A stretch of 64,000 bases of DNA from Lytechinus pictus (Eukaryota): the NCBI RefSeq assembly GCF_037042905.1, contig NC_087245.1, positions 21,266,001 to 21,330,000 of the forward strand, read 5' to 3'. The translations under genes were made by a program, and so were the position numbers. Below, piece after piece: positions 1 to 64,000 of this stretch (its first letter is position 1; each line of letters starts with the position of its first letter). The notes under the pieces were generated by a model. That model searched no databases and was not told the origin of the DNA. It worked only from the letters and a program-made list of their open reading frames with translations.

Positions 1-1499
1 TGTTGTTTATGACTAAAGGCTAAATCATTAACATTTCTAGAACTGACTGAACAGGGTCAAATTGTCAGAGAGAAATATATCCATGTATATATTGCATGAA
101 CATTATTAGAATACATTGACAAAGTGCCGATGTCTCGTTACCCCATCAATTAATGATAAAGGTGAAGTAGTGCACTGTCTCCCGGTAGATGGGTGCAAGT
201 TTGCACCCCTCGGATACCAAACTAAGGGTAAACGGACGTGTAAATCACACCGGTGACCCCAAGGAGTCTGCCATTCGACTTTTATGAAGGCTACCCCTCG
301 TGTTCATTTCCAATGATAGGGATGTTAGAAAGTCGTTAAGAGATGAAAACATGGAAAAACAGAGATGGTCATAAAGTCTAGTTTTATCGTAGATGTAGGA
401 AATGCCCAATCTTGCTTTCTGAGGTAAACCTGGCAATTAACCTGGTATGTGAGTTACGGTTATGAGCTTGAACTTCCAACGATTGAGGTTGATGATAGCA
501 TGTCCATGGTGATAATAAGAGGATGAAAGTAACACAAAAAGTATTTTAAATAATGTGTTTCCTTTTATAGAAACATAATGCAAAAATACATCATCTACTT
601 TGGACTAAAAATCACTGTATGTTGTATAACTATTGTAGGTCCTATACATAATTTCTTTTTAACCATATTGCCTCTAAGCAGATACTTTTAAGGCCAAAGA
701 CGCTGCCGTCCAGAATGATCCAAACATTCATTACATAAGTCTAAGAAGCATTATTCAGAATAGCGATAGTAATTTGGCCAATGCACAAAGAGAAGGGCAC
801 TATCTCGAGGTGAATAACAAAGTAAAATTTAATAGTGAAATTGTACAGGCCGCATTTTATTTAAAAAATCATCAAACTCGGACGGAAAATCTAGAATTTA
901 TGTTCAATCCTATAACTTTTACCTAACTAATTTCTACGAAACCGTTGTACATTATGCCTGTCGGTATGTATATGTATACTGAGTGAGCTGCTGATGTCAT
1001 GTCCCAAGTTACATGTAAGTTTATTCTTTTAATATATTTATCCTGTCATTGACATGCATATATTACATCCCGTGCGACAAAAATGTCACAGCAATGATAT
1101 TATGCATCGAATCAAGAGTGAACAGTTTATTCACATTTTTCTGGGTGAAAATTAGAAGATATCTAAAAATTATAAAGGTAAATGTGGGATATTACATCAT
1201 CAGCTCGCTCATTGCATATGCATAATGAAATGTGCAACATTTCAACAAAAAAATTCAATACTTTAGAATTAAATATATATATAGAAATATATATATATTT
1301 ATATACATATATATTTGTAAGTGTGTGAACTTACAATCTATTCATATCATATGCATGTATTTCCATCCCAGAATACCTCGCTAATGTGTGTATGAGAAAT
1401 GAAGTGTGATAAGATGCGAGGGTGTGTGTGGTAAATGTGTATAAGTTTGTCAAGGTTAAGATTGGTGAGGGTGTGGTGTGAGGGGGTATGTGTGTTGGA

Positions 1500-1688
1500 G
1501 GTGCCGTGGCCGAGTGGTCTAAGGCGCCTGGCTATACATTGGAAGTCCGGGGTTCGATCCCTGGCCGCGGCACCTATTGCCCGTGAGCAAGGCATTTAAT
1601 CTACAATGCTCTTTTATCCTACTTTCAAATAAATGGAAATGCTATATGCATTATTGGTAACTAGATGTGCACTTGTTAAAAAAAAGTG
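1500..1688 (+). mobile_element. tRNA-derived SINE (runs into N gap)
   Basis: tRNA-like head 1500-1574 with A box TGGCCGAGTGG, B box GGTTCGATCC and GGTGCCG/CGGCACC acceptor pairing, followed by a SINE-type body (GAGCAAGGCATTTAATCTACAATGCTC) and an A-rich end. Confidence 0.75.
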
Positions 1689-1824
1689 NNNNNNNNNNNN
1701 NNNNNNNNNNNNNNNNNNNNNNNNNNNNNNNNNNNNNNNNNNNNNNNNNNNNNNNNNNNNNNNNNNNNNNNNNNNNNNNNNNNNNNNNNNNNNNNNNNNN
1801 NNNNNNNNNNNNNNNNNNNNNNNN
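1689..1824. other. Assembly gap (136 N)
   Basis: Run of N. Confidence 0.99.
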
Positions 1825-4800
1825 GCTATATCTGCTGTATACATTATGACTCGAATAGATCATTTTTTAACATCAGCAATTGGATGTTCAGGATTTATGC
1901 TCCGAGATGACCTGCAGATGATTTGCAGTTATTCTAAAGGAGATCATTGAGGTGTAAAGCTTGTGTCATGAAAAAGACCTATGAATTTTCTTTTCACCGT
2001 TATTTTTCTCCCAAATTTTCGAGCACAATGCACTCTCTATCTGCTTACATTGGGTATTCATTTCACAATTTCTTCGTTAAATCAAATCAATATTTACTCG
2101 CAATCGTTTCAAACTTTGTATCACACTTCACCCAAGAGGAAAGTTCGATCTAGGGGAGAAGAAAGAGGAAGAAAAAAAATATTTCCCCCACACTGAGATT
2201 GATTTTGACAAACACCATGATTCTGGGTTTTCTCTCTCTCGCAACCCCCTCTTTTATTCATCTCCCCTTCTCTTTCAATCTTTAAGGTTCAATTCATCTG
2301 ATCTATCTTGTTTCTTGTTTCACCGCAGATGTACAAATTTGAATAGCCGATTTTTTTTGCGTGTTTGGGAATCAATTGTATGAATAAAAAAGAGAGTTTA
2401 CGAGAGAAGAATCGTTTTACATCGCTTGGAGCTACACTTTGAAGTTGTTATCGAGTATTACGCGGGGTCGATGAAGCTATTTTGAAAGACTTGGTACAAA
2501 ATCAGAGCGATTTGCTCCTTTTTTCTCATTCTTTTCAACGATGTTACGAGCTTTTCCCCTTTTTCAAATTTGGGAACTAATTTTTTCCGCGCCTTAGGCA
2601 CCACTCGACACCTTTCCACCAAGCAAAGTCTTATTAGTTGGTACGACTTCAAATGAAATACTTCTGGAACGAGCCTAAGCATTGTCTGATCGACTTAAAA
2701 GGAAAATGGAGTTAAGCCGCCTAAATGTGTCGATTGCCTTTAAAATCGTATGGTTTTGGTCATGAATACATTTACTGATTTTTAAAGCATACGAAGGCAA
2801 TTTTCTTTACAATGTAATAAACTTTAATAACTACATAATTACGTGAAAATATGTCTGTTATTCGTCAAATACAGAGAAGAGTGCAAAAAGGCCAAAAGCA
2901 CTGACTCTTGAAATAAACCTGTTTTATGCGCTTCAACTATATTATTTTTTAGTCATATTTTAATCATTATGTAGTTTCAGGCAATTCACATCACCATATT
3001 ATTTTAATTTGATCGAATCCTGGAGTAATACATGCATCAAGATATTGTGAATCCAAAATTTTCTTTTGGAGTACAGTAATAGAAAATGATAATTAATTCT
3101 CATCTATTCTTCATTTTAATTATGAAAGGCTTATACCGTTTCATAAATCTGTTCATAAAACGACAAAAAAATAATACGTTCGATACGAATCGACAAGCCA
3201 AATAGTTTATCCAATAATTTTGAATGAAATTAGCTGAAGTTCAGAAGTTGAAATATTCTTATACTGATAATTTTCCCCTCTTGACATACATTTATGAGCA
3301 TTATCTTTTTACCACGACTTTAATAACACTAAATAGTCTTGGGCCCATAGAATAATAACCTCAGAAAACATTTTGACTCATTTTGGCGCTCCGAAAGATT
3401 TTCATAAGGTCATACAAAATTATGAAAACTAGGACTTTCTAAAAACAATCTGGTTTACAAGAAAAAATCATGTGAACTTTAAACAGACCTATTCGAGGCC
3501 TAATCATGAATTCTTCATTTGACCCGAAATCACTTAATTTCTAGAAGAAACATAAGAAATGTACATGAAAAACATTGTTATATATAGGACTTTTTCATCT
3601 TTTGACTTCGTTCTCACACATTTCATATAAATGACATACATATTTCCAATGCTTTTACATTGTTTTCAAAATGACAGCCCACGAACAAATCTATCACCAT
3701 TTTATGAATTGATAAAAGGGTTAAAGGTATCATAGCAGGTTTGACTACTGCGCTTTATCTCAACATTTTCTATTATTATGCTTTGAATTGCCCTTAATAT
3801 ATGGTGTATATTTCAGCAACTAATAACTCAACAGTAAAAAATAAAGAGGGAATAATATCAAGTCAGTTAATTTTCGCCCCGAATGTGTATGTTTTACACA
3901 AGTCGAGATTTCTAAGATCTTGAACATAGAATCGATAATCATAACCGATCTCTGCTGGTGTACTATTGATTGAATTTATTTTTGTATCATTGAAATTATG
4001 ACAACATGCGAACAATATCGAATATGGAAAACGTCAAAATTCATTTACTTTTATATCATTAGGCCTACATACTATAAACATACACACTTTAATCGATAAA
4101 GAATGACTACTTCTCAATAATTTTATTTTCGTAAGACATGTAAGATACATACGTGATTTATTAACATTTTCCAAGGCGCTCAATAAATCGCTTTTTGATG
4201 ATTTTACTCCATCATATATACAATTTGACAATACATCATCGTTAAGACATAAACTGTCTGACAGTTGGAATATTTTCACAACGCAAAAATGCAAATAAAA
4301 CAAACTTTTTGCTGATGATTATAAAACACAATAAATCGAAGTTTGCTGATTAAATCATGTGAAAAATGAGGGTAATGAAAATCAATTGTTTCCATAGAAA
4401 CACGTGTTCTGCCGCAGCATATTTCAGGGACATATATATTGTTGACTCGCAACGTTAACCCGCCAATCACCCAATAAACTATTGTTTCTTTACCTTTGCT
4501 CATTTTTCTTTAAGGCCGAAATCTATTTCCTGTTATTTCATAAAGGACCTCTATTAATTTTAAAGATTTAGTCAAAAAATTTTGAACTATTAACTTCTGC
4601 AAAGTACAAAAAAGAGACCGTGAAGAAATTATAAATGATTCAGGCAAAAGTTAGAAGACAAAATAAAACATGCGAAATCGTATTATTTTTTTTATTAAAG
4701 ATAAAAAGAAAAAGATTTTGACATTACTGAAATAATAAAATGTGCTCACTATGAAAATATTTTAATTATTCTGTATCAGATAATGATTACATTTTTAACA

Positions 4801-7800
4801 ATCCACTTACTTAAAAAAAAAATGAAGAACCTCGGACTAGTTGAAAAGAGTCAAATAGATTAAAATCGTGTTTTCGTGACTGAATGACTAGTGGTAGTCA
4901 AGATGCAAATGGGGAGACGGATGGAATTATACGGACATGTAACCTCGATGAATGCTGTTCACATAATTTTAACGATAACGTATAATTATGCAACAGCTGC
5001 ATAACAAAATGGGGGATGTATATAAAGGCGGGAGAATGGTAAAATTGAGTTTTTTATATGTTTTGCTCCCAATTAACAAAATCAACATCATTATCAGGAA
5101 CAGAGAATGACCGCTGCAATAGTGATATCTTTGATAATTGTCATGGTTACAATAATTTTCATGGAATATGTTTTTACCGTGGGAGTTATTATCAATGGAA
5201 AAATCATAGCCATATAATATTAATTTAAATTTTGTTAAAAAGGTTCCAGGCGTATGAGATTTCATATCAACCCTGGAAAGGAATTCAATTCATCGTAACT
5301 TCAGATCTGTTCGCATTGGGTCATGTTTTTCGTCGTCGGTGATTAATGTATACAAGGCAAGAATAAATGCCGAGTCTGCGTAAGTTTAAACAGCTGTATT
5401 ATTTATCTGTCATTCTGTGGGTTCTCAAAATATTTGAATAAACTGCATTTTATATTCCTAATCCCCCTCTATCATAATTTTCATGGATATAGGGTAAAAT
5501 GTTACGCACGGATGAATGTCAACTGCGCAATTTTATGGCTACACATTCGGCACGTCGCAGGTCAAAGTTTAGGGTAAACCTCTACAAATTATCAACTTGT
5601 TTGCTTGAAAAGAAGGAGAAAGAAGTCATGATGAAGAAAGATGAAAGAAAAGTGTGCCTTAGTTGGGGCATAATTGGTAAATTCACTAATTACCTTGTGT
5701 ATTTTACATGATGAAATCTTTATGCATAATCATAGCTCTAAATTCATTTCAGCTATCATATCCAGTTTGATTCATGACCAGTCAAACAAAGCTAGGATTT
5801 TTAAAGCAGAAATAACGATTTTCATACATCATTGATTCGAAAATGCTATCTCAACATCTTTATAATCATAAATATCCTAACAATGAGAAACAATCACAAT
5901 CAACTCTTTGGGCTTTGATCGTATCACATGGTTTACGGTCATTTTTCCCAAAGCTGGCATTCATTGATTTTGGGTGGGGTGAAGTGCAATGGACAAAACT
6001 GAAGGTTACACACCATACCCATTTGAATCACCCCTCGTGGTGAGTGACGAGGGGGGGGGGGGGGGCAACACACCATCATTGTCAAACGAAAAATGAACAA
6101 GGGTAAACTGTTACGAACTGATGGAAGGAAAGAGAGGAGTCCGTCACACAGATGCACTCCTTTGAAATTTGATGAGGGGGATGGGGGCGAAGTTAGATCA
6201 TTTAATTACATAATGCATAGTTGTCTCGATCATTTTTCGCACATGACGTAGTGAAATCGATTCAAACTGTATTCCGCAACTGCAGAGAAACATTGGCGCC
6301 ATTTCGAATCCTACCTTAGCTATGATTCGCAATGAAATTATGTATTAAACTGAATTATTAATTCATTTGAACAGAAAAGACCATTCATGTTCATGGAACC
6401 CATTTACTTTCCCGAATCAATAATCTTCATTTATAGGCTTGGCTTTTGCGTCCAACCAACATCTAAGCCTTGTTTTTCTTTACTTCACGTCACAGACCAT
6501 ATTTTGACATTTTTATTTCAAGTCATTAAAACAATAACCCGCCATGTTGTGTGACAAGTCAGTCGGTCATGTTCTTTATCTCGTAAATCGGCAAGCCATG
6601 TTAGAGGTCGAGTGTCAAAACACCCGGGTGTTTTTTTCCATAACATGATTGTGAATTCAGAAGAGTGAAGGTGAACTACGCCATGGAGTGGAAATTGCTG
6701 CTCAAAGAGTAGACGTATACTCTCTAATGAGTGATTTTTCACTCGCTTAGAGGTGAATTTCAAGTCCCTATTTCGCTCCACAACAACCATGACGATGCAA
6801 TAGGAATGAAGGTGAGGGAGGCGAAATGTGGTGGACATGGAGGAGTGGAAGTGCAGAACATGTGTAAGATATGGGTTAACCAGTATCTTATACATAAACA
6901 CACACACCCTCACACTACACACGCACACCCACACTCATTTTAAGACCAATATCGCACGATTTTCCCTTGGTATGCCATGGGACGGGGGAATCTGGAAGTA
7001 CCCTCTCTCCAGAAGTGAATGTAAAGAAAGTGTAGTTACCTTCAATGGGGAGTTATATAAAGTGGGAGAAAGGGGCGTTAAATTTGGGAGTTTATTCTAG
7101 AAAACTACGAGAGGTGAACATTAAATGGCATCATGCATGTTATTTATAGGCAAATAAGGGCAAATGGTACCGATAAAATGTGGAGTTATGGCCGAAATAA
7201 TGTGGTTCTATTTAACGTCATTATTCTAACCTCTTGCACACATCGTACATTTATTACACTTTCATTGCATTTTTGCCCTGGGAATTTTCCCGGAATGTCA
7301 GCATAAAAACTAAATGATTACATTTAAAAAAAGAGAAAATTATTCCAGTGACGAGGCCAAAACTATCCTTAGGAAAGGAAGATTGAAGTGAAAGGTTTTG
7401 AAAGGATTTCATCAAAATAATACCACTTTCATGAAATGATAAATCTTTTTTGTTACTCCCATTCAACAGACAAAAAGTATAGATAGGTGTATGCATTTTT
7501 ATATAACATACAAGCCTTAAAAAAATTTTTTTGAATGAAATGGGATCCCATCGTCAAAATATCCCATACTTAATACAAGGTTTCAAGGGTGCAATAGCCC
7601 GGAAATATGAAATTTGATGGAATTAAAGTAGCCCTGATGACACTGCCAAACTCATGTCAGGCAGCTGCAGAATGTCACACATCAGCGGAGAAGGAGCCGT
7701 GTTTGTGCCACAACTGCCCCGACCAGTTGTGTCCCGTAATTGGAGTCAACAGGCTAGCGGTTACCCCCACGTCAATAGTCATTAAAAGCACAAAGCAAAC

Positions 7801-10800
7801 TGGATTTGAGCAATTGTTAAAGAAGAAGTTTGGTAGGGAAAAACACCGCACTTTCGAGGGGAATATTCGAATCATATCCCATAGTTACATCAGATAGTAC
7901 TGATAAATTGATGCAAATATCAAACACAATTCAACTTCTCGAAAACTCCTCTGAAAACAAATGTTTTTCATTCGACAATTATTTTGCGAAATCAAATCCC
8001 AGCCAAAAGTGTTGGGTTGTATACTATATTTATGTTTATCAACTCATGATTGCATATATTCTTTTCTAGATTACAGCATTGTACCATATTTAGTAAGCCC
8101 TTCAGGTGGGACATGCTCATTTGAATTTGCATAGTGTGATTAACATTTTTTACAATGAACAATGAGATTGAATAAAAAAAAAACGAATGGAAAAAAATGT
8201 TGTATATGTTCCACAATGATATCTTCTCTTCAACCTCATGTTGTGTTCTACATTGGAATGTCTATTCTTCGGTTGCGAAAAAGGCAATTAAGATAGAAAT
8301 TCCTTTGAAAAACGCAGAAAAGGGAATATTAACCATTCGGGTCTATAATCACAATATTGCAACATCATCAACAACATGTGAGCCATCAACTAAAAAGACA
8401 ATAATTTAATCATATATATAAATGAATGTTCTTCACACAATCGTTTAAACATTGGAAAAATTGATCCACATGACATTACTGCAACACGAAGATCTTTATC
8501 GTGTAGTTCTAAATCACCTTGGAGGATTGCTGCAAATGGTTATTAAGAGCATTTTTCTTTCTCGTTCTAAGCTTAGACTTAATGACTGGATTGATGACAC
8601 TTGGGTGTCACAATCTTTCTGCAATTAGTATACTTCAGGTCGATACAGAATGATCTATTTTCTGTTTTATTTATATGTGTCAAAGATATCAATTTTACTA
8701 TAAAAAAGGGCCAGACTCACCACCACATTGCTTCTGTTGAACACAATAGTGCAGCCGAAATGGCCAAAGTCAATGTTAATCCGAATAGATTCATAATTAA
8801 GTTCCTTTGCTATCGTCTGTTATAAGATACACTCCTTTCCGATTTGAATTCTGGAAAGTATAAGAAAGTGCTCCTGTTCTATTTCCGTCAATGTCAGTCG
8901 GAGGTTACAATAAAAATCCCCTTTGAAAGGAACAAGGTAAATGTCAAAATGGAGACAATGTCTGTGAAGAGTTTAACAGTGAAGACTGAAGATGTAGTTC
9001 GGTCTAATACTATATTCCAAGCTTATTTTTTCCTGGCCTGTCGGTGCAAAGTTTCTCATGTGGGTGTGACCGTTCGGCACCATCCGTGGGCATCCTCGCA
9101 TCGTTTATCCGATCTTTTATCTCCGAGTGTCGTTTCTTAGTAAGTAAGACCAGAAAAACGAAGCAGTCTAATAGATAAAGTGAGAAAAGAAAGGCACTTT
9201 TAAGCTAAGTGCGGCTGCTAATCCGCATCAAGATGTCAGTATCGGTATCGAAGTAGGCAGCTCACGGCGAGGACACCCGCGTGGAAAGTTATGAATCTCC
9301 GTAGAGTGTCGGGTGATGAAAGCCGTGCCGATTTTTATTTTATCTTTTAAAAATCTTTTGTAAAAGTCGCACACTATCATTCGCGCGCGTGCGTGCCGCT
9401 TATTTTGATGTACCAAGTGGGTTGTACGGAAACTGTAGCTGCTGCCACTGGAAGGATGGTCCTCTTTGTCGTTCGCTTATTTTCCGTTCTACGGACTTGC
9501 ACTCAACTCCCGTTGCGACGTTCGGAAAGTCACGCTTCATTGACGCCGTTACACTCCCGTTGATGAATACTTTATGATCCTCTAGTTTCTTATTTTCCGT
9601 CGTGCGATGAAGCGTGACTCCACGCAAGTTGTAGAAAATGAAATCCTTTGTTTTGATTAGTCGAATAAAGGATGCAGCCCCCTTCTACAAATTACTATTG
9701 ATCACAATGACAAACTACAGCGTTACGTAGCCTAAACCACATTGTATTGGCAGTTAATAATTCTAAAAGACAAACTGCGGATAGTCGTAAACTATATTAA
9801 GGTAACTGTCTCCCTTTCAATCCATTGACATTTTGTATATATTGGGTTGGATAAGAGGATGTCGTTCCTGAATAGCCTGCCACCGACCTACTAAAGGTTC
9901 CCCACAAAAGGTGTAATGTCTCAAAAGAACTTCGTCAATAGCAAAAGAATACACATCACCGGCTTACAAGATCGATATGTGACAAGATACTTTTGAAAAT
10001 ATTGTTACCTGTCCTCTTTCATCCGATGTCTTCTTTCTTCTCCATTCGCTACTTCAACTCGGAGAAAAGGTGTGATATGTCTTTCACTGCGAAACTGTAT
10101 AGTGGGTTTTCCTTTTTTACCGGATGACAATGTAGGAACGGTTAGATAGCTTTAGTAACCTGGTGTGATAATACAAGATACCTTTCATCCCTGTGACCTC
10201 GGTCTGAGATGGTTCTGACAAAGCATCGTGCGAAGGGTGATGTTAGACATGTCTTCCGCACCTTTTGAAGGATGACAAGGGTGTGATAGCGAAGTCTGGT
10301 GGTATAAAGTCCCCTTCTTGGGTGGGGAATAGGCCTGGGTAGGGGTGTTGGGGCCGAAGGTAAATGAGAGAGGCAAAGGGTCGGAGCATGGAGTTCCTGG
10401 ACCAGCATGCTATGAGAGTGATATTCCGATTTAGACCTTTTCCCATTGTCTTGTTGATTTGTACTTATCTTCTTAAAAATTACTTACTTGTTTACGTTAC
10501 AAAAAATAATCGTTTCGTAAAATCGTTCTGTTTTCTTGGAAAACAAAGAGATACTATATCGATTTCCGGTCAAAACACAAAGTACGATCGCCCCTCTTTG
10601 CTGATGAATTTTATGATAGATGTATGCGTCTATGCGGGTATCTATATGTGTGTGTGTGCGGGCGTGGGTGCGTGTGTATGTTTGTATGTATGTATGAGAT
10701 ATTGAGGATGTGTAGAAGTAAATGTATTCTATGATATATCATCAGGTTTTTCGCTCTATCTTAAAAACAAGTAATTGATCTATATTATATATACATACAT

Positions 10801-11187
10801 GTGTAGTATTCCGCCATTTTATGAAAGCAACTCGTTCAATTTGATATGTTTATTTGTAGGCCTCTAAGTTTGATGGAAGAAAGCCTGATTAAATAGGATC
10901 ATAATAAAGAGCTAGAACAAAATACATAATCTACTGCAATTAAAAAAACCCGTTCTTCTCGAAGCCAAATGAAACCGTAGAGGGCGGATACTATGTAGTC
11001 ACAATACTCGACATTGATTTGCAAGCGTCAACTTCCAAGTAATTGAGATGCAATGTCCATTATGGCTGGGAGTCGTCGAAATAAAGAAACAAGAGAATGA
11101 CGTAGGCCCGCTATCTGAAACTCAACAATGTATGTAACTATACATTACATTTCAATACAACATAAGTTGCATTGCATTATAAGAGTG

Positions 11188-11279
11188 CGTCTTTCGGATG
11201 GTGACGTTAAATGTCGGTCCCAGACGTAAATAATCATATCTGATTGATACACGTCTGACAAAACTCAAATACACACACA
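11188..11279 (+). mobile_element. 5'-truncated copy of the 7SL/tRNA/Deu-like SINE
   Basis: Matches 45400-45490 with one mismatch over about 90 nt; ends in a (CA)n tail. Confidence 0.85.
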
Positions 11280-11450
11280 TATGCATGCTTTACAAATGAA
11301 ATTCTATGAGGAGATTTTAAAAAAAAGGTATATACAAAACTATTGGTGATTAAATTAACAAAATAGTCGATGACCTGTGGGATTTAATATCACATTTCAA
11401 GGTATAATAATTTAAGAAATACTCCTGTGTTCAAAATCATGATTTAGTAT

Positions 11451-12135
11451 CAGGGGCGGCGGAACGTATTTTCGTTTGGGGGTGGGCAAAACCAAAAAAG
11501 GGCGCTTATATGTCAAAATTTGTATTTTTGGTGCAAACGGATATTTTTACCATGAGATTATCATCTGCGTGAAGTAGATGTGTGTTTTGTAATAATTAAG
11601 TTTAGCAAAGCCTTTTTGAAGTGATTCCTGATTGATAAAGCAGTTTGGAAAAAAATTAAATTCTGAAGTTCTGAAACTCGATTTTTGTCAATTATGGCGC
11701 TAATTATACTGTTAAAAGGGCATCCTCGCGAGATGTTGCGAGCGCGAATCGCAAGCTCAAACTTTTGGACATTTCTTTTAATAAGACATGAAAATTAAAC
11801 AGTTCAAGCAGTTTCTGGTTATCAAGAAGAAGTTATGTATCTAACTAAAGAATTGACGCGAGCGCGAACTGAAAATTTGTGTTATTCCAACCTGAAAACT
11901 GGACATTCTCAGCACTTTTTGTAACCAAGAACAAAATTAGTACCTTATTAAACAACAATAGATAAAATATTATTATCTTCTAAAATGTATTATGTTTTAC
12001 TTCAAAAAAGGTATTTCATTTTGAAAAAGGAGACATTTTATTTGGAAAAAGGGCACTTTCTAAAAAAAAAGGCATTTTTTTCCTACGTGGATTTTTTTTT
12101 TGGGGGGGTAAGTGCCCCCGGTTCCGCCGCCCATG
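11451..12135. mobile_element. Non-autonomous TIR DNA transposon with 8-bp TSD (hAT-like)
   Basis: TIRs CAGGGGCGGCGGAAC / GTTCCGCCGCCCATG; flanks TTTAGTAT (11443-11450) and TTTAATAT (12136-12143); internal GCGAGCGCGAA repeats. Confidence 0.75.
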
Positions 12136-12870
12136 TTTAATATTAGTTTGCACACTTTAAAAATAGTTCAAATACCGACTTCCGCCAAAGAAATGTTTAT
12201 TGAAATCTTAAAGTAACCATTGGCATTTTCCCTTTCAATTGATTGGGCTACAGTCTTCTTTTTCTTGGTATTCTGTTATTGGGAGAAGTCAATAGGTCTA
12301 CAGTGAGATAACTTTTATCTTTCTCATTCCTCTACAATGAAATCAAACATTAGCAAGTATCCTTGGCTAAAAAAGTAACAACTTGAATGTTGTATTTGAA
12401 ATCCTCTTTCTTTTGATAGAATAAAGCAAATTATTGCACATTCTATCACATTATTATTATTATCATCATCATTTTATTCAGTTATTTATTATCTATTTAA
12501 TTATTCATGTATTTATTTATTTATTTATTATTATTATAATTGTTTTATCTTTTAAATTTGGATTGATTGATTTATTTATTATTATTATTATTTTTTTTTT
12601 TTTTGGGGGGGGGGGAGATACTGAATCCGCCCATTGGTGTGCATGATTATTAAATGGACGGACTGGTAGTGGTTTAAAATGATTTCAAATTAAAAAAAAA
12701 GTACTTCCAAACTTAATTTGTCTTGACCAAACATTCTGACAACGCTTTCTAACCCATCAAATTATTCAACTCTAATATACTAAGGATGGGGTTCGTCATT
12801 TCACTGACAATTTTCTTCGCTGATATACTGTAGATTATATATTATATGTATCACCATTGTGTTTACCATC

Positions 12871-13161
12871 TGTACCATGAAAACCAACCATTATGCCTTT
12901 CGTCCAAAGTCCACTTTAAGATATGCATTCATTGCTGAGCATTAGAAATTGACTGACCAAATACAATATGATAATAATCGTTTTTGCTTATTTGATTTTA
13001 AACCTGGAACCTGCTGTGTTAACTTGTCAAACAATTACAGCAGGCAAACTTCTCTACGTTTGCCTATATGTTATGGTATCGCGAAAAATTGCTTCGCATT
13101 TTCGTCTAGAAGTGGCCTGTCAGTTTGATCGTTTACCCCGTCATCTGTCAGAATATTTTTC
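12871..13161 (+). promoter_or_regulatory. Upstream block conserved between GGACT copies 1 and 2 (putative promoter/5'UTR)
   Basis: 12871-12968 (TGTACCATGAAAACC...ATTGACTGACCAAATACAATAT) aligns with 19270-19367 at a similar distance from the ATG. Confidence 0.5.
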
Positions 13162-15511
13162 ATGATGTCGAATCTTCTTTTCTTATATGGCACAGTCAAG
13201 TCGGGTCAGCCAAATCATTCGGCTATCCCAGTAGATGGTCCAGGACTATGTAAATGTCTGGGGACGGGACGGACCGAAACAAAATGGCCGTTAGTGATCG
13301 CAACAAAATACAACCTTCCCTTTCTGTTGGACTGCGAAGGAGAAGGATACGTAAGTATTTTAGATGAAACTTATATATAAAAATACATTTGAAACAACAT
13401 GAAAGTACCCGATAGTCAATGAAACATGCAAAAGATGTTAACAGGGTAGATATAAATCTTCTGACAACGCTCCTTCCACCCATATACCGCACAAGCGCAA
13501 ACAAATAATTTTGGGCCATTATTGGTTTTATTTCATTTGATTTAATTTGGATTGATTTGATTAAATGTGATGAATCCGACTACTGTGCCTCTTATATTTT
13601 ACTCAATATTGTATGAAGGTATGTTTGTATGTATTTATGTAGTGCATGTAGACGGATTATCCCATTCATGTCATCTCATGCATTCACCAAAGCGAATTCA
13701 TAACTACACTCATATTGGTATTGATCCGAATATGATTGTGAAAGAACTGTAACGAAGAAGATATTTGTTGCCAACTTAGTTCCATGTCTCATTTATTGCA
13801 AGCCCACCAAAACTGTGGATTTCCGAGCAAAAACAAAAGTTGACATGATCGTCAGATAATGATCCATTGTTATTGAGAGTTTTAAAAGATGATTTGGTCA
13901 GTCCATGAAAAATGTAACGTACTAAGTAGTGATCATTGTGCTTATGATTATTTAGATGATGATGATAATGGTCATGATCATCATGATCATCATCCCCATC
14001 ATGGCGATTGATATAAATATGATGATGGTTATGATTATAAACTATCTCGTTTGTAATTACTTCATTTCATATTTACATCATAATTTGAATTATTACTTCT
14101 TTATTGCATCTGAGTATCTTAATCATCATTAAGATCTAAGGACATACCGTCTATGTCATCCTCACGACGAATTGAATTCTAAATTTTAACTTCTATAGCC
14201 AAGGTAGTATTATGCGGAGCTCCAAAAACATTTTTATGAAACCCTATGTTACCATCATATATATTTATTTTGTAGAACGTCCAAGGTGAGGTGTACGAGA
14301 TAGATGACGATATCCTTGCTGACATCGACAAAAAGGAAGATCAATATGATCGTCGGAAGGTCAAGATCGTCATGGACAAAATGGCGGATGGCTCCGAGCC
14401 GACGACCTTGGAATGCTGGTTCTACCTGTTACCAAGGTAGATTTATTTTCTTCATTTTCGTTTAAGTTTTTTCATCATTCACAATATCATTGCAATGATT
14501 ATTAATACCTATTCAGTCGCTATCAGTATTCTAACGTCATCATCCTTAACATCATCATTCACATTTACCACGCTAGGTTGGAACCATCGAATGATTGTGG
14601 ATTGCGCGTTGCGGAATTTCTTCATGGCAATTTTTTTCGTTCATTGTTTCAAGGGATAAATCTTTCAATCATTAAAATGAAAATATTTTTGTCGAAAGCA
14701 AAACATTTCTTTGTGCAAACAAGAGGTGATATAATATGTTTAAAGGCGAAATGCCATTAAAAAGGGTTTAGTGGTATCTTTACAGCAACGCTTTAAATAT
14801 CACGATGAATAATGATCACTTGGCCTTATAAACCTCTTGCAATTCCTTTTTGCTATTTTGATTTATATTTCAAACACAAAAATGATATAACATAATATCT
14901 AATTAACATAATTCTTTCAAAAAACCCTAAAATCTAAGGCTTTAGTCTTAGGCGACAGTAAAACATTTCAATGATATAATTCATCAGTAGTTATTCATAA
15001 TTATTATAAATATAGAAATAAAAAATTATACATAAATGAATGTCATATACTAAAACACATTAAGAACCCACCCACAATATCCAAATTCCCACAAAAACGC
15101 ACACACACAAACACACACATACACAATATACGGTACATAGGCCAATGATCTATACCCATATAAAAAAAATCAGAAAAAGTAACATCATCGCATCGAATTT
15201 CAAAAGAAATCGACTAAAAGTATAATAATATTGCATTAAGTTTTAATTCATGGCAATGAATAGAAATTCTAAAGCACATTATCCATATCTTATGTCGTGT
15301 GATTTTTTATCTTGTTTTTTGCATTCACCAATACAGATTCAGGCAGTCGTTACTGGCACTTGAGAAACATGAGAATTACGACAGTTATGGCGCCCACGGC
15401 CAGCAGTACATCCAGATGTACGATCTCGAGAACAGTAGATGGTTAGAACCCATGGAAACTGTACATAAAGAATTTGCCCTACTAAAAAGGGAAGATGAAA
15501 AACTCACCTAA
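13162..15511 (+). CDS. GGACT: Gamma-glutamylaminecyclotransferase-like protein, copy 1 (3 exons, ~174 aa)
   Basis: Exons 13162-13350, 14276-14436, 15337-15511, GT-AG, phases 0 and 2. Motifs [51 protein letters not shown] match GGACT/AIG2-like cyclotransferases. Confidence 0.9.
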
Positions 15512-15569
15512 TAACAGTGGACTCACTATTGATTAGTCGTTCTCGGCAGTATGAATTTATAAACGGATA

Positions 15570-16360
15570 TGTTAGGATCTGTCAGGCGGGAAATTCAAAT
15601 CTTTGAAGAATGTGTCATGTACAGTCAAGTCCTCTGACATATTAATTGCTTTGTGAAATAATCTTCTAGTCGGGTCAATGTAAAACCAAAAATACCCCTT
15701 CTCCCAAAATATTGCAAAAAATGTTTTTCAACGGTTTCTTGTACTATTTTGAGGTCAGGAATTACGTAATAAAATCTATCGAAATCCACATCCGGAAAGC
15801 GGTTATTTTCAAGATGGCGTCCAAGATGGCCGCTATTCACTGAAAATAGACATAGCTCACTTATCATCTACCCTTTACATCCTGTTTTGGTGCATATTCC
15901 ACGGTATGGGAGGGGGGTAAAAGATCAGTTGATACAGGTCAGAGTGAACATAAGCAGTCGAGTGTACTTAGAAATCCAAGATGGCGTCCAAAATGGCTGC
16001 CTAAAAATCCAAAGTTCATCTTTTACTTACTTTCGTGTCTTTAATTTGGTTTATGTGCAATGGCTTTAAGGGTCACGAAGTACATTAGGACAAGTTACAA
16101 GGACAGTCTGTGGTCCGGTATGTCCAGAATTCCAAAATGGCTAAAATGGTGAATAAAATGGCTGCTGATACTTAAAACTGACATAGTTCATATCATATCC
16201 GCATTGGAGATATGATTTGGTGTTTACATTATGGTTTCAACTTCCAAGTATTACACTGGGGCAAGGTAGGGCAGTCAGTGGTCTAGTATGTCAAAAAATC
16301 AAAGATGGCTTCAAAAATGGAGTCTAAAACACGCAAAATTACTGGTTAAAAATGGTCATA
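15570..16360. repeat. Interspersed repeat with recurring CAAGATGGCG/CAAAATGGCT subrepeats
   Basis: Paired AAGATGGCGTCCAA(G/A)ATGG motifs recur near 15811, 15978, 16135 and 16302, about every 165 bp. Confidence 0.55.
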
Positions 16361-18754
16361 GTTCATACAATATCCGCGGTTGAACTCCATGTAAAGCACA
16401 CAAAAAGTATACTTCCTTCCACTATATATATATCAACTGAGAGAAGAATGACAAAGGCAGTCGAATGTCTTTTCAAAGTTTCACTGAGTCCAGTGGCGTA
16501 TCGTTGGTAAAACGGCATTGAAAGGGGAAGGGGCAAATAAAAAATGTAAGTCCCTTTATATTGAGCGCGCGAAGCGGACTCGATTACCAAGTGTGATTAT
16601 GTCGAAGAGTGGCAATTTTCCTCTCCTAGTCTTTGACCTTCCATTAGCATTATCAGTCCTTATGACTGAAGTTGAGTTCTTTAAGTTAAGTTTTTAAGTT
16701 ATTCGTTAGGCCTATATTAACTTGTAATGAAAATTAACTAGTTAACACCATTACAAAATCTAATTTCCAATCACTTTTCCATGTTCTTATGGACATTTTG
16801 AGTTATCTCATAGTTCATATATTAAACGAATGACAGAAGTTATCTGACCTACCACTTTGATAATCCCAATGATCTATGTCATTTTCTATAGTTAGAGTGT
16901 TTTATCAAACTCTCATCTTTTCCTTCTTTCCAACCTTACTAACCGTCCACTTATCCCCTCTCAGTCTATCTGTCTCCCACTCTCCCTTCTTGAAATGTTG
17001 TAGATTCTTCCCTTTTCATAATTCTTGTTTTGTAATATGCGAAATAACTAATTTTAAATCTGAAGCTGTAAATACAATATGCTTGATACGTTCTCTCAAA
17101 TCATGAAAATAATTTACCCTATATTTTAATGTTTGTACCTCCTTCATATCATATTTGTTTTCATTCCCCAAACTCCACTCCTCTTTTCCCCTCCCCCCCC
17201 CATTTTTTTCTCTCTCTATATATATATATATATATATTTCTCTTTGTCTTTCCCTCTCTGTCCTATCTCGTATTCCTGTTCTATCTCGTTACTCCCCTGT
17301 TCACTTCTGCTAAATTATCCTGTTCTAGACAGTACTCTCATTACCTGGTTTCGTATCTTTAATTGGTGAATACCTTAACAGTATTTTTTATATAATGTTA
17401 TTCAGCAAGCGTTATAATTTATTTTACTTATGGAAAAATGTAATGTGTTGTTCTACCTCAATTTATATTGTTTGCATATAATTTACATTTGCAAATGTCA
17501 TTGTTATTATATATGACAATTTTACTTTGTTCTGTTTAAAATGAATTGAAAATAAACAGTTTTGAATTATAGGATTGCTTATCGTATCTAAATTCATGTA
17601 GTTGTTTCTGCAAGATTCTGCTGCGAATAGATTTTCCAGTAAATAATAATTAATTACAAGCTGATATTTTTTTATATGCTTGCCTGGAAATAGGTTATAT
17701 GAGGCACTTTTATTGTAAACATGAAAACGATGATATTTTACTCAACAATAATGCGAGAGCGAAGGGCATCCTGAAATGTCTTTATTTTTGCCGAGAGGAC
17801 ACCTTTGGACAGAAATGGATCCGACAACGTTGGAACTGTCTGAAAAATAGATGAATGTTGGTGAAGTGAATATTCTAAGTTTGTATAAAATATATATAGA
17901 CATTTTCTTATAGATAGAACATTACCAATCAATTAAAGTTTAACAATGTGTAAAACACCGAATTCAGAGACGATATATTTGGACATAAACGGCACCTCAT
18001 TTTGGGTTGATAGTCCTTAAAATAAAATCATCTATAGGTTTTGGGGATTTAAGTTTTTAAACAATCGCATTTCAGTAATCAATTTGTTAAAACCATAGAC
18101 CTCACAGCTCGATTGTCGAATGATTGTAAATGATAAAGATTAAACAGTAATTTTGGCCCTGAAATACCAGAAAATATTGTTTAAAAGTAAACGCGTAGGC
18201 CTATTTCACAACTCTTCTCTATAGCAGGTATCTTTTAAAGTGTCCAATATATACAAATGTAGATTTGAAATTAAAATACACATATTTTCTTTCATGATAC
18301 ACAAGAAATTTTTTATGGTATACCCTGATTGTAAAACAACCCCGAATGCACCAATTCCCTTGTCAAATATAGAATTGTATATCCGTGAATTCGTGTAGCT
18401 TTGAAGGCATTCAAATTTCGGAAGGCTATTTGATTTAACAATGATCTAACCTCCGTCTAAGTTCTTCAGTCAAGCTCTGGCCTTTTTTGTGAATTTTACA
18501 GAAATGAATCACTTCCTTATGCTTGTGAACAGCCTTCATTTTATCCTTGAGGGTATTTTCTTGTAGGATAGTTTTCACGGGTACATGAACCAATCTACCC
18601 AGCGGCATATTAATGAAATAAGTTATAATATCAGGTTGTCAATCTTTGTGTAACAGGGTACTTATGGTTTTTTTTAAAGACAGCCATATTGCACACACAT
18701 GATTCTTGTGAACAGTTCTCAAAGCGATTTTAGATTGTCGATCTGACAACTATC

Positions 18755-18871
18755 CATAGGCGGCGGAAGCGGGGGACGGGGGGGGGGGGGGCCTGTCTTA
18801 CAATCCTCCCTATATTTGTATAGTTGATAACCTTTTTTCCCCCCTTAATTGTTTGCCTTTCGCCGCCAATG
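18755..18871. mobile_element. MITE with perfect 8-bp TSD
   Basis: TIRs CATAGGCGGCG / CGCCGCCAATG; TSD CAACTATC at 18747-18754 and 18872-18879. Confidence 0.8.
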
Positions 18872-19592
18872 CAACTATCCATCAGAATATCATGAATATG
18901 GAAGCACAAACCAAACTAAATACCGAAAATTACTCTGCGAACTTCACTGCATTCGCCTAGCTTGAGGGAGATACGCCAAATCATCCAAATAGAAATACGC
19001 AAGTATCAAGTCTGTATAGGCGTCATTACAGGGAACATTTTTCACAAAACTTTCAAACAATACAAAGAGAACAAGTAACAAATATTAGTAAACCAGACCT
19101 AAGTCTTTATATTTCGAAATGAAAAAAAAATACTTCTGTTGAATTGCCTCCACCAGACATTCTTCCAATGCATTTTTACCAAATAAATCATTTAAACATA
19201 AAATACGAATGGTGAATTTGAGTCATTTACGCGACAATTCTCGTCTTTCGCTTATCTTTTTTTTAATAATGTACCGTGAAAACCAGCCATCCTGTCTTTC
19301 GTCCGAAGTCCACTCGTGTTCTGCATTCATTGACGAAGTTCAAACATTGACTGACCAAATACGATATTAAAATCATCCTTTTGCTTTTTCGATGGAGGTG
19401 TGATAATCAGACTTTAACCTGCTTCGCTGCCGACTCGCAGCAACTGGTCAGACATTAAGAACGGATAGAATCACAACGTCGGTCCATATTTTTTAGTATT
19501 GCCGAGATTGCTTCGGACTTTCAATTTTGTGAAGTGGTCTGTCTGGTGTTAGAACTTCAACCTAGTCATCTGTACTATCAAAACCCTTTCCA

Positions 19593-21788
19593 ATGATGTC
19601 GAATCTTCTTTTCTTGTATGGAACCATCAAATCAGGTCAGCCCAATCATTCGTCTGTTCCAGTAGATGGTCCAGGACTATGTAAATGTCTCGGCACGGGG
19701 CGGACAGAAACAAAATGGCCGCTGGTGATCGCAACAAAATACAACATTCCCTTTCTCTTGGACTGTGAAGGGAACGGATATGTAAGTAATTTAGAAAAAA
19801 AATTATTATAAGATATGAAAACAATGGACCTTTCAACGGGATTTTCCTGTTCCCGTCATTCGTGTCTCCTTTACGTCTGGTTAGTTTTAACTTGAATGAT
19901 AATAATGATCTATCATTAATGTTCTCATATCGGGACCATGCATGCCCCTGTTTCACTAGCACAATTGAATTTGAGTTTCTCATTTCGTCTCCATGAGATT
20001 CATTTTGTAAATATTTTGGTATCTCGGAAGCACTCTTGACTATGAGTCCCAAGGTCCTTGGGTTTGAGTCTTGGGGAGAGGGCGATTTAGTTTACCTTTA
20101 TCTAAGATAAAGTGTTGTAGATAATGCATTAAAAGGATCACGTTTTAAAGAAGTCCTGTCTACTTAGGCCTATAAATTCGGTTTGCATCATGATGAAAGC
20201 CATCATTGATGATGACTATGGAATTACAAATAACCCTGGTGATGGTTTTGAATATCATGATCATGATGCTGCTCTGGAATAACCATTATCACAATGATGA
20301 TTATCTTAATCATTATAATTATCATTATAAGGGCAATGCTGACTGGATTGATGACGTTACACTCTAAAAACAGAGAGTAAAAATTTATCCAGTATTGGGT
20401 AAAAAGGGAAAACGCATGTTTGCTGGGTAATTTTTACCCTCAAAATTGGGGCAAAATGCATGTATAAAGGGTAAATTTCAACGCATCATCCGTAAAATTT
20501 ACAAAATATTTGGTATCTCTTTACCCAACAAACATGCATGTCCCATTTTACCAAATGTTGGGTAAACCCCTTTTTAAAGAGTGTAATGATATTAATGATC
20601 ATAATTTTGATGATGATGATCTTCATTGTCGCGCCAATCATCATCGCGATTATGTTAATCATGATACCACTCTTCTCAAAACTGCATTTCATCATTACAT
20701 TATCACTTGAATTAATTACTGTATTATGATGACTACCTTTGAGACGATCATGATCACCATTAAAAATTGAGGTAATACCATCTAATTCGTCTTGAAGGAG
20801 TTGAATGTCTAGTTTCCAATATATCTTGTAGAACGTCCAAGGTGAGGTGTACGAGATAGATAACAATATCCTTGCTGACATCGATGAAAAGGAAGGCTAC
20901 CCAGATCACTACGATCGTCGGAAGGTCAAGATCATCATGGACAAAATGGCGGATGGCTCCGAGCCGACGACCTTGGAATGCTGGTTCTACCTGTTACCAA
21001 GGTGCGTTAATTATTGGTTAGTTTTTCTCCTTTCAATCATCTTTCATCTATCAATATTTCACTCGCTGTTAGTATCGTAGCATCATCATCACCGTGAACA
21101 CTACCATCATCACTCATTACCACAGGTTAGAATGTTGTTAAAATTTGTTATTAAAAAATCGTGACTGACGGTTGGAGGATATTCTTCATGACAGACTTTA
21201 TTTTTACAGTGTTTTTTTTTTAAATCACATTAGAACAATTCCCACAAGAGTCAAATTTCTCAAATCTTACACACACACACACGCACACCCTCACACACAC
21301 AGGCATACGAGCACCTAGGCTTACCTATGCACATTCTTGTAAAAACTTCAGAAAATAACCTCAGTACCTGGATATTGTTTTATGAAATGTTGTACATCAA
21401 TATATGAATATTTGTAAATCTGTTATATCATTACGATGAATACTTAATTCAAGGAACACACAAGACCATTCTTTTACTCTCTAGATGAAATCAAAGCAAT
21501 TTCCCTTTGTTAATGTCATGTAGCTCAGGTCGGATTTTTTTTTTTTTAAATCAAACCAGCATGATACTAAGCCATCAATTTCATATTGTTTTCTTCATTG
21601 ACCGGCGACACAGATTCAGGCAATCCCTACTGGCACTTGAAAAGCACGAGAGTTATGACAGCTATGGCGCCCACGGCAAACAATACATCCAGATGTACAA
21701 TCATAAGAACAATGAATGGCTAGAACCCATGGAGACAGTACATAAAGAGATTGCCTCGTTACAAGAGAGAGATGACGTTTACACCTGA
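19593..21788 (+). CDS. GGACT: Gamma-glutamylaminecyclotransferase-like protein, copy 2 (3 exons, ~177 aa)
   Basis: Exons 19593-19781, 20832-21001, 21614-21788, GT-AG. Motifs [42 protein letters not shown]; AATAAA at 21924. Confidence 0.92.
20360..20583. mobile_element. MITE (CACT...AGTG ends) in GGACT2 intron 1
   Basis: CACTCTAAAAA / TTTAAAGAGTG termini, TA on both flanks, inverted TTGGGTAAA/TTTACCCAA subrepeats; no counterpart seen in GGACT1 intron 1. Confidence 0.7.
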
Positions 21789-22684
21789 TTACATTCTTCT
21801 CACTGTTGAGACATTGTTCGTAGATTATTTTATTTTCTTTCGAACCGTTATTACACTTATGCAATTTATAAGTGTTCTCTAGAATTGTAATATTTTTGTA
21901 GGCCTTCTATCATGGCGGTTTGCAATAAAGTATTACTATCAATGATAATACTAGCTTATGAATTATAGCGGTAAACACTTTGACCTACTTTTAACACCCT
22001 AAGTAAGCCATCACGAAATACCACCCACTCATGAAATAATTTTATCGCATTTCGTGTAAATTTAGAAGGTATATGGGCATCATTTATTGAATATTTCCTC
22101 TCATATATCACTGGATGCTTTTACATGGGTACAACTGCATTATCCAAAGAGAAGAAGAACATGAATAAAAATACTATTAAATGTCACGGAGGCCTACAGT
22201 TGTAAATTCAAATGATTTGCAAGAATACTTATTTCGAGCAATAATGTTTAAGTGCAAGAGCGTTAATTGCCCATATAGTAGTTAATTGTCACAATGAAAT
22301 ATGACATGAGCTATCTTTAGAAAGTAAGAGTCATTCCAAGACTTAGAAGAAAAAAAAACAGAACATCGTACATACATTCTTTACCTTAATAAAAGTTCTC
22401 AACTTTGATACTGCCTTTATATTGCATGTATAAAATGATTTGATTAACGGTGTTGTTTTTCTTCACATTATAATACCCATTCAAATCGTACTAAGTACAC
22501 CTCAATCAGCATAATATGGGGTAACTGTATGTGACATATTTTGTGCTCACTGTGGGAAATATTAATTGGTCCAAGTCCGATTTAGGAAGGAAACGGAGTA
22601 GCAGAAAATAAATCTGCCGCAACACCCTTCCAGTGGCATGACAGACACAGTGGTCAGGATGATGCAGTGGTAGTCATAGGATCA

Positions 22685-23125
22685 TTTTATTGTCTCGCTT
22701 GCATAGCAGAGCGAGACTAGAGGCGCCGCTTTTCCGACGGCGGCGGCGTCAACATCAAATCTTAACCAAAGTTTAAGTTTTTGACATGGGTTTTTGAAAT
22801 GTCATCATAACTTAGAAAGCATATGGGCCTAGTTCATAAAACTTGGATATAATGGTTATCAAGTATTACTGAACATCCTGCCAGAGTTTTTGAGGTCACA
22901 AAAAATTACACGACCAAGGTCAAAGGCCATTTAGGGTCAATTAACTTAGACCATGTTGGAGGGCTTAACATGAAAATCTTAACCGGAGGTTAAGTTTTTG
23001 AAATGTCATCATAACTTACAAAGTATGTAGACCTATTTCATAATACTTGGACATAAGAGTAATCAATTATCACTAAATGTTCTACTTGAGTTTCAGGTCA
23101 CTTGACCAAGGTCAAAGGTCATTTA
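22685..23125 (+). mobile_element. Helentron/HINE-like non-autonomous element with ~220-bp tandem units
   Basis: T-rich start, subterminal inverted repeat GTCTCGC...GCGAGAC, GGC microsatellite, two units each containing AAATCTTAACC...GTCATCATAACTTA...GACCAAGGTCAAAGG. Confidence 0.6.
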
Positions 23126-25089
23126 GTGATACTTAATTACTCATATGAAGAGATTTAAGTAAAGGACCGGGTTTATTGTGTCCGTCTACTTTAAAGATAA
23201 TGCGGGCTACCCAGTTTTGTTAGCTTTGCAGCCGCCTCAAATACACTTGTGTAACAGAAGTTAAAAGGCAGTTACAGTATAATCTAATCTGGACAGAATA
23301 TGACATCGAACAGCACTGTGACAGGTGTCTTTGGTTATATACTTCACAGTGGCGTATCTACGGGGGGGGGGGGGTGGGGCAGGGGGGCACGTGCCCCGGG
23401 CGCCACTTTCATGGGGTGCAACAAGGGGAAAAGGGGGCGCAAAAAACAGAAATGAAGAGAAAATTCAAAGGATTAAAGGCACAGAAAAGAAATACCACAA
23501 GATGATTACCCCCGACAAAAATTATTACCATGGTAATACGAGCTACGCATGTTGGGGATGATCTTTTACATCTAATTCTAATTAATTTATCTCGACTATT
23601 TGCTTCAAAAAAGGTTTTATCGTAATTTAAAAATAGTAGGTGTTACTATATTTTTATATTGATAAATAATTCCCCGAGTTTCGTAATTTTGTCAAAATAA
23701 TGAGATAGAAATTATATCTAACAGAACGAGTGACAATTTATCCCAGCCACGTGAATATCGTCTGCTGCTATTCGTTGAGTTGATTTGCCTTCAGATTCGG
23801 ATATATTCACTTGTTTGTAAGTACAGTTATATCATTATTTTCCTTCTTTAGATCCTTGACAGAGGGAAGAGACTCTGTATGGCTGGTCAGGCTGGAATTG
23901 TCATGGATTTATTTTGGCCCGCGGTAGGCCTACGTGCAGCTAGCACTAGCAGCTGCATGAGTTGGTAGCGAATCCGCATGCAAGTTGAATTGTCCGACTC
24001 ATCATCATAGACGTAATTCCCCTAATTTACCTCCATCCACGTCACTAGAGCTAGAAATGTTATCATCATTCTCTTCATCTTCAAAATCATCAATTTGAAA
24101 ATCCAAAATCTAGATAACTTCTGGGTTTTCTTTCATTTCGTGATCGAAGTATTCAGTGACAGTGTGGAGAAAACGTACCCTCGCAACAGGTTTTGCATGC
24201 AAGTGGAGCTTGACGTGGGAGAGCCAATCACGTCTCTCGTACACTCATACACGTCATCAAATTCGAGTCAATTCAGAGACCGATGGGAGGCGTATTTCGG
24301 AGAGGCATTTTAGCGCTTTTTAATTGGCGATTTCCACCTTATGTATTACTTTCGTTATTTTTGAATGACCAAATGATAATCCTTACATCATGATCTTTCC
24401 ACTGATATATAATAAGGCCATATTCATAATCAATATATTCATCCTTTAAGCGTGACTTTCAGATAAACCCCACCTCACACTTTAGACCGGTCTGTGACCC
24501 GATTTCAGAAAGAATGGATGTTGTGCATAACTTGCTAAAAATAATATTTTCTTAAATGAGCTACCTACAAAGTACAAACTATAACAATACCAAAATCGGA
24601 TTTTTTTGCAAATTACAACTTCTATGGCTAGAATAAATAAAAACCTGTTTTTCCAGGAGGTGAGGTGAGATAGTGCATGGTTAACTATTTTCGAGGTATG
24701 TTGATATGGAGCTGTATCAAAACAGTATCGATTCTCTAAGGTCAATCTTCAGCTTGCGATTTGCATCCGTACTTGTTGGATATATCCATGATATAAGCGG
24801 TAGGGTTCCCCCCCCCCCATTCCGAGTTTGAGCCTTCACAATTTCGAAAAAAGGACGTCTGGCAAAAGTACTTTCTCTCTGCTAGGTCTTATGCCAGCTC
24901 TTGTCAGGGTTCTCAATTGCGAAATGAAAGATCGCCTATGGTTTCATGAATCAAATACTTGGGGATGGAGGGAGGAAGGGAATGGATGTTTCAAGCTGTT
25001 CGTAAGCTATAAAGGCCCTAGTGACTTCATCAACAACTTCAATAGGGTAAGTCAATAGTGAACAAACTATACATTTTACCCCACTTTTA

Positions 25090-25272
25090 GCTGCAAGGGT
25101 TGCCTTGGCGCCCAAGCAATCGAGGAATTGCTTCCTATCGGGTGCTCATTAACCACTCCTTGGTGGATAGTGTCAAATGTAGATAAACGCCTTGTCAAAG
25201 GACGCCTTTGCTGCGGTGGAGTTCGAACTCCGGTTTCTGTGTTTCAATGGCAAGAGACTTATCCATTCCACA
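25090..25272 (-). mobile_element. Degenerate tRNA-derived SINE
   Basis: B box (GAGTTCGAACTCC) near 25219; body resembles the SINE at 29549-29848. Confidence 0.5.
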
Positions 25273-25510
25273 GAAAACATATGATACTATTTCAAAAATG
25301 AAATCATTGTAAAAATATTAGGACACATAGTCTATGCATCTTATTTGATCTTCCAGTTTTTTCATCCATAAAACCCCGGGGCTCCAAAGCCATGTATCAC
25401 CGAGCGGTTGTATGTACAACGTTGCCGGAAAAGAGTTTCCAAAAAAATCCTCTCCGTGTCAACCGACATAGAGATGGTACACTGGAATTGTCAAAACTTA
25501 GGAAAGGAAC

Positions 25511-28175
25511 TCAGTTAGTACCTTCTTTGCCACAAAGTCGTCTCCAGGCATCCACGGGAAAATGACAGAAAGCTGTCAAGATTCTGCTTACGTGTTGAAT
25601 GGTCCTCTCTTTTCTGTTCATGAACACATAGATCAGAGGATCCAGTAAGGAGTTTAGGTAGGCTACCCACATGGTCGTAACAGCAAAGGGATGACTGACG
25701 CTGATTTCAAAGGGACAAAAGTGGGTGACGCTGTAGGGTGTCCAACAAAGAATGGTAGTGAGTACCAACATTGCTCCTGAACAGAGAAAAAAAATGGAAA
25801 AAGTTACACATGCCAAACCCCTATAATACATAAGAGGTATAGTAATTTTATTTTTCTCCACAGTGTCGACAGTGCATTTGGTTTTCTGGATGTTTTATTT
25901 ATGTTTTTTCCATTGTTTGTCCTGAACGTTAGCGGTGAAAATATTTTTTTTTCAAAGGGCGTATATAGGCTGGGGCGTGCTCCCTCCCGCCGAGGCAGAG
26001 GAGTTCCGACACTAGCAAGCAAAACAAAGGTTGTACCCCTTATTCTGCTTTCAACAGCTGATTTCCCCAACTTTACAGTTCTACCTCCCAAGAGGTGCAC
26101 CCCGTACCACTTTAGTTCCAACTCCCCCAGGATGTGCACCCCCATGTTCAAACCAGCCTACGCCCTTGGTTTTTCCTACTTTGCCGATTGATCGACATGT
26201 ATATTTCTAAAATAACAATGAAGAAGAAAAAGAATTTCATGCAGTAAACTAGAATATAAGTTTGATTTCGACATCGCAATTTGTCATCATTATCAAGTAC
26301 TACTTGAACATAACATTTTGGAGTGAAACTTAAAATTATTTGTGTTCCGCGGAGTTGCCTTTCAGTTAAAGCGAAGGTAACTTGCAATATACACGTAGGA
26401 TTGCAATCCAGTGTCTTGGACTTGAAATCGATTAAATTTTTTTTTTATATGTAGGTGCAAAAAAAATCAGGAATATTCAGTATTACCCACTAAGGCAACT
26501 CGTTTTTCTCGGCTTAATCTTCGTTTCTTTCTTGATAACTTATTGCCGCTGCTCCTGTCCTCCCCACTGTCTGACGACGATGGGTTTATGCTCGACGAAG
26601 AACAGTTCTTTGGCTGATTGGAATCCGAAAGTTGCTGGGTGACACCAGTATGTTCATCAATTTGACCGGATATGGTATATGGCCCTGACGTCATGGTGTT
26701 CACCAATTGTTCGTCCTTCGTGTTAACGTGATGTGCAGGTTCATCGCCTTGAAATCCATAATTTTCTATTGCGGTAATTGGGAGATCGTCACGTTTTCCC
26801 CGATAATTATCAGCACTGTTGACACCATTCGTAAGCTCAATTTGAGTACTTGGAAATGAACACTCGTAACAATGCGGCCTTTGGTTTACATTCACCCGGT
26901 ACTTTCCATGGGCGTGTGACGCAGAGAATTTCTTAGATTCATCGTTCACTACTGTGGCTCTTCTTGTTGCGTCAAAGGAACGCAACTTCCGGTCACTCTT
27001 TAGGATGTGATATATGATGCATACATAGCAGATGATCATCACAGGGACGGTGATTACGAAAATGACTGTGGCCCAGATGGTATAATAGACACACGATTCA
27101 ACACCCCACTTAGGAGAACAATGGTGTGTATGCTCGGTGTATTCATAAGTGGTTAGAACACCGACTGCAGGAGGCAATCCGATGGAGATACAAGTAACCC
27201 ATACGAAAATAATGGTCAAATACATCCGACGTCTAGTTGGCGGGAAACGGGCTTGCCAGACGATGGAGAGGTATCGGTCCACGGCGATACACATGACATT
27301 GATGAAGTTGCCAATTGTGCAAGTTGTAGCGAAGAAGCCATTAATCTTTAGGACAAAATTGAAAGGCAGAAATAAACAAGGGGAAATAATTATCTATCCT
27401 AAGCAATTGTGGGACAAGCATGCTGTCGGAATAGACGTTTGTTTAAGAGTGAACTACACTGTTTCTACATTAAAGAAACAAGCATTGTTCAATTATGTTA
27501 AGGTGAAAGTTGGTCAATATAATCATGAACTATAGAACAAATTGTTTGCCAAACAGATATATATCGAATAACTTATCAAGAAAAAAAATTGTCTATGAAA
27601 TTCCCTTAATACAGTTTAGTTGTTGAGTGGGCCAACTTCTTAATGGCCCATACCCCCACCTCAAAAAAGGGGAAAATTGCAGACGAAGTGCAGCGTAGCC
27701 CATTCTGTTTACCAAAATTCACAGTATATTTTCAACGGCATAGTTAAAATGTATATGTATCAAGATTATCAATGAAGCACGTAGCCCCGAACTCGGAGTG
27801 TAATGCGTCCATTGCAAGACATTTCCCTTTTAAATTGAAATCCAACATTTTCCTTACCGTACAGACCGTTGCGTTGGTAGAAAGAAGGGTTCCACCATCA
27901 ATGACGGCGACGACAGAGAAACTCATGCTGAAGAGCACAACACCGAGGTCGATGATGTTAAGGTTGGCGATCAGGAGACTGTGATGGTGTTTTGTCTTCT
28001 GGGATGTCAGTATCTGTGTCATCGCCAAAATGTTCGCAAAGAACGAGGCAATCATGATAACCACAAGAGTGGTTGTTTCGAGTATTGCTTCTGGACTGTT
28101 CGACTCGTGCAAGGGTTCTCTGGTGATGTTTGAGTGCCATCTGCAGCTGCCTCCAGAGGAAAATGCCGAAAACAT
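25511..28175 (-). CDS. Orphan class A (rhodopsin-like) GPCR, copy A (3 coding exons, ~480 aa)
   Basis: Exons 28175-27858, 27345-26487, 25776-25511, GT-AG, phases 0 and 1. TM1 N (FANIL), TM2 NLNIID, TM3 C...IAVDRY, TM4 W, ECL2 Cys, TM6 CWTPY, TM7 NSLLDPLIY; long Ser-rich ICL3. Confidence 0.9.
25953..26168. mobile_element. MITE in GPCR-A last intron
   Basis: Imperfect TIRs CAAAGGGCGTA..GGCTGG / CCAGCCTACGCCCTTG. Confidence 0.45.
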
Positions 28176-29548
28176 GGCTCTGGTTTTTTTTATAACTCTT
28201 CCAAAAGTATGTCAAGTATTTATGAAGAAGATTACATGAACGCTACTTAATTACTGCTTATTGATCCCGTGGCCCTCAGAAAGGAATCTATAAAAAGATA
28301 CACACCATAGCCTCCATCTCTCACAGCGGAATACACACCTATGTGATTGATCAGATTCTTGCTAGTTTGTCTTCAAAACTTGCATGCTGTCATTTCAACG
28401 GTACAATTAAAATTTCTTTTTATAATTGTATTGATAATCTGCAATGGCAGTTGAGGTAAACTCATTATAGAGGTATGCTAAGGTAATATATCGTGTAATA
28501 TGAGATATAATTCGTATTATTGTTTTTAGTTGAGGAATGCGTTAAGAAAGATCTGGACAGAAGCTAATGACATCTCATTTTGAATAGATAACGTCCTGGT
28601 TGTAATCGTTACACATATCAGCTACAGTAGCGATCAATATGAAGTAAAGAGCGGATAGAAAAATGGATGTTTAGACGTTCCTCAACCTGTGGTGTGCAAG
28701 AAAATACTGTCCTACCGGCTATCACGACCCAATTGATCTTTCTTTTAATATCTTGCTGTTTATATACCACGGCACCGGTCCAAATTTGTTTCATGTTCAC
28801 ATTTATCACTTTAAAATTACGTATAGATTCCTCCATTGTCATGGGTCGAAGGGATTAGGCTGATCACATCTCGATTCATGTTAAGAGCAAAGGGTAATAA
28901 ATGTCATGATGAAATCATGGTAATTGCTGGCGTCAGACAACTTTTAATATTAACTTTCCTAATCAGCTAATTAATAGAACCTACCCAATACAAAATAAGC
29001 TGACAGCTACAGGCATATCATATCAAAATGATGAATGGTCTCTGCCAAGCCGCCAACAAACGCTCATCAACAAATTAATGTACATGAAAAACCTACTTAC
29101 ACTCTTGCGCAGACTGTCTGTTGTTGGGGGAGGGGTGGGCCCTTTGCCCCATTTGTGCCCATTTTGTTTTAACAAAAAAATACTCTGAGGTATGCCGTGC
29201 CTTATTTGTCACTTTGCGTCACTCATTTTTGTCCATTCAATTTCGGACTGATGATCCCAAGTTTAGTTGACATATACACACAAACAGCATGGCACGTCCT
29301 CAGACAGATGAAGTTTTTCTGATTGATATTATTTTGTTCAATAGAAACATACTTACAAACACTTAGTGTTGAAATGCGTGTTTGAAATTCTTAAATTCAT
29401 TTAATGATGGTGATATCAATGTCAAAGTATGTCAGGTGATGGAAAATGGGATAATTATTACGTTAAGTTTCTTAAGGATTGAGTTCCTCTGACTTTCCAT
29501 TTCGGCATAGCCTGGATGTGTTCAGTCAACAAACTCTAGTCTTTAATA

Positions 29549-29848
29549 TTACTACTACTACTACTACTACTACTAATCTGTATAGCGCTATCTATCTAGA
29601 AATATTCTATTCCGAGGCGCGTTGTTATTATTATTATTATTATTACCCCGGCTTTAGCTCGAACTGCCTTTCAGCGCTCATGCATTCAAGGAATTAATCC
29701 TGCCGGGTACCCATTCACCTCACCTTGGTTGAGTGCAGCACAATGTGGATAAATTCCTTGCTGAAGGAAATTACGCCATTGGCTGGGATTCGAACCCACG
29801 ACCCTCTGTTTCAATGTCAGAAGACTATTCCACTGGGCCACAACGCTT
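29549..29848 (-). mobile_element. Full-length tRNA-derived SINE with L2-type 3' end
   Basis: Minus strand: A box TGGCCCAGTGG, B box GGTTCGAATCC, core GCTGCACTCAACCAAGGTGAGGTGAATGGGTACC, AGCGCTATA end and (TAG)n tail. Confidence 0.85.
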
Positions 29849-30114
29849 CACATGTTATTCTTTCTATGTTATGACGACGTGATCATAGTGCATCTCTTCG
29901 TAGAGCTCAGTTTGGTTGGAACCAAGTTCAACCAACATCATCGACGTTGACCTTTGTTAAAATTGCCTTCGTACTTTGCCCCTTGGCTTTGCCCTTGAAA
30001 AGGGGCTTTTACTTCAGCAAATAGTGATAACATTATCGTGAATATAAACAAGGAAGAATGTGCCCGGTTCGCTGTATACGCTTACTGACGGGGACTGACA
30101 TGAGCTATCATAGC

Positions 30115-30268
30115 CAGGGGCCGCGGAACCGGGGGGGGGGGGCTGGGGGGGGGCTTCAGCCCCCCCACTTTTTTCCAAAACCGTGTACAAAAACGTAAAA
30201 ATGACCATATGATTGTGTTTTTTTGCATGGTCAGCCCCCCCACTTTGAAAATCGTTCCGCGGCCCCTG
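30115..30268. mobile_element. MITE with perfect 15-bp TIR and 5-bp TSD just upstream of GGACT3
   Basis: CAGGGGCCGCGGAAC / GTTCCGCGGCCCCTG; TSD ATAGC at 30110-30114 and 30269-30273. Confidence 0.85.
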
Positions 30269-30303
30269 ATAGCGACCATTCGACCATAAAGGAATCTCTT
30301 ATC

Positions 30304-31141
30304 ATGTTGTCGAACCGACTGTTCTTGTATGGAACTATTAAATCAGACCAACCCAATCATTCGTTTATTCCAAAGGAAGATCCACAAAGCTGTCGATTTC
30401 TTGGCACGGGAAAGACCGAGACAAAATGGCCGCTGGTGATCGCAACAAAATACAATTTTCCATTTCTCTTGGACTGTGAAGGGGAAGGCTACGTAAGTAA
30501 TGGTAGTTACTTTTTTTATCAGATATTTCTTTGCCTCAATATCGTGGTGACATCTGAGAACCAAAGAAATGAGCTGTAATAAAGAACATCACTGGTTTGA
30601 TTTTATCACTGATATAATAATACTTGATGTGGTCTTCTGTAAACAAAGGTGGTTTAGTTTTAGCACTATATTCTGTAGTATATTCGATATGCTGGCCTGA
30701 TGATTTGAAAAGAAATTACTTTTCAGTTGTGATTTGTTTTCTTTTGGAAAGAATCAATAATCATCAAATTATTGGTAATATACTCAGCACAAAACTTTAT
30801 TCCGTACCGATGACGTATTTTATGGTTGATAATGTCGATTAGGGGAAAGCGTTGGTTATACAGTGTCAACCTGTGAATGAAGTACTCTTTCACGATTTTC
30901 TCGNNNNNNNNNNNNNNNNNNNNNNNNNNNNNNNNNNNNNNNNNNNNNNNNNNNNNNNNNNNNNNNNNNNNNNNNNNNNNNNNNNNNNNNNNNNNNNNNN
31001 NNNNNNNNNNNNNNNNNNNNNNNNNNNNNNNNNNNNNNNGACATTTTTTCGGCATCACCAATTTTTCCAAAGGGTAGATAGCTCTGGGGAACCTTGATTT
31101 AAGCTACGCGTACCATTGTTCTCTTCATCCATTTATTTACA

Positions 31142-31224
<83 letters not shown>

Positions 31225-31311
31225 GCTACGCCTACCATTGTTCTCTTCATCCATTTCTTTACAATATTTAAATAAAAAGAGTTGCCAAAGCTGTTGTACA
31301 TGTATAACTTT

Positions 31312-31347
<36 letters not shown>

Positions 31348-32204
31348 CCATGCTGTCTTTATACAGTTCAGTGTTTGGAAAATAAAAAATGGGTAAGAAT
31401 ACAGGTTGTTATGTGCGATATTGGGGATATGAATTTTCTTTCATTCTTCTATTATTCAGTAATATTTTCTCAATCTATATCATAGAAGGTCGAAGGCGAA
31501 GTGTATGAGATGGATAATGGTCTCCTTTCCTATATCGACGAAAAAGAAGGTTATCCAGATCACTACGCTCGTCGTCAGGTCAACATCGTCTTGGACAAGA
31601 TGGCGGATGACCCCGAGCCAAACACCTCAAAGACATTGAGGTGTTGGTTTTATCTCTTACCTAGGTATACACAAGTTTCAAGTTTCACATTCTTATTTAT
31701 TTTTATTTTGTAGTATATGAAAATTTAAAAAAATGAAAAATTCAGAACTTGATGAAATAGGGTTAACATTATCCTCCGAACAGTTTCTTTTACTAGCTTT
31801 TATCGTCATTCATATTTCATTTGTATAAATATTATATTTAATTTCCAAAAATATTTTGCATTTCAACCTTCAGCAGCCATGATATAGATTCTATAAAGTA
31901 TATTGATATACTTAATGTTATTCGATTACATAACTAAGATAATTAATATATACACTCCACTTTTAAAATGCAGACCAAACTTATCCTTTACCATCACAAT
32001 CATGTTCTTCTCTTCTTTGACCTATACAGGTTTAGCCCATCTGTACTGGCACTCGAAAAATACAAGAGTTACGACAGCTATGGCGCCCACGGCAAGCAAT
32101 GCATCGAGGTATACGACCACAAGATAAAGGAATGGGTAGAGCCCATTGAGAAAGTGCATAGAGAGATTGCACTTTTACATGGAACTGATGAAAAATGCAA
32201 CTAA
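30304..32204 (+). CDS. GGACT: Gamma-glutamylaminecyclotransferase-like protein, copy 3 (3 exons, ~180 aa)
   Basis: Exons 30304-30492, 31486-31664, 32030-32204; same intron positions and phases as copies 1 and 2. Motifs [42 protein letters not shown]. Confidence 0.9.
30904..31039. other. Assembly gap (136 N)
   Basis: Run of N inside GGACT3 intron 1. Confidence 0.99.
31040..31265 (+). mobile_element. Terminal part of the (TA)n-associated tRNA-carrying repeat, plus a duplicated end
   Basis: 31040-31141 is the reverse complement of about 42813-42909; it is followed by (TA)n and a second copy of the last ~45 nt (31221-31265). Confidence 0.75.
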
Positions 32205-32693
32205 AGCCATTCGGCCGACAATTCATTTTCTGGTTGTTTATGATGTTCGGCACTGTGGTAATTCGATCATATTGATATTTTATTGCATCTTAATGCACAC
32301 TGTACTGTAGCTCTTCATTAGGGGACACGTCACAGTAACAAAATGGTGACATATTTTGCACAAGCATTTAGACTTTACGCCATCATAGTGAGAAATAATA
32401 GCTGGAATTTACTTAACATTTTTTTTAGTTCTTTGTTAGAGACAATAGTAGAGCCAGTAATGGCACTCGTTGCGTCGACTGTATTTATGCGAAGATATGA
32501 ATCTTACTTTGTCTTTTGTAGTTTCGCTTGTTTTATTTTCGAAGGGTTGAAAATCGTTTGTTACGAAAAGTTATTGTATGCAGCATTGATTAAAGCTATT
32601 TAAAAACATTTTTGTGTTAAAAAATCTTTCTCATCCTACACGAATATTCCTTTAATTCTACAACTACAAGATATGAATCTGCCGGTATATATA

Positions 32694-33680
32694 CACTCGG
32701 CAAAAAAGTTATTGGACACTTATAAAAGTTAAAATATTCCATATAGATATTTGATTAAAGGCAAATTATTGTATGCCAACATGACCAGACAATATTCCTC
32801 TTCCAGTATGACATGACATTTTCAGGTGAACAGTCACACATGGGTGGTTAAATGCTTTAAACAATAGCAATGTCAGTAAAAGAAAATTGCAAGAAATGGA
32901 TCAGTCAGTGCATGGCTGGTTACAGGCATTAAACAATAGCAATGTCAGTAAAAGAAAATTGCAAGAAAACGATCAGACATTATTTTAGTTGTGAAAGTTT
33001 GTGTGGCATAAATATCCATTAAACGATAAAAGCAAACTTAAAGTCAAATACCACTCTAAAAGTGAATAGAAAGTTATCCACCTTGGATGCATCACTATTC
33101 CACTGGAATTTTAAGTCAAAGTTAGTCGATGAAAAAAATGTCAAATTTTAGTATCTTGGCATAAGTAAAAGAAAATTATTCCTATCCTCCTATCTTCTGC
33201 AGGGGTGGTGGCCCTAGGTCGACCACTCCTAGGGCGGTCTCTAACTTCATCAGTAGCCAAATATCGCTGGTTCAAATTTGAAATTGTTGTTGGTGAAACT
33301 TGGAAATATCGAGCCACTTGTCTAAATGACTGCCCAGACTGCAACATTCCTATTGCTCTTGCACGCTCTTGGTTGGAAACCTTCATCTTGAAAGTGAGTG
33401 TCCAAATGATCCATCTAATTATGCATCCCATGATGCATCCCTAAGCATTCAATTCAAATGATAACCACCTGTTGAAATTGTTGAATGTATGCCTACAGGA
33501 TGGTCATGATCATTAGCATTTGATTGGTCAATTTCTTGCAATTTTCTTTTACTGGCATTGCTATTGTTTAAAGCATTTAACCACCCATGCGTGACGACAC
33601 ACAATAATTTGCCTTTAATCAAATATATATATGGAATATTTTAACTTTTATAAGTGTCCAAGAACTTTTTTTGCCGAGTG
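32694..33680 (-). mobile_element. Internally deleted Tc1/mariner transposon retaining the transposase N-terminal HTH
   Basis: About 80-bp outer TIRs (CACTCGGCAAAAAAG... / ...CTTTTTTTGCCGAGTG) plus an inner inverted block; TA on the left flank. ORF 33386-33141 reads MKVSNQERARAIGMLQSGQSFRQVARYFQVSPTTISNL...RPRSGRPRATT (paired-like HTH with GRPR); no DDE domain. Confidence 0.88.
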
Positions 33681-33871
33681 AATATATAAAGCGATAGCGC
33701 CATATTCATAAATGGGCAATCACAAGTTTATTTCAGGTAAACACAAACAGTATTGCGACTTGTGAAGATGAAATTGAAAGAGAGAGATTTATCAAAGTAA
33801 TTTAAATAGTCCTGTCTTGAAATGATGAGAATAAAGAAAAAATATCATAATTTGCATAATAGCATATAAAA

Positions 33872-34308
33872 TTCCTGCTGTCGCACAGTATGTTTATAGT
33901 GTGTAATTCACACAGTGGACTATGTGTAGATGTGATTCACACTGTTAAAATGCTCAAATTCAGCAGTGTAAAAACAATTCTAAACTGTGACACCTCTAAC
34001 GTGTGGGGTTCACAGTGTGTTCACGAAGTGAAATGTTTGAAGATGTGCTTCACACTGTTCAAAACTAAAAGTTAACAGTATACCAATGATCTCACACTAC
34101 GTTACGCAATGTGAGTCACACTGTAAACATACTGTGAACACGCTGTGGACACACTGTGAACACACACAGGCACAGAGTTACACTCTTTCTTACTCAGTGT
34201 GAACACACTGTGAGTACACTGTAAATGTGAACACACTGTGACACACAGTTACACTCTGTGTTACTCAATGTGAACACACTGTAAGACACTGTGTTCGTTC
34301 TAGCAGGG
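33872..34308. repeat. TIR-bounded element with CACACTGTGAA subrepeats
   Basis: Ends TCCTGCT.../...TAGCAGGG; dense ACACTGTG / CACAGTGT repeats. Confidence 0.55.
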
Positions 34309-36803
34309 ATTGTTCCTCACACTATAAAAGAGATGTCTTTTTATGATTTATGATGATAAACTTTGGCCTAATAATGAGATCACAAACACAATAACTCCGC
34401 AATACTCTAGCACCTATATGTATTTATTGGGATAATGTTTGTTATCATTAATTAGATAAAACAATATCAAAATAGTTTTCCAAGACACATATGGCCAATA
34501 GAAGAGACGTATGGGGTACGGTTGTGCAAGGGGGCACGAGCCCTCCCCTCCCATTTTTATACGCTATAATAAAATGTGAAAGAAATATTCTCATTAGCAA
34601 GAAATAAAGAAGTGCAGGTGTCAGAATTTTGAGGAAGTGCTTTGATTGTGTTTTTGTAAAACGTACGCCGCTATGTATGTAATTTTTTCAATGCTCAAAG
34701 GGTTTCAAGGCAGCATTCAAACATGGAATTCGCTTGCCAGCCAACATTTCGGTAAAATTACGAATTATTATGCACCGTACAATTACTACGTTACACATGA
34801 TATTTCTGTCTCTTCAAAAGGAAAATGAATATATTTTACTATTAACAATATGATTATATGAAATACAATCGGGGGCAGTGCTACATGGAGAAAGGGGCGA
34901 TCGCCCTTTCCTTACAAATTATATAAAATTATATAAAATAAAACAAGGGGGAGGGTAGTCCGGTTCAGTTATAAAAGCTGCTTTACAACGGAGCCCCCAC
35001 CTGTACAAACAGATATAGAACATAAACATGATTATCAAATATGCACAAAACAAATAAAAATTAACATTAAATATTACAAAATGCATAAAATAAAATAAAA
35101 TGAGTGATGAAAAAGAGGGAGGAAAATATAATACAATACAGCTATGAAAGAAAATAACTTATCTTGGATCATCTTGTCCCTCCTTCTCATCCCTGTGCCA
35201 CCTCTGACACCGTAAGATATAAATAAACAGAAAATTAAAATTAAAATTAATTTACTTGACTTGCTCTAATTTTCAATTCTATTTTGATCATCTTATTTTT
35301 ATATTATGATAGAAATGGTTTCTTAAAAGCAGGGATCCGATGGTGTTTGTAAAACCCCTTTTACTACATTTTGACGTTTATGGACAGCAGTACCATACCG
35401 TACAACTGCATGGTTCGAAACAATGCAAATATGAATTCTCTTAAAGAGGAGACGAATATAAACATGCCAGAAAGGAATCCACGGCTCCTTGTAACTGTAG
35501 TAAATCCACATGATGTGTCATCGTTATAATTCTGAGGGGTACAGATGTGTTAATACCCTAGTAATGTTGTCTAAAGAAAATGGTGGTATACGTTAAATTT
35601 TTTATATTTCAAGGTAATAAATTATAGAATGTAAAATGTTATAAAGGCGAAAACTAGAGCTCGTAAAAGAGTGATATCATCTGAAGATTTTAATGGTGTT
35701 ACTATTATTGGTCGAGGTACTTACATGTATATGTTTATACCTCCTCGTCTCTTTAAAAGACTACGATTCTCATGTAGCAAATTCCTTTACCTTCAAAGCC
35801 TGTCTAAAAATTGGTATGTGTTCCATAGTTTGAATAACACTGGAGTATCGTCTTACATTCAAAAATTACAAAAGGATGGCAATAGTTACATTTTTGATAT
35901 CGATTTTTTATTGTGAAAAAAAGTTGATGCTACATTTTGAAATTCATTTTACATTTCAAGATGTTACAATCTTGAACGTATATTCATAAAATTTGTAAAT
36001 ATTAATTTAGGGATTCTCTTCGTTTTGAAAAGATATTTTCTTTAAATATGAAAACCTAAAACATTTAAAGGAGAAAATGTGTCAAAGAATCACATGACGT
36101 AGTGTATCTTCAACTGGGAGGTATATAGGGTCCTCAGTATTAGATTATACTAGAGAAACGTAGGAATCTCAATTCTGGACATTAAGTATCTCCAATGTAA
36201 AGTTGAGAGAATGTGGGTCTTTTTTTTATTTTAACATTCAATGTTATCCTGTCTTATTCATTTTGTCCTGTCAAGGATGTTCATAAGATGTTCCACTCCG
36301 TATGGAACGTAATGCTTTGTCGAGAAAATACTGCAAACCTCTTTGCGGATGACATCGAACTCGATCACAACAACTGGACTCATTTACGAGTAAAAGTCAG
36401 TACTAGTAAAAAAACACTTCCAATTGAATATTTAACTGTTAAATTTTAAATAGAGGATCTTGAAACTATTGTATTCTCTTGGCATACAAATGCGTCTCGA
36501 TCAATACAGATTCCTTGGCCTGTATGATATGGGGTCTATCGTGAAGATGAGGCCAACCAGTCGACAGTCTTTTTAAAATACATTCTAAGTGTCACCCTAT
36601 GAAATTCCATGCTCCACAAAATGGTGTTTCTTTCATTTTTCTGATCGTTCCTTTTCATCAACCCAAGACCGCCGCGTCTAGACCTTTCATTTTGCCTATA
36701 CCTAATCCAATTAGTCTTCTTGATAAAGGCAGATGCTTTGACTTATGTAGCAAGGACTTGACGGGTACTATCCACAGGATGAGTTTTTGTCAAAGAAATA
36801 AAG

Positions 36804-39800
36804 TCACCTGTCAGTGCCCCGACAACAAAGACGGCTCCACGTCTTTCTTGGTACATTGCAGCAGGTTCTTACGATGGTCATCAGGTGTTGTACAGTGCTC
36901 TCTTTCCTATTGATGAAGACATAAACAAGCGGATCCAAAAGGGAATTCGCGTATGCCATCCACATGGTGACGGCAGCCCAGGAATGACTAGCGGGTGGGA
37001 AATGTGGGAAGTGTATGATGCAGTACGGTGCCCAACAGAATATCGTGGTGAGTATCAGCATGGCACCTGTATTGGGGAAAAAGCAGAGTGTGGAGAGTTT
37101 GTTCTTAGCCTCTACATGCATTTCCACTGCGAACATTAGTATATTCATTTTCATTAGAGAAATTGATTCTTACCCATTACACGACTAGCAATTCTTTTCG
37201 GGGTGAAGACCGGGGGCCGTTTCATAAAGCTGTTCGTAAGTTAAGAGCGACTTAAGACGACTAGTGAACCTTTCTTACGCGCTTAGCCATCGCCAATGAA
37301 TATACCATTTACCACAAGAAAGGATCACCAGTCGTTCTTAAAGTCGCTCTTTAATAACTTACGAACAGCTTTATGAAACACCCACCTGCTTGTCAAAGCA
37401 ATGTCAATATATATTATTTTTCTGAACAATCATTTGACAAACATCAAGCAAGCAACGCCTTAAATTCATTGCACTGTGTTCAAACGACTGTTTGATGCTT
37501 GGGTTTCTTTCCTTTCAGTCATGGAATCAAAATTAATATCTATAAAGGTCAATTGCAATTTTATCAAAATTGCAGGTAGGTCGATCAGCAAGCAAGGTGT
37601 CTGTCAGCTACTGCTTAATGGACTACTCTTGGCTATATCCCTGAAAAACAAAACGTTAAGAGCCCCATGCTGTGCTTTAAACATCTGAATTAATTTGTGA
37701 ATATTTACCTGTCAGTGCCACCCGTTTTTCTACGCTTAGTTTCCTTGCTGACATCTTATTTAGGATATTGTCATGATTCACACTTTGGTCCGAGTCCGCG
37801 TGCCTCCTCGTACGCTGATCATGCTCTTCTGTCTTCGATTCGGTTTGAGCTGAACCAGTCCCACGCTGACCATTGGCACTGCTGGATGCCTGGGTTCCTG
37901 AGTCACCTATCGGTAAGATCGGTAAGGACTGTGTCGGTGATAGACTGCACCTCTGTCCAGAAATTACATAGGGTCCTGGTCCCACAATCCTGGGTTCATA
38001 CTTGTCTACGATAACATCACGAAGATGGAGACTGTCGCCGTGAAATCCTCGGTTCACACGTGCTTCAGAGATACCGTCACTGTTGTGCTTCCCTAGGTTT
38101 GGATGCTCGGCGTTTACATTCGGCTGAAGCATTTGATTGTGATGTGTGGGGCATCCTGCATTCGGCCTAAGATTTGTTGAACCCTGCGGGCTTCCGCTGG
38201 ATCTGGACCCTGATAGTTGCTTGGATATTTTCCCGCTGGTTTTCATACCGTCGTAAACGCGGAGCTTCCGATCGCTCTTCCGGATGTGGTAGATGATGCA
38301 TGCGTAGCAGATGATCATCACGGGCACTGTTACACCGAAAATAACCGTGAACCAGATATAGAAGTAACTATGCACGTTCCAACTCGGAGAGCAATGGTGG
38401 GTATTCTCGGTGTACTCGAATGCAGAGAGGAACTCAAACGTCGGTGGCAAGGTGATTGTGACACTGACTACCCAAACGAAAGCAATCATGCAGTACACTC
38501 GATTTCGAGTTGGTGGAAAACGGGTCGACCAGACAATGGAGATGTAACGATCAACGGCGATGCACATGACGTTGGTGAAATTGCCAACGCTACACGTGAT
38601 GGCACAGAACCCATTGATCTGTATAGGAATTACGAAAAGTAGATAATGTCACGACTCAATAGAAATACTATAATGATCTACATAGACCACTTTACGGACG
38701 TTGTTGGATGATTCTTACTAAGATCTAGTAATCATCGTAATCAGGGTTGGGAGATCCCTTATCTTGAACTGTTATTAGTGATCCTTTGTCTTCAGTCAAA
38801 TTTACAGGCATTGCAAATTTCTGATTAAACGGACAAAACAAAATTTTGCCTATTAGTTAAATGACTTTTATACCAATCTATTTGGCTTGGAGTAGATGAG
38901 GAGTTGTTAAGGATCGGTGCTGACTCTATTAATATTTGATGTAAAAAATTGTGTGAGGTCAGATTTGAGTCGTAGGGAAATCGTTGTAGAGTCGGTTTAG
39001 ATTCAGTAAGGATTCGATGTATGAAAAAAAAAATATTGGTAACCATTTTCATGTTTTTGGAGTTAGTTTTAGTCATTGTATAATGGGTATAGCGTATGAT
39101 AAACAGTATTAAGAGGATATGTGTGGTCTGGACTCGATATGACGCTAATAATGTTTTTATGTTGCAGTGGGATCATTGTTGAATAACATTTTGTCGACGT
39201 AGCATAATAAAAACAAAGTTCAGGTTCTTGCATTATCCACCCTCGTATTGATATTGTCACACTGATATATTTTCTTCGCTGATGGTATTGAAACGTTGAG
39301 TGCTGGTTGTCAACATCCTGTTCATAATACTATTCAAACCAATTCCTGAAGTATGGGAATAACGGACAGAATAAATGCGCAGTAAATGCCTTTAGATATT
39401 TAAACTTTTATATCAAAGCGCAAAATATTCACTTAACCAAATGGCCAACTCGAAAAATGAGTTTAGTTGAAGAGTTCATTTCATTTATCGTAGAATCTAA
39501 AACCTCACCTTTTTACATTTAAATAAAAATACATGACATTGTTTGACAGTGTGAGTGTGGGATGGAATACTTAATACCAATCGTATTAAACTATTACCAT
39601 AAAACACTCCTAAAAATCCGAAAAGCGGTCGATCCTTACATGCTGATTTTGGTACTAATATCAAAGCACCTTTTTAGTTATACATACAATTTATTCTTCA
39701 TTCACATCATATCGCTCAAAGGAGATTCCGCGAGCTTGTTTACATACCATGTGTTGGAATGCTCCCCAGGGAGTGGAGAAGGTGCATACATTGTATGCAG

Positions 39801-41959
39801 GCATGCAATGATCCGATGACCGGGGTAATAATATGTCTGTAAAAGCGCTTAGAGACGTCGTTCCGATGTATTAAGCGCTATATAAATGCGTAATATTATT
39901 ATTATTATTATTATTACCATAATCTCATTATGTGTATAATAAATGTTAATGAAATTTAAAAACTTCTCATAGACAAAGCTTTTGACCAGCAAATTAAAGA
40001 TATCTTCGATAGATTACCGGTCAAGGAACTAAGTGTAGGTTACAATGTATCAGTGTAGTCCATAGTTAATTAAATTAGATATTAACCCATTAATCAATTT
40101 AGAAGGACTCTGTTCCGGTTTTCACAATAAGACAAATACAGTCAGAAGTGAAAGAAAAGATTAAATTCTTTAATTAAGTCTTCTGCAGAAAACAACGAGA
40201 GTCTTATTTCCCTCTACGGTTTTCCGGTACGAAACACATTGTTTCAGGGTGTTTATTTTATATAAAGAAGGCCTATTCATTATGGACGTTTATGCCAGCT
40301 GTATTGATATTGATAAATAAGTTGATAATCGTATTGACGCTGTCCGTGTCAATACAATTACTAATAGACTCAAATGAAAATACGAGTTTCAGTTTCAGTT
40401 TAGTTTATTTCACTTCCATTTTCTGATAATAAACATAACAAACATATATACATATGTATGAATGTACATGACAGAATAAGTGTCATAAGAATACTTCAAT
40501 AATTAATTAAGAAATTCGTAGGAAATAGTCGGAGTATATATAATTCTTTTTGTTCCAAACACATTTTGATAATTAGACAAATTATAGATTACAGTTAGCA
40601 TGTGAAAATGAAAATGAGGGACTTATTAAAAAGCAAAGCTTGTAATGGTAAGTCCGTTGGGGTAAATTTATAGTAATCTTCAATCGTATGTAATTGACCC
40701 CTTCTACACTTTTTCCCAAAAATGCATTCTTTCTCAATACATTCTTATGCACCATCACTTTATTGTATATATATTACATCATTTACGCAAACGAGAGTTT
40801 TTTTTTCCCCATTAGCCATTCCCCATTTAAGAAATGAAGACATTCTTTAAAAAAAATCTCAAATTCACTATTTGAGAGATTTGAGAAATCGGCAACATAA
40901 ATCAATAATAGTTCAATGCAAACTCTTTTTTGTTTTTAAAATTGGAAACCCATTTCCTCAGTTATATGTGCATCTAGTGAGTTCTTCAAAAATCACATAC
41001 CCACACAATAGCACACCCAAAGAGCATACCCATATAACAATGCACATCCCACACCCACAAATATATACATCAGACCATTGCATCAGACACCCATACACGA
41101 ATACACAAGCACAAGACAACGCTTGTTTAGGAAACTATTTTTAAAGGCAAAGAACCAAAGTCCTAAATGTCTGTAATTGAATTTTTTAAAAGGAAACAAG
41201 TTACCAAAGAAGGGAGGGGGATTCTCAGTGGCAACTAAGGGCTAACAACTAGACTCACGATTCACGATTCTTTTTATTAATTTTCAAATTTTCGATATCT
41301 ATACTTCATTTTTTTAATTATGTAATTCCATTATGAATGTCTGTAAAGTTTACCAGTTCTTTACTCTGATCAATATTGTGATATTTTGAGATTCTTTAAT
41401 GCGATTCTTATCCAATCTGACATAGCTGTTACACTTACTTTTGAAGATTATGTTACCAGTTTCAAAAAACCTGTTATGATAACAAATTTGCAATAACAGT
41501 TAAAAGCTACTGAAATCATCCAATCTGATTGGGTAAAAGACAATTTTTTATAGAGGTTGTGCATTTTTTAATCATAATAAGCCTTTATGAAACACGACCC
41601 TTATCTTTTATTTAACCTGAATTGAATGAAATGAAACCTACCGTGCAGATAGTCGCGTTATTCCTCAAAAGGTACCCATCATCGAAAATGGCTGCTACGG
41701 AGAACGTCATGCTGAAGAGAGTGATTCCAAGATCAATGACGTTGAGGTTGGCGATCAGGAGGTTGTGATGGTTCTTCCTCAGCTTCTTCGACGTCAAGAT
41801 CTGCGTCATGGCCAAGATGTTTGTGAAGAACGATGCGATCATGATGATGACGAGGGTAACAGCTTCCGATATCGCTTGGGGACTGTTCGTTTCGTGTAAC
41901 GGCGGTGACTCAGGGGTGGCATTTGTCACGTTCAGGGTCTCAAATTTGAGACTATCCAT
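36804..41959 (-). CDS. Orphan class A (rhodopsin-like) GPCR, copy B (3 coding exons, ~496 aa)
   Basis: Exons 41959-41642, 38618-37709, 37066-36804, GT-AG; same intron positions and phases as copy A. Motifs NLNVID, CTINGF...IAVDRY, HHCSP, CWAPY, NSLLDPLVY; N-glycosylation sequons NVT/NAT in the N-terminus. Confidence 0.92.
37212..37386. mobile_element. Palindromic MITE (PIF/Harbinger-like)
   Basis: Long inverted arms GTTTCATAAAGCTGTTCGTAAGTTA... / ...TAACTTACGAACAGCTTTATGAAAC; related pieces near 24985, 41580 and 58480. Confidence 0.75.
39750..39915 (+). mobile_element. 3' part of a SINE/L2-type retroposon
   Basis: AAAGCGCTTAGAGAC...TTAAGCGCTATATAAATGC followed by an (ATT)n tail. Confidence 0.6.
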
Positions 41960-42905
41960 TGCTGCAAACTCTTCTGATATAGCACTTATATTTATGGGAT
42001 GAATCGTAACTTAACAATTACTTGTTTAAACATTCTTTCTTGTTATACCGATATAGATAGCTCATAATCCGCAAAATCAAACTATGGTTTATTTCCAACT
42101 GAAAGGCGTAGACAGGCCACTGGGGTATATTCTCTCAGATTCGGGATCACACGTTTTCCTCATTTTGCTGTTAGTCTGTTAATGTCCACGATCCTGATCA
42201 CATGCTTGATGTATAGGTATATTCATTGATCCTTTATCCTCGAGCAGAGACCCAATTTACAAATGCTAGCTGTTAAATTACCACGTCTTTGTATGGGTTT
42301 CTAAGGAAATGTAATATTTTAAGAGTCACACCATGGAGGCGGACAAATAGATACCGTATTTTCGATCGTATATGTGACAATGAATCGAGTATCAAGATGT
42401 GAGATCAAAATGGATTGCAAATAAAAATGTCATAAGCCGCTACCAGCGTATTGCGTTTCTAGTAAACCGTGATACTGAATTTCATCGTTATTGTGTTTAT
42501 TACTGGCGTCCATTTCATGACTACGAGTAATTATTTCAAAATCCTGTTTGCACAATCACTTGTGTGGAGACATCGGTTCTTGTCGTGACTAAAATGTCAA
42601 CTGTCCTTCAAAGAGCTACACCCAACGTCGATTTTAATCTGTACGAGCAACGAAAAGATGAATTAAGTTACATTTGTTTTCTGTAAGCATTTCCAAAGAT
42701 TATTATTTAATCCCATAAATTTTCAGGACAAATAAACCTTAAGAAACGAAACATTAATCGGTTAACGAGTAAATAGGCAAAGAACATTTGCACTGTAATA
42801 TATATATTATATTGTGAAAGAAATGAATGGAAAATGGTAGGCGTAGCTTAAATCAAGGTTCCACAGAGCTATCTGTCCTTTGGAAATATTGGTGATGCCA
42901 AAAAA

Positions 42906-42977
42906 TGCCTCTGCCGGGATTCGAACCCAGGCCCCCAGCTTTGAACGCCGGTGCCTTAACCACTAGACCGCAGAAAC
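42906..42977 (-). tRNA. tRNA-like gene or pseudogene, anticodon UCA, repeat-borne
   Basis: 72-nt cloverleaf GTTTCTG-CG-GTCT-AGTGGTTA-AGGC-A-CCGGC-GTTCAAA-GCTGG-GGGC-CTGGG-TTCGAAT-CCCGG-CAGAGGC-A, immediately followed by T6. All four stems pair (with G-U). C8 and G32 are non-canonical. Confidence 0.6.
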
Positions 42978-43058
42978 GGGTTATGGCTAGGGCGACCCCG
43001 ATCCGATTGACCGTCAGACAAACAGATTTTCGACACCACCAATTAAATTTCCTTTGTC

Positions 43059-43195
43059 NNNNNNNNNNNNNNNNNNNNNNNNNNNNNNNNNNNNNNNNNN
43101 NNNNNNNNNNNNNNNNNNNNNNNNNNNNNNNNNNNNNNNNNNNNNNNNNNNNNNNNNNNNNNNNNNNNNNNNNNNNNNNNNNNNNNNNNNNNNNN
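43059..43195. other. Assembly gap (137 N)
   Basis: Run of N. Confidence 0.99.
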
Positions 43196-43368
43196 CGAAC
43201 CGCAGCACGCCACAAGAAAGTCATCACTTGGACAACAGACCGCCTGAAGATCGCTATACGCGTGAAACCCAGGGTAGCGGATCCAAGGTACGCTCAACAT
43301 GATACTTGCTCTACCCCACGGTATTGAGCACTTTCCAATACTCCAATGAACTGAATTTATCCTTAATT

Positions 43369-43422
<54 letters not shown>

Positions 43423-43449
43423 CATAAATAGTCTGCTTTGGCATATAAG

Positions 43450-43780
43450 GAATAAAAATAATCACAATTGGTTTAGTAAATGCCGTAGATATAAAATCGA
43501 AGATTAAAAAAAAGGAGAATAGCTCTCAAAAATGAAAGGTAAAGTCACACTCTTCGTCAGTGCCCATCATGTGGCAAAAAAAGATAATTAAAAATCCGTT
43601 TCTGAAACAGTCGTGAAAAACATATTTGTTCATGGGCATACGGATTGTGAAACTCACCTTTCAAAGAAACGGATTTTGAATTCTCTGTCTTGCCTTTCAA
43701 TTTTTGAGAGCTATGCTCCTTTTAAAATCTACGATTTTATTTCTACGGCATTTACTAAACCAATTGTGATTATTTATTCC
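43450..43780. mobile_element. MITE with ~90-bp TIRs
   Basis: 43450-43540 (ATCACAATTGGTTTAGTAAATGCCGTAGA...GCTCTCAAAAATGAAAGG) is inverted at 43690-43780. Confidence 0.75.
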
Positions 43781-44739
43781 TTATTATGCCGAAGCAGGCT
43801 ATTTTTATTTTTACTCAGGTACTTTTACTGCTAAACCTGGACTGTTGGCGGTGAGGCCCTTTTCAAATTTTCCTATTTTAGAGCCGGAGATTCGCTATTG
43901 TCATCTTGCAGTCATGGCAACGCGTCTTTAGATGCGCCTTTTACAGTGCACTTCCTCCATCAATCGTCTAAAAAATGTATTATGATGCAACAGAAAAGAG
44001 CGGTATGATGAAAAGTCGTTGCCAATCAAATCATATAAAAATTAAACTTTAGAGAGGAGATCTAAGCCTTGGTTTAATGATAACTGTTATAATTCGGTAT
44101 GAAAAAACTTCAAAAGAAAAACAAAGTTTCAACCTAACTGAAAATCTTGAAGAAAAGAAACGCATGTATGGCAGTGAGTCCAAACTTCGCGTGTGTTCAT
44201 ACTTTGCGGACGGCCATTATCTAAAAAACTAGTCAATGTCCTTAAAATCTGACATTATCAACGTAAAAAGCGACCTAAAATTACCCTTTGGCGTAAGTTT
44301 TTTTAGGATGAGTTCAGTATTCATGAAAATATTGGCAAAAGATCGGCAAAATTGTCACCGCTAGCGCCAGTTCCGAAGAAATCTGAATTTCTCATCAAGC
44401 ATCTTGATATCATCATTTTGCAAGCAGATATCAAAAAATTGTGAGTTAAATGTGGTACTAACCGATTCTATAGCTTTTTGCCGTCAATCTGATATAAACC
44501 TTACACCTTTTGAGCTTGAGTTTTTATTCAAACCTCCACAAAACTTTGGTCCGCGAAGTTAGGTCACACTTTTTCAGAACGGATTTCCAGCACAGCGAGC
44601 ATTCGTCAATAATTTTATAGTTTACGATCTTGCCGTCAATTTGAAAGCTATTATTTGAATTGGTTTTTGAATGAAATGTAAATATTTTTGAATGAATTTT
44701 AGCCTTATTGATATTTTTTAAATGTCCGCGAATTTGGAC

Positions 44740-47160
44740 CCCCCATCATATAAGAAAGCGAAAACAATTCCAAATCAGAATTTTATCATAATCTGTACCA
44801 AGAATTAAGAGGTTTGAAAAATAAACAACCACGTGAATATTGGAAACTTATCAATGCATGACCCTATTCACAGCTGTTTTAAATCATTGCCTGAACTCAT
44901 ATCTAGAAGACTGAAAAGATTGGAAATGAACAAGCTGGGTTTAGGAATAATCATTCAACTCTCGATCATATTTTTACTTTACATTCGTTACTTGAATTAT
45001 ATCTGGCATAGAAAGGGTATACTGTGCGTTCATCGATTACCGTAAGGCATTTGATATTGTTGATAGGAAATCACTTTGGAACAAATTACTTTTAAGTGAT
45101 ATAAATGGAAACTTTTTCAAAGTGGTCAATAATATGTACACACGGGCTAAATCGTGTGTCATCAAAGATGTTTTTAAAAAATCAAGCCTATTTGACTGTA
45201 ATATAGGAGTGCGTCAAGGAGAAAAATTATCACCTTTACTATTTGCTATGTTCATAAACAATTTTAAAGAATTTATCAGTGAACGATATGATGGTCTTGA
45301 TGTTTTACCCGACTGGGCGTTGTGGCGTGCGCCTGTAATCCAAGCTGTGTGGGGGAAGTTACAAATTGATGCAGAGGTTCGGGGTTCGAGCCCTGGTCAC
45401 GTCTTTCGGATGGTGACGTTAAAAGTCGGTCCCAGACGTAAATAATCATATCTGATTGATACACGTCTGACAAAACTCAAATACACACACCCGAGAAGCT
45501 CGAGTCATTATTACAAGATCATGGAATTGATGTGTATACATGAACTTGTTTACATTACTTATGCAGAAGAGACCATTGTCCTTGTCAAATCTGAACAAGA
45601 AATTCAATGTGCCCTCAATGCAGTATCAGATTTTTGTGAAAAATTATATTTATGAATAAAGACAAGACAAAAATTGTTATATTCTCCCGTGGCAATGTGA
45701 AAAAACTTATTTTTTACATCTAATAACCAGGCTCTTGAAGTAGTAGATGACTATGTATATCTTGGAATTATCTTCAATTATAATGATTTATTTCGAAAAG
45801 CTCAAACTAAACAACTGAATTAAGCAAGAAGAGCAATGCAAAGCATGTTGAATAAGATTAGTGATCTTGATTTACTAGTGGATATACAAATTTAATTATT
45901 TGATCAACTTGTTTTACCAATACTCCTTTATGGGTAAAAAATAAGGGGTGTTGAATTGATTAGAGATCGAGAAGTATTTCACATGAAATTTTGCAAGCAG
46001 ATCCTTTAAGTTGATTAATCAGCGACAAACTGCATGGTTTTAGGCGAACTTGGAAGATTCAAATAAGATTCAAAAGATTCAAACAATAGTAAAACAAAAA
46101 TGTCTGGTAAGAGTAACGAGATTGTAAAGATACTTTTTTTTATCAAGGTATATATCAGACAAGTTGGTTAACGAAGATAAAGCAAACTCTTGATAGATTG
46201 GGTATGACAAGTTTATATGACATGTCTGATTCCTCGAGCAGATTTTGGTAAAACAAGATGTAGATTCCATAAAGGATTCACACTTGCAAAGTTAGTTTTC
46301 GTTTATATACGAAAACTCTCAGTGTGTAAACTACAAAACATTTAAAGAAAATCTTCGTCCAGAAAGTTACCTCATTAATCTGAATAAGAAAGATAGAATT
46401 AGATTCCGTTGTGGAAATCATCGACTTCCTATTGTCTCAGAAAGATATGAAAACAGTCGAAGAAACATGAGGCTTTGTACATTAAGCAAATTTCATTCAA
46501 TTGGGGATGAATTTCACTATCTATTCATTTGTCCTTCTTTTGCTGAAAAACGAAAGTTTCATTTAAAAAAATATTACTCTGAAAGACCGAATACACTCAA
46601 AATGAATGAGCTAGAAATCCGTTTCAACCTTGTAAAATTTTAAAAGAAAATTATTTTTCGTTTCTAAATAAGTTATGCTCGAAATTCAATATTTTGAGCT
46701 TTAAATTGAAATGAAATAGTAGTATCACAGCCAATGATATGCTGATGCCATTACTTGCCTTCTGTTAGACATATGTATATGCTAATTATAATTTTAAAAA
46801 GCTGGATTTTTTAAAGCTTCAGTGCATTAATCCATTATTTCAAGTGTTGTTATCAAATTTGCTACTCTCAAAATAAAATATTTTGAGAATTTTAACTGGT
46901 ATAATAGCCAACGATATAAGGATGTCTTTACTTGCATTTCTCTTTTTTTGATATGTAAATCTTGATTAATTTTTGAAGCTTCCGGGTAGTATTTCAACCG
47001 TAATTATCAAATTATTTTCGATGATAAAATTTATGTTTTTTTTTTTTTTTTGGTTGAACTTTTTAGAAAGTGTACTCTAAATGATTTTGTACACTTGTAT
47101 GATTGTTTTCTCCAATACTCACTGCATGGGTGACATGGAATAAATGTCATTTTTATTGTC
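44740..47160 (+). mobile_element. Decayed 5'-truncated non-LTR retrotransposon (RTEX-like LINE)
   Basis: Frameshifted RT motifs QAGFRNNHSTLDHIF, FIDYRKAFD, GVRQGEKLSPLLF, LLYAEET (YADD site), YVYLGI, GELGRF, FRCGNHRLPI and C-terminal GDEFHYLFICP; AATAAA and a short-repeat tail near 47140. Confidence 0.85.
45313..45488 (+). mobile_element. Chimeric SINE: 7SL-like head, tRNA-like B box, Deu/Nin-like core, (CA)n tail
   Basis: Head CTGGGCGTTGTGGCGTGCGCCTGTAATCCAAGCT resembles the 7SL 5' end; B box GTTCGAGCC at 45384; core GTCTTTCGGATGGTGACGTTAAA; TSD ACCCGA at 45307-45312 and 45489-45494; interrupts the LINE RT. Confidence 0.85.
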
Positions 47161-47169
47161 ATATCAGTG

Positions 47170-47380
47170 CATTGATTTCTTTTAAATGTGAGTTTTTAAT
47201 CCGTATGCCCATAAACAGACGTGTTTTTCACCACTGTTTCAGAAATAAATTTTGAATTCTCTTTTTTTTTGTCACATCATGGGCACTGACAAAGAGTGTG
47301 ACTTTACCTTTAATTTTGGAGAGCTATACTCCTTTAAAATCTACAATATTATTTTTTTACGGCATAACAATTGTGATTAC
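47170..47380 (-). mobile_element. Partial inverted copy of the 43450 MITE family
   Basis: Reverse complement of about 43460-43670. Confidence 0.65.
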
Positions 47381-47390
47381 ATACCTTGGA

Positions 47391-47485
47391 GGTAGCGCAT
47401 CCAAGGTACGTTCAACATTCTACTTGGACTATATACCCCACGGTATCGAGCACTTTTCCACTATCCAATGAACTGAATTGTTCAT
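47391..47485 (-). mobile_element. End fragment of the (TA)n-associated tRNA-carrying repeat
   Basis: GGTAGCGCATCCAAGGTACG...CCAATGAACTGAATT matches 43273-43360; followed by (TA)n. Confidence 0.7.
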
Positions 47486-47499
47486 ATAGAAATGAATAA

Positions 47500-47568
<69 letters not shown>

Positions 47569-47573
<5 letters not shown>

Positions 47574-47789
47574 TCGCTAGAAATTAATGAACCCCACCAC
47601 AAAATTTACTCCTAGTGTTAAACGTAGACAACAACACTACTATGTCCGGCGAGCCCAGAGAAACAAACTACATGAAATGTAATATCTAATTACCTGACTT
47701 CACAATCAAATGTTTGAAATATGTCAGAATTTGAACACTTTTAACTATGTCCATTTTCTGGTGGGGTTCACTAACTTTTAGCACCAATG
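47569..47789. mobile_element. Tc1/mariner-type MITE
   Basis: About 30-bp imperfect TIRs (..GCTAGAAATTAATGAACCCCACCA / TGGTGGGGTTCACTAACTTTTAGC..) with TA flanks. Confidence 0.7.
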
Positions 47790-48808
47790 TATGCATACTA
47801 ATGTATAAACGCAAATGGATACAAATAAAATTTTATACATAGAATAAATGAAAAGATATCATAAATTTATTTTAAAAAACGATGAACAGTTTTTTTTAAT
47901 TTGATGAATCTCTTTGAGATAGAGAGACACGCACACACAGTTTCAATGCATATATATATATTTTTTCACGTGTTTTGAAAGTTTTTAGTATAAATATTCC
48001 CCATAAAAGTAATACACCATCAATCAACCACTCTGAAAGAGTGAGAAATCTTACAATATTGACCCATTCACTTTATTCTCATTGAAGGTGAGCATGATAT
48101 ATGGTATCCAAAGTGTATCCACACGTCTAGGATTTCTAGCTTGCAAACACGCAAACATGGGAAATAAGAATATCGAGTTCCTTTTCAAATGAAAAATATT
48201 AAAAAGAACGTTCGTGATCATGTATGTATAATCCCTGTTAGTTGTTGGATCGAAGACGCACGTGACACAATATCTTAAGAAGTCTAAAGAATAATCTTGA
48301 AAACTTTCATGATTTTTGCTAGAAGTTTTTAAGTTATATCCCACCCCTCCCTTAAAAAAATTGAAAGGACTGCTGATTGATCTGCGGACGATACTTTCAA
48401 GTTTTCTTTTGGTAACATTCCCCCCCCCCCCCAAAAAAAAAGCCCACCATTGTACTAAAATAAAAATTTCGGCCCTTTTTCTCCCGTTTTTTACAAGGTT
48501 TTATTCTGCTCATGATATTTGATATTTATAATACATTCCTCATTTTGTCTTCAATTATAGCTTCAATATCACCCAATTAAAAACCATAATGTTTTCACAC
48601 TGTATTCCACCAATGTAATAATCCATATTGTTATTTCCCCTAAAATCTTAATAAGCATGCCTTCAGTTGAACACGAGTTTGTCTTTCATAATTGTAGGTA
48701 AATCAATATTGAATGATTATGATTATAATATTGAAAAAGGCTACTTCTATATAAAAAAGAGAGATAGATTAAATACACTTACAAAACAAAAAGCAAATAC
48801 AAGCTTAC

Positions 48809-48914
48809 CGTTTAGCGGGAGTCGCCGCAATCTCTCCAACACCACGCAGAAATCTCATCTCCTCTACTCCGACGGGCAACAACTCATTTTATGGACGCAT
48901 TTATAGCGACGTCA
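48809..48914 (-). promoter_or_regulatory. Candidate core promoter and non-coding first exon of GPCR-B
   Basis: Minus strand: TGACGTC (48914-48908), TATAAAT (48905-48899), a GC-richer short exon, and donor CG|GTAAGC at 48809/48808. Confidence 0.4.
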
Positions 48915-49580
48915 CAGATTATCTTAAAAGTAAGTTACTCAGCTTCATTAACTTTTGAACCTTCTATAGCTGATATTGCCCTGATAATTTGAGCCGTCCA
49001 AAACAAACATCCTCAATGAGATTAAGCAGGATTTGTACACAGTTATGAGACGTAGTAGTAGTAATTAAATTTTGTGTTTTATGTCAATTCCCCAATTCCA
49101 ATTTACTAATGGTACGTATACATCATTCTGATGTTCACATGGTCTGGTTTTACTTTTAAGTTTTTGAGCAGGTGTAAAAGTATACAAATTATGATATAAT
49201 GTTGAATTATTCAATTATTAAACATTGATATAAAAAAGCAGTTGGAAAAGATAGATTTTGATTTTTTCCATTTTTTTTAAAATAATTTTTCTTGTTTTGA
49301 TATGGTCAGTGACTTAATTTCTAATCTGCTGTATGTTTTAAAAGCAAGTTACCAGTCATCCTCTTTATATTTCATGATTAAGTCGTTGCCGGGCAACTTT
49401 GCTATTGGAAATCAGAGTGACACAAACGAATTTAGCTTGATTTGATTTGACCAACGACGGAATGAGTATAGTGAGAAGAAGCTTCGAGCTAAAAGAACGT
49501 GTCCGCAAGGAGGGAGAGATTTGGACGGCGACGGTCGAGATGCACTTCCTGTTTTAAAATCATCCTGCGCATGATTCCTG

Positions 49581-49737
49581 GGGCCCGTTTCATAAAGAAC
49601 TTACAATTGTTGTAACTTTACCATTATGGCAACTACAATGGTAACAGGGCTCATCAGCCAATCAGAATCATGGTTACCATGGTAGTTGGCATAATGGCAA
49701 AGTTACAACAGTTGCAAGTCCTTTATGAAACGGGCCC
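49581..49737. mobile_element. Palindromic PIF/Harbinger-like MITE
   Basis: GGGCCCGTTTCATAAAG / CTTTATGAAACGGGCCC with CTG/CAG flanks; nearly full-length hairpin around a central CCAATC. Confidence 0.8.
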
Positions 49738-50169
49738 CAGGTTTTAATGACATTCGAATGATGTATGTTTATGGGCCAGGTGTTGTTAACAGAAGCTTCG
49801 AGTGTACTTTGTGTGTAGGGAATATTTGAGGATGATGATGTTGATGATCATGGTGATGATGATGATGATGATGGTGGTGTTGGTGGTGATGGTGACAGTG
49901 ATGATGATGATGGTGGTGGCCACAATTGAATTGTGACTTGTGACTGTTGGGTAGTCATCATTGCTTAGTTTTCGCCGATCCATCGTCAAGCTTTCGTCAT
50001 AAGTCGTAAACGCCCTTATTCTCGCGCAAAATACGGAATAATGCTAAGGTTGGAGATAATTAAAATTTTCGATGTACTTTACAGGTCATACGTGTGAAGC
50101 AGCATTCCAAATCTGATTCTTGTATCAGGCTAAATATTTACTTGTAATAGACTGACGTTTTGTTTTAAT

Positions 50170-51348
50170 AAAAGTAACCCCCGATATGTTATACCAAAGT
50201 TAGCATTTTTCTCCAACAATTCAAAGCATAATTGAATAGATTAAAACAACTGATTAGTTTCCGTTTTGTAGACTTCCGGTATGATTTAAAAATCAAAACG
50301 GCTAACACGTTACAAAGTCACTAACCCACTGCATTATTTCACTTATTATTCATGCAAAAGCTAGCAATTTGCACACCTGGGTGAAAATAATGTCAAACCA
50401 AGCGATAGGAAGTTGAGGAGTGCCCCCATGCAGGGATCAATATTGGACCCTTTCTTGTTCCTATTTTGCATTAATGATAAACAGTAAAGCATACTATCTT
50501 GCTGTATATTAAACAGGACATTATAGACGCAGAGATGAAAATATATTATGTTGGGTTCATAAATGTTAAAGAACTTTTAATAACTACACAAATAAAGATA
50601 TGTGACACAGACACGGGATACACTGTAGCTCTTTTCAATGAGTTAAGGAATCTAATTTGTAGGCGTATGTTAGTGAAATCCCTTCCATGGAACCGGCACA
50701 TTTAAAAAATGTGTATAATATTAAAAAAGCTTAGGAATTATATTGAAAGTAACCCCGATGTGTTATACCAAAGTCAGCATTTTTTTTCTCCAACAGTTCA
50801 AAGCATAATTGAATAGATTAAAACAAGCGATTGGTTTCCGTTTTTGTAGAATGTCAGTATGATCAAGGAGATATCACCTCTAACATCTCCTAGGTATGAT
50901 TTAACAATCAAAACGTCTAACACGTTACTAACCCACTGCATTATTTCACTGATTATTCATGCAAAAGCTAGCAATTTGTAAACATGGGTGAAAATAATGT
51001 CAAACCAAGCGATAGCAAGTTGTGGAGTGCCCCAGGGATCAATATTGGACCCTTTCTGGTTTCTAATTTGCATTAATGATAAACAGTACAGTATACTCTT
51101 GCTGTATATTGAGCAGGACATAACCTTATATCTACCATGAAAGTACCGGTGGAATATAGACACATAGATGAAAGCACATGTTGGGTTCATGAATGATAAA
51201 GAACAGGCAAGGGATACACTGTAGCTCTTTTCAATGATTTAAGGAATTTGATTTTGTAGACGTATAATATATGTTAGTGAAAACCCTCCCATGGAACGTT
51301 TCAAAACTGTCTAAAAATAATATTAAAAAAGCTTAGGAAATATATTGA
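50170..51348 (+). repeat. Tandem duplication (~580-600 bp units) containing a CR1/L2-type RT fragment
   Basis: Units 50170-50746 and 50747-51348 both start AAAGTAACCCC and end GCTTAGGAA(T/A)TATATTG; both contain GGAGTGCCCC..GGGATCAATATTGGACCC (GVPQGSILDP). Confidence 0.8.
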
Positions 51349-54300
51349 AGGAAAAACAAGGTTACTAAATCACTTTTTTATTGTAAATCCGGCAATCATT
51401 AAAATTACCTATCCGACTTTAATTGAACAAAACCTAACAATCTTTAGATTAATCAAGTATATATATTAAAAACTATTATCAAAGATAAGATAGTGTATAA
51501 CTTATAATGTAATTGCTAGAATATTTGAATTATATTGATTATCAAACACTTTCTGACCTAATATAAAACTCTTTATATCGTTTCAAAATTATGGATGCTT
51601 TTAAATACCCACTTTTCTTGGCAACCCGAAAGCTTGTCTGACATAGCAAACCAATATTAAGTTATATGGTTATTTACAGGTGATAGAAAATCATCATTAC
51701 TATGTTCCAATGAAAGAAACACGCATAAATATAGATTATTTTAGTAAGAAGCCTATTAAAGTCACTGTAATGAGCTTCTGATACGTGTCTTTCTTGTTTT
51801 TTGAAGGTTTGAATTTCACATTTTCCATCACTTTTTCCTTCAACCATCTAATTTTTTTTTCTTCCTCCTCCTCCTCATCATCTTCTTTTTCATTTTCTCT
51901 CTCTTCTTCTTGTTCATTTGACACCTTCATTAACTTTGTTCTCCTAATACTAGTCGTCTTTTCTCCTATTCTCTTTCCCCATTGATTTTGTCTTCTTCTC
52001 TCTTTATCAATCATCTTTCTCTAGAGTTTAAAGGAGCAAGAAGATTTCGTTACATAGATTTATCTTGAAATATTTATACTAATTCTGATTCTAACTGCAC
52101 TCTGGACTCAGAATTAAATCTTTTTCTTTCGAGTCTTTCCTGTTACCTTATTGGTAATGACCACTCATGAAATGGTTATGATGTAACGCTATTCAGCGTA
52201 CAGGGGACTTCCCCGATGCATGACGTCATATGACTGATGTCCGTCTATCACATGCTTTGAAGGGGGAACATCAGAGGTGTGTCTCGTATCAAAGTATTTG
52301 GGGATTCCCCTCTTTTCCGACTAATAATTATTTTATAAATGTGTACGAGGTATATATACGATGATATTTACGAAATAACGTCGGTGTTCATTAAGCATAT
52401 ATTATACGGGTATCCCACCTATATAAATGAATAACTGGATGAATAAATTGACCTAAATATTTGGAGATAATTAAACAGGAAATATTAATCATCATCATCA
52501 TCATAATAATAAACAAGAATTAGGAGGAGGAAGTACACCAAGAACAAAAAAGATGAAAAGCATAAGAGGTAGAAAGACAACTTAATACAAATGAGTTGAT
52601 TATAAAAATGAATTAAAAAATGAACTCCTCATTCAAAAACCAGAATACTAGATATTGAAAAATTTCCTTAACAAATATAGCATTGTCTGTAAGGTAGGCC
52701 CTACATCATACAGATTACATGATCAAATTTTCGACAGCCTGGAAATATCTAGGCAAGGACCAAATTCCAAATACGTTTATCATTTTCAAAACAGTCACAA
52801 AGTATAAACATTTACTCGTTCCAACAATCCTGAAGCCTCTCATTTTCGAAATAAATGATGTATTTGTCATTTCTTAATTAAGGCTGACAAGTAATTTGAT
52901 ATCAAAGAGACAAGGTCCAGTTGCGTTAATCCATGTAAAGCTGTCAGGGTTCTTAGTACAGCTCGAAATGTTTGATTAGTAGTATTAACAAACTCTGATT
53001 ACATAGTGACGTAAACGATATGTGTACCGACACTTCTTTCCCCGCCCTTTCCCTGTTTTGCTTTCCGGTAAATCGGTCAATACTTTTTTTTTCAATTAAA
53101 AAACACCATTCATTTTCTTCCATTTTCACAAAATATCAATTTTCAATATAATCCATACAAAATAATTTATCATATTACCACCACTAGGACAGTGATTCCA
53201 CCCATCATTTCCAATTTTCCTTAACCTCTTTCTTCCCAACGCTAGATCTGTTCCCCCCCCCCACCCCCGTCCCACTTAAAAAAAAATGGGTGGAAACGCT
53301 CTCCTAAATCGTTTTCTCGCATTTCATATAATTTCATTATCAATTCATTCGCGTCTCTACCTGTCTCCCTCAAACACGGACCCACTCCCATCCAACCGCA
53401 CGCACAGTTCGCCAACCTTACATAAACACTCCACAACCCCATACACACTATTCCCTCTTTTGCATTTCTCTCTCTCTCTCTTTTGCCTTTCGATTTTGTT
53501 TTATTCCCTTTCTTCGCCCTCTGTGCCGCAAATCTGATTTTTATTCAAACACTCGAAACATCTCGAAAAGCACCACTTGGTAGGAATTTCACGATTTATG
53601 TATGAACAGTTCTCCAGCTCCCCCTCTCTTCTTTAGTAATACTATATATAAAATGCAATATTTATATCACCTCAGAGCTTTATCAACCGTAATCAATTGC
53701 ACGACCATTCAACAATATGTATCGGGTCCTAAAAATTACGACGGGGAGTGGCCAATGATGCGAATATTAGGATATGAACCCCGGACCATATTGTTAAAAG
53801 TCCAGAGGCTTATCCACTGAACCACACAACACAATAATGGTCATGAATTTTATAGTAGGATTAATGCTGTTGTTACCTCCATTTTGTTTCTTCTCACAAC
53901 ATTTGAATTTGAATTTATTGCTTAATTTACTTTCTGTATCAATTTTTCTAAATGCAAATAAAAAATGCAGAATTACAAATCAATATTATTATGAACAAAA
54001 ATAATGAGCTTACAGTAGCAATTGGGTAATATAAAAAAAAAAAAATACAATAAAACTCATATCATTTCCTGAAATAAGGAATTAAACTTTTTTTTATGAA
54101 TAATTGAATGTTTGCTTAAAAAGGAATAGAAATGAAAAAAGAGACCATCTAAAAAGTCATTCTTGTATTACGATGGTCTCTCGAAAACGTACAAAGTATG
54201 CATTACTAGGATAGAACGCAAGTATTCATTCAATTAAACAGGAACTTAATTTGGAGGGTAGGAAGTGTCGACAGAGCAAACGCTGAGAGTGGGTATCAGG

Positions 54301-55076
54301 GTAGATAGATGCATGGTCATGTATGATAAAAATAACTGAACAATATACATGTAGCCATGCTCAGAACCATTATCATAAAACATCAGAGAGCTTCCTGAGA
54401 AAAGGTGAATATAATCATCTCAGCACGATGGAACAGGAAAAATGCCACAACCCATATGAAAATGAATTCTGACTTCATTATGGATAATAAAACACCCTGG
54501 CTATTTTAAACGAGCCATCGATCTCGCCGACTGATATCAAACATAATTAGGGCAAGGACCGTCGTTATAGGTGCCATATTGTTCCTTGAAAATAAAAAGT
54601 TATACGTCATAAAATTAACCGACTTTAAAAGAAATTTTTGAAATGATCATTAAAAACTATAAATATTTTTAAAAATTCGACACGACCTGCTCCTACACGA
54701 TGTCATCAAGCCCAAACTGCCTTAATCGACGAGAACAGACGATGCTTGCAAGATTTTAATAAAACAACATGAAAATAAATATTCACGTCATTTCTGACGT
54801 ATTACCGCTTTCGCTTACTGTAATCATGGTAATGTGGTACTGAGTGGCATTTATGCCAAAGGGGCGCTTCAAGAAAAGGAGAGGGGACGTTTGCCGGGGA
54901 AGAAAATGACCGAATAATAAACATCGTCAAAACAATCTTTCACGCTTGTCTGACTATAAGGGTCTTATTAATCGAAGAGATTGAGACTCTCTTAAAAAAA
55001 TTCTGTCATGTCTTTAACATGGCCAAAATAAGTTGTCATTTTACCCCATTTTACAGGCTTTCCTTTTTCAATCCAA

Positions 55077-55271
55077 CACTCTTAAAAATGTGGGGCAACA
55101 AACTGTCCACACAACAATTCGTTAAACTTTATCAAATTCTGGTTAGTTTTAAACCAAAAATGTGTGCTTTGGGTGAAAACTAAACAGTATTGGTTGAAAA
55201 CTACCCAGAGTTGGATACATTTTGTAACCAGCTGTTGTGTGTACAGTACGTTGCCCAACATTTTAAGAGTG
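55077..55271. mobile_element. MITE (CACT...AGTG ends, 2-bp AA flanks; CMC/EnSpm-like)
   Basis: CACTCTTAAAAATGT..GGGCAAC / GTTGCCCAACATTTTAAGAGTG. Confidence 0.7.
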
Positions 55272-55829
55272 AAGTGCTATATCGTATCATCAGAAAACGC
55301 TGTTGCCACGATACAAAATGCTTTATTTTCATCCTCCCTACTTTCCCGCCTTTTAAACCCTGAACATGCTGAAGGACAATCAGGAAAATGCACTTTTTAT
55401 AGTCACATTGGTTTATGGAAGGTTCATAACTTCTTGGCGGCCAAATAAAACACATTTACATTATTCTAATTAATTTCCGGTTCTGACATTTTTATTTCCG
55501 TATTTTTCCCCAAGTATGTTATAGAAAATAATATTTAGTTACGTAGTGACATGTAATATGGCATAATAGTGCACCGTCTATTGAAATAAACATTGAAAAT
55601 AACAACTTCAACGTAGAAAAGATGTCATATCATTAAGTATAGCTTTATGTAATTATGTATTGAGGTCTTTAAGATGCTGATTAAGATTCAGGACAAGATT
55701 CTTAATCTGGAGGTCGTTGCATGGTAACCGATGAGTATTTACTGAATGGAAGGGGATCCGAATTTCGGATGGAAGAAAATGGTAGTTTACCAGCAGCTCA
55801 TTGGGGTCAACCGCGATGGCAATATCAAC

Positions 55830-56221
55830 GGTTTGTTTCCAATTTGTCTCATGCAAATTCGTCTAATTACCAACTCGTATACTAAATCATCAATTCGTCC
55901 ACTATCCACATGGTCTAATTGCCATTTCGTCCACTCACCATTTCGTCTAATAATCAGTTGGTCCAATAGCCATTTAGTCCATAAACCATTTGGTCTAATT
56001 GGATAAGTGTTATTGGGCGAAATGAATGAAAAGAAAATGGGTATTAGACCAACTGGTTATTATAGACGAAATGGTCATAGACGAACTGGTGATTAGACGA
56101 AGTGATTATTGGACCAAATGATTGTTAGACGAAGTGTTGATGGACTAAATGGCATTAGACTTAATGAAGGTAGACCATGTGATGAGTGGACGATTTGGCA
56201 ATAGACGAATCGGCAGTTTAC
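55830..56221. mobile_element. Foldback-like element built of inverted arrays of short subrepeats
   Basis: Left half has TTCGTC(T/C)A and TGGTC(T/C)A repeats; right half has TAGACGAA and TGGACCA repeats; possible degenerate 9-bp TSD AATATCAAC/TATATCACC. Confidence 0.6.
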
Positions 56222-56721
56222 TATATCACCGGGGGGGGGGGGGGTGCAAAGATGGCCCGTTTACATAGTTTGATATGATACTGAGGAAGTCGCGTTTAGA
56301 ACATTCTTAAAGAAAGCCAATTCTTCATGTCATCCCTCACATTCCTCTTCCAACTTGGGTTCGTTTAAAAAACCTTGTTATAATAACTAATTTTCAATAT
56401 CAGTTTAAAGCTTCAATATTATTCAATTTGATTGGCTCAAAGTAGAATTGTTATATAAATTGTACATTTGTTACTATAACAAGTCTTTATGTAACAGGAC
56501 CCTGGTCGAGCTTTCTTTTTATTTTTTAATCTGGGACTCGAGACCACTTTCGAGTTATTAACCCCCGAATCTCGGGACCCGGGCCCCCGGGTAGGCGAAA
56601 AGGAGGGCGCTAAAAAGAGGAAGGAAAGAGAGGAAAAGAAAAGGGGGAGAAAAAAGAGGGAAAGAATAAAAGGGAAAGAGAAGAAAGGGAAAAGAAAGAG
56701 AGAAGAAGAGGGAAGGGGGAG

Positions 56722-57475
56722 GGACGCCGAATTGATGTTAGACATAGGGGTGCCGAATATATGTTCGACATGGGGGGGGGGCGCCGAATCGATGTCCGAC
56801 CTGGAGGGGCGCCGAATTTATGTTTTACTTAGGGGCGCCAAATTGATGTTCGACATCGCAGGGCGTCAAATTAATGTTCGACCTCGGGGGCGCCGAATTA
56901 ATGTTCGACCTAGGGGCGCCGAATTGAAGTTCGATATTGGGCGCCGAATTGATGTTCAACCAGGAAGGGGGGAGGGCCGAATTGATGTTCAACCGGGGGG
57001 GGGGGGGGGGCGCCGAATCCATGTTTTACCTAGGGGCGCCGTAGTGTTGTTCGACATAGGGGGGGTGCCGAATAGAATTTCGACATAGGGGCGCCGAATT
57101 GATGTTCAACCTAGGGGGGGGGGGGGGGGGCGCCGCATAGAAGTTCGACATAGGGGCGCAGAATTGATGTTCTACCTAGAGGCGCCAAATTGAAGTTCGA
57201 CCTAGGGGCGCCGAATTGATCGATCTTCAACCTAGGGGGGCACCAAATTGATGTTCTACATACATGACCTACGGGCGCCGTATTGATGTTCGACATAATT
57301 ATGGTGCGCGCGCCGAATCGAAGTGCGACCTAGGGGACGGCGAATTAATGTTCAACCAAGGGGGCCCCGAATTGGTGTTCGACCTAGGGGCGCCGAATTT
57401 ATTTTCGACATAGGGGGCGCCGAATTTATTTTCGACATAGGGGGCGCCGAATTGATGTTCGACCCTGGGGGCGCC
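56722..57475 (+). repeat. GC-rich minisatellite, ~27-30-bp unit GGGGCGCCGAATTGATGTTCGAC(A/C)TA
   Basis: About 25 tandem imperfect copies with variable poly-G, preceded by a polypurine tract at 56600-56720. Confidence 0.9.
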
Positions 57476-57499
57476 TGCAAATTCATGTTTCACATGAGT

Positions 57500-58335
57500 T
57501 TGGCGCTTGCGCTCGCATCAAATGCATAATTAGATGCCCATTCTGTCCGTGATTACCAAAAGTGCTTAGAAGGTCAAAATTTTAGGTCAGAATATCAATT
57601 GTTTATTTTATTTATTTATTTATTTATTAGAAAATATTTATTCAGGATAAAAAGATCAGCTAAATTGCTGTTTTACATCAATGATATATTAATAAGGTGA
57701 CGATCCTGTTCATGGCTAGATAAGTGCTAAGAATGTCTAGTTTTTAGTCGCGCTTCGCGCTAACATAAATTATTTGTTAGGTACCCATTCTGTTCATGAT
57801 CACCAAGAGTGATTAGAATGTCCGAATTTTAGGTCAGAATATTAAAATTTTGCGAGCTTCGCGCTCGTATAAAATTATTTGTTAGGTACCCATTCTGTTC
57901 ATGATCTCCATGCAAGTGACTAGAACGTTCAAGTTTAGGTCAGAATATCAAAAATTTTCAGCTCTCGCATCAACATTTTTTATAGATATATACTCATCCT
58001 ATTCATGGTTACAAAATCTGCTTACAATGTCCAGTTTTGAGTCGGAATGTCAAAAATTTTAAGCTTGCGCTTCGTGCTCGCATAAAATTATTTGTTAGGT
58101 ACCCATTCTATTCATGATCACCATGCAAGTGATCAGAATGTCTAAATTTTAGGTCAGAATATCAAAACTTTGCGAGCTTCGCGCTCGCATTAATTGTTTA
58201 GATATACGTTTACCCATCATGTTCACGATTACAAAAAGGGCTTAGAATATCCGATCGGGAAACATATACATGTAGATGAAAATATATTTCGCGCCCCCCC
58301 CCCCCCCATTTTAGCGAAAGCAAGATCCTCCCCTG
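57500..58335 (+). repeat. Tandem ~95-100-bp repeats containing GCTTCGCGCTCGCAT
   Basis: Recurring TTTTAGGTCAGAATATCAAAA...GCTTCGCGCTCGCAT...GGTACCCATTCTGTTCATGATC units. Confidence 0.8.
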
Positions 58336-58517
58336 GTAAAGAAACGTCAGCTCCCGCTCACATAAGTTAGTAAAATTGAAACCCTAAAGTGCTTAAACTT
58401 CTATGCTTTCAGGGGACCATTTCATTAGACTGATCGTAAGTTATTGACCATAAAATGTTCATTGGTGATTATTTAGAGCGTAAGTTACGAATAGCTTTAT
58501 GAAACACCCATCTGTAT

Positions 58518-58680
58518 GGGGGAGCGTTTTATCCACTTTTTTGTCCGACAAGTTGTCAGATCTGACATCTTTTCTTGACTTTGATTGGCTAAAAAGAGAC
58601 ATCGTTCCTATAGTTACTGTCGAATAAAACAGGAATTGTCGGATAAAACGTCTGTCAAGTCCTTTCATGAAACGATCTCC
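58518..58680. mobile_element. Palindromic MITE (Harbinger-like)
   Basis: GGGGAGCGTTTTAT... / ...ATGAAACGATCTCC with inverted TCCGACAA/TTGTCGGA and a central GATTGG. Confidence 0.55.
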
Positions 58681-58939
58681 TGGTCGCATTTATTATTTTC
58701 AAAAAGTGGTATTACAACATATTCATGGATATTTGTTTTCATAAACATCTTAAATAAAAGTGGTCTTTGATTGCCTTTGTTCACGTGATTATAAAATAAG
58801 ATAATTCAACATGCATTTACCTATGTTTGACGGGCGGGGTGGGGGCGCCATTTTCCGAAAAGTTCTAAGGGGCGCTAAAATTAGGTCGGGGCCCCCGGGA
58901 TGCAAAACCTGGATACGCGCCTGAAAATGGTGAGTAATT

Positions 58940-59530
58940 TTAATTCAATTTTCAAGACTTTATTCCAGACACAGCTAAGCAGAGGTCCATATGAACAAAT
59001 ATCATACTATACATTAAGACAGACATATATACAGAGATAAAACTGGATTAAACAAAGAACAAATAATTATGTATAGAGAGTATCGAACAAGGTATAAAAT
59101 AATCACACTAAAATATTACTAGAAATAAATAATTAATACATAAAACAAAATTACAGCAATGTATGAAAAGTACAATGGAAATATTTACAAATGGTTATAT
59201 GAGAAACTTGTTTCAACAAAAGACAAATATACGTAACTATTTTAGTAGATCAAGACTCATGACTCTGCCATTAGATTGTTACATCAATGCTTCCACAGTT
59301 CTGATGTATGGCGTACAGCTCTGCAGTGGGTTTAAAAATATACTTACATTAGTATTTTGAGAAATGTCAATTCTCTCAATAAACTTAAAAGTTAAGTTTC
59401 TAAAAACTGCTTGACATGAGTGTACATGGGCATCAGCAAACATTCTACTAGCACTAGAGTGTCTGAGTAACCGAAGGAGCAGTCTCATTGCATCGTTCAT
59501 AATATAAGCTACCACAAGTATCCTTAAACT
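58940..59530 (-). mobile_element. 3' fragment of a non-LTR retrotransposon
   Basis: Translation LRILVVAY..NDAMRLLLRLLRHSSASRMF...FRNLTFKFIERI..S.N resembles LINE ORF2 C-termini; AT-rich 3'UTR ending with AATAAA near 58960. Confidence 0.6.
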
Positions 59531-60129
59531 GCTCTTCTCACTATCTGCACCACAGATGTGCAGCAAACAGCGGAGTACACGATGCTCGAAATAATGCAAC
59601 CTTAAACCCGTGAGAGCACATATGGAACTTTCTGCCCAGGCTACAAACGCTTGCCCTGGTAAATTATTCTTTACTATTGACAACACGATGCTTTCCTCAC
59701 ATAATAAAACTTACCCAACTCGAGCTGGCGCAATTCGCTTGCTCCTCTGGCAAATTCTTCATGCTTCAAATTGGAAATAAGCACGACTCCAAATGTGTTA
59801 TCGTTCAGAAAATAATCATTATAGAAGCAAGGTTGTTTTGAACTTTAAAATAAATGGAGTTAAACATTATTGTCGAATTTATATGCTTGTAGCCTATTCT
59901 AATTACTGGGGCAAGACATGCCATTTTTTCTCAGTTGAATATTACTGATAATAACCGACACCGATTTCTCTGTCTGATTCTCTTCTTTCTTTTCCCCTTA
60001 TTTTTTACGACTTAAAAATCAAAGTGTCGCCCTCTGCCTTCCCATAAGAGAGCGAAGAACGAGGAATACGCGGGGTAAAAATCCATAGCCTTATATTAAT
60101 AGTTAGGCGCTTCTCTCCTTGCATTATAC

Positions 60130-60870
60130 CGTGCGACCCACAAAAACGAACCCGATGTTAAGCGATGATTTATCATAACTTAATCACAAATACAATAAAC
60201 AAATGACCTATCATTGTAAAGCTTAGAATGTCTTTTTTTTTTGCTGGTATAACATATAATAGTTTTCATCCACGCATGAGCTCGTGAGTAAAAACATTTT
60301 GGCGGAGGGTATTAAAATTTCAAACAGAAAATCACATGCCTAAAAAGTTAAATTCGTGCTCTTTAATTTGATAGCTAAATCGCAGAAAATGGTCAAGAAA
60401 TAACAAAGTTAGGTTTCTTCGAAACAATGCTTGCATTTCCATAATTCCATGAAACATACGTGTTTTCACCGGTTTCCCACCCAAGCTATATCGCACAGTT
60501 AATAAAAAGACTTTCTGCACGGCTGATCGTCAACAAAACGGAGTGTCGAATAAGTCTAAAAGCTATCCTGTAAAATTATTGGAATTTAAGCCTTATTTCC
60601 ATTAAACAGAACTTAGTTATTTCCCGACCGTTTTCTGTAATTGAGGTATCAAATTAAAGAGTAGATATTGAACTTTTTAAAAATGTGATTTTCTTTTTGA
60701 AACTCAGATACCGCCCGCCAAGTGACTTTTTTTTTTTCCAAATTGTTTTTGCTCATGCACTCATGCATGAATGAGGAATAATCTAAGTTATTTCAAATGA
60801 AAGAGGAAACCCTAAGCTTTACAATGATAGGTCATTTGTCTATTGTATTTGCGATTAAGGCATGATAAGG
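60130..60870. mobile_element. Non-autonomous TIR DNA transposon, right end truncated
   Basis: 60170-60226 (TAATCACAAATACAATAAACAAATGACCTATCATTGTAAAGCTTAG) is inverted at 60812-60870. Confidence 0.65.
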
Positions 60871-63800
60871 CATGATGAGACCAAAAGTTTACATACACCC
60901 ATATTCAGTGAAATTTGTTCGCTTGCCAAACATCGTAAAATTTACTTCAGGTGTATATCTTCAGACATATAAATACTACCATGAGGAAATTTGGTATCAA
61001 AATGAAAGAGCGTCTTTTAAAAGCTCTTTCACATGATTGGGATGCCGTTGAAATTAATTATTTCAGGTAGAATTTTTTTGAAGAAAATGAAGTAATATTT
61101 GTGCCAAATGTAGGCCCTATTATATTGTTTTTTTAATTATATTTTCAAACAGCGTTTCATATAAATAGATAAATGTCCCGGATAAATGTCAAATCTATGA
61201 TTTATATTACATTTTCTATCATGATATGTGATCACCACTGAACAAAAAAGTGTAATCTGAAATGCTTGTGTTGAGAAGTAACTAGCACAAATATGAAATG
61301 CTTTTTTTTTCATTATTTTTAATTTGTGTAAAATATGAAGATTTTTTTGGGGAAAAAAATGACACCTAAATATTTTTCAGCTCCCGATGGCAAAGCAATG
61401 CGATGAAGGGGCATGACATACTCAATTGTTTGCTGTCGAATTCATCATGATAGCACAAATATTTTATAAGATACAGTAAATTTAATGATTTTTGCCAATT
61501 TAACCCAATAGGGTTAATAAATTGAACACGAAACACATGAAAATTGCTAAAAAGTAGATTTTACATCATATCTGATGTTTTTCCATTGAAAATTTTAAAA
61601 GATTTTTTTCCATTTTTTCTAAATACGATTACTTTTCGATGTTGAAGCAGCTAAATCTAAAAAATGTTCATAAAAATAGTAAAATTATGTCATTTCTATA
61701 AAATATTCACAAATGGTGTGAGCTTGTATAACAACATATAGGCCTACCTAAAATTTGAATGCATTACTTTATGTAAAGTAGTAAAATTAACCAATTTTAA
61801 TGACCCGGTAGTGGATTTAGCTCCTTTAGGAATAAAACTAAAATTTGCAATCAAGTTTTATCAATCTTCCAAAAAAAAAATTCATATGCGAGGTGGTGCA
61901 TTGGATTCCCATGTCTAAGATACATATATTTAAAATAAAAAAAAATTTGGTCAAAACTGGATTTAGCCCCTTTTTTGGAATCAAGCTCTTTATCTGAAAT
62001 ACCCAATATTTATTTATAAAAATAAAGCTAAATAGGTCTATTACTTATCAGTAACTTCAGTCTAATCGCGGATCCAGGGGGGGACATTACGGCCTGTGTC
62101 CCCCCCTTTACGAGTCAAATTTTACGTTGGACACATTGACCTTCTCATTTTTTAGTGACAACATTTTTTTTTTTGCTTGTCCGATTGGGAAAATATGCCC
62201 CCTCCCCCTTTGGAAAATAGGAAGCACTCCTCTCTTCATTTCTCTGAATATTTTTCACCAGTATTTGTTATTGTTGTAGCTTCAAATAAATCGAGAAAAT
62301 AAACATGACTAATTAGCACCTTGGCATGAGCGAATGTTCTGTTCCCCAACAACTTTCCCAGCTGCTTTCTCTCTCTCTCTCTGTCTATTTTTATTTTCTA
62401 GATTTCTTTGAAGACTCAACAATACCATAAGCTTCAGACCAATTTTAATTTGGTTTGTTTTGTTTGGTAAGAGCAAGAGACATGTTTTTATCAGGGACCA
62501 TCAAGCCATAGTTCTATGTTACTTCTTCAATTCTACTCGAAGCTGGTGCAAATAATTCAGAGAAATAAAGAGAGGTGTGCTTCCTATGCAATTCACGTGA
62601 GTGAGAATAATGCAATCAGGCTGTAAATTTTTCCTAAAATATAAATATAATCTATCCGGGAGTACGGTACCGGTAATACGGTACCGGTAATACGGTATAG
62701 TAGTCTGTCATTCACTTTGCGCTCGCTGCATGCCTTACCCGCTGCCTTTCTCAGTCTCACACTCACAGTCACATTCACATCTCTCTCATCAGTCTCACGG
62801 CCACGGATCGATTCTTGTGCATGTCGCAATATTGCATTTTCTTTTGCAATGTCTAATAGAAGTTTTTGGAGTTAGATTATAGATATTCAAATTGTAATGT
62901 AGCATACTCTGTTGAAGAGAATACGTCGTATTGAACAAAATTATGAGCCAAGTTAATATAATTATAAGAGGGGGCTAACGTATTACTAATACTAGATAGA
63001 TCTAACTCTAGTCAAGTTAGATGATAAATTAGAAATGGAATAGATCTAGAAAGACTAACGTTAGAGGCCGATCTAAAGTTAGATCTAACGTTGGGCCTGC
63101 TACAACGGCTGGCGCGTTGGCGCACCCATACAATAGTTACATGCAACCATGCACAGGCACAACGCTAACCCAGAGAGCTCCCGCCCGCTGCGCGGGCGGG
63201 AGCCCAGAAGCTTACCGTGTATTTGACCATATTCACCGGACTAGGGTGATTTATGGTCAAAATATTTCTCCAAATGAATTGTGAAAACAGAAAGTATACA
63301 ATTACCACGATTATATATGGATGAAGGTCTAACAAGTGGCAGTTTCCTGACATCTGGGCACAGACTGGAACCTCAAAAAAACGAAAAGTTCTCTCCTTCT
63401 ACCCCCGTTTCGATCGGCCATTTTTGTTAAAAATCGTAACATGGGTTAGCACAATGCATGCAACACTTCCATTGGATTGCGCGAAGTTTATTTTTATTTT
63501 TAAATCAAATCAAATTTTGGTACCGGTATGAGACTTCCCAAATGATAATATGAAGCCACTTTTCCCAAATATTCGTCAATTGGGGAAATTTTAACAATTT
63601 TTTCTTCTCTTTAATGAGCTTTGGAGGACATCACTAGCAGATTCTGAGTTTTTTGTCTAAGGGTAAGAGGGCATGCGATTTATATTCATATATCGAAATC
63701 GATGCGTTAGCGAAGTCGGCAAAGTGTCCAGTTTTTTCATTGTATAGACATTGATGGACCATTTGTTGGCAAATGAAGGCTTGCACTGCTGGTCTAGTTC

Positions 63801-64000
63801 AAGGCAGAAAGAATTTTTCTATTTTTGTTTAATTTTGTTGTCTCTTTAAATGATTTCCATCAGCAATAATAATCTAAAAGTATGTTTTTGAAGGTATTCT
63901 ATTTATTGGTGTACGTGTATAGACCTATAATTTATGAAGCAATCATAGGAATTGCGCAAACAATGAATTTTAGACACAGTTATTAAATTACTGATGAGCT

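What the first reader, a model, noticed from the sequence alone, without database searches (positions are those of the whole stretch)
42813..43371. (TA)n-associated mobile element carrying an internal, self-terminating tRNA gene
Seen: unlike a SINE, the tRNA (42977-42906, minus) is not at the element's 5' end. About 390 bp lie upstream, and the far end of that sequence recurs at 47391-47485. A T6 Pol III terminator follows the discriminator base directly, so a Pol III transcript would be tRNA only. The ~90 bp downstream recur at 31040-31141 and partly at 31221-31265. All ends abut (TA)n, the termini read TG...CA, and there are no TIRs. Known: some non-autonomous LTR elements carry small-RNA genes in their LTRs (5S in Cassandra; tRNA-containing TRIMs have also been described). 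Inference: a solo-LTR/TRIM-like or Penelope-mobilised element that disperses tRNA transcription units into TA microsatellites.
Basis: partly seen in the sequence, partly recalled or inferred. Interest (0 to 1): 0.75.

Follow-up and report, generated by a model that had tools for sequence, protein, structure and literature searches.

The report
Two retroelement tails, one tRNA-bearing
The proposed 559-base "element" is really two unrelated retrotransposon fragments lying head to head in one (TA)n tract; the left one is an old copy of a roughly 410-base, tRNA-carrying repeat that inserts the way Penelope-like retrotransposons do, not like an LTR element or a SINE.

Summary
The tRNA-like gene (42977-42906, minus strand, anticodon UCA), its T6 run and the (TA)n borders are real. 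The element as drawn (42813-43371) is not one unit.

- **Left of the masked stretch** is a family with at least 1,773 copies in this genome. The right side is a separate 12-copy family.
- **The left family** is a 403-410-base unit. Its 3' ends fall at only two fixed points, nearly always against (TA)n, and its 5' ends are scattered.
- **Its layouts**: head-to-tail arrays run up to at least 43 units, and about a third of loci are two-armed (two copies joined at their 5' ends). This is the published insertion pattern of Penelope-like elements (PLEs).
- **A possible mobiliser**: a young PLE encoding reverse transcriptase and GIY-YIG endonuclease, which also ends at (TA)n, is in the genome. It shares no tail sequence with the unit, so it remains unproven as the mobiliser.
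- **The right family** carries a hammerhead-ribozyme-like core typical of PLE tails.
- **Rejected readings**: LTR/TRIM, SINE, Helitron and MITE all fail.
- **The tRNA module** varies about three times less than its flanks.

Earlier follow-ups in this scan reported the same family on other DNA of this genome.

The parts
42813..43058 (-). Old copy (90.7% identical to the young unit) of the 410-nt tRNA-bearing repeat, covering unit positions 153-410. Its 3' end is at 42813 and its 5' side runs into the masked stretch.
42906..42977 (-). tRNA-like gene, 72 nt, anticodon UCA. It differs from the family's usual sequence at 5 positions, including U8 to C, and three stem pairs have become G-U.
   Evidence: 45.8 bits here against 60.9 bits in young copies
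42900..42905 (-). T6 run directly after the discriminator base, a Pol III terminator-type signal.
   Evidence: conserved across the family
42790..42812 (.). Short degenerate TA-rich tract bordering the 3' end of the copy.
43059..43195 (.). Masked or unread stretch (N). Not read, not filled and not interpreted.
43196..43371 (+). 3' part of a different, older, low-copy repeat (12 matches in the genome, 71-92% identical). Its 3' end at 43371 abuts (TA)25. In other copies the homology reaches at least 230 bp further 5'.
43238..43282 (+). Hammerhead-ribozyme-like motif of the minimal kind found in PLEs. The core reads CUGAAGA ... GAAAC, helix III has a one-base loop, and the predicted cut lies after 43276.
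   Evidence: 85% of cells are paired against 20-42% when the partners are slid, and two pairs show compensatory changes. Rfam does not detect it.
43371..43421 (.). (TA)25 microsatellite.
31040..31141 (+). Second fragment of the tRNA-bearing family, unit positions 306-410. Another N run (30904-31039) covers where its tRNA would lie.
31142..31221 (.). (TA)40 between two family fragments.
31221..31316 (+). Third fragment of the family, unit positions 367-410 followed by 1-54. It uses the alternative 3' end near unit position 55 and is followed by (TA)14 at 31320-31347.
47391..47485 (+). 5'-truncated copy of the right-side family, followed by (TA)36 at 47496-47568.

Best explanation
The window holds two separate, 5'-incomplete retroelement copies whose 5' ends face each other across the masked stretch and whose 3' ends face outward into (TA)n.

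**Left copy (minus strand).** It belongs to a non-autonomous retroelement with a 403-410-nt unit. On the tRNA strand the unit reads: about 237 nt of leader, a 72-nt tRNA-like gene, T6, then about 95 nt of tail ending in ...TTTCACA.

**How it most likely spreads (inferred).**
1. A long sense-strand RNA covering one or more units is copied by target-primed reverse transcription.
2. Copying starts at a nick in a (TA)n tract, at either of two TA-like patches in the RNA. This gives the two fixed 3' ends.
3. Copying stops at variable points, which gives the scattered 5' ends.
4. A multimeric or circular template gives head-to-tail arrays, and a second strand-primed copy gives the two-armed inverted form.
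5. The enzyme is most likely a Penelope-like RT/GIY-YIG protein supplied in trans.

**Role of the tRNA-like module (inferred).** It is not the 5' Pol III head of a SINE, and it cannot drive a unit-length transcript because T6 follows it. It is kept intact in the lineages that keep copying, so it probably helps the element in some way. Once inserted, individual copies such as this window's decay.

**Right copy (plus strand).** It is the tail of another, older PLE-type family with a hammerhead-like motif.

**Shown:** family sizes, end positions, layouts, the TA association, the coexisting PLE, and the lower variation of the tRNA.
**Inferred:** the RNA template, the enzyme and the module's role.
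For: - **Different families.** The left side has 985 candidates and its tRNA word occurs 1,773 times. The right side has 12 matches. They do not lie adjacent elsewhere.
- **Ends.** In 29 best-hit loci and 19 unbiased loci from one chromosome, 3' ends fall almost only at unit position ~410 or ~55, with three or four exceptions. 5' ends are spread over the whole unit.
- **TA association.** 23 of 26 arms in the unbiased set and 27 of 31 in the best-hit set have (TA)4 or longer at the 3' flank. TA runs are 0.4% of the window.
- **Layouts.** 6 of 19 and 7 of 21 loci are two-armed, with 5' ends joined. Arms range from 0.16 to 3.3 units, and one array has at least 43 units at a 406-bp period.
- **Literature.** PLEs (Naiad and others) prefer (TA)n, form tandem and inverted insertions, and have non-autonomous derivatives that form multicopy head-to-tail insertions (PMC8557442). 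Animal tandem 'retrozymes' are non-autonomous PLE derivatives of 170-400 nt (PMC7229834; bioRxiv 10.64898/2026.07.22.740005).
- **Conserved tRNA.** In a sample chosen on a different 32-base word, the 5' half of the tRNA diverges 1.1% against 2.6-3.9% in the flanks.
- **RNA fold.** The sense unit folds as a rod, -148.6 kcal/mol, z = -7.9.
Against: - No autonomous element sharing tail sequence with the unit was found. The 1.3-kb 3' UTR of the PLE shows no similarity beyond a terminal CA(C).
- No hammerhead is detected in the unit, unlike described animal retrozymes.
- RNA-seq shows only low, even cover. 41-69% of laid reads run on into unlike flanking sequence, and there are no start or end pile-ups. 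That looks like passive read-through, not an abundant dedicated transcript. The libraries appear unstranded.
- Target-site duplications cannot be read inside (TA)n.
- The junction between the two copies in this window lies under the mask.
- Both samples of copies were chosen using tRNA-containing queries, which may inflate the apparent conservation of the tRNA.
Confidence: 0.7

Rival explanations
1. It is a SINE-like element mobilised by a microsatellite-specific non-LTR (LINE) retrotransposon rather than by a PLE.
For: 5' truncation and fixed 3' ends are also LINE hallmarks. Microsatellite-targeting LINEs with restriction-like endonucleases are known (abstract of PMC4640811). No PLE tail match was found.
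Against: The tRNA is internal and followed by T6, so there is no Pol III head driving the whole unit. About a third of loci are two-armed, with both arms ending at the element's true 3' terminus, and multi-unit head-to-tail arrays are common. These are described for PLEs, not for LINE/SINE pairs. No partner LINE was sought or found.
Confidence: 0.12
2. 42813-43371 is one composite element, continuous through the masked stretch.
For: The two parts are adjacent, both abut (TA)n, and their 3' ends face outward like the arms of a single two-armed insertion. An RT that switches templates could in principle join two RNAs in one event.
Against: Copy numbers differ about 150-fold. No other locus joins them. 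The sides differ in age: the left is 91% identical to its family and the right 83-87% to its nearest relatives. A one-off chimera would not be a family.
Confidence: 0.05
3. It is a satellite-like tandem repeat spread at the DNA level, by unequal crossing-over or by excised circles that reintegrate, with no reverse transcription.
For: A 17.5-kb array with a 406-bp period exists, and many short arrays do too.
Against: Roughly one dispersed site per Mb on the one chromosome listed (50 word matches on contig C1, about 38 sites over 44.3 Mb), with fixed 3' ends, random 5' ends and two-armed inversions at (TA)n, is not what recombination or circle reintegration predicts.
Confidence: 0.05
4. It is a DNA transposon that targets TA or AT: a Helitron-type element or a Stowaway-like MITE.
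For: Helitrons insert at AT and mariner-type MITEs at TA.
Against: There are no terminal inverted repeats, no fixed 5' end, and no 5'-TC...CTRR-3' termini or 3' hairpin at the ...TTTCACA end.
Confidence: 0.03
5. It is a solo LTR or a TRIM-like LTR element carrying a small-RNA gene, like Cassandra.
Against: The TG and the CA belong to two families on opposite strands. Arrays are unit-to-unit with no internal region. The 5' ends are scattered. No paired-LTR structure appears in 48 loci.
Confidence: 0.02

Closest known systems
Non-autonomous Penelope-like elements and animal non-LTR 'retrozymes' (PMC7229834; bioRxiv 10.64898/2026.07.22.740005; non-autonomous Chlamys such as MRC1 in PMC8557442)
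   Same: The unit is short (about 400 nt) and non-coding. It forms head-to-tail arrays and dispersed truncated copies, its RNA folds as a strongly self-paired rod, autonomous PLEs coexist with it, and some arrays reach satellite size.
   Different: No hammerhead ribozyme is present; a complete tRNA-like gene with its own terminator sits about 100 nt from the 3' end instead. No sequence similarity to a PLE tail or pLTR was found. No abundant or circular RNA was seen in the reads available.
Naiad and other (TA)n-preferring PLEs (Craig et al. 2021, PMC8557442)
   Same: (TA)n insertion bias, tandem and inverted complex insertions, and (for Naiads) no canonical hammerhead.
   Different: Those are autonomous and protein-coding. 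I found only a canonical PLE with a C-terminal endonuclease here, and did not establish whether Naiads exist in this genome.
tRNA-derived SINEs
   Same: It contains a tRNA-derived module with intact A-box and B-box consensus, is non-autonomous, and has thousands of copies.
   Different: The tRNA is internal (unit 238-309 of 410), is complete with a discriminator base, and is immediately terminated by T6. Copies do not start at the tRNA. Two-armed and tandem layouts are frequent.
Cassandra/TRIM LTR elements with 5S genes
   Same: A small-RNA gene rides inside a non-autonomous retroelement.
   Different: There are no LTR pair, primer-binding site, polypurine tract or fixed termini here.

Membership tests
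LTR retroelement (solo LTR / TRIM / Cassandra-like) | Both termini fixed (TG...CA) within one repeat unit | tested here: not met
   5' ends are scattered over the unit. The TG and the CA belong to two families on opposite strands.
LTR retroelement (solo LTR / TRIM / Cassandra-like) | Two-LTR forms enclosing an internal region with a primer-binding site and polypurine tract | tested here: not met
   Arrays are contiguous 403-410-bp units with nothing between them. The motifs themselves were not searched for.
tRNA-derived SINE | tRNA-derived Pol III head at the 5' end that drives transcription of the whole element | tested here: not met
   The tRNA lies at unit 238-309 of 410 with T6 at 310-315. 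Only about 4 of 57 arms begin near position 238-243.
tRNA-derived SINE | 3' tail shared with a partner LINE | not tested
   No LINE search was made.
PLE-dependent non-autonomous element / non-LTR retrozyme | Tandem (pseudo-LTR) and inverted two-armed insertions with variable 5' truncation | tested here: met
   description in PMC8557442
PLE-dependent non-autonomous element / non-LTR retrozyme | Microsatellite ((TA)n) insertion bias | tested here: met
   23 of 26 and 27 of 31 3' flanks carry (TA)n, against a 0.4% TA-run background in the window.
PLE-dependent non-autonomous element / non-LTR retrozyme | 3' end similar in sequence to an autonomous PLE of the same genome | tested here: not met
   No similarity to the 3' UTR of the one young PLE family whose tail was recovered. 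Other PLE families' tails lay outside the loci fetched, so this is inconclusive for them.
PLE-dependent non-autonomous element / non-LTR retrozyme | Hammerhead ribozyme in each unit (defines retrozymes) | tested here: not met
   No hammerhead at E up to 1 in three loci, and no CUGANGA...GAAA core seen by eye in the unit. Rfam also missed the minimal motifs in the PLE tail and in the right-side family, so its blank is weak evidence.
PLE-dependent non-autonomous element / non-LTR retrozyme | Abundant unit-length linear or circular RNA | tested here: inconclusive
   Low, even cover and reads running into flanks. The libraries are unstranded cDNA and not suited to circles or small RNA.
Helitron / MITE | Fixed termini (TC...CTRR with a 3' hairpin, or terminal inverted repeats with a TA duplication) | tested here: not met
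Working tRNA gene (selenocysteine or opal suppressor) | tRNA-Sec shape (long acceptor and variable arms), or conservation of individual copies as host genes | tested here: not met
   It is a 72-nt class I cloverleaf. The window copy has 5 changes and drops from 60.9 to 45.8 bits. In-frame TGA in PLE genes is CGA decay, not a Cys position.

The most novel reading that the evidence does not exclude
The tRNA-like gene is a working part of the element that takes the place the hammerhead holds in other PLE tails and retrozymes. It sits about 100 nt from the 3' end, as the hammerhead-like motifs do in the two PLE-type tails seen here. It and its T6 are the least variable part of the unit.

It could act in one of three ways:
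- as a TFIIIC/Pol III-bound module that keeps source arrays open for transcription;
- as a small tRNA-like RNA made for the element's own use;
- as a handle for tRNA-processing enzymes on the rod-shaped unit RNA.

That would make this a new sub-type of PLE-dependent element that has swapped a ribozyme for a tRNA.
Probability: 0.15. Interest if true: 0.75.

Novelty: new variant of a known kind. Interest (0 to 1): 0.45.

Why it matters
For this locus, the finding corrects the annotation. It is two elements, not one, and neither an LTR element nor a SINE.

At family level it adds a case to the recent picture of short tandem non-coding repeats that ride on Penelope-like retrotransposons. This one has no ribozyme but carries a conserved, complete tRNA-like gene. 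The role of structured RNA modules in PLE tails is still open in the literature, where the hammerheads are described as of unclear function (PMC8557442). A family that carries a tRNA instead gives a natural comparison.

It also explains why tRNA scanners will report about two thousand 'opal-suppressor' or 'tRNA-Sec' genes in this genome. They should be masked as repeats.

Tried and rejected
- **Hammerheads in the unit.** Rfam on three loci found none. Rfam also found none in the PLE tail or in the right-side family, so for those I relied on a manual core and pair counts.
- **Shared tail with a PLE.** BLAST at word size 7 and a local alignment of the unit against 16 GIY-YIG loci gave nothing above shuffled controls.
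- **Selenocysteine or UGA link.** Naiad selenoproteins are described in PMC8557442. The only in-frame TGA codons in PLE genes here align with Arg (CGA decay) or lie in a host SLX1-like gene. Rejected.
- **DNA-level inverted repeat around the tRNA.** The alignment score was 19 against a shuffled mean of 14.3 and maximum of 29, so not significant. The rod is an RNA-level property that uses G-U pairs.
- **5' ends defined by RNase P or RNase Z.** There is no pile-up at unit position 238 or 310, and multi-unit arms contain uncut internal tRNAs.
- **Origin of the tRNA.** The host tRNA-Gly(UCC) is 49/72 identical, with an identical T arm. About 25 old copies carry TCC, but that number is within what random decay of old copies could give, so an ancestral Gly anticodon is not established.
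- **Host tRNA survey.** The RF00005 search of the genome scored only one tRNA cluster and did not help.
- **RNA reads.** No circular or 'goes back' joints were seen. The opposite-strand joints match genomic two-armed copies.

Full report
**What is at the coordinates.**
- The sequence shows a degenerate TA tract, then unique-looking sequence from 42813.
- A 72-nt tRNA-like gene lies on the minus strand at 42977-42906. ARAGORN labels it 'SeC' only because the anticodon is TCA. Rfam tRNA scores it 45.8 bits.
- A T6 run follows it directly.
- N fills 43059-43195, more sequence follows to 43371, and then comes (TA)25.
42833-42905 is 92% complementary to 31045-31117, and 43273-43313 matches 47391-47431.

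**The masked stretch.**
- The two sides had to be tested through other copies.
- The genome search returned the window's own place as loci L001 and L031. These carry letters where the window reads N, which I saw only after printing an alignment.
- I excluded both loci from everything that followed, and I make no statement about the content of 43059-43195.

**The two sides are different families.**
- The left side (42813-43058) has 985 first-look candidates, the best about 91% identical.
- A 32-base word from the tRNA's 3' half occurs 1,773 times in the 812-Mb genome.
- The right side (43196-43371) has 12 matches at 71-92% identity.
- None of 29 best-hit left-family loci holds right-side sequence. 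Of nine right-family loci, one has small left-family fragments about 300 bp away.
- In other right-family copies the homology continues at least 230 bp further 5'. A full left unit would need 152 more bases.
- The two families run on opposite strands with their 5' ends toward the mask. 'TG...CA' is therefore two outward-facing 3' ends.

**Anatomy of the left family.**
- I took the reverse complement of L022:1501-1910 as the reference unit (410 nt, tRNA strand). The tRNA lies at 238-309 and T6 at 310-315, and the unit ends in ...TTTCACA.
- Units follow one another directly at a period of 403-410 bp. One array has at least 43 units at 406 bp.
- I mapped arm ends in two samples: 29 best-hit loci, and 19 loci taken in chromosome order that were selected only by the 32-base word.
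- 3' ends fall almost only at unit position ~410 or ~55. Both sites lie just before TA-like patches of the unit.
- 5' ends are spread over the whole unit with no pile-up at the tRNA start.
- (TA)4 or longer lies at the 3' flank of 23 of 26 and 27 of 31 arms. TA runs are 0.4% of the window.
- 6 of 19 and 7 of 21 loci are two-armed: two copies joined at their truncated 5' ends, with 3' ends outward.
- The window holds three fragments: 43058-42813 (unit 153-410), 31040-31141 (unit 306-410, beside another N run) and 31221-31316 (unit 367-410 plus 1-54).

**Which mechanism.**
- Fixed 3' ends with random 5' truncation indicate target-primed reverse transcription of a sense-strand RNA.
- Head-to-tail multimers, two-armed inverted insertions and a (TA)n preference are the published signature of Penelope-like elements. 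Their non-autonomous derivatives also make multicopy head-to-tail insertions (PMC8557442).
- Short tandem 'non-LTR retrozymes' of 170-400 nt are regarded as non-autonomous PLE derivatives (PMC7229834; bioRxiv 10.64898/2026.07.22.740005).
- The genome has a young canonical PLE with RVT_1 followed by GIY-YIG in a 598-aa open frame.
- That PLE's copies end at ...CACAC|(TA)n, use an alternative 3' end before an internal TA-like patch, and occur as two-armed pairs.
- Its 1.3-kb 3' UTR shows no similarity to the unit. The partner is therefore a candidate, not a demonstration.
- LTR/TRIM, SINE, Helitron and MITE each fail a defining feature (see Membership tests).

**The tRNA-like module.**
- In young copies it is a perfect cloverleaf scoring 60.9 bits, with consensus-like A and B boxes by my reading.
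- The window copy has five substitutions, including U8 to C, and scores 45.8 bits. Individual copies therefore decay.
- In the sample chosen on the 3'-half word, the unselected 5' half of the tRNA diverges 1.1%, and the T6 region 1.0%. The flanks diverge 2.6-3.9% (9 mismatches where about 25 would be expected).
- This fits selection on the source copies, but both samples were chosen with tRNA-containing queries.
- The host tRNA-Gly(UCC) is 49/72 identical, with an identical T arm.
- T6 directly after the discriminator is a gene or primary-transcript feature, so the module came from a gene or pre-tRNA and not from a mature tRNA (inference).
- The whole sense unit folds into a rod, -148.6 kcal/mol, z = -7.9. 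Forcing the cloverleaf inside the full-length RNA costs about 23 kcal/mol.
- T6 and a nearby T5 rule out a unit-length Pol III transcript.
- I found no sign of UGA recoding in PLE genes.

**RNA evidence.**
- In two raw-read RNA-seq runs of the same species, reads cover the unit evenly at low depth, with both mate orientations equal.
- 41-69% of laid reads continue into unlike sequence, and no start or end pile-ups appear.
- This looks like read-through of embedded copies. It neither supports nor excludes a dedicated template RNA.
- Runs under four further coded species labels hold 59-67% of the unit's sampled words, against up to 90% in the source species.

**The right-side family.**
- Twelve copies share an invariant CUGANGA ... 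GAAAC core flanked by complementary strands.
- With a hammerhead type I pairing scheme, 85% of cells pair, against 20-42% when partners are slid. Two pairs show compensatory changes, and no shuffle reaches the covariation score (0 of 500).
- Helix III has a one-base loop, as I recall for the dimer-acting minimal hammerheads of PLEs. That is recollection, not checked here.
- Rfam does not detect the motif.
- Copies end at (TA)n, and one locus is two-armed.
- It is best read as an older PLE-type tail.

**Verdict.**
- Several earlier follow-ups in this scan reached similar family-level readings on other DNA of the same genome. I re-tested the architecture, the copy number and the conservation myself.
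- Those notes call the organism a sea urchin. I did not verify that.

Noticed in passing
window 43238-43282 (+), and loci L032-L042: A hammerhead-ribozyme-like motif sits in the low-copy repeat right of the mask: a CUGANGA...GAAAC core, U-U at the base of helix II, and a one-base loop in helix III. Rfam does not detect it, but pair counts and two compensatory changes support it.
   Followed up: partly
window 1689-1824, 30904-31039, 43059-43195: Three N runs of 136-137 bases. Two of the three abut copies of the tRNA-bearing repeat, and the one at 30904-31039 covers exactly where that copy's tRNA would lie. I did not read them.
   Followed up: no
G000:C2:8866134-8883623: A satellite-size array of the same unit, at least 43 copies at a 406-bp period, all with the tRNA word intact.
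   Followed up: no
L046-L055 (for example L053:7-1803 and L049:2940-3139): A young canonical Penelope-like element (RT plus C-terminal GIY-YIG) with a 1.3-kb 3' UTR that contains CUGACGA...GAAAGC hammerhead-like words. It ends at (TA)n, has an alternative 3' end, and occurs as two-armed pairs at C8:37.40 Mb and C19:10.76 Mb.
   Followed up: partly
G000:C13:22.08-22.16 Mb and G000:C4:9.70-9.74 Mb: Dense clusters of host tRNA genes: about 30 tRNA-Gly(UCC) genes within 80 kb on C13, and dozens of tRNA genes within 36 kb on C4.
   Followed up: no
window 43511-43646 versus 47198-47335: An inverted repeat, 86-92% complementary, lies just outside the two copies of the right-side family. It may be a further arm or another repeat family.
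   Followed up: no
window 26467-27294 (-) and 37677-38567 (-): Two open frames with rhodopsin-family 7TM receptor matches (7tm_1, E about 1e-19). The repeats lie between GPCR-like genes.
   Followed up: no
L063 and L064 (tRNA region near 1493-1579): Two old family copies carry 10-15-base insertions or duplications inside the anticodon arm, so ARAGORN calls them odd tRNAs.
   Followed up: no
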